From: Octopus bimaculoides | Taxonomy: Eukaryota | Reading direction: 5' to 3' | Length of the DNA stretch: 64,000 nt | NCBI RefSeq assembly: GCF_001194135.2 | Contig: NC_068991.1 | Location: forward strand, 7,358,008-7,422,007 | Part shown: piece by piece, positions 1-64,000 of the stretch | Layout of the letters: the number at the start of each line of letters is the position of its first letter | How positions within the stretch are numbered: the first letter of the stretch is position 1 | Notes under the pieces: generated by a model | Seen by the model: the letters and a program-made list of their open reading frames with translations, nothing else | Databases searched by the model: none | Told to the model about the DNA's origin: nothing | Position numbers and translations under genes: made by a program

Positions 1-330
1 CACATTTCTCTCCTACAACATCACTATTCTCTCTCCTACACTGTCTTGCAACACGAAATACCTCGAGTCTTTGGTCCTCACGGCGCAGAACATTGGCAAA
101 TCTTTCCTTATCTGCTTCCCCTCTGGCTAAATAAACCTGTCGCCTAGCCTCCCTTCTGGCACATTGGTACAATTCCCTGCTACCATCGTTCTTCCAGTCC
201 TTCCAAGCCTGTTTCTTTTGTCTAATAGCCCTGTCTACCTCCTTGTTCCACCACCACGTTACTCTGGGTTGGGAGGGGACCTTACACCACCCACAAATCT
301 GGTCGGTGGCATTTCTGTTGAAATGCATAA
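1..330 (-). mobile_element. RTE-clade LINE fragment (linker between endonuclease and RT domains), degenerate
   Basis: Minus-strand translation gives ...PRVTWWWNKEVDRAIRQKKQAWKDWK...ARREARRQVYLARGEADKERFANVLRREDQRLEVFRVARQ..., typical of RTE ORF2. Continues beyond the window start. Confidence 0.75.
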
Positions 331-1543
331 CCTTTGCTTTGATTGATACTGAATGAAAAATTTAGTAAAGTAGCTACTTTTATTGCTGTTTTTTTTATTC
401 TCTCCAATGTCTGTACAATTGATTGATAGAATTCATGGCAATGACAAGTTTTAGCTACCACTGGAAAATCTAGCAATGTCTACACATATAAATTCTAGAC
501 ATTTCCACCAAATCCTGCATCAAGCTGATGTTTTGACATTTATATTCCTTGGATTACTCTAAGGTGCAATGTATAGTTATCACCATCGTTGGCGGTGGCA
601 GTGGCGTCATTTAATGTCCATTCTCCATACAAGCATGGCTGTGTGATGATTTGACAGGATCTGATGAGTCCAAGGACTCCATTGTGCTCCAGTGTTTGTT
701 TTGGCATGGTTTCTACAGTCAAATGCCCTTTTAACGACAATGTCAACAAATTGTAACAGTTATATGTAATGATTATGCTGCATTGATGCATCAAATAAAT
801 GATTGAAGAAGAATAATATCAATTGCTTATTGAGATGGCTATTTTATTAATATGATTATTATGTTGTTAGAATATCTTAAAATGCAGCTTCTTCAATTGT
901 TTATTGTTATGGCCTATTGTATATGGCATTTAGCTTCATCTGTGAGTTACTACTAGATATATATATATAGTAATACAGTTTAGCTAGATAGAAGGAATGA
1001 TACTTCTTGAGTTGCATATGACAGGCTATATTTGAAGTGAGGAAGAAAGGTATGTGCTCTTTGGTTAGGCACTAAGTGATCAAAGAAAAAGAATTAATTG
1101 CCTGATGCATTTTTATATTTTTCTAATTAAACTAAGCCAAGCTAAAAACAAAAGATTTTTCCACTGTATCAGTTCTGACTCATGTATGACTCATGAAAGA
1201 TCAAGAGATCGACTTATTGTCATAAATTTCCTGGTGTAACAGATGAAAACAATAGACTGAGGACTTGTAAATTGTGAATTAGAGTTTTGAATTCTAGCTT
1301 AGAAATTTGGTACTGTTTGCTACACCCTTCCTAATAATAACCACTTTATACCATGTATTGGGTACCTTTCTCATGCCACCAGCACCAGTGAGGTCATCAT
1401 ACTGATTGCAGTCTGACAAATTCAAAGAGGAGATGAGGGTTAAGGTATGAGAGAAGGAAGTGAGGCAGAATAGGTTCTTGTTTTAGGCTACTCACATTTA
1501 GGAAACAGAAATGAAATGAATTTTTACTGTTTTATAATTTCAG

Positions 1544-1849
1544 GTGACATTGGAACTTGTGACAGTGAAGGACACTATACAATTGTTAACACAGTCAAAA
1601 CATTAATTAAGTATAAGGGGTGCCAGGTGAGGTATCTTGCTTATTTCTTCACGTTTCATTTAAGATTTGTTTTGTATTTTCATGCTAAGAAATTGTTTGA
1701 AACTTGTAACTGTAGCCTACATTGACTGGGTTTATAGAAAGAATGCAACAAAGTTGCATTCTACTTCATGGATTTTCACCTGTCACAGGAGGTTTTGGAA
1801 TCTAACACCTGCGATAGTCAAGGGATTACTGTATGCATATATATATATA

Positions 1850-1897
<48 letters not shown>

Positions 1898-3052
1898 TTT
1901 AATCAAAAGATTAAATGTGGTCCTTAAAATGTTTGTGGCACCAGAATTTGGTAGGGTAAAATCCCAAAACAAAATCAAGAGATTTAGTGAATTAAATTTG
2001 AAGAAAAGCAACAAAAATGTATTAGATTATAGCAGTACGTACGTTTTGTACAAGCTTCATTTATTTATGTAGTGAGAACACCACATAAGATGTGCAATGA
2101 AAATGTACTCCACAGCTGCATAATGAAAGTTCATTTCAGAAAGTTATTTTGTAAATGTGTGCAAATACAAGAGTAGGAGATGAAGAGAATACCATCTTGA
2201 GTGGGCTGTTAATCAACAATCTGGTTTACATTCTGTAGGTTTCTCCTGAGGAAATTGAAGACCTTCTTCTACAACACCCAGCTGTCTTAGATGTTGCTGT
2301 GTTTGGCTTGCCCGATAAAGAAGCTGGTGAAGTACCAACGGCTCTGGTTGTCCAGCAAAGGAAAGTTGACCAGAAAGAACTACAAAATTTCGTACAAGGT
2401 TCGATTTTTAAAACATTACATATATAGCCTGTGATAGTCTTCTACATGGCCAGCTCCTGTCAACCGTCCTACCTCTGTATGCATGGAATCATTAGCACGC
2501 CCAGTGAAATGCTTGGCAGTATTTCGTCTGTCTTTACATTCTGAGTTCAAATTCTGCCAAGGTTGACTTTGCCTTGTATCCTTTTGGGGTCGATGAAATA
2601 AGTACCAGTTGCATACCGGGGTTGATCTAATCGACTGCCCCCCCACCCCACTCTCCCAAAATTTCAGGCCTTGTTCCTAGAGTAGAAAAGAATCATTAAC
2701 ATACTGAACAAAATGCTTAGTGGCATTTCGCCCGTTGCTGCACCGCCAAGGTAGACTTTGCCTTTCATCCTTTCAGGGTTGATGAATTAAGTACCAGTGA
2801 AACACTGGGGTCAATGTAATTGACTATCCCAATTCCCCCAAATTTCAGGCCTTGTGCTTATAATAGAAAGGATTATTAGATGGATTAGTTAAAAAATTGG
2901 TTTTTCTATTTATTTTTCCAGACAATGCAGCATCATACAAGCAGCTGAGAGGTGGCATTAAGTTTCACACAGAAATCCCTCGTCTACCAGATGGAACTAT
3001 ATCACGACAAAAGATTCGTGACTGGTTTTTGGAATTTCATAAAAGAGCTTAA
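1544..3052 (+). CDS. Luciferase/4-coumarate-CoA-ligase-like acyl-CoA synthetase (ANL superfamily), 3' partial: last 3 exons
   Basis: Exons 1544-1626, 2239-2398, 2922-3052; GT-AG introns, phases consistent. Translation: GDIGTCDSEGHYTIVNTVKTLIKYKGCQ|VSPEEIEDLLLQHPAVLDVAVFGLPDKEAGEVPTALVVQQRKVDQKELQNFVQ|DNAASYKQLRGGIKFHTEIPRLPDGTISRQKIRDWFLEFHKRA*. Collinear with the firefly luciferase/4CL C-terminus. No upstream exon found inside the window. Confidence 0.9.
1856..1894. repeat. (TA)n microsatellite
   Basis: Direct dinucleotide run; one of many in the window. Confidence 0.95.
2486..2880 (+). mobile_element. Two tandem copies of tRNA-derived SINE family A
   Basis: Contain ttagcacgcc...gaaatgctt...ttctgagttcaaatt...gactttgcctttcatcctttc.gggt.gat...aagtaccag...agagtagaaaag. 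The same sequence recurs at 3567, 10810, 21300, 27914, 30050, 32330, 36335, 38695, 57782 and 62410. Confidence 0.85.
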
Positions 3053-3764
3053 ATATATTTACTATAATATCAAGTATATTTCTGAGAAACATTCCATGTA
3101 AAANNNNNNNNNNNNNNNNNNNNNNNNNNNNNNNNNNNNNNNNNNNNNNNNNNNNNNNNNNNNNNNNNNNNNNNNNNNNNNNNNNNNNNNNNNNNNNNNN
3201 NNNNNNNNNNNNNNNNNNNNNNNNNNNNNNNNNNNNNNNNNNNNNNNNNNNNNNNNNNNNNNNNNNNNNNNNNNNNNNNNNNNNNNNNNNNNNNNNNNNC
3301 AGTATTAGTTTTTAAATATTTTAGATATTAAATAACCTGTTACAACAATGCTCTTTCCCACTCATCTCTTATAACTTGTGCAAAGGACAAACAACTTTAG
3401 TCTTTTAACAAATGGATTTTGTTATAATTTTTAAATGTTTTTTTTTAATTAAAATGTTTGTTGTATATTTTTAAATTTCTAAAATACTTTAATAAGCTAC
3501 ATAATTTTAAAATCTGTGCCCCCTGTTTCTATAAGGATTCTATTATTAATATTTTCTTATAGTTACGGCAGTGAGCTGGCAGAATCGTTAGCATGCTGGG
3601 CAAAATGCTTAGTGGCATGTCGTCTGTCTTTATATTCCGAGTTCAAATTCCACTGAATTTGACTTTGCCTTTCATCCTTTTGACATCAATAAAATAGGTA
3701 CCAGCTGAGGTCGATATAATTAACTTAACCCCTCCCACTGAACTTGCTGGCCTCGTGCCAAAAT

Positions 3765-3965
3765 TTGTGTGACATGCAGCTGAGCGTTGTCGTGAAGAAT
3801 TGGTCCTTTTCTATTGACCAATGCTGGCTGTTGTTGTCGGAGTTTCTTATGCATTTCATCCATTTGCTGACAGTACTTCTGTAATGGTTTCACCTGGATC
3901 CAAAAAAGCTGTGATGAATGAAACCAGCCACAGACCACCAAACAGTCACCATGACCTTCTTTGCA
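3765..3965 (-). mobile_element. Mariner (Tc1/mariner) transposase fragment, frameshifted
   Basis: Minus strand reads KYCQQMDEMHKKLRQQQPALVNRKGPILHDNA(Q)LHV, containing the mariner LHDNARPH catalytic-domain motif. Confidence 0.85.
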
Positions 3966-4706
3966 CCACATATATGTCGTCCTCTCTTTCAGATTTTCTA
4001 TCACTACTCTTGTGGCCTCCAGTCTTCAAAGTTGGTTGTTGTCATACCACTTCCTCTCAGACACTCATAACACACTTATCTTTCCTGCTCTTCTCACTCA
4101 TATTCTCTCCCACCTGCCCAACCTACACAAATCACTACACTCAGTTTTTATTCTTGTCTAGAATGTCATCATCATCTAACATCCATTAGATAGCATAACT
4201 ATCTAAAACTTGTCTGGTATTTTATTTTATTGACCCTGGAAGAATTAAAAAGAAATTTGACTGATTTGTTTTTTTCAAATCCTTCCCAAATCATACAGAC
4301 TCATAGAGCTGGTTCCTCTGGTGTATATATTCCTCACCTGGATGGGATGCCTGCCCATTACAGGATTACCCATTTTTACCAGCCAAGTGGACTGGACCAA
4401 CATGAAATGAAATTTTTTTACTCAAGAATACGTGTTGCTTAGTTCAGAAACAGAAACCACAATCTTACAACCATGAGTCCAACACTCTAACCACTAAACC
4501 ATGCACCTCCACAAGATTTGAACTCCTGAACTCCAATCATACAGAGCAGGAATAAATACTGCAAAGTATTTTATCCAATGCTCAAACAAGCCACCATCTT
4601 AAAACATGTTAATCACAAAATATAACAACTAAACAAAGAAAATTCCCCCAAAGAAATCATTAACAGTTATTAAAATATTTTTCCGTAAAAATCACAATTA
4701 ATCACA

Positions 4707-4712
4707 TTTATT
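4707..4712 (-). terminator. Candidate polyadenylation signal of DNAJC17
   Basis: AATAAA on the minus strand ~150 nt downstream of the stop codon at 4859-4861. Confidence 0.45.
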
Positions 4713-4858
4713 ATTATTATTTTATTAGATTAATTAGCCTCTTCACGGAAGAGAAAGTCATTTGACAAAATATCAAATCGGCATGTAAACAAAGAAACAA
4801 TTGTTTACTGTATCAGAATGTTCCTGAACAAAGCAAAAATAGCTGTTTTAGATCGGAG

Positions 4859-5031
4859 CTAAGTCTCTGCTTCATCTTCCTTCATTATCTGTTCAGTAAG
4901 TCTTTTTCTTTCTTCAGCCTGTCGAAGTTTACGCAGAACCAAACTTTCAAAGGCTCTTTCATCAGAGGTCATTGGCTGGTAAGAATTAGCTTGATAAGAA
5001 TTAGCCTGGAAAGCCAACGGAGTTGGTATCT

Positions 5032-5063
<32 letters not shown>

Positions 5064-8000
5064 GGATATATACATGTCAACAGGTGTAAGCTATACAATA
5101 GATTTTAATGAAATAAAAAGTATGAATGCAAAAAATATTTAGAGGATTTCCATAATCTATTCCCATATGCTTCTATTAATATGGAGATATTATTAATTTC
5201 ACTCAATATCTAATAAAGTACTAGTCAAAATGGCAGTACACAAGTTTGAACATTGGAAAATCAAGACATCAGTTAAGCTAAAGAAACACAAATTTTACCA
5301 GTAAAACTAAAATGTATGAAAGTCTAACTCACTTTGTGAGGCATCTTTTTTGTTTCATTTTCGCATTCAGGCACAGTAGATGGAGGTGGTGCATCTATCC
5401 ATGACAAAGTTAATGGATTGTTCTCAAGTCCATGTTCACACAATAAGGCTTTTTGCTGCATAAGTCAGAAAAAAATTATATCTGTGTTTAAAGAAAACAG
5501 AAATATGAATACAATCTATAGTCTTACAGTTCAAATAACTCTCCTACATCTCTAAAACACACACACAACCTTTATTTAATATGAATGGAACTTGAGGGAG
5601 TAAATGTGAGCAAAAATCATGATCTACAAGTCTTTACAATCAATTGCTTTGTAGTTACACACCAGAAAAGAACCCCCACTTCTATTTATGTATGTGGTGG
5701 TATGTTTGTTTTTTTCTTACTTACAAAATCATACACAAGACAGACCTGCACAAGAAGGATGAAATAATGAAAAACAGTCACATCATCATCATCATTTCAA
5801 CCCTTTAGCATTCGCATTATTCTGTCAAAATGTAATGCTCATTTTATCAAATGATATTGTTGGGTTGGTGAGGGAGGCCACATCTGTCCATTTTGAACAT
5901 AAAACAGGTACAATATTTGGGTCGGATATGGCCTGTTTAAATACTAAAGAGTTTAATGTCCTACCTGCTATGCTTGCATGGGTTGGACAGAATTTACTGA
6001 GATGGATTTTCTATGGCTGAATGCCTTTCCTGTCACCAACCCTCACCTGTTCCCAAACAATGGGAACATATCTGTTTTAGCATGGTTGCTGTGACTGGAT
6101 GCGTCTCCTAACACCAGCCACTTCAAAGAGTGTACCTAGTACTTTTTATGTGGCACCAGCACTTGTGAAGTTACCAAGTCACATGCAAGACAAGACGCCC
6201 CAACAGAGGGAGCAGGGTGCAGTACTGAAGGAGGTGGTTGAATGATGAGAGGTTAAAACATGCGGTTCGGGGTGCGAGTCATAGGGAACGACCGTCCGAT
6301 CGCCGACTACCCTACATAGTAGTCTGGACCCCCTTGGNNNNNNNNNNNNNNNNNNNNNNNNNNNNNNNNNNNNNNNNNNNNNNNNNNNNNNNNNNNNNNN
6401 NNNNNNNNNNNNNNNNNNNNNNNNNNNNNNNNNNNNNTCGGCAGAAAGGAGAGGCAAGGACATGCCTTCGAGTCGGAGAGCTCGGCGTAGCGTCGGCGCG
6501 GGCGAGGATACCGATCGGTCGATGGCGACAGCACGAACAGTGTCTAGCAGTCTAAGAGATACATGGCTACTCCAGTCGGAAAAGAGGAGAAAATGGTGAA
6601 GACCTGTCAGAGTGACTAAGTCTGTAGAATACAAAATAAAATGTGTAATCCAAAATATAACAATAAACTTATCAAAAATATTTATTTTAACTTACAGCCA
6701 TAGTCAGGGACTTGAACTCCACAATTCCACTGCCATTTTTCTTACTTGATACAACCAGGGCAGTAACTTCCCCATACTTCAAAGAAACAGAATTACAATG
6801 GCATTTAAAGACAGTCATAAGCATCTGAAAATTTAATTCGAGAAACCTACAAAAATATGAATAATGTGATTGAAGCTACTCTTCAGAATCTAAATGTATA
6901 TTTGAAGATCTTACCTTAGAAAACAATTCCTCCAAAATATCTGCTGTATAGCCACCATTTGAAATATCTCCTTTCTTGGATTTCCATTTGATCTTTGAGA
7001 AAAAGAAATAATTTATGCTATATTTAATCAAGACAGTTTCAGATTCCTTCCAGTTTCTCAAATTATTTGAAGTACACTTCAGTCACCAAACAGACTTTCT
7101 CATTTTATTTGCAGAGGAATCAGAGTTGATAACATTGTGACATATTGGTGAATGAGTTGCTCTGACCTCCTCTATTTGATAGTTTCTTATTCTGGAGAAA
7201 CAGAATGCATATTGCTTCATTGGATTGATGCAAATGACCAAAAAAATAGAATTGTATCTTAAAGCTTTTCTCTCGGGAATTTGATAGGAAAAACACATCT
7301 GCAACCATGTCTAAAACAGGTCACCTTAACTGCACTTAGCTGTCAACCAAACAATGCAATTTGATGAGAACTTACAAGAAACAAGCAAATAGACTGAGTT
7401 GCTTTCCCTCGAATCAGAAAATATCAACCTAAATTTATGGCATGCTACAAACTACAGTTAATACCAGTCACATTCACGGTTAACTCAACAGTAAAAGTTA
7501 CAAATATTACATATATAATTACAAACATGTTTTTCTTCAAAAATAGTCAAATAGATTTAAAATTAAATTACCTTTAATCGGGGAAGAAGCTCTGATGAAG
7601 CTAAACACAAAAAGAAATATAATCTACATATAAATGATATAAGGAAATAGTTCATGACATAGCAACAATACAAGCGACTAAATGATAACTATATAAGCTC
7701 ACATGTAACTTATAGTTACATGTCCATACATAGCTAACTATACTTATAAATTGGTAACTCCGCTTCACTAATGTAATACTTGTAGACTATTTTTGAAAAA
7801 TACAATGGAGACATAGTCATTTAATACAACAAATAATACCATAAATACAGAAAGTGAAACATGATAGATAATTACTCATAAATATTCATGAATAAATTGT
7901 ACGCCTAATTAGTATTTATTTTTGTACATTTTTTTTCTTCTTCATAGTTTCACATCCCAGTTATTTTTCAGTTAAAATCAAGTATAAAATATTGTGGCTT

Positions 8001-11000
8001 ATATGGTAATACTTTAGATTTATGAAACAATGTACATACCTTACTTTCATAGACAGATTTCTTTATATCTGAACACTAACATTTTTTTTCTTGAAATACA
8101 TATACTTTGAGCATTTCTTTTAACATTGGATATATTATTGGCATTATTCCATGGCAACATAAAAAGCACTGGTGATGGTACCATGTAAAAAGCAGCCAGT
8201 ACACTCTGTAAAGTGATTGGCATTAGGAAAGGCATTCGGTTGTAGAAACCAAGCCAAAACAGACTGTGGATTCTAGCCAAAACAGACTGTGGATTCTAGC
8301 CAAAACTGTGCTGGTGCCATGTAAAAAGCACTCAGTTCACTCTGTAGTGTGGTTGGTGTTAGAAAGGGCATCCAGCCATATAAACCATATCAAAACAGAC
8401 ACAGTAGCCTGGTGTCTTCACCCTGGCTGGCTCCTATCAAACCATCCAACCCATGCCAGTATGGAAGACAGACATTAAACAATGATGATGATGATCGGTG
8501 GCACGTAAAAGCACCCACTACACTCTTGGAGTGGTTGGCGTTAGGAAGGGCATCCAGCTGTAGAAACTCTGCCAAATCAGATTGGAGCCTGATACAGCCA
8601 TCTGGTTCGCCAGTCCTCAGTCAAATCGTCCAACCCATGCTAGCATGGAAAGTGGATGTTAAACGATGATGATGATAATATATAAAGAAATACATTACTA
8701 ATTACTTTGATTTGTCTTGGGTTTTGACTCTTCCTCATTCATTTTTTCCTGCCTCATTTGTTCGTTTAGATATTCTTGTTCTTCAGCCAATAATTTAGAA
8801 CCTTCTTTCTGTAAACGTTCAATCTGCAAAACAATACAGGAAAAAAATTGAATCATCAGTTTAAGGTTCATAACAAATATCTATCATTCTTCATTTTTTA
8901 ATCAAATTCATTCAGGTGCTGTTAGTCTTCTTAATTTTCACAATTCACATTCATAAATCAAAATATTTCTAGTAATCAAACAAAACTTTCATATAAGTCA
9001 GCATCAAATCAGCAATGCAAAATGTCTCATCATATCCAGCAAAATCATCTTCCTCATTTTATTACTGTGTAAAGGCTATTTATTTAAAAGCCTATTTTTG
9101 ATGTCCAATTTCCCATTACCCACCAATAAATAAAGAGGTTACAATAGTTTTTAGGAAAAAAGTCATATTCCTCACCTCAGCTTGTAAATTTATATACGAC
9201 GCTGCTTCTTTAGCTCTTTGTTGCTCATAGGCATTTTCTCGGGCTTCTAAGTCTTGAAAATATAAAAAATATGGAACTTTACGTTGATGACAAGAATAAA
9301 TGTTTAATATTTTGGAATGATTTTTCTCCTTTTATTCTGGGGCAGTTGTTTAACCTCTTAGCATTAACATTACTTTGTTAAAATTAATGCTTTTTTTTTT
9401 TTATTCACATTGTTTTAAATTAATCATGCATTATCTTACAGCTTTGAGATTTTGATGAGAATTTAACATAGAATTTACAATGATTATTAAGCAATAACTT
9501 TAAAAGCCAACCACTATATACAACATGTTAATTATTAACTAAGCATTCAAAACAAATCTAATATATTCATTTAGATTGCAAGCTATCAAATATGAATGAA
9601 ACCCTAAATAGTCCAAAAATATAACAATGATTTCTGATCATAGCAGCCTACTATTTGACAGGTGCAAGTGTGGGTGTGTGGTTAAGGAGCTTGTTACCAA
9701 TCATGCAGTCTTGGGTTCAGTCCTACTGTGTGGTACATTGGGCAAGTATCCTCTAATATATGTCAGATTATGAGAGGTTAGAGTATGATAGAGAGGCAGG
9801 TACAGATACATGTTACACGTTAAAATACATATGTTTTTATATAACAAAGTATAAGACATCAGTTTAAAACTATTTACCTTCTTTGAGTTTTCTCCGTTTA
9901 CTATCAAGTTCTTTATTTCTTACTATGGCAGCTTTTTTAGCTCGCCATATCTTGTCATACGCTGCCTGATAGAAAATATTTTATATATTTAATTGTGAAA
10001 TAAAATAGTCATTCAAGTATAAAAACATAAAAAATCAAAAGCATATTTATAAACAATAAGATGAAACACTGAACAGTTGTCTTTTCAATCATGTTACCCA
10101 CACTATATAGATATGTGTGTGTCAGTTGATACATCCATCTCTCTCTCTCTCTCTCTATACATTCACATGTTGCTATTATGTTAAACTGTCATATGCCCAA
10201 ATGTTTTTTTCAATATTTATTTTTGCTTGCATTAGCCGGTTCTTTTGGTGAAACTATTATCTCCAGTTGCTTCAGATGCCAAGATATCAAAAATTGTCAA
10301 GGTGTAGTACAATGGTTTTGCTATTTTCCCTCTGCCAAGAGCCACTCAGGAATGATGGGCTGAGAAAATGGATGGATGGAATTCTCACTATGTCACCAAC
10401 ATCATCATCATTTAACGTCTGCTTTCCATGTTGGCATGAGTTTGACGGTTTGACTGAGGACTGGCAAGCCAGGGGCTTGCACTAGGCTCCAATCTGATCT
10501 GGCAAAGTTTCTACATCTGGATGCCCTTCCTAACGCCAACAACTCAGAGTGTAGTGGTTGCCTTTAACATGCCACTGGCACGAGGGCCAGTCAGGCGATA
10601 CTGGCATTGACCACACTCAAATGATGCCTTTTACATGCCACCAGCATGAGAACCAGTCAGGCGGCACTGGCACGGGAGCCAATCAGTTTTGCACAAACAC
10701 ACTGAAAACTTACCTTTGCTGATGTATCGGTTAAAACTTCAAGAGCCTTGGATAACTGCTGAAACTCTAGTGCTAGAATATAAGAAGAGAAAGAAAAAAA
10801 AAAATCACAGTAATATTGATTTCAAATTTTGGCACAAAGCCAGCAATTTTGGGGAAGTGGGTAAGTTGATTCCATCAACTCCAGTGTTCAGCTGGTACTT
10901 ACTTTATCAACCCCAAAAGGATGAAAGGCAAAGTAGACCTCAACAGAATTTGAACTCAGAACATCAAAATGAATGAAATGCTACGAAGCATTTTGCCAGG

Positions 11001-12638
11001 CATGCTAATGATTCTGTCAACCTGCTTCCTCAGCCATCACATATTAGGAATTTCTTGTTCTTGAAATATTTTCATTTGTGTTAGCAGAAGTTGTATGCTC
11101 CTGTTAACTTAGACATTTGTGCTATTGTTTTATGTTAAATGAGAATAGCATCTATGGATGATTAGTAGAGTGCTTACTAAAACGTATTTGATCTGCTTGA
11201 AATAGCATCTAAATCTCTCTCCATGCCATACTGTCTTAAATAAGGACGACTAAAGTGGAGAAAGTAATCTGATGAACAAAAAGAGAGGATGGTCACAGCT
11301 AGAAAGGCTCCGATTGATCAAGGTAGACCTGGAGCTAAACAACAATTTATCCATCAAAAAAGCACCAATCTCAGGTTGTATCAGATTATTGATTTATTCT
11401 TCTCATCCTTAAACGAATGACCACTTTCCTGTTGCAGTAAGAGCTATCATAATGAAATCCTTTGAGAGACTGGCTTTGGCAAGCAAAAAATCCTTGCTGT
11501 CAATTTACCTATTGTGTAAATAAGTCTGCTGATGGTGCAATCTCAAAAATTTTCTGCTCTGCACTGAGCTAGGAACACACATATTAGATTACTGTTTGAT
11601 AACATCAGTTTAGAATCCAATACTGTTGTGTCCACTGAGTCAGCAATAGGTTATTTTTACATAACCACAACCAACTATTTATTTGTGTAATAATATTTTA
11701 CACCAGACGTGTATATCCACGTCATAACAGTTTGTTATTTTAAAATGTATAAATCATTATTACAATTTGGACTACAAAGAATTTTTCCAAATGGATTTCT
11801 CACCTGCATTTGCATTGTCTGGATTTTTATCAGGATGGCATTTCAGAGCTTTTTTTCTGTACGCTGAAATAATCTGGGGGGAAAAATAAAAGAACAAATA
11901 AACGTTATGTACAAGTAAAATTCCATTCAAACCTTTATTGCTTGTCGGTCTTCCTCTGAAACTTAGTTTAGTCATATTTATTAAAAGAGTCACTCTTTAA
12001 CTTGAAATATCGGTAAATCTTACCAATTAACGCAATATTTATAACAATTAAGTCTGAAAACAATGTTTAAAAAGGAGCGAAACTTGACTGGCGCCATCCT
12101 TTCTTTGCACCAAACATTATCCACTATTTCTTTCCATCACAGATCCACTTTAAAAAATACTTTATTAAAACCCGAAACAAAAAAGTAAACATCTTCTCTG
12201 ATTGTATAATCCAGTAAGACTACATACAAGTTCAAAATCCTTGCTACTAATACCGCATTTTGTCGATAAGCTGGAACATTTAAATTTGAATTCGAAGGTT
12301 GTAAATATTTTCGCAAACTTCCTCAGTTTCAAGCTAAAATATTAGCAAATCGCTCCATAGAGCTAAGGTTACCAAATAATAGAAGATTGACCAAATATTT
12401 CATTTAAGTTTATCCGGGAAGTGAAAGTAATATCGTAAATGTTTATAATTTCCGTTATTCCTTCTAATTATTCCCGATATGAATGGAACTGCAAATGACA
12501 TTTGTTTACTATTTCCCCTCAAATCGTACAATTTCTGTAGACAGGTTAAGAATAAAGCCATACCTCTTTCTTAGTGGCTGTTTCATCTATTTGAAGGAGT
12601 GAATATAGATCTAATTTTGTAATATCGCTTGCTGCCAT
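4859..12638 (-). CDS. DNAJC17: DnaJ homolog subfamily C member 17 (J domain + RRM), complete, 11 exons, 322 aa
   Basis: Exons (minus): 12564-12638, 11804-11873, 10714-10772, 9878-9965, 9176-9252, 8706-8823, 7572-7600, 6915-6992, 6696-6776, 5333-5455, 4859-5029. All introns GT-AG, phases consistent, 969 nt total. Starts MAASDITKLDLYSLL; HPD motif in CHPDKNPDN; RRM segment IKWKSKKGDISNGGY...YGEVTALVVSSKKNGSGIVEF; C-terminal FESLVLRKLRQAEERKRL matches vertebrate DNAJC17. Confidence 0.95.
5801..5952. mobile_element. piggyBac-like TTAA MITE (family 2), inserted in a SINE-B tail
   Basis: Ends CCCTTTAGCA...TACTAAAGAG, with TTAA-like flanks. Related to the copy at 59684-59904. Confidence 0.55.
8130..8680 (-). 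mobile_element. SINE family B ((CAT)n tail, RTE-related), two nested/tandem copies
   Basis: Contains aaaagcacccactacactc...gagtggttggcgttaggaagggcatccagctgtagaaac...ccaacccatgctagcatggaaag...ttaaacgatgatgatg. Recurs at 10402, 20200, 28810, 34352, 36968, 44245, 47696, 53390, 56570 and 61270. Confidence 0.85.
11400..11720 (+). mobile_element. Degenerate Rex1/CR1-group LINE RT fragment in DNAJC17 intron 2
   Basis: Reads NDHFPVAVRAIIMKSFERL...DGAIS...THIRLLF..., resembling the NDYRPVALTPIVMKCFERL...YVRMLF.DFSSAFNT pattern. Heavily mutated. Confidence 0.45.
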
Positions 12639-12936
12639 GGTTTGTAGTAAAATATTTGTTATTGTTGCATTAAAAGAAGACAAATGAATGAAAAATCGAA
12701 AGTTCCGGGAAAGCTACATGAAAGGGAGATAATAATATTTCAGCGAGAGTTGCGTAAATTATAATTTAATTTCATTCAAATTTTCGTCATGAATACATTT
12801 AATTTAATTTTATAAATAATAAAACGAATTATAAAATATAAATTTTTAAAAGAGAAGTAAAAAATAAACGATTTATAGTGATTTTTTTTGGCAGAGCCTC
12901 GTTTTCATATGAAAGTCTCACACGTGCCAACGACGT
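12639..12936. promoter_or_regulatory. Bidirectional promoter region shared by DNAJC17 (-) and RPL9 (+)
   Basis: Only ~300 bp separate the DNAJC17 ATG (12638) from the RPL9 TOP start (~12937). E-box CACGTG at 12921-12926. CpG dinucleotides are retained locally. Confidence 0.75.
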
Positions 12937-12972
12937 CTCTTCCTTTTAGTCGTACGGTGCTCCGTCGGGCAG
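12937..12972 (+). promoter_or_regulatory. RPL9: RPL9 non-coding exon 1 beginning with a 5'TOP tract
   Basis: CTCTTCCTTTT (12937-12947), then donor CAG|GTAGGT at 12973. Intron ends in a T-rich tract and TAG at 13861-13863, 11 nt before the ATG. Confidence 0.8.
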
Positions 12973-13163
12973 GTAGGTGCAATCATCTCACATCAATTTT
13001 TATTTAAATTCGTTAATTACTTCATATTATTGTCAATTTTTCTTATTCCGTAATGTTGGTAACGTATGGTAGATTTTATTAAAGCTGTGTAAGTAGCCAC
13101 AATCCTGCTAAATATTGAGTTATTACTGTTTCAAAGTTTAATCACTCCACGAAATTCCATGTG

Positions 13164-13172
13164 CGCCATTTT
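13164..13172 (+). promoter_or_regulatory. YY1-type motif (CGCCATTTT) in RPL9 intron 1
   Basis: Matches the YY1 consensus. YY1 sites near the 5' end are common in ribosomal-protein genes. The same motif occurs at 25894-25902 in the opposite orientation. Confidence 0.4.
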
Positions 13173-13564
13173 ATATTGCTAATTCACAGAAAAAGAATTT
13201 GATTACAATTTTGTTAAAGATGTTACTATATTTTCTTCAGTGATGTGTCGTATGTTGATAATCGGTTTGTCTTTTATAAAATGTGGCTTGAACAGGCAAG
13301 TTTTAAAAACTGTAAGCAGTTAATTAAACTCGACTTCGTCTGTTGCTTCTTCCAATCTTACATCTAATAATAAATGTGTCCTGCCTGACACTCATAATTC
13401 GTGCAAATCTCAATTGACCTGCATGAACTCTATGCTGTGTGATATTTCCCACGGATATTACCATTTAACTTTCTTTCGTTGTCAACCTCTTGAATTATTG
13501 CAAAACTTTATTTTGATCGATATTCAGTTTGGATAGTACCGTTTTTTTATTTTTGCCTATTTAA

Positions 13565-13736
13565 CCCTTTCGTTACTGTATTTATTTTGAGATCCTCTGT
13601 GTTTATCATTAAGCCAGTGTTAGGAACATAAATTGTGACTAAGGTTTGGTGGAAGATTTTAATTCAGAGCTTCTGAAAACAAGACATTTATAATACAGAA
13701 CCAGAGCCAGTTTCAGCCAGGTTGGTCACGAAAGGG
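13565..13736. mobile_element. piggyBac-like MITE (family 1) in the RPL9 5'UTR intron
   Basis: TTAA-CCCTTTCGTTAC...GTCACGAAAGGG-TTAA, i.e. a TTAA duplication and 12-bp TIRs with one mismatch. A homologous copy in the opposite orientation lies at 49610-49828. Confidence 0.85.
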
Positions 13737-13874
13737 TTAAACACAAAATGAGTTGATGACAGTATAATTACTAGTTAGATTTTAATTTTAATTAATATCA
13801 ATTAATCATACGATAATATATTTTGTGGTTGCTTTTATTGTTTTGTTTTTCATTCTATTTTAGAATAAATAAAA

Positions 13875-14438
13875 ATGAAGACGATTTACGCTGACCAAAC
13901 TGTGAACGTGCCGGAGGGAGTGACAGTAAAAGTTAGTTCAAGGCGTGTAACAGTTACTGGTCCTCGCGGAACCCTGTATCGCAACTTCCGACACCTTTTC
14001 ATCACAATTACTCTGCCTAGGAAGAACCTCGTCAAAGTCGAAAAATACTTCGGTAAGAGGAAAGAATTGGCCGCTGTGCGCACTGTTTGCACTCATATTG
14101 AAAATATGATCAAAGGTGTTACTAAAGGGTTCCGTTACAAGATGAGGTCTGTCTATGCCCATTTCCCAATTAACGTTGTGGTATTGAATAATGGTAATGC
14201 CGTTGAAATAAGAAATTTCCTTGGAGAGAAATTTGCCCGGCATGTGGAAATGTTACCTGGTGTTCTCTTTTCCGTATCGACGGCGCAAAAGGATGAATTC
14301 GTCTTAGAAGGAAATGATATCGAGTTGGTTTCCAGATCAGCTGCCCTCATCCAACAGTCAACATCAGTGAAAGAAAAAGATATAAGAAAGTTCTTGGATG
14401 GCATTTATGTTTCCGAGAAAGGTACAATACAGGAATAA
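13875..14438 (+). CDS. RPL9: 60S ribosomal protein L9 (uL6), 187 aa, intronless CDS
   Basis: Uninterrupted ORF MKTI...[13 protein letters not shown]...[10 protein letters not shown]...[16 protein letters not shown]...[31 protein letters not shown] at 14434-14439 and 14498-14503. Confidence 0.99.
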
Positions 14439-17116
14439 ATAATGTTGGACAGTGTGAACACGAACTTTAACAGAACGTTTCAAACATTGTCTGATGAAAT
14501 AAAGTGGAGTGAACTATCTTTAATAATATGTGCGTTCTTTTCATTCCAATGTGCTATTTCTATATGGCATATTTCATAGATAAATACAGATGTTAATTTA
14601 TTTTTTGTCTTTTTATCCATATTGTTGACTTGAAGTTTTCGATGCAACTGAGAAGATCTCAGTTGCATCCTCTATTTAGTAATGATTGTGTATAGTTATT
14701 GTTTTGGTTAATTTCAGTTGTAAACAATCTATACGGCTTTTAACTATGTTATTGATATATTCTGGGTAATGAAACCAGATCTTAAAAACGCTGTAATGCA
14801 AGCAAAATGTCCCTCTCAGATATAGACTTTTTAGATGGTTTCAAGCTGGTATGTAGACAATATTAGAATGTGTGGTTCTAACTACAGAAGTTAAATAGGA
14901 TTCCACTTGGTAAAAATGGAAATCCTTTGTATATTCTGTTGCTTATCTTGGAAGTTTTGTTACATCGATGCCAATTTGGCTTACAAGTTATTGATCAACT
15001 CAAGATGATTGTGGAAGACACTTGTACAGTGGAACTGAATATATAGAGTTTGGCTTTCAGTGATGGATATAAATATTGGTGAGAAAATAGGGAGGGAAGG
15101 TGCTTAGTGCACAAATTCTCTTGATATTTGATCTGCATTAGGTTAGCTACTGCTTGAATTGCACTGAACTATGATATATCTTAACCTGATGTTCTCGTAC
15201 TTCTGTTATTAAACTAGAGTTCTGGATTCTACATGTGCATGATCTTAAAATTTGTATCATGCATGTAACTACCTGCATATTTTGCATTCTGTCACGGGTT
15301 GAATGGTTTCTCCAGGATCCAGCAAGTTACAGGTTTGTATAGAGATCAAGTGTCAGCTTCTACAGCCGGATGCCTTTCCCAACAGCAAACAAATGACACT
15401 AAGCTTGTTATTAAGGAGCATTGGGGAAACTATTTTCATCTTGTGGTCAGTGCAACACTTGTACTAGAGTAGTTGCTATGAACTGTTGACTAATAGGAAG
15501 TTTAATAAATGTTTCCTGCTTCTACAGAAATGAAGTTGGACCACCTTATAAGTAATAATGCACTATAAAGGTTTTCTTTGCATATGTGACACTAAATTGT
15601 CGTGTCCTTTATGCCATCAAGTACAATAATTTAAATTCTCCAATATCATTTGCCTTCATGTTTATACTCTACACTAATATGTTGATCCTATTGTTAATCA
15701 CTTTCACATTCCATTTTCCTACATATAAACATGGTTAATTTCAGACAGGCCTGTCCAAATCGAATTGAGGGCCGCTTGTGTACTTTCTGCACTAATGGTC
15801 AAATAATCAAATTACTGAATCAAGAATTTTTCGTTTACTCTTTTCAGTCATTTGACTGCGGCTGTGCTGCAGCACCACCTCTAGTTGAGCAAATCGACCC
15901 CAGGACTTGTTTGTTAATTATAAAATTGTTGGCTATTGTTTTATTACCACTTTGAGTATACCTTTATCTTTTGTTTCAGTCAATGGACAGTGACTATCCT
16001 GGGGCACTGCATTGAAGGGTTTTAAGGTCTGGTACTTAGTCTATCAATTGCTTTTGCCAAACTGTTAAGTTATTGGGACATTAATAATGAACTTCTGTGT
16101 ACCAAATTCACTCACAAGGCAGCCTGGAGCTTAAGTTGACACTTGCCCAAGGTGCCATATTGTGAGACTGAACCAAGAACCACATTGGAAAGTGAGCTTA
16201 ACCACACATTCATGCTTGCACGTAATAGTGCTGAACAGTTCTGGTTGAGTGGAGACCATTCTCCTTTATCTTTTTAGAATGCATTATCCACTATGCCTTT
16301 TTTTCTCTTTAAGGTGAGACCTGAGGTAATTTTTGGCTGCTATTTCCAGCCATTTGAGAAGTCATACCTCAGGTCTTTGTTACCAGTGGTTCATGTTCTA
16401 GAACTGGAAAGATGCAGATATTAGGAGAAACATGCAAATTCATGTGTCATTTGTCTTAAAGCTATTTATATCCATGGTTTAATGATTGCATGGGTCAGAC
16501 ATTTGTTGAGGCAAGTTCTCCTATGGCCAGGTGCTCATCTGTCACCAGCCTTCCTCTTTCCGAGCAAGGTAATAATTCCTCATGTTTTTGATGGAAGACC
16601 AGAAACAAACGTTTCACTTGTATGATGATGCTCATTTGTAACAATCACATAATCAAGACAAGATTATATGCAAACAGACGTATCTATGGCAAGTTTTTTC
16701 AGTTTCTATTTTATAAGACTTGTTGCAAGGTACCATGCAGTGGGACTGAACATTCTTCTTAGACACATAGCCATACATGTATCCTACAAGTTCTTAATTT
16801 TCTAACAAGGTGGAATTTTCTTTCCTTTAATGTAGTCTGATACTTTCTGGTGTTTTTTGCACATTATTTCTTTGGAATATTCACAATGGCATGAACCATA
16901 TATGTGTAGGTACCGTCTCATGGTAATCTCAAGTTTTTTGATTAGTGTTCAGATGAAGGAGCCATAAAATAGTACACATATGCTGGTTCCTTTTCAGATT
17001 CTCTGAGAGGTTAGATTTTCATATTTTACTGCAACTTCTGTCACCCAAGCTTAGCTTTTGCCTCTATAGCTACTTCTGTTGCTCCTGAGGTATTCTATTG
17101 TAATTATTTCAGTCAG

Positions 17117-17150
<34 letters not shown>

Positions 17151-18899
17151 GTATACGACAGGCTTCTTTCAGTTTCCGTCTACTGAATCAGCTCACAAGG
17201 CTTTGGTCAGCCTGAGGCTATAGTAGAAGACACTTCCCAAGGTGCCTCAAGACATTAACTTGCTTCCAGATAATGATTCACTTGTTTCTTCCAAACTTAA
17301 GGAATTCCATTTTTCTAGCAGTGGTATAGAGGCCAATGACATCTTCCAGACTGAAGTAAGGTATTGATATAACCGTCACATAGCCTTTAGGCAAAGGGTA
17401 CACACACTACAAGAATAGATGCAAGCGCTAATTTATAAAAACCTGTTAAATGTACAACCATCCAGATATCTGAGTACCTTATTATTTTTTCTAATATATA
17501 CTTCCTGTACATCACCTCCAAACCTTCTAGGAGTGACCACAAGCGCAAGTATGGTTGTGTATTAAGAAGTTTGCTTCTGGGCTCAGTCCCACTGCATGAC
17601 ATCTTGGCGCAGTGAGACTGAACCTGAAATCACATGGTTACAAAGCAAGCTCCTAAAACGTACGAGGGGAGGGGCGAATTGGACTTCCTGGGAAGGCCTG
17701 AGGAGAGGGTGAGTGGGACTTCCTGNNNNNNNNNNNNNNNNNNNNNNNNNNNNNNNNNNNNNNNNNNNNNNNNNNNNNNNNNNNNNNNNNNNNNNNNNNN
17801 NNNNNNNNNNNNNNNNNNNNNNNNNNNNNNNNNNNNNNNNNNNNNNNNNNNNNNNNNNNNNNNNNNNNNNNNNNNNNNNNNNNNNNNNNNNNNNNNNNNN
17901 NNNNNNNNNNNNNNNNNNNNNNNNNNNNNNNNNNNNNNNNNNNNNNNNNNNNNNNNNNNNNNNNNNNNNNNNNNGATTAAAAAAAAAATAACTTACCAGT
18001 GTTCCCTTCATCATATACACAGTCATCACATTCAGTTAAAATGGCTTGCTAATGTTTCTCTTTTTTTCCTTGATGAGAAGATCGCATTGTTTTACATCAT
18101 TTTATTCCCTCTGGAATAACACTTATGTTTTCTTTGAATCATATGTTGGAAGTATAAAGATTTGAATAACACCTGCATTTAACTTCATTTCTTTATTTAT
18201 CTGTTATACAAAAACATTTCACTAAACCCTGGAATGTCTACCTTTTAAGTAGGCTGTTACATCCTTGGTACTTATGTGAATTTTTTGTTACCCTGGTAAA
18301 TATTTTTTTTTTTTTTTTTTCCGTGTTATTAGTATACATTGAAAAAATACACATACATTTATATATATATATTTATAGTTAATTAAAAAATCATATATCA
18401 GAAAGAAGCACACTCTAAAAAATAGAGCAGTAATTATTACAAAATTTTATATAGACCCAAGGTTTCGTACACACAAAACCAAGCCTTGTGGGCAGCTTGT
18501 CTCTTTGACTCTTTGTGGGTGCAAAACCTTGGGTAACTCTATAATAAAATTTTGTTGTAATATATATATATATACACACACATAGTGAAGGCTCATGGCT
18601 TAATGGTTAAGGTATTTGACACAATTGTAAGGTCACGAGTTCAATTCCCAGCAGTGTATTGTGTCCTTGAGCAAGGCACTTTATTTCACATTCCACTCAA
18701 CTGACAAAAATGAGTAGTGTCTGTATACCAAAGGGTGAGCCTTTTCAAATTCTGTCACGATGAGTCTCCCTCAGAACTAAGTTAATGGTGTATATGTCTG
18801 TGGTGTACTCAGCCACTTGCATATTAATTTTATAAGTAAGCTGTTCCGTTGATCGGATCAACTGAAACCCTTGTCATCCTGACTGACAGGATGCCCTAT

Positions 18900-19990
18900 A
18901 CACATACCCATTGTGCTTCCCAAATCTCATTTTTGCTGACATGGGCAGGTCTCCTCGAGAATCACATATGGTCTGTCACCCAGGTCCTTTGTCATCTCTC
19001 CTCTGTGAGATTTGAGATCAACCTTCACTATTTTTCCCATGTTTTCTTGGAACTCCCACTCTTGCAAGCTTCATCCACATTAAGTGGTTGGCACTTCTCT
19101 ATAAAATGCCCACATCTATAGATAGGCATCATGTGTCCATACCAGAGTTTTTCTCTCAACACATTTGTACTTTGTTTCTCATGCACGCTTACTTATGCTA
19201 CACATACTAACTTTATTTCTTTCCAGTCTGCTCAACTCATTTGCATTTAAGGTCCATGTTTCACTGCCATGCAGCATCACATTTCTAACACAAGTATCAT
19301 GCAATCTGTTCTTCACTCTGAAAGAAAAAAGTCTTTGTTGCTAAAAATAGTCATAACTCCCCTAACTTATTCGAACCTGTTATTACATCTAGGAAATAAA
19401 AGCTATTGACTACTTCTAATGAACCATCTCAGTTAAGAGCATCTATTTCTGATCTGCTCATAGTACATGTTGCTCCAGCATGTCATAAATGGCACTTTCT
19501 CTATTGGTCTAATTGCAATTCCACAACACTTCTCATGTGTCCATAACTTATATTAAGTACAGTACGTGGAGCTTATATCTACTTGTTTTCTACAAATCAA
19601 GTAAGACCATTCCCCTGAAGAGATCAAGGTCTTGTCTTCTTTCCTACTAAATAAAATCTTAGTCTTTGCTAAGTTTAGCTTGTATCCTTCAGAATGCTTT
19701 TAATCGTTGGGTCTCATCATCTGAGGTTACACAACTGAATTTCATGTTAGAGCTAATTGTATGACCAAAATGATTGAAAAATTTAATTGATTGACCTATT
19801 GAAAATATAGTGAATGACTATCAGAATGCTATCATCTTTAGTGTACAACATATCAATAGTTGATGTGTTGAACTCCCAAGGCAACAGCATTTCAGGTATA
19901 TTTTTCAACAGATCAAGTAAGCTGAACCATGAATGCACCGAAAATGGATATCAGAAACAACTGTAAGTCTGTAATGCACAAATAAAGGTA
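18900..19990 (-). mobile_element. RTE-clade LINE, degenerate 3' portion
   Basis: Minus strand reads GYKLNLAKTKILFSRK..., RVKNRLHDTCVRNVMLHGSETWTLNANELSRLERNK..., WYGHM...KKTWEKIVKVDL. Same family as 63051-63595. Confidence 0.8.
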
Positions 19991-22811
19991 TAAAACCCAT
20001 TATTTGTGCCTTTTTCTTACATACGTAAGGTGTGGTAAGAAGCTTGCCTTGCAATCACAGTACAGGGCTCAGTCCCACAGCACCTTGGGCAAGTGTTTCT
20101 CTACTATAGCTTCTGGCCTAACAAAGCCTTCTGAGTGGATTTGCTACATGGAAACAAACAAAAAGCATATATATATATATAAATATACACACACATATAT
20201 ATTGCCAGTGCCCCTGGACTGGCTCTTGTGCGGGTGACACATAAAAGACACCATTTCGAGCATGGCCGTTTTCGTGCGGGTGACATGTAAAAGCACCCAC
20301 TACACTCTCTGAGTGGTTGGCGTTAGGAAGGGCATCCAGCTGCAGAAACGCTGCCAAATTAGATTGGNNNNNNNNNNCACTCTCTGAGTGGTTGGCGTTA
20401 GGAAGGGCATCCAGCTGCAGAAACGCTGCCAAATTAGATTGGAGCCTGGTGTTGCCATCCGGTTTCACCAGTCCTCAGTCAAATCGTCCAACCCATGCTA
20501 GCATGGAAAGCGGACGTTAAATGATGATGATGATATATATGTATGTATGTGTTCGTCCACCTACCATCGTTTGACAACTGATGTTGGTGTGAATAACTTA
20601 GCAGTTCGCCAAAAGAGTGATACAATAACTACTAGGCTTACAAATAATAAGTCCTGGAGTTGATTTCGACTAAAACTCTTATAAGGTGGTGCTCCAGCAT
20701 GACCAGTCAAAATGACTGAAACAAGTAAAAGAATATATATATATAAACATGATTCTATCAAATCCACTCACAAAGCTTTTGTTAACTTGAGGCCCAAGCT
20801 GCCATGCAGTAGGACTGAACCTGAAACCATGCAGTTAGGAAGCAAACTTCTTAACCACACCCCCACATCTGAAGGCAGCTTGAAGAATATAATACTAGAA
20901 AGTTGCAAGTAGACAGCTTCGTGTCAGAGAAATAGAAATAAAATTCAACATATTCAAAAATGATATTAACAAATTTTTATCTTTTCCATTTGTTATTGTA
21001 ATAAAGGAGAAAGATGAAACATAAAATAAATGAAAACAATATTGTTATTTTGATAATTCATTGAAAGATGTTGAATGATTTCATTACTCCTGAGATATAT
21101 ATAAAGTTGTATGAAATGAAATTTTATCAGTACAAAAAAAAAAAAAAAAAAAAAAAAGGAAAGCTTTTCTTGAAATATCTATGATTATTTAAATTAAAAA
21201 AAAAAACATATTGGCAGGAAGTAACATTATATAAACAAAAAAATTCAGTCAAGATTAACAATGACATTAGTACAGACAGAAACAACTGATTCCAGTATAG
21301 GCACAAAGCCTGAAAACTGGTTTAAAAAAAAAAAATGTGGCGTTGATACCATGAATCCCAGTATATAACTGGTACTTTATTTTATTAACCCCAAAAGAAT
21401 GAAAAGCACAGTTGATCTTGGTGGTATTTGAACTCGGAACATAAAGAGCTAAAAGAAATACCTCAAGGCATTGTTTGATGTTGTAGAAACACTACCAATC
21501 CATAATAATGACGAAGCTTTTGCAAGGGGAAACAACTCCATATTGTTTGTCGTTGAACCTGTTTACAACTGGTTATTTCCCTGCTATAAGAAATGATTCA
21601 TTGTAAACGAGAAATAATCAAAGGAACCAGTGAAGAAATATTTGTCAATTAATATTCCTAATTTGATATAGAATATAGATATATGAATATATATATATGA
21701 ATAAGTAAACCTAAACAAAATACTTATTTAAATTCACTCAGACGAACCAGTAATATCATATTTCACATGAGCAGAAATACAGGGTGTCTAAAAAACAAAA
21801 TTGAATTTTCATCATCAACCCTTGGATATTACTGTGTTGAACCTTAAGCCTCATAAGACACATTACCTGGTTTCCATAGCATATAAGTGACTGAGATCGC
21901 AACATTCCCCCTGGATGGGATGCCAGTCCATTGCAGTGTTACTCATTTACAGCTGAGTGGACTGGAGCAATGTGATATGAAGTGTTTTGATCAAAAACAC
22001 AACACACTGCCCAATCTAGCTATCGAAACCATGATCTTGCGGTCCTCAGTGCAACACCCTAACCACTAGGCTATACGCTTTCATCTTTTTTTTTCTTTTT
22101 ATCAGCATATCCTATAATGATTTGATTCCATTAAAAATTTTTTCAAGTGCCAAATTATACAATCCAGTGATGAAATGTAGAGAGGAAAACTAAGTTGTTT
22201 CATCAAAAGTGCTTGAATCATTTGTAATTTTGCAAACCTAAATCCTCATATTTTTGCTCTGAGTTAAGGATTTGTCTTTTAATTACAGTAAGAACAGTAT
22301 GCAGAAAGAGAAGTGATTTTGTTCGTTAGAAAATAAAACCTTTGCAGGAGCATTTTTTTTTTTTTTTTAATGTTTGCAAAGAATTATAAACAAACAGTAA
22401 TTTTAGAATTTTAATAATAGAAAAGATAGTGATGACAAGATGATATGAAAACAGTCTTTGATAAAGCTATTCAACTAAGAAAACAATACATGGTATAGCA
22501 GCAATTGTTACTATTGCTTGACAAATTCCACAGCATAGAATGTCAACTCAGAAATATGGTTCTCCCTATGTGAAAAATTCAAAGGAATTTATCAAACTTT
22601 TGGAGTAAACTTTTACCAAGAGAATAACTATGAGTGTCTCTAAACTGAGAGAGATGGGGGTGGGGCAAAGAAAAAAAATAAAATAAAATCAACAAAATGA
22701 TAAATAATTAGATTGAGACCTCTAAGATAGGAGCCAATATGAAATGTCATTATTATTATTATTTACTCTTTTTTTTCATTTTTTTTTTGTTAGTAATTAC
22801 TTTGATAGATA

Positions 22812-25808
22812 TTAATCTTCAGTCCATTCAAACGGCTCTGGAGGTTCTGGTTCTGATTCTTCTTCGACTTTGGGACCACCTGCAGCAATAGGTTCTACAA
22901 GGTCTTCAAGATCATCTGGTTTGCGATTGTGTAACATAATGATTCCTCCGCTCGTTACATCTTTCACTGACGTATATCTCGAGGAATCTGGCATGGTGAT
23001 CATTCGGAGCTGTGCACGCATAACTCGAGCTGGGTTGTCTAATAACTCAAAGTTTGCTTCTGGCTTCTTTTCTTTTTCTTCCTCTTTCTTTTCTTCTTTT
23101 CCTTCTTTCCCTTCCTCTTTCTTCTCTTTAACCACTTCTTTCTTCTCTTCCTTTTTCTCTGTTTTAGCAGTCTTCTTTTCTGGCTCATCTGAAGTCTCTT
23201 CATCTACATCCATTTTCTCTTCTTTCTCCTTCTTTTCAGCTTCTTTTTTCTTTTGTTTAGCTGTAATACTGAGGACAGCAGTTTTAACTTTTTCTTTAGT
23301 TTTGTCTTTTTTTTCTTCTAAATGAGGTGGGTATGCAAATGTGGAAGGTTTTGCATTAGAACGAAACTGTACTTTTGGCATTAACAAATTGCTGTTGAGT
23401 CCAATTATACAAGTAGGCTTAAATGCCAAGGATAAAAAGTGAGTAAGAGGGTACCAAAACCAATACTGACAAAACACCAACATTCCTACCACAGCTTCCA
23501 TATTGGTATGACCTGTGCGAGACTGAAGAGAAATAGTAACATTTCGACCACCGGCATCTAGTATTCCTTGGGCTAAGATAGCGCCAAATTTTGCCATAAC
23601 ATCATCATGTTTGTCAGTAATTACTTTAGTATATAATTGACGGAAGTGTGTGACTTTCGGGCAAGTGATTTCATTTTGCTGAATAAGAACTAGAGCTGAA
23701 GCAATGAGGGCCCCTTGCCGTACGTAGTTAACAGGGTCATTAGTCATGGGTTCCAACAGGGTCAGAGCTTCTTTTAGACCAGTTCCAGCACAAGCAATGC
23801 CCAAAGCCATTGCAGCACCAAATCTAACATGAGGATTATAACTTTCCGATAGTAAAGAGACAACTTGTGGACATTTTTCAGGAGTCCGGAACAGAAGAAA
23901 TCCAAGGGAAGTGACAGCGACACGTCTCACATCATCATTGACGTCGCTGACAGCAATATGGAGCAATTTTCTGATAGCTTGGTTGTTGCCAGAACCACAG
24001 TAAGCCATAGCAAGGGTATACATGCCAGACCAACGAAGAATAGGATCCTTATCTTGAGACAAAGTTTTGACTAGTTCGTCAGCTTCTTCCATCCGACCAT
24101 ACATGGTAAGGGCGATACCAACGGACAAGCCACGAAGAATTTTCTCGTGCTGAGTATCCTGTGCATATACAAGCATATCGTGGATAGCAGCATCATTCTT
24201 AGTTCCAAGCATTACTAACCCCATAGCAAGTCCTGCTGCTTCACCAGTCACTGCATCATCTTGGTACAAATTTATCCGAAGTTGTTCAAAGATATCTTGC
24301 TGAGCAGTACCCATCGCTGCCAGACCCAAGCCAAGACAACCTCCATGTCTCACCATTTCGTTTGTGGCCTCTTTAAGTTGACTGAGTAAATAATTTGTAA
24401 TCTCACCTCCATGATTAGCATGAATTAATCCAAGAGCATAAAGACCCCCACCTTCTGAATAGGTAGATCCTGGACTCGAGTCTTTGGGTAGATATGTAGA
24501 CATGAAATTCAAGACATCCTTCTCATGGCCCTTATGAATAACACCAAGACTTGCAGTTGCAGTGAATTTAGCCCAGTTAGTGGCACGAGCCAACCATTCT
24601 AAATTGTCGCGAAGAAACTGATCGCATGTAGTGCCACAATGCATAAAAGAATTGGCAATAACAGTGGCTGAGTGACACAAGGAATTACGAACAGCATCTT
24701 TGGTATTTTTCAGAATCAATGAATCAGTTTTATTGTTCCTAATAAGGAAATCCAAGTGCAATTTTATAGTGTTTTCTCCTCCAAGAATGGTATAAAGTTT
24801 GACAATTTTCTCCTGAAGATCTTTTTGGTCTTCAGTTAGCGACGGACTTGCAGGTGCTGGTGCAGCTGCTTCTGCGGATTTCTCCTCATCGACTTCCATT
24901 TTCTCTTCCTTGTTTTCTACACTGGGAGCAACTTGTTTTTCTTCTTCCGTTTTCATGGACGGTAATGGTGCTGGGGCCACCTGCCGAAGCCAGTTTTGCA
25001 CCTCCTGTAGAAATTGTTGGGTCGCACTCTCATACAAATCAAATGCAATTTGAAGAGCTTTAAGTTGCGATTCTTCATTTCCCTTAATTAATTTCTCTAG
25101 GATATTTGCAACAGATTGGTGGTCATCCAAGAAAATATAACACTGACATACACTGATATAATCTGGGGACTTAAGGCGCATGTAGAGCTCAGTAAGAACA
25201 CGTAGTACATCATTTCTAAAATGTCTACTCATTATGTGAGATAAACAAACTTTTAAACTATATGCCAACATTGCCGAAGGGTCATCCGATTCCAAAATTG
25301 CTTTTTCAAACATATCAATCCTTCTTGTTTCCAAAGCAATACCCACAACTTGTTTATATTGTTTATCATCAAAACACCTCTGAAACATTCGATTAACTAT
25401 CGCTTCAAGTCGAGTATCCATCATTTTAGCATCATCTTGTGTTTCAGCGTTAATAACCTGCGTTTTGGTATATTGGTCCATACATTTTGCTTTGATTGTA
25501 GACACATATTCAGAAGTATCAGTAACATCAAACAAATTGAGGGCTCCCAAAGCATACTTAAGTGAATCCTCATAAGCCCCAAGATGATAATAAACTTTAG
25601 AAGCAACTAAAGCAGCCAGATCACGGCAACGGAAATCATGACTTTCATACAATACCTCAATTTTTACAACCGCTTCAGCTATTTCAGCCCAAAATACATC
25701 AACGATCTTGTTTAGTTTTTCCAAAGCAAATACCTTCAGTTGTTCGTCCGGTTCGTCCAGCAGAGATATAACTCCTGAAGCCGAAGTCATATGAGTTTTC
25801 ATCTTCAT
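22812..25808 (-). CDS. PSMD1: 26S proteasome non-ATPase regulatory subunit 1 (Rpn2), intronless, ~998 aa
   Basis: Single uninterrupted ORF: [37 protein letters not shown]..., PC repeats ([48 protein letters not shown]), C-terminal [10 protein letters not shown]. Start taken at 25808 (AAAACCATGA context); 25790 (MTSASG) is an alternative. Confidence 0.98.
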
Positions 25809-25893
25809 GGTTTTTTTGACAACGGAAACTTTAATAAGCAGCAAAAGTTGTCAGATACAAACAACAACGTGACACAGCACAAGTTCGAGATGG

Positions 25894-25902
25894 AAAATGG
25901 CG
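25894..25902 (-). promoter_or_regulatory. YY1-type motif in the PSMD1 5' region
   Basis: AAAATGGCG on plus (CGCCATTTT on minus), ~90 nt upstream of the ATG in a CpG-retaining stretch. Confidence 0.4.
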
Positions 25903-27913
25903 CCGGTCTGCTGACACCTTTACTGGGGAGAGTAACACTTACACAAACTACTCCCCTCCCGGTAAAAAAGAGCTTATGTTCCGGTTATTCCCCTTTTAAA
26001 TATCCCGAGTGTCACTCTCTGTTGCGGAGGGCATCTGGTGGCAACGAAGGTCAGGATGAAGTTAACTGGTTAGTATCTTTAATCTCTTTATTTTATTATC
26101 AATTAATTATAATATCAATTTAGCGTCAGTGTTTATTTAACAACCATGTTAACTAAATATATGAGTAATTATCAATTTTTATTAGTCAATAGTTGATAAG
26201 TAATTAATACGATTATAATTTTATAGTAGTGTGAGCAAGTGCTTTTATGAGATGAAAAATAAGTATCATTATTAATATTAAAATATTTTTTTATCTCTAA
26301 AGGTAAACTTAATAGTACGAAAAATATTAATTGTATTAGTTAATTTATCTAACGTTCCCGAGTAATTTTTCAATCTTAAGTATATAACTCCTATCAGCAG
26401 AAGATTTTTCACTCGAAATCATTAAGTTAAAATATTACAATCACATTATTTCGTTAGCCTTGAGAAGTTATAAGTTTAAAATTACTGGGATATATATGAA
26501 TGGAAGTTAAGATGCTCACATTTAATGTTTTAACCCCGTGAAACGTTCTGGTGGCTGATTTGTAATATCCTCTTGAAGTAACCTCCATTTACAATCAGAG
26601 TTGCCTCTATGTGGTCCTTCGACTTGCTAGAAAAAGCAGCCAAATTCACAAAATGCACCCTACCATCTCAAATCAAAAAAAAAAAAATCGAAAGATACAA
26701 TTTAGATGATAATCTAGATGCAATGCCTGAAAATACAATGGTCATGGCTAAAACGCTTTGTTATGTTTACTCATTTAGGGTTGACCTGGAGTTAGCAACG
26801 AATGAACCTCTACGCGGTCATGAAATTTCAAAATTTCGACCAACTCTTACTTATGTAACGAAAATTACACTGGACTACATGGTCTGGCTGGCACACCTTT
26901 GATTATAGGTTTAGCCGGTCGTGGTTCGCTTGTTAAATTACTATTTTTACGACGTTTTACTAATGAAGAAACTTCAATTCGGTCGCTTCACTGTTAGTAA
27001 TAGAAAGTGTCTTTAAAATGGAAGGGCACATTGGAAACTGTACTCTAATATAGGAATCTGGATATATAAGAAATGATCGAAAGTAGAACACCTTTGATCG
27101 AAGTTGACCTTGAAGGAAACGGCTTTTACCAAAATTATTTTTTATAATTCGAAAGTCATTACTAGTTCCCTATTTTCAGGACCAAAAATTTTATCGAGCC
27201 AGGGCAGGCTCACAGTTGCTCTACCTGCTAGAAATAGCTGCCAAATTTCCCTCATATCATACTCTCTTGTATTTTAATAAGGAAAAGATTCCTTGGAATT
27301 CTAGATATTCACGAAAAGATGTGATTTGAGCATAGATCTGGCTCATTTAATTTGACCTTGGTCTAAACGACAGCTTTTTGTCAAAATTAAGTGTTGTTTT
27401 CTCTTTCAAAAGCTTATGTTTAATTGTAAAATTTTTGAAAGATCATTGAAATATTTTGTGGATGTAGTTCCTGGATAAATACGGCCAAACCACTTGGTTA
27501 ACAGTTGAATTATAAACAAAGGCAATGTAGGAGCCATCCTAATGTTTCTTAGAATGTCTGAGCTCTGTGTTTCTTTTGTCAAAAGAACTTGCTACATTTA
27601 TATATTCTGTTGTTAATATGTAAACTTATCTGATCAACGTCTGCGCTCTTTCTATCTTGTATACAGTATGTGACGTCATTATTAAGTGTGTTGTGGTGTT
27701 ACATGCACTTGGCCTGCTTGCCCGTGGTTAGGACTACTGAAGGTGACTATCACTTCCATGTGGAAAGTTTTATGATGTTCCGTTTGAATAAAGTTGGTGA
27801 ACCACGTGTGACGTTTTGAAGTAATGTTATTATCGTTTTAACATCCATTTTCCCATATGTTCATGCCACAAGCTCCAGCATTAATTTGGTCTCCTTTATA
27901 ATGGAAACCTATA

Positions 27914-28127
27914 GGCGTCGAGCTGGCAGAAACGTTAGCACGCCGGGCGAAATGCTTAGTGGTATTTCGTCTGCCGTTACGTTCTGAGTTCAAATTCCGC
28001 CAAGTTCGATTTTGCCTTTCATCCTTTCGGGGTCAATAACTTAAGTACCAGTTGTGTACTGAGGTCAATCTAATCGACTGGTCCCCTCCCCAGAAATTTC
28101 GGGCCTTGTACCTAGAGTAGAAGAGTA
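27914..28127 (+). mobile_element. tRNA-derived SINE family A, near full-length young copy
   Basis: Complete head (gagctggcagaaacgttagcacgccgggcg), B-box-like gagttcaaattcc, central domain and agagtagaa tail; CpGs intact. Confidence 0.9.
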
Positions 28128-28566
28128 TAATTGATACCTATATTTTGCAAGCCATCTGAAGTCCTAGTTAACCCTTAATATGTCAGAAATCCTTCTATCT
28201 ATTTATATATTCATTGCTCCCTACATAACAAGTAAGGGTACTCCCTTGATGGCACTGAGATTCAGCCTATTATAAGTTAACCATGACCATCTATTAGAGT
28301 TATACTCAACTCAAAAGCTTCTCTATTACTGTAACTTTATTTAACTGTTTCAATATCATACAATATAACATTTACACACTAAATATGGTTTGTCATTTGT
28401 AAACCTTTTAAAAGTTTTGTTAATAGCCATGGTTGTGTGATTGAGAACCCATGTGGTCTTGGATTCCATGCCACTGTACAGCACCTTAGACAAATCTCAT
28501 CTACTAATTCATGAACGTTTTTCTATCTCATTTCCATATGTAATTTCTTTTTTTTTCTTTTTAGAG

Positions 28567-29325
28567 ATGAAAATGGCTGAACAAATGAGGTACCCATATA
28601 CTATGAGTGCCAAGATGATGCGCTTTCCATGGAAGTACCATTGGGCTAATGCTAGATTTTTGAGATATTTGACATATGCTATCATCATAGCATCTCCTCT
28701 TTACATCAAGATCCATAAATTTGGTAAGAATTTTTCTGAATTTTTTTTTTCTTTTCTTTTCGTTGCAAAACTACTCTTCAACTATTTTATTGGTTCACTT
28801 GGTGACCCTGTTGATGCTGGTACCACATAAAAAAGCACCCTGTGCTCTTTGTAATGTTGTTAGTGTTAGGAAGGGCATCCCAGCCATTGAAACCATTCCA
28901 AAACAGACAATGGAGCTGGTGCAGCTCCTGTCAAACTCTGCAACCTATGCCAGCATGGAGAGTGGACATTTGATGATGATGATGATGATCTGAAGTAGCC
29001 AATGATGGCATAGTTTGTGATCTTTTTCTCTTTTCTGTTCTTCAGATTTATGGCTGCCTTTTATTTACATTTTTCACTTTAATCTATATTGTATATCTCT
29101 TCTGCTATTCCAGTTATTTTTGGACATAATCACATCGTGAGGTACATAAATATTTCTGTACATACATATAGGTAGCCAGTATAACTGTGTGGTTAAGAAG
29201 CTTGCTTCTCATCCACATGGTTTCAGATTCAATCCCAGTGTGCAGCACCATGAGCAGGTGTCTTCTAGCCCTAGGCCAACCAAAAACTTGAGTGGATTTG
29301 GTAGATTGAAACTGAAAGAAACCCA

Positions 29326-29366
<41 letters not shown>

Positions 29367-30006
29367 ATACAAGGGTGCACACAAACACATATTTTTATAT
29401 ATATATATAAATATATATATATATTTTTCATCTCNNNNNNNNNNNNNNNNNNNNNNNNNNNNNNNNNNNNNNNNNNNNNNNNNNNNNNNNNNNNNNNNNN
29501 NNNNNNNNNNNNNNNTGTGTGCACCCTTGTATTGCCATCACATGATTCTAGTAAATGAACATCATCATCATATACGATGGTTTGACAAGGGCTGGCCAAG
29601 CAGAAGACTACACCAGGCTTCACTGTCTGTTTTGGCAGGGTTTTTATGGCTGGATATCCTTCCTAACACCAACTGCCTTGCGTGTGTGTGTGTGTGTGTA
29701 AATTACTTGACAAATGTTTTGGGACTGTAGCCTAGACGTTGCAAGTCTAATACACAAACTGAAGAAACATGTAGTGCTGAAATGAAAATATATAAAGCAC
29801 CAAATTAAGGCGAGATAAAAGTGGGCAAATATATTTACTTTATAATAACCTTTGTATGCAATTAACTGAAAGTACCATATGTATTTTTTATTTATTTATT
29901 TTTAACAGCAAACCAACCTGCCAACTGGGCAAAATGGAATGGCATCAGAGCTAAGAGAGAACGTAAGTGTCTTCATTGTCTTATTCTAAAATATATTTTC
30001 TCTCGC

Positions 30007-30041
<35 letters not shown>

Positions 30042-30843
30042 AATATGGGTGGCAGCTTGCAGAATCGTTAGCACGCCGGGAGAAATGCTTTGCGGTATTT
30101 CATCTGTCTTTACTTTCTGAGTTCAGATACCGCGGAGGTTGACTTTGCTTTTCATTCTTTCGGGATCAATAAATTCAGTACCAGTTGAATACTGGGGTCA
30201 ATCTAATTGACTCCCTCCCCCAAAATTTCAGGCCTTCTACCTAGAGTAGAAAAGAATATGGCTGGCTAATTTGCAATTTTACAACCTAAAGGCTAAAATA
30301 TATATGTCACTAAAGTGAACAAGGGCACTAATCAGCACCAGTATTGCTAGAAATAAGAGTCAAAGCAACTCAATAGCCAGTTCAAATATAAAAATGGAAA
30401 AAAAAAGAACATGAGGTTGTGCACAAGAAATGTATTAATTTGACTCTCTCGGTGAAAGGAGAGAGTTTGGATGTTTCAAGCATAGCTCTTCATCAGAAAC
30501 GAGAAAGGGAAAGTTCCAAAGATGGAAAAGAAATCCCTAACGGCCCATATGTAGCTACATTATGTACATTTATTAAAGCTGCAAAAAACTTACTCAGAGT
30601 TTCATATTCCTTTTCATCAGACAGTTGTATTCATCAACTGTCCAACAGACAGGAACATGAAACTTTGAGTAAGTTTTTTCATAAAAGCATATTACTCTAC
30701 TTTAGGTATTTGAATACTATTTTTTTCAACCTTGTTTTGCATTTATGTGTCTATTGTGTGTGTGTGTGTAAATTTTAATACTCCTGGAATGATAATTGTT
30801 TTGTTTCTTTACAGATACCCACTTCGATCCTGTCAAGCCTTGA
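28567..30843 (+). CDS. Conserved small single-pass membrane protein, 79 aa, 3 coding exons
   Basis: Exons 28567-28723, 29909-29962, 30815-30843 with strong donors (GTAAGA, GTAAGT) and matching phases (1,1). Protein: MKMAEQMRYPYTMSAKMMRFPWKYHWANARFLRYLTYAIIIASPLYIKIHKFANQPANWAKWNGIRAKREHTHFDPVKP*. AATAAA at 30917-30922. The MRYPYT.SAK..FP motif recalls Drosophila CG30415/roh (from memory, unverified). Confidence 0.85.
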
Positions 30844-32842
30844 GAAAAATGGAGTTTTACTTAGAATATAACTTTAGACAATTTTTCAACAGTATTGTTG
30901 GGTTAAAAACCTCTAAAATAAAGTAAAACTGTTAAAAAAATTTCTTTTGTTGTTGCTGAATCCACTTGTTTCTGCAAAGAAAAAAAAAACAAAACATTTA
31001 TCATTATCATAACTCAATGTGTTTTCCAGGTTTGCATGGGTTGGACGGGGTAACAATAATAATGACTTAAGGCTCATCTTTTAAATGAAAATAAGTTCTT
31101 TATTAGCCATGGAATAAATTACAAATTATTTTGATGTAATTTACATTGAAATATAACATGGAAAGAGTGGTAATGAAATTAAGTCTCACTAAAATTTAAT
31201 CCTTGTCTTGACATAGTATGATTCTTTTGAGTACCAGGTGTCGCTGTCATACAAGCTGCGTCTTTCAATTCCAATCTTCTGTGAAAATACACCTGACAAT
31301 GGGGAATATTATTTTGCTTAAAAACAGATGAGAGTTGATGAGAGGAAAGGCATCTTCTCATATCGTCCAAACCCATGCCAGCATGGAAAACACAGGCATT
31401 AAATTATAACGATTCCATGTTTACCTAAAAGTTGTTCATGTGATTCTGTCATGCATATTTTCTGATTCCTTTACAATATTTTATCAAGTGTGAAAATAAT
31501 AGAAGACTTTTGAACAGAAAACAACTGAAACCGATTATTTCCTCACTTGCTGTATACCATATTTGATGGCATAAAAATGCACAGGCATATAAGAGACATC
31601 CCTATTTCAGCAGTGCTTGTTCAGGAAAAAACTTTTAGTGCATTAGGCCCAACTTATATCCAAGGTAGTATTAAAAAAAATTTTTTTTCCTGAGACATTT
31701 TTGGAAAAATGTTTGTCTTATATGCTAACAAATGTACATATTGCATGGCTGCAAGGAATTTGGCATACAAGTGGGATTTTTATAAAGATTTAAACTCACA
31801 GCCATACCGGTAGACACTTCAACAATCCAAATACTCTGAGTGTGATTTGCTACTTTTTTTTTTTTATGGCCAATTTAATACTGTTTCAGTCACTTGTTTG
31901 CATGGTGTCACAAAAACCAGTATACTGTAAAGTGGTAGGTGTCAGGAAGGGAGACATTTAGCTGTGTTAACCATGCCAAGGGAGACAATGGAACCTGGTA
32001 CGGCTCCTTGCTTTGCCAGCTCCTGTCAAATTGTCCAACCCATGGGATTGTCATGCAATTTCGATTAATTATTACTAATTAGATATTATTTATCTGGAAA
32101 TTTTCCTTCCCACTCATCATTCCTATTGGCCATGGTTGTCATTCAAAAGCATTACCATTGTGACATTTTGGGAAATAACTTGAACATATAGATCTAAATC
32201 CAGAAAATTCTTTGCAAATGATTCCTTCACACTGGTATTCTTATTCATGCTTACAGAGCCACATTTAATGTAATGTTTTACTGCAAGAGACAAGTTACAC
32301 TTTCTGAAGGTGATTCCTGATTTATAATAGTCTCGAATTTTGGCACAAGGCCAGCAAATTCAAGAGAGGGAACAAGTTGATTACATTGACTGAAGTGCTC
32401 AACTGGTACTCATTTTTATTGACCTCAAAAGGCAAAGTTGGAATTTGAACTCGGAACATAAAGATGGATGAGATACTGCTAAGCGTTTTGTCCGGTGTGC
32501 TAACAATTCTGCCAGTTCACCACCACATTCCTGATTAATATTACAAAGCCTTTTTGATGTGGGACTTAAAAAAAAAAAAGAATTCATCAAGAAAGACCAT
32601 ATTTTAAAGTCACAATCTGAAAAATAAAACTAATTTTATTAAGAAATATATTTGAATTAATTTTATTTCATTTTTTTTGAGGTAATGTATGTAGTTTGTT
32701 AGGGTTTATAAAAACATCTTAGCACACGAAATATATATCCCTTGTGAATTAGCTGATAACTCTATGACAAGATGTAGATGTTGATAGAATATGTATATAC
32801 TGCGAAATATTTGTTACAAAATATTCAAGGGTTTTCAAACAG

Positions 32843-35800
32843 TCAAAATTTCAAAGCTTCCGTGAAGTGTTCTGTTGGATTCAATCCAAAATGTAGAGCA
32901 AGTTCATTTTGCCAAGCCCAAGCCATTCGTTCAGTACTAAAATTGACAGCAACTTGTCCCATTTTATTTAAAACTATAGCTCCACCGCAACCATTAACTC
33001 TGTTCAACATAAAATTAATGGCTTCTTTGGCTGCTGCATCTGGATCAAATCCTAAAAAGAAAAATGATAAAAAAGAAATTAAAAAATTATATCAATTTAC
33101 AAGATATAGTTCCAGGCTAGAAATGCAAACTGTAAGTGTGGACATACCATAGCTACATTTATACTTTAGCTGGAAAAGACGGTTTTATAAGTATCAAAGA
33201 ATTTAGTATTATGAGATTATTCTATTACCTTGTTCCAAAAGATGGATGATATGTTTAGCAAGACATACTTTTGATATAGCTTCTCCATGACCAGTTGTTG
33301 AAACTGCACCTATGTTATTATCAGCATATCCACCAGAACCTAGGGAGATAAATGTTAAATGTGATTGCTTTTTGGACAGAAAGCAGACAAGAATTGTAAA
33401 TCATTGCATATGCAGTTCAGTTTGATAAATTAGCTTTGTAAGCAATGGTAACAGGTCTGCTAGAAATAGAAGTCAAATTTCAGCCAATTACTAATAAAAA
33501 GGAAAGGATACATTGGATAATGTTGTCTTGGATATACAAAAAGACAAGATGGTCAAGGCCAGAACATCTTTGATTAGAGCTGAAAAATAACATTGTAAGT
33601 GACGGAATGCCAACAACACGAAGATGTGACATTACATAACCACTGGATGCAAAAGATTTGAGTGTTATCTGTTGGAAGAGTAAACTGCATGAAAGGCAGG
33701 GCACAAGTAAAATGAGAGATCATCTGGGCATGTGATGTGAATGAATATTGTGGGTTGGGTTGAGAAACGTAGCATGTTGTCACTGGAAGGTACTTGCAGG
33801 CAAGATAGACATGTGAAGGAGTAGTGAGGTCTGATGAACGATCAAGACCACATACTGACCACAAGCCCATCCAATTCATGTCAGGACAGGTAAAAAGATA
33901 TTAACAGAACTTCATGTTAAAATGAATAGAAATTATTGAAATTAAGAGACTTTACCTATTATGGGACTGTCACCAACTCTTCCAAGTCTTTTGGCTGTGA
34001 TACCACCAGTGGATGTACCACATGCTAGATTACCAAACTTATCTAGTGCAATGGCACCGACAGTATTGTGGCCTTCACTAAGAAATGTAAATTAAACATA
34101 AACTCAATATCAATTCTCATAAATACTAAAAGTTTAACTTAAAATCCTTAATTTCTCAAAATCAAAACTGATCATATACTATGTAATATTTCTACACAAA
34201 AGATATCAAGGACTTTAACAATTTCATATCAATTCTTCCTTCACACTTTTATTTTTCATTTAATCAGTTAATGTAATAAAAGGTTATGTTTAATGGGCAA
34301 ATAAAGATGAACAATACAAGCATATAATAACACGTATATATATATATATATATGAGCGTGGCCGTTGCCAGTACCGCCTGACTGGCTCCCGTAGGATTTT
34401 CAAGCGAGATCGTTGCCAGTGCCCCTGGACTGGCTTGTGCGGGTGGCACATAAAAGACACCATTTCGAGCGTGGCCGTTTTCGTGCGGGTGACACGTAAA
34501 AGCACCCACTACACTCTCTGAGTGGTTGGCGTTAGGAAGGGCATCCAGCTGTAGAAACTCTGCCAAATTAGACTGGAGCCTGGTGTTGCCATCCAGTTTC
34601 ACCAGTCCTCAGTCAAATCGTCCAACCCATGCTAGCATGGAAAGCGGACGTTAAACGATNNNNNNNNNNNNNNNNNNNNNNNNNNNNNNNNNNNNNNNNN
34701 NNNNNNNNNNNNNNNNNNNNNNNNNNNNNNNNNNNNNNNNNNNNNNNNNNNNNNNNNNNNNNNNNNNNNNNNNNNNNNNNNNNNNNNNNNNNNNNNNNNN
34801 NNNNNNNNNNNNNNNNNNNNNNNNNNNNNNNNNNNNNNNNNNNNNNNNNNNNNNNNNNNNNNNNNNNNNNNNNNNNNNNNNNGCTGTACTCTTCCACCAC
34901 AACTTTCTCTCACTCTTACTTCCTGTTTCTGTTGTGCCTGTATTTCAAAGGGTCAGCCTTGTCACACTGTGTCACGCTGAATATCCCCGAGAACTACGTT
35001 AAGGGTACACATGTCTGTGGAGTGCTTAGCCACTTGCACGTTAATTTCACGAGCAGGCTGTTCCATTGATTGGATCAACTGGAACCCTCGACGTCGTAAG
35101 CGATGGAGTGCCAACACACACACACACACACACACACATATATTTATATATATATACACACACACACACATATATATGTGTGTATAAGGTTGAATGTGGA
35201 TTCGTCCTTTAACTGGAATGGTTTCCAAAAATAATTGGCAGTTAAACTTTATTGGTGTCAGCCCTAAAAGTGCACCAGCCGTGTATAAATAGAAACTGAG
35301 TACATTTTCAACCTTTTGGTATTTTCCTTTAGATTTTGTCTCCTACTTCTGAATCATTTCGATATCAATAATCTCTGACCCTCCTCCCCCATTTATAGAA
35401 TATAACAAACAGTTAATATATTATCAAAGATAAAAATAACATTATTATAGGGATTTAAACTCTGTTACACATTATTTAGCTTGGACAGTAGATATAATTT
35501 CTACTTATACCATTCCAAATACGTCATATACATAGAATTGGGAAAGGAGTAATGTTTAGTTTATATGTATAATACACACTATAAATGTTAGGTTTAAAAA
35601 TCTGGAGGAAATTGCATATTAAATGTGAATATGATAACTTAAAAACCAACTTACACTTGTTTTGATGAATGAAATAGATTTTGAATCGTGCTCTTAAATT
35701 CCATATAAGTTTGCCATTCCTTTTTAGCACTTTCTGTAACTAAAACCTCAGTTGGGACAGTAGATACACCATGCTCTTCAGCAAAAGCATTAGCTCCTCT

Positions 35801-38420
35801 ACCCACTAACAACACATGATCAGTCTGTGAAATTACGAAGGAAAATAAGATATTACATTTGAACCAGTAATCAATAATAAAGGAAGGTGTTTATAAGCCA
35901 TCAAAGAAACACACAAAAACCGTTAGATTCACTTCAACATTTAAATTTAATTTGTCAACATATTTTGGTCACTTTGAGACTGCGACCTGTTCATTGACAA
36001 AATTCCATGGTTGCGGTCTCAAAGCGAAGAAAATATTTTGACAAATTAAATTTAAATGTTGAAGTGAATCTAACAGTTTTTGTGTGTTTCTTAAATGGCT
36101 TATAAATACCTTCCATGCTGCATGTCTGTGGGCATGACATAGTAAAAACACATACTAAATACAGGCCTCCAAGTTCAAGTTTAGATACGTGGAAAATAAT
36201 GCAAGGAGCAGAAGAATAATAGAATATTTTTAAAAGTTACTACTTCTTGTCTGTGGTCATGACATAGTAAATGAACCGGAAGAATCTGAAGAGCTTCAAA
36301 TATAATGCCTTGTAAGATTTTGCTGTACCAAGGTAGCACGCTGGCGGAATCAGTAGCACACCAAGCAAAATGCTTAACAGCATTTTGTCCACCTTTATGT
36401 TCTGAGTTCAAATTCAGCTGAGGGTGACTTTGTCTTTCATCCTTTCTGGGTCAATAAAATAAGTACCAGTTGCATACTGGTATCGATCTAATTGACAGCC
36501 CGCCCCCATCTTCCCCCAAAATTTTGAGTCTCGTGCCTAGAGTAGAAAAGAATAATATAAGTACCAGTTGAGCACTGGGGGAATCGATGTAATCAACTTA
36601 TGCCCTCCCCCCAAAATTGCTGGGCTTGTGCCAAAATTTCATTATACCAAGGCAGGAAGCTGGCAGAATGGTTAGCACAGTGAACAACACACTTAGCAGC
36701 GTTTCATCCAGCTTTACATTCTGAGTTCAAATTCTGCCAAAGTTGACTTTACCTTTCATACTTCATAAAATAGGTACCAGTTAAATATTGGGGTCGATGT
36801 AATCAACTTAACCCCTCCCCTGAAAATGATGACCCTGTGCTAAAATTTGAAACCAACATTTCATTATACTACTGTTTTTTTTTTTAAATATTTTAAGCTC
36901 AAATCCTTTCAGGGTTGAAAAAATAAAGTCTCTGTCAAACATTGCAGTTGACAGACTCAATTATATTCATCATCATCATGAACGTTTAACGTCCGCCTTC
37001 CATGCTGGCATGGGTTGGACGATTTGACTGAGGACTGGTGAACTAGATGGCTGCACCAGGCTCCAGTCTGATCTGGCAAAGTTTCTACAGCTGGATGCCC
37101 TTCCTAACACCAACCACTCTGAGAATGTAGTGGGTGCTTTACTCTCTTCCAAAAATTGTGTCTATGTCAGAAACCAATATATTTAGAATTTTTATAGAAC
37201 TCAAAAAACAAGTTTAAATGTTTTTCTAAAACAACCCAATGCTTATAGAGGGAACCAAATGTACAAACTAAAACACTGCAGATCAGTCTAATATTTAAAA
37301 GAATATTACCCTTTCCATAACAATCTGAGCTAGTTGTATAGGGTTAGCAATGTTCTGCACACAAGCAACAGCACCACTGTTTAGAGTAGAACCTTCCATA
37401 ATCATTGCGTCCATTTCAACTTCACCAATGCTGTTAAGCACAGATCCGGTGCCTAATGAATGAAAGTTAGTAAAACAACATGTAAATATGAGAAAACAGC
37501 TCAATCTTCTACAACACACATAAGTATATAACACTAACTGTAGTCGGTTATTTTTAGAGAGTTCAATAATGCAGACTATGAAATATTGTAATCAACAGTA
37601 AATGTTAAATGTTCTCTGACTAATGACTTTATGGAAAGTATTTTATTATTGTTGTTGTTGTTGGCACTCCGTCGCTTACAACGACGACGAGGGTTCCAGT
37701 TGATCCGATCAACAGAACAGCCTGCTCGTGAAATTAACGTGCAAGTGGCTGAGCACTCCACAGACACGTGTACCCTTAACGTAGTTCTCGGGATATTCAG
37801 CGTGACACAGTGTGACAAGGCTGACCCTTCGAATTACAGGCACAACAGAAACAGGAAGTAAGAGTGAGAGAAAGTTGTGGTGGAAGAGTACAGCAGGGTT
37901 CACCACCATCCCCTGCCGGAGCCTCGTGGAGCATTAGGTGTTTTCGCTCAATAAACACTTACAACGCCTGGTCTGGGAATCGAAACCACGATCCTATGAT
38001 CGCGAGTCTGCTGCCCTAACCACTGGGCCATTGTGCCTCCACGGAGTTTATAATGTCTATGAGAAATACAGCAATAAAATACATATCTATCTGTAAATGG
38101 TGCATTTTGTTTCAACAAATTCTCAACTAGTTTTAACTTATCAGCAAAAAAAATTTCTGATAGGAACAAATTTAAACAGAGACCAATGTGTTTATGGAGA
38201 AATGGGTTTTAAAAAGTTACATACCAGCATCAAAGACAGGATCATTCTCAAGACTTGTCACAGCAGTCACAACAGCATCTATTGCACTTCCATTTTGCTT
38301 TAATTTCATAAATCCCAAATTAGCAGCATGTTTTACTCCTTCTACACTTCTTTCAGACATATCATCGGGTATAGCCCAAGCTCCACCATGGACGGCTATA
38401 ATGGGCTTTATATCATTCAT
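32843..38420 (-). CDS. ASRGL1: Isoaspartyl peptidase/L-asparaginase (Ntn hydrolase), 6 coding exons, 316 aa
   Basis: Exons (minus): 38225-38420, 37310-37452, 35655-35824, 33956-34077, 33229-33339, 32843-33051; 951 nt, phases consistent. Motifs [40 protein letters not shown]|[13 protein letters not shown]...[24 protein letters not shown]. Confidence 0.95.
33590..33880 (+). mobile_element. Highly degenerate RTE LINE 3' fragment in an ASRGL1 intron
   Basis: Weak nucleotide resemblance to the RTE 3' region at 63200-63595. Confidence 0.35.
35882..36114. mobile_element. Fold-back element/MITE with ~106-bp inverted arms and a 21-nt spacer
   Basis: 35882-35987 (GGAAGGTGTTTATAAGCC...CTTTGAGACTGCGACC) is nearly the reverse complement of 36009-36114 (GGTTGCGGTCTCAAAG...GGCTTATAAATACCTTCC). 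No clear TSD. Confidence 0.85.
36335..36860 (+). mobile_element. Cluster of 2-3 SINE-A copies/fragments in tandem
   Basis: Repeated SINE-A head, core and tail segments starting at about 36335, 36555 and 36652. Confidence 0.8.
37650..38041 (-). mobile_element. tRNA-derived SINE family D, near full length, (AAC)n tail
   Basis: Minus-strand head ggaggcacaatggcccagtggttagggcagcagac...ggtttcgattccc has A/B boxes. The body matches 34883-35115, 18585-18900 and 56310-56570. Confidence 0.85.
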
Positions 38421-38813
38421 ATTTCAGCCTGTCTCTTCTTGTTTTCTACTTTGCCAGTTTCTTTATTAAAATATTTAAACATGTGTTCTTTAAAAACAAT
38501 ATGTATATATGTGGGTGTGTATATAAGTAAAGAAACATATCTTCTAAAGTGCATGAAAGGGTTAGCTGCAAGTTGCACACAATCTTACATAGATAACAAG
38601 CCCCAAATATTGGTGAAAAATTTAATGAGCACTGGAACAAAAACTTCAAAAAACTCCTCCCAACATGCACTAGTCATATATATGGTGGTATTCTTTTCTA
38701 CTCTAGACACAAGGTTCAAAATTGGTGGGGGGGGGGGGAAGTCAATTAGATTGACTCCAGTACGCAACTGGTACTTAACTTATTGACCCCCCCACAAAAG
38801 GATGAAAGGCAAC

Positions 38814-39790
38814 CCCTCAATCTACAGGGTCTAAGTGATTATTTGTTGGAAGTTTCGTTTATAGCATCCATTTTTCAGGAAGTTATGAGGCAACAAAGTC
38901 GGTGGGGTAGTTATGTCAAAGTTATGAGCGGGGAGGCAAGTCAGATTGTGTGAATTTACCGAAACTCCTCTTCCTACCCCCTTGGGGAAATNNNNNNNNN
39001 NNNNNNNNNNNNNNNNNNNNNNNNNNNNNNNNNNNNNNNNNNNNNNNNNNNNNNNNNNNNNNNNNNNNNNNNNNNNNNNNNNNNNNNNNNNNNNNNNNNN
39101 NNNNNNNNNNNNNNNNNNNNNNNNNNNNNNNNNNNNNNNNNNNNNNNNNNNNNNNNNNNNNNNNNNNNNNNNNNNNNNNNNNNNNNNNNNNNNNNNNNNN
39201 NNNNNNNNNNNNNNNNNNNNNNNNNNNNNNNNNNNNNNNNNNNNNNNNNNNNNNNNNNNNNNNNNNNNNNNNNNNNNNNNNNNNNNNNNNNNNNNNNNNN
39301 NNNNNNNNNNNNNNNNNNNNNNNNNNNNNNNNNNNNNNNNNNNNNNNNNNNNNNNNNNNNNNNNNNNNNNNNNNNNNNNNNNNNNNNNNNNNNNNNNNNN
39401 NNNNNNNNNNNNNNNNNNNNNNNNNNNNNNNNNNNNNNNNNNNNNNNNNNNNNNNNNNNNNNNNNNNNNNNNNNNNNNNNNNNNNNNNNNNNNNNNNNNN
39501 NNNNNTTCTGAAAAAAAATTTTCAAAAATCTCAATTTCAAAATTTCGATTCCCCCTTCCCCGGTTTTTATATAGATCCACAGGGTAAACCTAACCCTAAC
39601 CCTAACCCTAACCCTAACCCTGAACCTGACCTGAGATTTGGCTGTTATTTCTAGCAAGTAAATAGCCTGCATGGGTGGGGGGTTGAAATTTTTCAAACAA
39701 TTTTTTTTCAGAATCGGAATCTCCATAGCCTAAAACGTGGGATTCCGTAAAAAAATAAATAAATAAGGGGGGGGTTCAGATTACATATAG
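38814..39790. mobile_element. Unclassified insertion containing a (CCCTAA)n tract, spanning a gap
   Basis: Truncates a SINE-A at ~38810; compositionally distinct and CpG-containing; CCTAA(CCCTAA)4 at 39589-39617. Interior hidden by Ns (38992-39505). Confidence 0.45.
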
Positions 39791-39969
39791 TCCGTCTCCG
39801 CCCTTCTCCACTTGGTGCCAACATGACCTTTCCGTCCTTTAAATAAAGAAATAACAAATATATTTACTTACCTGAGTACTTAATGATATTGAATAAAAAT
39901 CGATTTCTAAATATAATTATTTGTAAAAACAGACAGTTTTTAAAAAAAATATTTTAGATATATTTAAAC

Positions 39970-40209
39970 TTAGACGGGCATTTGTGCTGCTTTTGATTGA
40001 GTCGAAGGGTCTTCAAAACAATTCGTACCAGTTTCTTCTTCGATTTTTTTCTGAATTTTAGCAGCCTTTTTATCATAAAAGCTTTTCACTCTCTTCAAAT
40101 AGCTTACACGTAAAGTTTTTAATCTGTATCCGACTACAACACCTATGACAAATGCAATTGATGCCGCTATAACAATTTCCCTGCCCGTGGCATGCATTTT
40201 GACGAGCAT
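39970..40209 (-). CDS. MTLN: Mitoregulin-like microprotein (79 aa from ATG 40209; 75 aa from ATG 40197), single exon
   Basis: IVIAASIAFVIGVVVGYRLKTLRVSYLKRVKSFYDKKAAKIQKKIE aligns without gaps to human MTLN as remembered (LQLSVLVAFASGVLLGWQANRLRRRYLDWRKRRLQDKLAATQKKLD), 15/46 identical by manual count. Same TM helix followed by a basic amphipathic segment. Both ATGs are in AAAATG context. Confidence 0.75.
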   Translation of the reverse strand: MLVKMHATGREIVIAASIAFVIGVVVGYRLKTLRVSYLKRVKSFYDKKAAKIQKKIEEETGTNCFEDPSTQSKAAQMPV

Positions 40210-40337
40210 TTTCAAACTCAATCATGTTTAACTTAGCTAGAAAACTATGGAATACAATATGCGTCATCTAAGCCTAATTTGTGTTAACTTGTTTTAGGTA
40301 AACTAGTGAATGTGCGAGCGAGTGCACATATAGTCTT

Positions 40338-40585
40338 TTACTCTTTAACTTGTTTCAGTCATTTGACTGCGGTCATGCTGGAGCACCGCCTTTAGTCGAG
40401 CAAATCGACCCCAGGACTTATTCTTTGTAAGCCTAGTACTTATTCTATCGATCGCTTTTGCCGAACCGCTAAGTCACGGGGACATAAACACACCAGCATC
40501 GGTTGTCAAGTGATGTTGGGGGTGGGAACAAACACAGACACACATACATATATACAACGGGCTTCTTTCAGTTTCCGTCTATCAA
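40338..40585 (-). mobile_element. SINE family C, partial
   Basis: ttgtttcagtcatttgactgcgg.catgctggagcaccgcctttagtcgagcaaatcgaccccaggacttattc... recurs at 15840, 20540, 44808, 50410, 52485 and 58745. Confidence 0.85.
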
Positions 40586-43500
40586 AGAAACCGAGTAATC
40601 AAGATATTGTAGCACGTCTGTTCAACCGTACTTCTTTTTCACTCGTTCCACATGAATTGTCTGAATGGTGATGTTTATGAAACTAGCACATATTTTTTTG
40701 TTGCACGTTTCGTTATGTCTCCGTTCCGTTTTAAGTTCAAATCATACTGGATGATCGATTTCGTTATTCCAACCTTTGAGGGATTGATAAAATAAGTAGC
40801 AGCAGCAATTAACTGAGAATTAATTCAATGCACTAAACGTCTATCTTTAAAAACAAAACAAAAAAAACATTCAGAAAAAGATCGTTATTTTATTATTTTT
40901 CCTGTAATAAAATTCGTTTGAAAATATTTTTAATTGCAATTAATTTTTAAAAATAAAATATTTTAAACTGAAAGCTGTACATTTTTTTATATATATATAT
41001 ATCATAATGATGCATTTTCGGGATAATAAACAATTTCTACGAACATAACGTCGGGTGAAGCTACTTTCACATTTAGATGAATTAGTTGACTCTAAAGGGC
41101 GCTATTTACCGCAATTTCTTGGGTTCCACTATAAACAGTAAGTTAATTAATAATCAGACGGATTGTTTTTTTTTGGGGGGGGGGATCAGGTTTTAAATCA
41201 TAAATGTGTGTGAAAACAAATTCATTACATGATGAATTTTGCGACAAATTATTTATAATTCCAATTTTAATGTATGTGGTGCCGGAACAAGCACAAAAAT
41301 TATCAGTAATTGATCAACAGCATTTGTTTACATTAGAAAAGCTTTTGCATACATCTCGATCGATAATCAATCATTATACACTTTTAATTTGGTTAATGCA
41401 TTTGGAAAGTGCGTTTATACAGGTAGTTTGGTGAATTGTTTAAAATATTGTTATTTCAAATATATTTAATCTCCTTTTTAGTTTACATTGAGAAAATGTA
41501 GTTTAACATTGGGAAATATAAAAATGAAACCAGATAATATCGACTTATCGCTGTTAACTATCGTAGTCAAGACTTGAATTATGAAAGCTATTTTCATATT
41601 AATACCTGAACTTTAGCAGCCCAACCTGACCTCGTGCCTGATAATAACTATTATTATTTTACTTTCAATACATCATCCTTTAACACATTATCTAAATTCA
41701 TGCCCATTCGCGCTCATTTGAGTTATTCTTCTTAGCTGAGTTTATTTCTTTAATTATATAAATTATTACTAACCTCAAAATCGTCGCATCTATTTTTCTA
41801 TATGTAAGCTTTTGTCAAATTATTTAAGCGAGCTTGAGTAAGTTGTGTTGATGAGGTCCAATAAGATCAAAACATGCTCATAGTTGTTCCTTTGTCTGCA
41901 AACAAAGATCAGATTTCCCCTAAACATGTATTTTAATTTTGAAAAATTAATTCTTGATTTCTTGAAGGCTAAATAATCTTTGATTGCTAGTTTCGAGCCT
42001 TTTTTTTTTTCTTCTTTTTGCCTACATTATTGAGTAACTACTCAAATTCAGGCCATTAGTTCATCTGAGTTGTTTTCCTTAGCTCATTTTTGTAAAATTA
42101 ACAATTATTAACGTTTTCCAATTAGATAATATATGGTTTCCCTAGTTCAAACAGATTTAGAATCACAAATTCTTTTACTCCTGGTGAAATATTCTACCAC
42201 TGTGTATTTTTTCCCCTATAAATAATAATTTTAAATGCAATGGAAGCTGGATTGATATAATGTAATACACAGCAGCATATGTACCTGACATAGCAAGAAC
42301 TGTAGCAAGTCTAGTAATATGATCAAGGAAATATTTTGATATTGCATATTTAACAAGAGGCAAATATAGTCCACTGTTATGTCTTACTTCTGTATCATTT
42401 AGATTTCTTGTTCAGAAAATATTGCCCATACATCTAATTCTTCTCCAGATTGTTATAACTTTGAAAGTTCTTTTGCTCCACCTTTTCCCATACAGACATC
42501 AGCCTATTGAAGTTTGAACTGAACAAGAATGGCATTGATCTGGGAGGGCCTGGTAAATACCATAAAAATGCCCCTCCTCCTTGGACATATAAGTTCTGAG
42601 AAGCTGGTGGTCCTTTGTGTTGGCAACAATTATAGAGTGAAGTACATAAGTTTGGATATGTTCATATGTCAAAAGGAGAAAAGGAATCTGATGTTCCCAG
42701 ACCAACCCTTCGTTTGAGAAAAGAGATTTTCTAACCCATAGATTTAGGGTAAGGAGAGAGGGTAAATGAATGAAGTGTGTGTAGGTAAAGTATTGGAAGG
42801 AAGAAAAAGTAATGAAATTCAAAATATTCATTTTTGTGTAGTGTTGTTTAACTAGAAGTCAGTGGACACAAGTGATAGTTTAAAGAAGTGAAAAAATATG
42901 AGTATAGAGATAGTGTAGAAAATATTGGTGACGTTATGTGGTCAGGGAATAGAGGCAGAAATTACAGAAGAATATGCATTTTTATAAGGTGGAAGGCTTC
43001 TCTGATACCCTGCTATTCCTTGGTGGAAATATTGATATGATATGGTTTACATTATACTAGAATCATTTTCCCAAAACTGTATTTTAGAATGAACTGTTTT
43101 CTTTCTATTTCAAAGGTTATTAATGACTACTGACGGCTATTCTTCAAAATTGCCAAAAATTCTCAAAATGTAAGTTACACAGTATGTTTCTAAATTTCAT
43201 CAATCCCCTTTATTTTATTATTCAATGCTTTTCCAGAATTAAATGTTTTTACAGGATGTTTTTTTAAATTTTTTATTTCTGACTGCTATTAGTGGGGAAT
43301 CTTTTGTATTAACCTAGTGTATTATTGAGAGAAATTTATTGTTTGGATCTCTACTGTGGAACTTTGAATCCTATTGTCTACTTACTGGGATTATAGGCGA
43401 TCGTTTTAGGAGAAAATAGTTGTTTTAGAGAGCATGATTTCTTTGACTTCTCAGTAAAAAATACTTAAGATAATAGTATGTGAGTTGAGTGAGAGTTGGC

Positions 43501-44244
43501 TACTATTTCTAGCGGGTCAAAGTAACAGCATAGAGCCTTTTTCTATGGCTTGTTAATAACAAATATTTTAATGATTCATCAGGTAGTCTTCATCAGTAAT
43601 ACTGGTTGTTGTTGAGCCCAAGCTCAGCTCTGACTGAGCAGACCAATAATCAAACTGATTATCACATTCCATGTGGTTGGTAAGCAAACTACTTACCACA
43701 CAGCCACTCCTGCACCTATATGATCTGTAATTAATATATACATTTAACATTAAATCAATTTGTGATTTGATTAATCAAGATGAATATAACTGGATTATTC
43801 ATGTGGAAATTGATATGCCAGCTAGATAAATATGTTTAGTTACAAAAGGACATCAAGGCTGCTATCAAGAATTTTCATGTTTCTCCTATAATCTCTTGAG
43901 CTTTGCATTCATACAACATGACTATAGACTAACTGGTATGATGTACATTGTTGTACCAACAATGTCTCAAGAGAAATACTCTAAATTACAATAGGATAGG
44001 TGTACTTTCGATATAGTTTTTCTTAAGTGTATTTATGTAACTATTATGCAATAAATTAAACAAGTATTCATGCTAAGAATAAGATTCTTGGTAGTCAAGA
44101 ATCCATTTGTTGCTAACATTCAGGCTAGGTCTTCAGTCCTCTCTCTCACCCATCTTTGGGACCTTGAAAATGGTGATGAGCAATGAGCTTTCTTCTTCAC
44201 TGTACAAAAAAAGACAAAAAGAAGAGTTACCTAATATATAAATC

Positions 44245-44525
44245 ATGCCACTGGACTCGCTCCTGTGCAGGTGGCACGTAAAATACACCATTTTGAGGGC
44301 GGCCGTTGCCAGTACTGCCTGACTGGTTTTCATGCTGGTGGCATGTAAAAGCACCCACTACACTCTTGGAGTAGTTGGCGTTAGGAAGGGCATCCAGCTG
44401 TAGAAGCTCTGCCAAATCAGATTGGAACCTGGTGTAGCCCTCTCATTCACCAGTCCTCAGTCAAATCGTCCAACCCATGCAAGCATGGAAAGCAGACATT
44501 AAACGATGATGGTGATGATGATGAT
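44245..44525 (-). mobile_element. SINE family B
   Basis: Same sequence as the copies at 34352-34659 and 56570-56882. Confidence 0.85.
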
Positions 44526-44807
44526 CTCATCATTAGTTGGCAGAGAGCAAATTAACCCCGGTGCTCCCCAGTGCAGCAAAGAGGTTTGAAAGTTAAACAT
44601 TGATGCAGGTCTAAAAATTACATTTTCCAAAAAAGTGTGATGAATGGGATTTCATTAAGAGCAAATGATAAAACAATCAGAGAGGAATTGTATGCATGCT
44701 CCTTGGGGCTTCTAAGCATTGTACAATGGGGAACAACTGGACTAGGTCAATCAGTGTGCACCCACCATCATTTGGAATGTATACTAGGCTGTATACTGTG
44801 TTTATAG

Positions 44808-45040
44808 AAACTCTCTTTTACTCTTTTACTTGTTTCAGTCAATTGACTGCGGCCATGCTGGAGCACCGCCTTTAGTCGAGCAAATCGACCCCAGGACTTA
44901 TTCTTTGTAAGCCTAGTACTTATTCTAGCGGTCTCTTTTTGCCGAACCGCTAAGTTACGGGGACGCAAACACACCAGCATCGGTTGTCAAGCGATTTTAG
45001 GGGGACCAACACAAACACACAAACATGCACACACACTATT
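44808..45040 (-). mobile_element. SINE family C, 3' part
   Basis: Nearly identical to 40338-40585. Confidence 0.85.
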
Positions 45041-45423
45041 CTTATCATCATAATTTAACACCCATTTTCCACGCTGGCATGGGTTGCAGGGTCTAAGTGG
45101 ATCTGGTGAGTCACAGGGTTGTGTCAAACTCCGGTATCAGTTTTGGCATGGCTTCTATAGTTGGGTGCTTTTCTTGTGCTACTGACATTTCGACTAAGTG
45201 AAGGGAAGTATTTGAGAAGGGGAGGTTGCTAAAGATGTTGAGAGCTTAAAATATGATCGAGGGACATATGCAGGTGTTGTGCTATAGAGAAGATACATGG
45301 CTACTCTGCATTATATAAGGGTAGGTGGGAGTAACTGGAAAAAAGATAAGATGGTAGTGACAGAGTGAATGCTCAATTCTATTGACTAATTGTTGCCAAT
45401 GCAAGCTGCCATCAGTTTCGTTG

Positions 45424-45460
<37 letters not shown>

Positions 45461-46567
45461 GATTAGATTGTAGTTTATTTCATTTTAACTATTATCAGTT
45501 AAACTAAATATACAGTTATGAATTTCTTGACTGAATGTTGTACATTTTGTGATGGCTAGTGGTATAATTAAGTTCTTCATACAAAATTTATGATCCCATT
45601 TCAGTGGCTTCACTTATTCTTCTAATGTCTTTGATTATAAAGAATTTAGCTTCTATAGTTATTACTACCCTTAACACAAGGTTGGTTTTTCATGGGCTTA
45701 ACTTTATGCTTAATTAATTTCCAGGATTTTAACAAACAATAGAATATCTCACTCAGGACAGGTTGTTGTCAGTACTGAATGAATTTTAGCATTGAAAGCC
45801 AATAATATTTTCCAGTTCAAGTGCATTTTCCCCCACTACATTTAAACTAAGTAGACCATTCGTTAGTTAAGCGTCTTAGCAGAGTTTGTTGAAAGGTTGG
45901 GATTTATTAACCCTTCAGCATACTGTCTTGAAATTTATTAATTCAGATCGCTCATAACAGCAAGATTTCAAGCTAATTACTAAATTAGAAAAATTCAATG
46001 GCCAAATAAAAAGTAAAGCAATATGTTAAATTAAGTAGCTGTGTAAATTCTATATTTATTTCTTTGATAACGTAAAAAATGCTTTCATAATAAAAAAAAA
46101 ATGAAAACTTAAATTATACCATGACTTTTTATAATCTCGGGCTGTGAATAAGTTTTCAAGCTCTCCTTTTCCCACGAACAGGGAATATATATTTACCTAA
46201 GTATAATGCCAGTTTGAAGACTTCTTTGCAAACGGGGCCCAAGAAACCCAACTAGAAAAACGCGAGGTTCTTTGAAATGTGACCTTTTTTTTTCTCATTG
46301 CTAGGGGAAGTAATTTCATGTTAAGATTTTTTTTCAATTTGTATGCATGAATAAACACTTACTATAAAATAAGTGATTTTCTTTTTGGCATTATAGTAGA
46401 TAAGAACGACTTTATTATATTTAACTTGTAGAAATATTCGCTAACTATGGTGTTCCGTCAGTAAATGTTGGTTTCGACGTCACAGCTTTTCTGCATTCAA
46501 TAAAATGTCTGCAGGTTGTATCAGTTTTAAAGGACATCTACTTCGTCTCAATTTATGAACGAGAAAC

Positions 46568-49500
46568 ATGAGAAAACAAGTTCTTTCTAACCAGTTGCCT
46601 TCAATGCCTCCTTCTGCCTCATATGGGTAAGAAAACCTCTTCTTAAAATTTGTCGTTTTCATGCATCCATCATAAATCTTCGATTACATCGTTCACCCAC
46701 GAACGACTACGTTCGTTTTTCGAAAAATAAATATCACCCCCACCCCCCTTCAGTTGTTAAAACAGATTAAATATAATTGAATTTATAGTTCGCTAGATTT
46801 CTAATTAGAAATTAGATATTTAAAATTAAAACAAAGAAAATGAGGGAAATAGGGGAAGCAATAGCGAAAATTAATATCAGAGGTATCACATTTAGTTTTC
46901 CTAACAAAGTATCGTTTAAGAAGCGTCTACAGCAACAATATTTTCTTCACCTTCATTCAAATCATTTTAATATTTCTATATTGTTTCGTTACTGAAATGG
47001 TTTTTGTTTTGTATTTCCAAAATGTGAAAAGGTTTTTATTTTTAGATTGAATTTTCGCAATCTTTGTGAGATATGCGATCGCCGATTCATCGATTGTTAT
47101 TGTTGGTTTGCAATATTTCTTCCGAAATATTCGTAACAATAGATGGAATTCTTGGAAGTTTAGTTGTCTAAAATAACGAATACCAAACAATTAGATAAAA
47201 AATATAGCTTTGAGGATCTTGCAAATGAAAAAGAGCTGCGCTAAATGATTTCAAAATATAATTAAGAAAACAATAATCAATTAATACAATAAAAACACGC
47301 AACTTTTAATTAATACAGAATTATGACACGTATCATCTTCCATACATATTTGCAAATTTTTAATTTGTTTAAACGCCTTAACTGCAAGATGTAAAAATTA
47401 AAATATTCCCATGTAAATAATTAGGGCGAAAAACCTATTTAAATAATTTTGTTTTTCGTTCATTGACTACATGTTTATCAGTCATTGAGCACGCATTATA
47501 AAACTACTCTGGAAAATGTGGAGCTCTTCTTAATTGTTGTTGTTGTTGTTGGAAGTATTTAGATGGCACAAATGGTAGGGGACTGAGCGATGTTCATTAT
47601 TTATACTCAGTTCCGTTCCTCTACGTTGTGAGTTCAAAACCCGTGGGATTTTATACACTCGAAAGTCGATATAAAATTGGTTTCGACTTAGTATCATCAT
47701 CATCATTTAACATCCGTTGTCCATGCTGGCATGGGTTGGACGGTTTGACTGCGTTGGTACGCTGGAGACTGCGCCAGGATCCAGTCTGATTTGACATGGT
47801 TTTCTACGGCTTGATGCCCTCCCCAACGCCAACCAATCCGAGAGTGCAGTAGGTGCTTTTACGGTAAAAATTTATCCTTTTGCGTGTCACTGGCACGGCG
47901 GATGCCATTTACGTGACACTGGTATCTGTTACGGCTGCGATTTTACTTGGCTTGAAGGATCTTCTCAAGTACGACATAATGCCAAAGGTCTTGGGCATTG
48001 TCTCCGTGCGGCCCAACACTCGAAATGAGCTCGGCCACTTTACACCACCTCACTTCCGTGAGGCCCTTTGGGAGTAAATAAACAACTATTCATTTGTGTT
48101 AATGCAGCTATTACTTACATCACAACACACAAACCAGCAAAGGGAGCGTCGTTCTATGTTGTTGTTTTATCTGCTAGAAATATTAACCAGATTTCCCTCA
48201 GATCACATCTTACCATCTTAAATAAAGGAAGGACATATTGAATAATGCAGTCTGAGATACCCTACTCTTGAAAACAAGATTGGAATGGTTATGGCTACTT
48301 TTCAGTAGGGGGGGAGGTGACAAGACTTTCAGACCACCCTGTACTGTATGTGCTATCTGACTTTTTATTTTGCTGATTTGGAAGTTTGATGGTGTGCCTA
48401 TTGCCTTTGTAGTTCTCTGAGGTCAGTGAGAGTGATTTAGTTAATTTTTGTCACGACTTGTTATGAGTTGACAGCTCCAGGAAAACTTTGGGCAGGGAGG
48501 GAATTTTAGGTGGCTGATATTCTACAGAGTAAGGATTAGACATATTGGTTAGTGTATGACCTGGGTGGAGAGTGGCCACAATATGGGTAAGGAGAGAAGG
48601 AGAGACAAGTTTGTTGAGAGTATGTTAGTGACGGTTGCTGTAATAAAGGTAGAAAATGCAGAAAAAGAAAATATATTTTCTCTTGTTCAATTCCCTTTTC
48701 TATATCATGTATATTTCCATCTTTCCATTAAAGTTGCATGAGAATAATTGTCTTCAGTATTAATCTTAAAAATTTCCTTATCAGCTACATTTACCAAGGT
48801 GTTTTGAAGAAAAGTAATATGGGCAACAAGTCTTGATTCTGTTTAGCCTTTAGTGAGCTAATGGCATTTATAATCACTGTATTGCTATATACCTAGGTCA
48901 CACACATGACTTGACACATGTTCAAGTATTTACTGTTGCTGCAGGTAACTTTGAGAACAATGTGTTATTGTTGGCATATGGTAAACAAACTTTCTAATGC
49001 CACTTTACCTGGAATGGTTCCAGAACCCCTCCCCAACTTGTAGTAACTAATAATTAATCTGATTCTCTGATAATATCTGTTAGAATATTGAAAGAGGTAG
49101 TCATGTTATGCCATTTGTGTTCTTTTTTTCTAACATTTCATTTTCATGTAGGTGAGACTGTCAAGATTAAAAAATTAACTGAATACTGTGAGTCTCTGTA
49201 TAAGCTCGAAATGGAGTCTTCCTAAGGCTCTAATTTATGGTCCATATTATTTGTCCTTCATATTGTTTGATCTGCATACTCCTTCGATTCTGTGTGGTAT
49301 ACAGAATTCAAGTGAGAAATAGAATAAATAGTAATGTAAGTTTTTGGAAGCTGCTACCTTACCAGAGAAATAGATAAAAGAATAATTTGAAGATGAGCAC
49401 TTCAGAAGTATTTAATGTAGAGGATTTTTGCAAAAGCAACCAAAAATTAGAGATATATCTGGATTAAATTCTGTGAAGTGGTTGATGTTAGGGAGGGCAT

Positions 49501-62965: not shown

Positions 62966-63704
62966 AAATAATCACTCTGAAATCATTTGATCGTTGTTGT
63001 TCTTTTGATTTCCCTTCCACTCCCTCCCTCTCAACATCAAGCAATCCACTTTTGTGTCACAATGGCTAAGCAGCATTCAGACAAAAATAAATATAATTGA
63101 AACCTCTTTGCAAAGTTCAGAGAGCTCTTACCTCTGCAGGTGACAAAGGGCCTCTCGCTCAGAGTAACAAGTAGACTGCATGACACAAGTGTACGAACAG
63201 CCATGCTACATGGCAGTGAAACATTGACCGTGACTGCTGAGGACATGCGTGAGCTCACAAGGAATGAAGCCAGTATGCTCCGATGGATGTGTAATGTCAG
63301 TGTGCATACTCGACAAAGTGTAAGTACCTTGAGAGAAAAGTTGAACCTAAGAAGCATCAGATGTGGTGTGCAAGAGAGACGATTGCGCTGGTATGGTCAT
63401 GTGGCGAGAATGGATGAGGATAGCTGTGTGAAAAAGTGCCACACCCTAGCAGTTGAGTGAACCTGTGGAAGAGGTAGACCCAGGAGGACCTGGGATGAGG
63501 TGGTGAAGCACGACCTTCGAACATTAGGCCTCACTGAGGCATTGACTTCTGACCGAGACCTTTGGAAATACGTGGTGCTTGAGAAGACCCAGCAACCAAT
63601 TTATTGATAATCAATTAATGATTTTTATATCTTTACAGGCTGGTTTAGAGGACTTTCTGAGAAATTCTTATCATGTAATGTTCCAAAGTTATTATTACTT
63701 GCTG
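46568..63704 (+). CDS. PPME1: Protein phosphatase methylesterase 1 (PME-1), 3' partial, one internal exon missing
   Basis: Exons 46568-46626, 51053-51155, 51532-51624, 52362-52419, 54152-54203, [missing], 58626-58711, 59477-59567, 60129-60194, 61788-62031, 62774-62834, 63639-63704. Motifs RDYTPTTWDKYY, GPVLFLLHGGGYSALSW, VALDLRGHG, (S)MGAAIAVH, VIDVVEGTAMEAL..MQSFLRGRP, YTWRIDLSKTDKYW, WFRGLSEKFLSC.VPKLLLLA. Exon 1 assignment (MRKQVLSNQLPSMPP) is less certain but phase-compatible. Confidence 0.92.
49610..49828. mobile_element. piggyBac-like MITE (family 1) inserted into the TTAA of a SINE-B tail
   Basis: TTAA-CCCTTTC...AAAAAGG-TTAA. Internal sequence is the reverse complement of 13565-13736. 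Confidence 0.8.
51156..51531 (+). other. U12-type (minor spliceosome) GT-AG intron of PPME1
   Basis: 5' splice site GTATCCTTTT (51156-51165); branch site CCTTAAC (51517-51523) just before the AG at 51530-51531; no polypyrimidine tract in between. Confidence 0.85.
51746..52150. mobile_element. Fold-back non-autonomous retroelement: tRNA-like head, (AAT)n, and Penelope-type tail with hammerhead remnants
   Basis: Flanked by 9-bp direct repeats TATGTATTT (51737-51745, 52151-52159). Inverted arms 51746-51861 and 52070-52149; central hairpin 51863-51906; Pol III A box 51893-51903 and B box 51938-51946. Confidence 0.8.
52061..52103 (+). ncRNA. Degenerate minimal type I hammerhead ribozyme (probably inactive)
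   Basis: GACAC-CTAATGA-AGGCTG-loop-CAGCC-GAAA-A-GTGTT. Stems I and II intact; core one transition from CTGATGA; stem III/UH segment deleted. The inverted copy at 51825-51861 retains GAAACGTT-GTGTT. Confidence 0.6.
52880..53560 (-). repeat. Tandem ~200-bp modules derived from the RTE 3' end, attached to a SINE-B
   Basis: gtgcttgaga..gaccca..aagccaagt.aaa..gcagt...ctggtgtca.gca.atggcacccatg repeats at about 52890, 53085 and 53295. Another copy starts at 63835. Confidence 0.7.
56883..57741. other. Assembly gap (859 N), probably hiding a PPME1 exon
   Basis: Run of N. The PPME1 segment that should end in ...IGHS is absent from the sequenced part of 54204-58625. Other gaps: 3104-3299, 6338-6437, 17726-17974, 20368-20377, 29435-29515, 34660-34882, 38992-39505, 54001-54039, 60460-60813. 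Confidence 0.9.
57782..57990 (+). mobile_element. tRNA-derived SINE family A, young copy
   Basis: Close match to 27914-28127. Confidence 0.9.
59684..59904. mobile_element. piggyBac-like TTAA MITE (family 2)
   Basis: TTAA-CTCTTTAGCA...TGCTAAAGGG-TTAA. Confidence 0.8.
63051..63595 (+). mobile_element. RTE-clade LINE 3' fragment in a PPME1 intron
   Basis: KGLSLRVTSRLHDTSVRTAMLHGSETLTVTAEDMRELTRNEASMLRWMCNV...RRLRWYGHVARM...*TCGRGRPRRTWDEVVKHDL, with premature stops. Confidence 0.92.
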
Positions 63705-64000
63705 GTAAGTTTTTACATTTGAAGTCTTTATTTTTATGATAAATAAATGTCTTAGAATATCTGTGTAGAGTGAAGAAATTTATAAACTAAACTCTTTTTA
63801 TGGTTATTTTGGGCATGCCATTTTTTGTCTTTTATATGTTGTGCTTGAGAGGAAGGCCCATCAAGCCAATGTGGAAGATACTTGTGTCACGCATATGGCA
63901 CCCATGAAAGTGGCACATAAAAGCACACTTTCAGCATTGGGCCTCACGAAGGCAAGGACCGAGACCATATGGCATTAGGCTAGGCTTCAAGCATTGGGCC

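Follow-up and report, generated by a model that had tools for sequence, protein, structure and literature searches.

The 64,000 nt window of Octopus bimaculoides DNA examined here probably contains one minus-strand transcription unit, giving rise to a spliced mRNA with two ORFs: a mitoregulin (MTLN)-family micro-protein is encoded first, followed by ASRGL1. Both ORFs, their family membership, a splice donor behind the first and their adjacency on the same strand are seen directly in the window, and in ticks the same two ORFs are joined by splicing on mature mRNA. The pairing is probably both real and ancient. An earlier note on this DNA had proposed a single spliced transcript bearing both ORFs, and this proposal is now supported by RNA contigs from ticks and by a donor that recurs behind MTLN in other lineages.

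Two reading frames and the interval between them

The features of the locus are as follows, with L004 and L005 denoting Logan contigs of a close relative.

39872–40294, minus strand: putative first exon, made up of a 5′ leader, the MTLN-like ORF and the 98 nt past its stop, with an upstream limit placed where similarity to L004/L005 begins
39970–40197, minus strand: MTLN (mitoregulin)-family coding sequence, 75 aa plus stop, assigned by PF22002 (E = 6.2e-6), hhalign and relatives
39866–39874, minus strand: predicted splice donor CAG/GTAAGT, exon end 39872, 98 nt past the MTLN stop
39811–39871, minus strand: first 61 nt of the putative intron, unusually conserved in comparison with L004
38992–39505, no strand: assembly gap of 514 N inside the putative intron
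38421–38489, minus strand: best candidate acceptor, ttgtttttaaAG, with the exon from 38487, and a 67 nt leader; other candidates at 38632 and 38544
38225–38420, minus strand: first coding exon of ASRGL1, ATG at 38420, ending ...DPVFDAG and followed by a GTATGT donor (PF01112; tblastn)
37453–37310, ~35830–35684, 34079–33954, ~33343–33229 and 33051–32843, minus strand: other ASRGL1 coding exons by tblastn, the limits of exons 2–6 being approximate and the borders of exons 3–5 unrefined

The first ORF possesses two in-frame ATGs, at 40209 and 40197, and closes with a TAA at 39972–39970. Initiation at 40209 would yield 79 aa, and this codon is not kept in a close relative; two related proteins, P0012 (66 % identity) and P0013 (57 %), both start at the equivalent of 40197. 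Neither exact look-ups of the 79 and 75 aa ORFs in the assembly collection nor a word-indexed homology search with the single window ORF as query produced a match, and relatives were recovered only by an index-free, full HMMER scan of 1.84 billion proteins, which returned 12 matches to the ORF, 10 of them short proteins of 53–83 aa. The Pfam profile for Mitoregulin, PF22002, aligns to the window ORF over profile positions 7–54 of 56 with E = 6.2e-6 and 26.4 bits, which is 0.6 bits short of the curated gathering cut-off of 27. The same profile is matched by all 11 aligned family members (best E = 1.7e-12), and alignment of the family profile to human MTLN using hhalign gave a probability of 97.7 % with E = 2.5e-12. 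On the basis of profile methods and these intermediates, the window ORF belongs to the mitoregulin family, and its coordinates and PF22002 match bear out the MTLN-like ORF that had been proposed. Its architecture, as read by eye, comprises an N-terminal transmembrane helix, EIVIAASIAFVIGVVVGY, and then a basic C-terminal part, RLKTLRVSYLKRVKSFYDKKAAKIQKK; the predicted product thereby lies within ~50–80 aa and would have one N-terminal transmembrane helix and a basic amphipathic C-terminal part. Members of the family are found in a mollusc (the window), ticks, a scorpion and several invertebrate contigs. The ORF of the tick Amblyomma americanum is annotated only as ‘uncharacterized protein LOC144132230’.

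With regard to the second ORF, exon 1 alone scores 51.6 bits against PF01112 and is also found by tblastn with human and tick ASRGL1, making it the next recognisable coding exon on the minus strand, just as had been noted. The gene is complete, with six coding exons running from the ATG at 38420 to a stop at 32845–32843. Among known structures, the joined exons match human ASRGL1 (4o0c) best, with E = 6.9e-68 as against ~1e-41 for glycosylasparaginase and ~1e-29 for taspase, so that the predicted product is ASRGL1 (isoaspartyl peptidase/L-asparaginase, PF01112, an Ntn-hydrolase), closer to this enzyme than to glycosylasparaginase or taspase. The coding sequence is intact, and the autoprocessing site with its threonine, the HGG motif and STTGHGE are all present. 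An MTLN–ASRGL1 fusion protein was considered and rejected, because the MTLN frame closes with its TAA and, in the frame of ASRGL1, a TGA stands 6 nt ahead of the start codon.

The block from 40294 to 39811 is 84.7 % identical to L004/L005 over 504 columns, and on both sides of it the sequences are unalignable and filled with different repeats. Its upstream edge marks the start of similarity to the related species, and not a mapped transcription start. The donor lies within this block, ending the exon exactly 98 nt past the MTLN-like stop as the earlier note had it, and is conserved in L004. Across the 64 kb, CAGGTAAGT is found once only, both strands counted, which is the donor at 39872. The density of GTRAGT on the minus strand is 0.39 per kb, giving a chance of ~0.05 for one within 130 nt. 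The 61 nt behind the donor show 60 matches, one mismatch and one 6 nt indel to L004, and may help to control splicing or polyadenylation.

At the other end of the putative intron, the candidate acceptor at 38488/38487 reads AAG, instead of CAG or TAG; position 38428 was rejected as an acceptor, being without a pyrimidine tract. The predicted leader that follows contains a 21-codon uORF (ATG at 38482), the TGA of which overlaps the ASRGL1 ATG (ATGA). Leaders from junction to ATG are similar across lineages, at 67 nt in the window (predicted), 59 nt in a tick and 57 nt in L001 (predicted). The assembly gap is wholly within the putative intron, and thus no reading frame crosses it, although its 514 nt leave room for an unseen exon, promoter or poly(A) site. 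The description of this interval as mostly repeats stands only in part: a telomere-like (TTAGGG)n run (~39588–39627) and one dispersed repeat (38689–38812, ~10 copies in the window) are present, but the remainder is unique within the window. No AATAAA or ATTAAA occurs on the minus strand from the MTLN stop to the gap, as was also found on recheck. A poly(A) variant overlooked earlier, AGTAAA at 39868, shares nucleotides with the donor, and the sequence after it is rich in T, so that cleavage there is possible.

A spliced two-ORF mRNA in ticks and traces in other lineages

In ticks, MTLN and ASRGL1 are joined by splicing on the mature mRNA. An RNA contig from Amblyomma americanum (L009) is 99.7 % identical to the corresponding genomic contig (L008) over 328 nt, through the MTLN ORF, before departing from it at ACG/GTGCGT, 55 nt past the MTLN stop; an uninterrupted ASRGL1 ORF begins 59 nt past this junction. 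Ten further independent RNA contigs with a closely related, tick-type MTLN (L011–L020), derived from ten different sequencing runs and representing at least four sequence variants, all harbour both ORFs, with ASRGL1 positioned 93–138 nt past MTLN and complete in eight of the ten (313–318 aa, with PF01112). The pair is therefore found on one mRNA in all 11 of the tick-type contigs given here. These mRNAs resemble the arrangement predicted for the window in the order of the ORFs, in a donor soon past the MTLN stop and in an ASRGL1 start ~60 nt into the next exon. They differ in that the tick transcripts are seen as RNA whereas the window is known from its genomic anatomy, in an intron of >10 kb as opposed to ~1.4 kb, and in a spacer with no out-of-frame ATGs, compared with two or three in the predicted mRNA of the window.

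Beyond these species, a GTRAGT likewise follows the MTLN stop, at a distance of 98 nt in the window, of 102 nt in L003 and, in the genomic contigs L021 and L022, of 26 and 18 nt respectively, with a per-locus chance of 0.05–0.2; in L006, GTAAAT lies 121 nt past the stop. A contig collinear with L006, L010, is accordingly unspliced or genomic. L003 comes from a relative with an MTLN 57 % identical to that of the window and DNA that is not alignable, and has TAG/GTAAGT at the equivalent position. A predicted donor close behind the MTLN stop is, by sequence comparison, a trait of the family, including lineages with unalignable flanks. The L003 contig is gap-free, and at 5.7 kb past MTLN, on the same strand and directly after a strong acceptor, it retains a decayed stretch resembling ASRGL1 exon 1, which supports the same-strand adjacency independently. 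No ASRGL1 was found within 10 kb downstream of MTLN in L006 and L007, nor at 14 metagenome MTLN loci taken from a subgroup alignment. A search for homologues of ASRGL1 exon 1 returned fragments 57–66 % identical from other organisms, and the 1.9 kb upstream of ASRGL1 in L001, the longest of these contigs (5.2 kb), contains no MTLN ORF. As the tick intron exceeds 10 kb, most of these absences say little. Both ORFs are conserved as proteins across lineages.

One transcription unit and its alternatives

Under the reading that we favour, exon 1 (~40294–39872) would encode the 75 aa mitoregulin-family micro-protein, with its N-terminal transmembrane helix and basic C-terminal helix. The donor at 39872 would then be used in Octopus bimaculoides to join this exon, across a ~1.4 kb intron holding the gap, to the exon with the ASRGL1 start at 38420, most likely through the acceptor at 38488/38487, and five further ASRGL1 exons would follow. 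Both ORFs would be translated, with ribosomes either passing the MTLN ORF or resuming after it to reach ASRGL1. In ticks, leaky scanning is proposed because any ATG lying between the MTLN and ASRGL1 starts shares the frame of one ORF or the other, whereas in Octopus reinitiation seems more likely, since two out-of-frame ATGs and possibly the 21-codon uORF intervene. Leaky scanning might be expected to leave few ATGs from one start codon to the other, but no significant depletion was seen (P = 0.07–0.41). A need for such an mRNA to evade NMD, as the earlier note supposed, rests on the vertebrate 50 nt rule. Some transcripts may end near the donor, giving an MTLN-only mRNA.

A different explanation is that of two separate head-to-tail genes. 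Here ASRGL1 would be transcribed from its own promoter in the 1.4 kb interval, and MTLN would either end near the donor, by way of AGUAAA and the U-rich sequence behind it, or be spliced to a terminal exon that is non-coding, as in vertebrate LINC00116/MTLN, and that may lie in the gap. The human MTLN ORF indeed resides in the first exon of a short transcript that has no other coding ORF (PMC6091870), and in the window the overlap of AGTAAA with the donor, the 60/61 identity to L004 after it, as would be expected of a functional 3′ end, and the 514 nt unread in the gap all accommodate such an arrangement, as does an ATTAAA ~25 nt ahead of the donor in L003. Despite this, ticks carry the same pair on one mRNA in all 11 contigs given above, the 9-mer of the donor is perfect and has no second copy in the 64 kb, unalignable L003 keeps a donor at the same distance, and a bicistronic unit would lead one to expect the two ORFs on one strand, as they are here at 1.5 kb. 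Two separate genes are thus unlikely as a full account, and a separate MTLN transcript can coexist with the two-ORF mRNA as an alternative isoform.

It is also conceivable that the exon is spliced to ASRGL1 but that its MTLN-like ORF no longer functions as a protein gene here and would only lower ASRGL1 translation in the manner of a long uORF. In keeping with this are the Pfam score of 26.4 against a cut-off of 27, the 17 nonsynonymous and single synonymous codon differences between the window and L004 in the ORF core, which is conserved no better than its flanks (ORF and leaders being 83–88 % identical), and a C-terminal tail that differs in length and sequence. The ORF is nevertheless intact in the window, L004/L005 and L003, each of which retains six family-invariant residues (F, G, G, R, Y and L), and the replacements are conservative (I/V, K/R, A/V and S/T). 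In addition, protein similarity extends to L003, where the flanking DNA is unalignable, and the tail varies throughout the whole family, making loss of the protein very improbable. That the two sides of the gap at 38992–39505 are not true genomic neighbours, with gap length only estimated, no sequence bridging it and the L004/L005 alignment stopping at 39811, is scarcely credible given that in gap-free L003 MTLN is followed, on the same strand, by a remnant of ASRGL1 exon 1, that the two ORFs are physically joined in tick mRNA, and that a chance misjoin would have had to recreate the pair in order and orientation.

The two-ORF transcription unit, in which the MTLN and ASRGL1 ORFs occupy different exons, would make their pairing dependent on splicing, such that alternative polyadenylation could uncouple them. 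We tentatively suggest, at a little under even chances, that MTLN and ASRGL1 made up one bicistronic gene in the ancestor shared by molluscs and arthropods, possibly by all bilaterians, and that the vertebrate ‘lncRNA’ LINC00116/MTLN, in which the exon bearing the ORF is the first and is spliced to non-coding exons, is what remained after the pair separated. If so, mitoregulin would be of ancient origin among animals, its expression would at first have been tied to an enzyme acting in the repair or degradation of isoaspartyl peptides and asparagine, and a concrete account would be available for the origin of a ‘lncRNA-encoded’ vertebrate peptide gene.

Comparison with known systems

Mitoregulin, a micro-protein that has received much study, has been treated as a vertebrate invention, invertebrates being believed to lack it, and its molecular role and membrane location are disputed (2025 review, PMC11920140). 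The invertebrate members described here place its origin hundreds of millions of years earlier. Annotation pipelines currently name the tick ORF an ‘uncharacterized protein’. Literature searches for publications that pair mitoregulin/LINC00116, or a bicistronic mRNA, with ASRGL1 returned no relevant paper, in agreement with the earlier remark that no such pairing had been described. The link to ASRGL1, proven in ticks and likely in Octopus, offers a new and testable functional lead, namely co-regulation with isoaspartate/asparagine metabolism, and the exon–exon junction between two coding ORFs provides a test case for reinitiation, leaky scanning and NMD avoidance outside vertebrates.

The vertebrate protein (MTLN/MOXI/LINC00116/SMIM37; PF22002) is likewise a small single-pass membrane protein, in which a hydrophobic helix is followed by G-[YW]-x-x-x-x-x-R-x-x-Y-L and a basic helix, and its ORF similarly sits in a first exon that is then spliced (human, PMC6091870). 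Unlike the arrangement in the window, it derives from an annotated lncRNA without a second coding ORF and is not reported beside ASRGL1; the window ORF, at 75 aa as opposed to 56 aa, precedes ASRGL1 and has Y where the vertebrate protein has W after the helix. Drosophila sloth1/sloth2 (PMC9681215) and human SLC35A4 with STREMI (PMC13303939) are comparable in that one mRNA bears two conserved ORFs, the first of them short and encoding a micro-protein of mitochondrial type. In contrast to these pairs, the two ORFs here occupy separate exons, and the partner is a cytosolic Ntn-hydrolase, ASRGL1.

The locus and the interval between the two genes

The window consists of AT-rich animal DNA (33–37 % G+C) with ten assembly gaps. 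Its mitoregulin-family (MTLN) ORF and the downstream enzyme gene ASRGL1 are arranged as follows:

40209 and 40197, minus strand: in-frame ATGs of the MTLN ORF, which ends with TAA at 39972-39970 (ORF reading and Pfam)
39872, minus strand: exon end at the splice donor CAG|GTAAGT, 98 nt past the MTLN stop (from the sequence)
About 39588-39627, minus strand: telomere-like (TTAGGG)n, approximately five units, inside the putative intron
38420, minus strand: ATG with which ASRGL1 coding exon 1 begins (PF01112, 51.6 bits)
Down to the stop at 32845-32843, minus strand: ASRGL1 exons 2-6, five more exons on the same strand as the MTLN ORF

The MTLN ORF matches PF22002 (Mitoregulin) at profile positions 7-54 of 56 (E=6.2e-6), scoring 26.4 bits against a curated cut-off of 27 bits. 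The donor sits exactly where the earlier note had placed it, and its 9-mer is unique in the 64 kb with both strands counted; the GTRAGT core occurs at 0.39 per kb on the minus strand, such that the chance of encountering one within 130 nt is about 0.05. The same note was correct that neither AATAAA nor ATTAAA occurs on this strand between the MTLN stop and the gap, and that the next minus-strand exon carries the ASRGL1 ATG. A variant signal, AGTAAA, does overlap the donor, with a T-rich stretch behind it. An in-frame TGA 6 nt upstream of ATG 38420 establishes this codon as the ASRGL1 start. When joined, the exons match human ASRGL1 crystal structures with E=6.9e-68, with glycosylasparaginase and taspase far weaker.

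Splicing to a candidate acceptor at 38488/38487 (ttgtttttaaAG) would leave a 67-nt leader before the ASRGL1 ATG, similar to the 59 nt seen in a tick and the 57 nt predicted for a 5.2 kb contig with an ASRGL1 exon-1 homologue (L001). Candidate acceptors at 38632 and 38544 look equal in quality, and that at 38428 is without a pyrimidine tract. A 21-codon uORF (38417-38482, minus strand), the TGA of which overlaps the ASRGL1 start codon (ATGA), would be present in the mRNA only with acceptor 38487 or one further upstream.

The description of the interval as mostly repeats holds in part: a (TTAGGG)n-like run and one dispersed repeat (38689-38812) are present, the remainder being unique within the window. 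The assembly gap at 38992-39505 begins only past the donor and ends before the ASRGL1 exon; no reading frame crosses it, so the question of frame does not arise. It could conceal an exon, promoter or poly(A) site; Logan contigs of a close relative (L004 and L005) do not bridge it, their alignment ending at 39811. Upstream, a SINE-like short dispersed repeat (40300-40640, minus strand) adjoins the conserved MTLN block, with copies at 44814-45026, 20533-20735, 52490-52733 and elsewhere (≤90 % identity between copies), whereas L004 has a simple repeat in this place.

Two other intact ORFs were observed in the window. One, of approximately 996 aa, codes for RPN2/PSMD1, a subunit of the 26S proteasome (22812-25844, minus strand; PF21505 326 bits, PF18004 162 bits). 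It is uninterrupted and intronless, compared with the six exons of neighbouring ASRGL1, and may be a retrogene. The second, an intronless uL6/RPL9-related ORF of 187 aa (13875-14438, plus strand; PF00347 109 bits), may be a processed retrocopy.

The mitoregulin family and two-ORF mRNAs of ticks

A word-indexed homology search with the MTLN ORF of the window returned no matches; when 1.84 billion representative proteins were scanned in full with HMMER, 12 matched, ten of them short (53-83 aa). Six residues (F, G, G, R, Y, L) are invariant among the family members, which also share a hydrophobic helix and the motif G-Y-K-L-K-x-x-R-[VI]-x-Y-L-K, and all 11 that were aligned match PF22002. The family profile matches human MTLN with 97.7 % probability. 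Named members are the scorpion cDNA product AbCp-37 (Androctonus bicolor) and LOC144132230 of the tick Amblyomma americanum, annotated as 'uncharacterized'.

Looking up the tick protein yielded two records: its genome locus, L008, and L009, a contig of 1062 nt assembled from a sequencing run. The latter harbours the MTLN ORF at 91-273 and, 113 nt past it, an uninterrupted 225-codon ORF beginning MLPVVAVHGGAG, open at the contig end, which aligns with human ASRGL1 and with the ASRGL1 exons of the window. Positions 1-328 of the contig are 99.7 % identical to the genome, with divergence occurring exactly at ACG|GTGCGT, 55 nt past the MTLN stop. Since the contig leaves the genome at a donor, and its remainder is absent from 10 kb of downstream genome, it represents a spliced cDNA, with the ASRGL1 ATG 59 nt past the junction and an intron of more than 10 kb. 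A closely related 60-aa MTLN protein (P0024) led to ten contigs from ten different runs, every one of which has ASRGL1 93-138 nt behind MTLN; in eight a complete ASRGL1 ORF of 313-318 aa is flagged by PF01112. That such contigs are assembly chimeras is ruled out by their origin in ten runs and by their spacers, which come in four or more sequence variants. The coupling of MTLN to ASRGL1 on one mRNA is proven in ticks.

A different partner is found in another invertebrate lineage, where two JGI metagenome contigs (L034:2921-4489 and L029) harbour a makorin-like ORF only 28 nt past the MTLN-family ORF. It is intronless and 453 aa long, and combines CCCH zinc fingers with a RING domain; the partner there is therefore other than ASRGL1. 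Eight related metagenome loci (L023, L025, L026, L028 and L030-L033) display a conserved motif, AACTGTAATATCGCTCA, approximately 5-15 nt past the MTLN stop.

Conservation of the arrangement in other lineages

The close-relative contigs are 84.7 % identical to window positions 40294-39811, and retain both the donor at 39872 and the ORF, with the ATG equivalent to 40197 as its start; the 40209 ATG is not conserved. Across the ORF core (40024-40197, minus strand, against L004:299-472), 17 codons differ nonsynonymously and only one synonymously, and the core is conserved no better than its flanks. Every replacement is conservative, and the ORF persists in relatives far more distant than L004. Above the 83-88 % identity of the ORF and leaders stand the first 61 nt of the putative intron (39811-39871, minus strand), which are identical at 60 of 61 positions with one 6-nt indel. 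This segment holds the AGTAAA and T-rich tract, and could be either a proximal poly(A) site in competition with the donor or an element that controls splicing.

A gap-free contig of a more distant relative (L003) has no DNA alignment to the window; its MTLN is 57 % identical and is followed, 102 nt past the stop, by TAG|GTAAGT. On the same strand, 5.7 kb past the MTLN ORF, lies an ATG-led stretch resembling ASRGL1 exon 1 (6480-6660), directly preceded by a strong acceptor, ctcttttctttttcag. Deletions that shift the frame, together with a stop, interrupt this stretch, and the 4 kb that follow contain no ASRGL1 exon 2; it is probably what is left, in decay, of the MTLN-ASRGL1 linkage. Donor-like sites also occur near the MTLN stop in two genomic contigs (L021, 26 nt; L022, 18 nt) and in a large invertebrate contig (L006, 121 nt, GTAAAT), and their recurrence across lineages makes an MTLN ORF in exon 1, followed by a splice, look like an old family trait. 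No such pairing was seen in L006, in a second large invertebrate contig (L007), in L001 or in 14 metagenome loci; given the length of the tick intron, most of these absences are uninformative.

The tick cDNAs, the donors of relatives and the L003 relic together give strong comparative support to the single spliced transcript proposed in the earlier note, and on this basis the window locus quite likely produces an MTLN-ASRGL1 mRNA.

Translation and comparison with known two-ORF mRNAs

In ticks, every ATG from the MTLN start to the ASRGL1 start is in the frame of one or the other, which is compatible with leaky scanning; ATG depletion between the two starts is not significant overall (P=0.08-0.41). 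For the predicted window mRNA reinitiation would fit better, because out-of-frame ATGs at 40193 and 40076, and with acceptor 38487 the 21-codon uORF, intervene. The argument that such an mRNA must evade NMD presupposes the vertebrate 50-55 nt rule; in any bicistronic mRNA of this type, the five junctions within ASRGL1 likewise lie downstream of the first stop.

Mitoregulin relatives in protostomes are new, as is the coupling of mitoregulin to ASRGL1, proven in ticks and probable in the window. A full-text literature search found no paper that pairs mitoregulin or LINC00116 with ASRGL1, or that has either as bicistronic, in agreement with the earlier statement that no such pairing was described. 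Other mRNAs with two ORFs, the upstream one for a small mitochondrial protein, are already known from sloth1/sloth2 (PMC9681215) and SLC35A4/STREMI (PMC13303939), and MTLN-ASRGL1 shares with both the layout in which the small protein is encoded upstream.

Follow-up and report, generated by a model that had tools for sequence, protein, structure and literature searches.

A short open reading frame (smORF) on the minus strand of the analyzed stretch of the Octopus bimaculoides genome (64,000 nucleotides; hereafter, the window) is probably a genuine protein-coding gene for the octopus ortholog of mitoregulin (MTLN), and we assign this reading a probability of about 0.8 on the basis of sequence comparison. 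The smORF is a new member of a known protein family, which reaches the protostomes. It is absent from the current annotation; the original prediction of an MTLN-like microprotein at this site had warned that ORFs this small are often missed.

Position, start site, and product of the smORF

The smORF ends with a TAA stop codon at positions 39970–39972 of the window, and three in-frame start codons were identified: ATG at 40197 (75 aa), ATG at 40209 (79 aa), and TTG at 40221 (83 aa); the codon directly 5′ of the TTG is a TGA stop in the same frame (40222–40224). The ATG at 40197–40195 is found in the context gtcaaaATGc, with A at −3, and the start at this position was supported by the orthologs, which begin with MH(A/V)TG or MNANQ at the matching position. 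As ATG 40209 reads ATA in the orthologous octopod contig L002 (see below), ATG 40197 was taken as the start. The original prediction of a 75–79-codon ORF corresponds to an existing frame, its interval of 39970–40209 being the 79-codon version, and its strand, which had been left unstated, is minus. The 75-residue product, MHATGREIVIAASIAFVIGVVVGYRLKTLRVSYLKRVKSFYDKKAAKIQKKIEEETGTNCFEDPSTQSKAAQMPV, contains the AFVIGVVVGY segment quoted there. Only one copy of the smORF region was present within the 64-kb window. The exact peptide, in any of the three start variants, was not found in a collection of 15 billion proteins that included RNA-derived assemblies.

The features of the locus are listed in Table 1. 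The 17-residue Kyte–Doolittle maximum of the octopus protein (2.61) was located at the same position as that of camel MTLN, and the transmembrane (TM) helix carries the family-invariant residues F16, G19, and G23 (GxxxG motif), followed by the aromatic Y24, which is aligned with W25 of vertebrate MTLN. The net charge over the first 30 residues after the TM helix was +8 in both the octopus protein and camel MTLN, and R30, L34, K38, and Q49-K50-K51 of the octopus protein were common to all the aligned vertebrate sequences. The conserved MTLN residues in the human numbering (F17, G20xxxG24, aromatic 25, R31, L35, K39, and Q50-K51-K52) were all present without gaps. AlphaFold2, using a 50-sequence alignment, predicted one helix spanning residues 5–58, with pLDDT >90 over residues 1–50. 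The C-terminal tail is acidic and polar, and it was modeled with low confidence. A C-terminal extension, which had been estimated at approximately 25 residues, is real, with a length of roughly 20 residues, but neither its length nor its sequence is conserved, as the tails after residue 57 varied in both respects across all three orthologs.

Table 1. Features of the octopus smORF locus and its surroundings (coordinates in the window)
Feature	Position	Strand	Basis or remarks
MTLN-like smORF	39970..40197	−	75 codons + TAA; orthologue starts, Pfam MTLN match, invertebrate profile
Transmembrane helix, residues 8–24, IVIAASIAFVIGVVVGY	40126..40176	−	Kyte–Doolittle, AlphaFold2, invariant columns
Basic helical segment, residues 25–55, RLKTLRVSYLKRVKSFYDKKAAKIQKKIEEE	40033..40125	−	Alignment, charge, AlphaFold2
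C-terminal tail, residues 56–75, TGTNCFEDPSTQSKAAQMPV	39973..40032	−	AlphaFold2, ortholog comparison
3′ untranslated sequence, 98 nt, from stop to predicted exon end	39872..39969	−	Conserved with L002
Predicted 5′ splice site, tactcag/gtaagtaa	39864..39878	−	Consensus and conservation; identical in L002
Conserved upstream block, 97 nt	40198..40294	−	92.8% identical to L002; L002 alignment lost beyond 40294
Overlapping +1-frame ORF, 50 codons (MIEFENARQ...)	40073..40225	−	Starts at upstream ATG
SINE-like repeat	40334..40549	.	8 or more copies across the window, 70–90% identity
ASRGL1-like (Asparaginase_2) first coding exon	38225..38420	−	ATG at 38420; 1.55 kb downstream of smORF stop

Similarity to vertebrate mitoregulin

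A search with the Pfam MTLN family (PF22002), as suggested in the original prediction, yielded a match with an E-value of 6–7e-6 (26.3 bits when starting from the 83-aa version, 26.5 bits from the 75-aa version) over positions 7–54 of the 56 HMM positions. The score was 0.5–0.7 bit short of the gathering cut-off of 27 bits; the seed of PF22002 appears to be dominated by vertebrates. The gapless alignment to human MTLN that had been proposed was borne out by pairwise BLASTP (16/48 identities, no gaps, E 4e-8), for which the human query was 98% identical to the database mitoregulin P0001. The identity of the octopus protein to vertebrate MTLNs ranged from 24 to 33%.

All stop-to-stop ORFs in the window with a length of 30 aa or more, 1,094 in total, were searched with a profile built from the cores of 87 vertebrate MTLNs. 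The smORF was the sole match (22.8 bits, E 4.5e-6), with the runner-up scoring 5.2. When the smORF product was shuffled 20,000 times over its whole sequence, the maximum score was 8.7 bits vs. 23.0 bits for the real sequence; in a further 20,000 shuffles that kept the N-terminus, TM helix, basic segment, and tail as blocks, the maximum was 16.6 bits. The octopus genome has a size of roughly 2.7 Gb. The per-ORF p of about 4e-9 for the vertebrate-profile score, extrapolated to this genome size, corresponds to approximately 0.2 chance occurrences per genome, and therefore evidence independent of this score was needed.

Invertebrate members of the MTLN family

A word-indexed search of proteins using human MTLN as the query retrieved 88 proteins, and every named one was from a vertebrate. 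The same type of search using the smORF product returned no match among the indexed proteins, and this result is uninformative as a negative because the ortholog P0148 (see below) was also missed, despite sharing the words KKAAK and QKKIEEE with the query. An exhaustive hmmsearch of a library of 1.84 billion representative proteins was performed using a profile of the smORF product and 11 diverse vertebrate MTLNs (alignment A1). A total of 99 proteins were obtained at E ≤ 1e-3, of which about 50 were non-vertebrate. Nearly all of these non-vertebrate relatives comprised 47–110 residues, mostly originated from ENA, Logan, or JGI assemblies, and shared the motif SFxxGxxxG[YW]KLKx[WL]RxxYLKxKRDxLxxKLxxTQKxID. 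Two named relatives were an uncharacterized protein of the amphioxus Branchiostoma belcheri (LOC109485345, XP_019644463.1) and the "cellular protein AbCp-37" of the scorpion Androctonus bicolor (AIX87760.1). Against the vertebrate-only profile, the non-vertebrate relatives scored 13–45 bits (mostly 20–45 bits), and all 50 members of the alignment A2 matched PF22002 individually (E ≤ 0.01). A related-locus search of JGI metagenomes using the cephalopod alignment gave 600 pattern matches, none of which was confirmed.

An invertebrate profile was constructed from 46 family members, with cephalopods and vertebrates left out. It matched the smORF with 60.1 bits (E 8e-18 among the window ORFs), compared with at most 20.5 bits for segment-preserving shuffles, and it matched the 87 vertebrate MTLNs with 46–75 bits. 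The 60-bit score involves some circularity, as the profile that retrieved the relatives had been built from 12 sequences that included the smORF product; this is tempered by the relatives being individually significant in the 1.8-billion-protein library and bridging to the vertebrates unaided. Judging from these profiles, the smORF is homologous to MTLN through a continuous family of intermediates. With members in cephalopods, a chelicerate, and amphioxus, the family is at least as old as the bilaterian ancestor, and MTLN would thus be an ancient bilaterian protein and not a vertebrate invention. The literature holds mitoregulin to be missing from invertebrates, and full-text literature searches returned no paper on invertebrate or "mitoregulin-like" homologs.

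Orthologs and selection on the reading frame

Two orthologs of the octopus smORF were recovered from public assemblies. P0148 (66 aa, MHVTGKQIVVTASIVFVIGIVVGYKLKGIRVRYLKKVKTFYNNKAAKVQKKIEEESGTDYYDDVSI) is encoded on the genomic Logan contigs L002 (SRR11869391) and L003 (SRR11869384), and L002 was 84.7% identical to positions 40294–39811 of the window at the DNA level, with the similarity ending on both sides. P0152 (78 aa) is encoded on the far more distant contig L004 (ENA ERZ21867824), for which blastn gave no match to the window and tblastx detected only the ORF.

Codon-level conservation, the absence of which in related species had been named as a counterargument to the MTLN assignment, was evident in the comparison of the window with L004. 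Over codons 1–55, 36 of the 55 residues (65%) were identical, with pN of 0.20 and pS of 0.98 (synonymous sites saturated), and the identities at codon positions 1, 2, and 3 were 0.78, 0.80, and 0.33, respectively (Fisher p 1.4e-8). Both other frames of L004 over the ORF were filled with stop codons. As the codon-position pattern and the closed alternative frames indicate, long-term purifying selection acts on the smORF reading frame.

The proposed dN/dS check gave a divided result: the deep comparison with L004 was of the purifying type, but the octopod pair (window and L002), in which 17 of the changes were nonsynonymous and 3 synonymous (dN/dS of about 1.6), does not by itself indicate recent purifying selection. 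The two octopod sequences differed in 16 of 55 residues, vs. 19 between the window and the far more distant L004. As a control, exon 1 of the neighboring ASRGL1-like gene had an omega of 0.63 over the same octopod distance and was also noisy, and thus 55–65 codons are too few for dN/dS at the octopod divergence. We therefore simulated the octopod divergence in 20,000 runs, each time distributing the observed 13 transitions and 7 transversions randomly. A stop codon was gained in 47% of the simulations. The mean BLOSUM62 score of the real substitutions was +1.13 vs. −0.15 for the simulated ones, and only 0.18% of the stop-free runs were as conservative as the real pattern, which shows that constraint persists in the octopods. 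The family-invariant residues were unchanged between the two octopods. The octopod protein is nonetheless evolving fast, by conservative exchanges.

Exon structure and flanking sequences

The predicted exon containing the octopus smORF ends at 39872 in a perfect consensus donor (cag/gtaagt), with the intron GT at 39871–39870. Consensus donor sites were located at comparable distances after the stop codon in the other loci (98 nt in the window, 132 nt in L002, 102 nt in L004, 112 nt in the amphioxus locus L009, and 111 nt in the camel locus L010). The whole octopus coding sequence is probably contained in one exon, with a predicted intron approximately 100 nt after the stop codon. The recurring donor agrees with the published location of the human MTLN ORF, which is in the first exon (Stein et al. 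2018; PMC6091870). For the family member P0164, an RNA-derived contig (L008, with adapters at both ends) was aligned to the genomic contig L005, and the whole smORF was found in exon 1, the end of which was verified 61 nt after the stop codon; five further exons carry a 263-codon ORF. When the amphioxus exon 1 is read straight through, it encodes an MTLN-like protein of 55 or 65 residues with the C-terminus ...KLVDTQKRIDIS. The NCBI amphioxus model instead leaves the smORF by splicing and yields a protein of 134 residues.

The conserved block immediately upstream of the smORF may be either 5′ untranslated sequence together with a core promoter, or a region around a splice acceptor. Three ATGs occur in it: the unconserved one at 40209, which is in frame, and two others, at 40225 and 40267, which are out of frame. 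The ATG at 40225, 28 nt upstream of the start codon, would compete for initiation if, depending on the transcription start, it lies within the mRNA. It opens the overlapping +1-frame ORF, which is probably not a gene: no Pfam family matched it, and although it is open in both octopods, L004 has several stops in this frame. The SINE-like repeat just upstream of the conserved block was not present at this site in L002, which has a CA microsatellite instead. Rfam and tRNA scans of the smORF neighborhood detected no known RNA gene.

Neighboring ASRGL1-like gene

The ASRGL1-like gene downstream of the smORF has six coding exons extending down to about 32850, and its reconstructed spliced protein comprises 308 aa. 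An assembly gap (38992–39505) lies between the smORF and this gene. A decayed ASRGL1-like exon 1 was also identified in L004, approximately 5.7 kb downstream of the smORF and on the same strand; the ATG of this exon is preceded at 10 nt by a strong acceptor (ttttcag). The shared downstream position of the ASRGL1-like exon in the window and L004 (microsynteny) supports the orthology of the two loci, and the relic with its acceptor makes the smORF exon a possible leader of an ASRGL1 transcript. A homolog search via ASRGL1 retrieved metagenomic asparaginases and one octopod contig, L001, which carries exon 1 and ends short of the smORF; L001 comes from the same run as L002 (SRR11869391) and was 84% identical to the window. 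Neighboring genes in the window also encode PSMD1-like and RPL9 proteins, which were matched exactly by NCBI/EukProt entries and grouped with proteins of O. sinensis and O. vulgaris.

Alternative explanations

The smORF exon could be the 5′ leader of ASRGL1, either as part of a bicistronic mRNA or mainly as a translational regulator, and in that case it would not be an independent gene. This explanation is partly compatible with the MTLN assignment, and we regard it as unlikely. It draws on the distance of only 1.55 kb between the smORF and the ASRGL1-like gene, which share a strand, the strong and conserved predicted donor 98 nt after the smORF stop codon, AG dinucleotides following T-rich stretches just upstream of the ASRGL1 ATG, the same-strand relic with its textbook acceptor in L004, and the RNA-derived contig of P0164, in which the smORF is followed by the 263-codon ORF within six exons. 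A purely regulatory upstream ORF, however, would not need selection on its peptide, and the purifying selection observed at the peptide level argues that the encoded protein matters. The ASRGL1-like exon of L004 has decayed while the smORF has remained intact, and the smORF therefore does not depend on ASRGL1. Vertebrate MTLN transcripts are described as short, with the smORF in their first exon and no mention of a second cistron (PMC6091870). A broader scenario joins several of these elements: mitoregulin would be pan-bilaterian and ancestrally a 5′-proximal first-exon smORF on a transcript of several exons, the cephalopod exon would lead a conserved bicistronic mRNA for MTLN and ASRGL1 (isoaspartyl peptidase/asparaginase), and the octopod microprotein would have evolved unusually fast by conservative substitutions. 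Taken as a whole, we consider this scenario distinctly doubtful.

Three further explanations concern the protein itself. Convergence, by which a conserved single-pass microprotein, built from a generic hydrophobic helix and a basic helix after it, would resemble MTLN only in appearance and have another localization and function, is very unlikely. Short proteins with a TM helix and a basic segment do cross-match (18 of the 50 family members matched LapA_dom and 2 matched COX14), the identity to vertebrate MTLNs is 24–33%, and W25, which is important for MTLN oligomerization (PMC11732159), is replaced by Y in octopus. Nevertheless, shuffles that preserved the architecture never came near the real score; F16, G19, G23, L34, and QKK were invariant in all the aligned sequences; a graded series of intermediates leads from the cephalopods via other invertebrates and amphioxus to the vertebrates; and the exon–intron architecture is probably common to the family loci. 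We hold it highly improbable that the octopod gene is a decaying or relaxed former MTLN gene, nonfunctional and with its frame intact by chance. Neither octopod has a disrupted frame, whereas stops arose in 47% of the simulations, and the substitutions greatly exceeded random ones in conservativeness (p about 0.002). No family-invariant residue was changed, and conservation extended to the context of the start codon, the predicted donor site, and the flanks. These observations outweigh the octopod dN/dS of about 1.6, which has to be read beside the noisy omega of ASRGL1 exon 1, part of a genuine enzyme gene, as well as the 16 octopod differences vs. 19 for L004, the SINE just upstream of the conserved block, and the lack of the peptide in the protein collections. 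A chance ORF in AT-rich non-coding DNA is effectively refuted, even with a vertebrate-profile score expected about 0.2 times per genome, by the 60-bit match to the invertebrate profile, the orthologs with a coding-type substitution pattern, and the predicted, conserved exon structure.

Proposed function and significance

As an MTLN ortholog, the octopus product would be composed of a single-pass anchor (residues 8–24, with the pattern F-x2-G-x3-G-aromatic), a strongly basic helix of approximately 30 residues, and an acidic tail that is disordered and specific to the lineage. Homology to vertebrate MTLN suggests that the N-terminal helix would insert the protein into a mitochondrial membrane and that the basic helix, being exposed, may interact with cardiolipin, an acidic lipid, and with partner proteins. 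Self-association may take place via the glycine/aromatic face of the TM helix; the substitution W25V breaks up MTLN oligomers in both mouse and human (PMC11732159). In this way, the octopus protein would support fatty-acid oxidation and respiratory efficiency, as proposed from its vertebrate counterpart.

The finding moves the origin of MTLN back to the bilaterian ancestor at least, and it does not represent a new kind of system. Few residues are shared at the bilaterian distance (F, GxxxG, the aromatic residue, R..YL, and QKK), and these are natural targets for studying the disputed MTLN mechanism and its inner- vs. outer-membrane localization. Non-vertebrate systems are thereby opened up for the study of MTLN. 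Such genes are overlooked or mis-spliced by annotation, as exemplified by the unannotated octopus ORF and by the amphioxus model, in which the smORF is left by splicing.

Comparison with known systems

The bacterial LapA domain (PF06305) likewise has a TM helix with a basic helix after it, and it is a domain to which 18 of the 50 family members showed weak cross-matches. The smORF product itself had no match to the LapA domain at E ≤ 10 in the Pfam search, and the likeness seems confined to composition and architecture. Drosophila Sloth1 and Sloth2 are small mitochondrial membrane peptides that are encoded 5′-proximally on transcripts carrying another ORF (PMC9681215). They are unrelated to the octopus protein in sequence and would be a possible parallel if the octopus smORF shares a transcript with ASRGL1, and maybe also for the RNA-derived contig L008.

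By profile (60 bits), the octopus protein belongs to one family with the invertebrate MTLN-like microproteins of 47–90 aa (amphioxus, scorpion, and about 45 others), with which it shares SFxxGxxxG[YW]-KLK-x-[WL]R-x-x-YLK. Following this block, the cephalopod proteins have K-[STD]-FY-[DN]-[KN]-KAAK-[IV]-QKK, in contrast to the otherwise common KRDxLxxKLxxTQK, and their tail is longer.

Vertebrate mitoregulin (also referred to as MTLN, MOXI, MPM, or SMIM37; product of LINC00116; PF22002) resembles the octopus protein in the TM helix at residues 8–24, the charge of +8, and the single predicted helix. The residues F16, G19, G23, R30, L34, K38, and Q49-K50-K51 (octopus numbering) are shared without gaps, and the single coding exon with a donor approximately 100 nt after the stop codon, predicted in octopus, is probably shared as well. 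The genomic neighbors of the vertebrate MTLN locus are presumably other than those of the octopus smORF. The proteins differ at W25 of vertebrate MTLN, which is Y in octopus, and in the acidic tail of 20 residues in octopus (75 aa vs. 56 aa). The vertebrate blocks WQANR and FLDWRKKRLQDKL correspond to YRLKTLR and YLKRVKSFYDKKAAK in the octopus protein.

Divergence of the microprotein and its detection

Between the window (39970-40197) and L002 (299-499), the contig of a related octopod, 16 of the 55 core residues of the mitoregulin (MTLN)-like microprotein differed, with an omega of approximately 1.6. This count is close to the 19/55 obtained for a relative whose synonymous sites are saturated. 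All the residue changes between the two octopods were conservative. The word-indexed protein search with the smORF overlooked P0148, the L002 orthologue, which is 65% identical and shares the words KKAAK and QKKIEEE; negatives from this search are unreliable for microproteins.

Genomic surroundings of the smORF

The ASRGL1-like gene (isoaspartyl peptidase/asparaginase), reconstructed by hand, shares the strand of the smORF and begins 1.55 kb downstream of it. On L004, the contig of a distant smORF orthologue, a decayed ASRGL1-like exon 1 was found, with a strong splice acceptor located 10 nt 5' of its ATG. A SINE-like repeat family was represented in the window by at least eight copies at 70–90% identity, one of which lies immediately upstream of the conserved block preceding the smORF; L002 carries no copy at this position. 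Approximately five TTAGGG units (minus-strand reading) form a telomere-like interstitial repeat at window positions ~39590-39640, adjoining an assembly N gap (38992-39505).

Coordinates of genes, exons, and repeats
Feature	Location	Strand	Remarks
PSMD1/Rpn2-like protein	window 22815-25808	-	998 aa; one uninterrupted ORF
RPL9/uL6	window 13875-14435	+	187 aa; one uninterrupted ORF
ASRGL1-like gene	window 38420-32848	-	six coding exons; 308 aa; hand reconstruction
Decayed ASRGL1-like exon 1	L004 6470-6700	same as L004 MTLN-like smORF	downstream of smORF; HGG to DGR, frameshifts
MTLN-like smORF	L008 37-198		RNA-derived contig
SINE-like copies	window 40334-40549, 44814-45026, 20533-20735, 52490-52733, 15831-15911, 50414-50587, 58741-58905		

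Transcript and gene models of relatives

L008 (1-1127), an RNA-derived contig, corresponds to positions 9971-13483 of its genomic counterpart L005; the transcript sequence is GC-rich, and an intron of 56 nt is present. A 263-codon ORF, which begins 36 nt after the MTLN-like smORF and is open through six exons, had no Pfam match, and the contig looks like a bicistronic mRNA. In amphioxus (Branchiostoma belcheri KV412134.1, L009 10001-10310), the 134-aa NCBI model XP_019644463.1 uses an internal GT to splice out of the smORF. Reading exon 1 straight through yields a canonical MTLN-like protein of 55 or 65 aa with the C-terminal end KLVDTQKRIDIS, and a consensus donor is present 112 nt after the end of this smORF.

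Other ORFs in the window

An ORF starting with MAEQMRYPYTMSAKMMRFPWKYHW (28441-28830, +) contains a hydrophobic stretch and resembles a small membrane protein in appearance; no Pfam match was obtained for it. The PSMD1/Rpn2-like and RPL9/uL6 ORFs, both of housekeeping genes, were each matched exactly by annotated Octopus proteins; such genes in intronless form look retrogene-like. The two genes are probably neighbours in O. vulgaris as well, to judge from the consecutive accession numbers of their proteins in that species.
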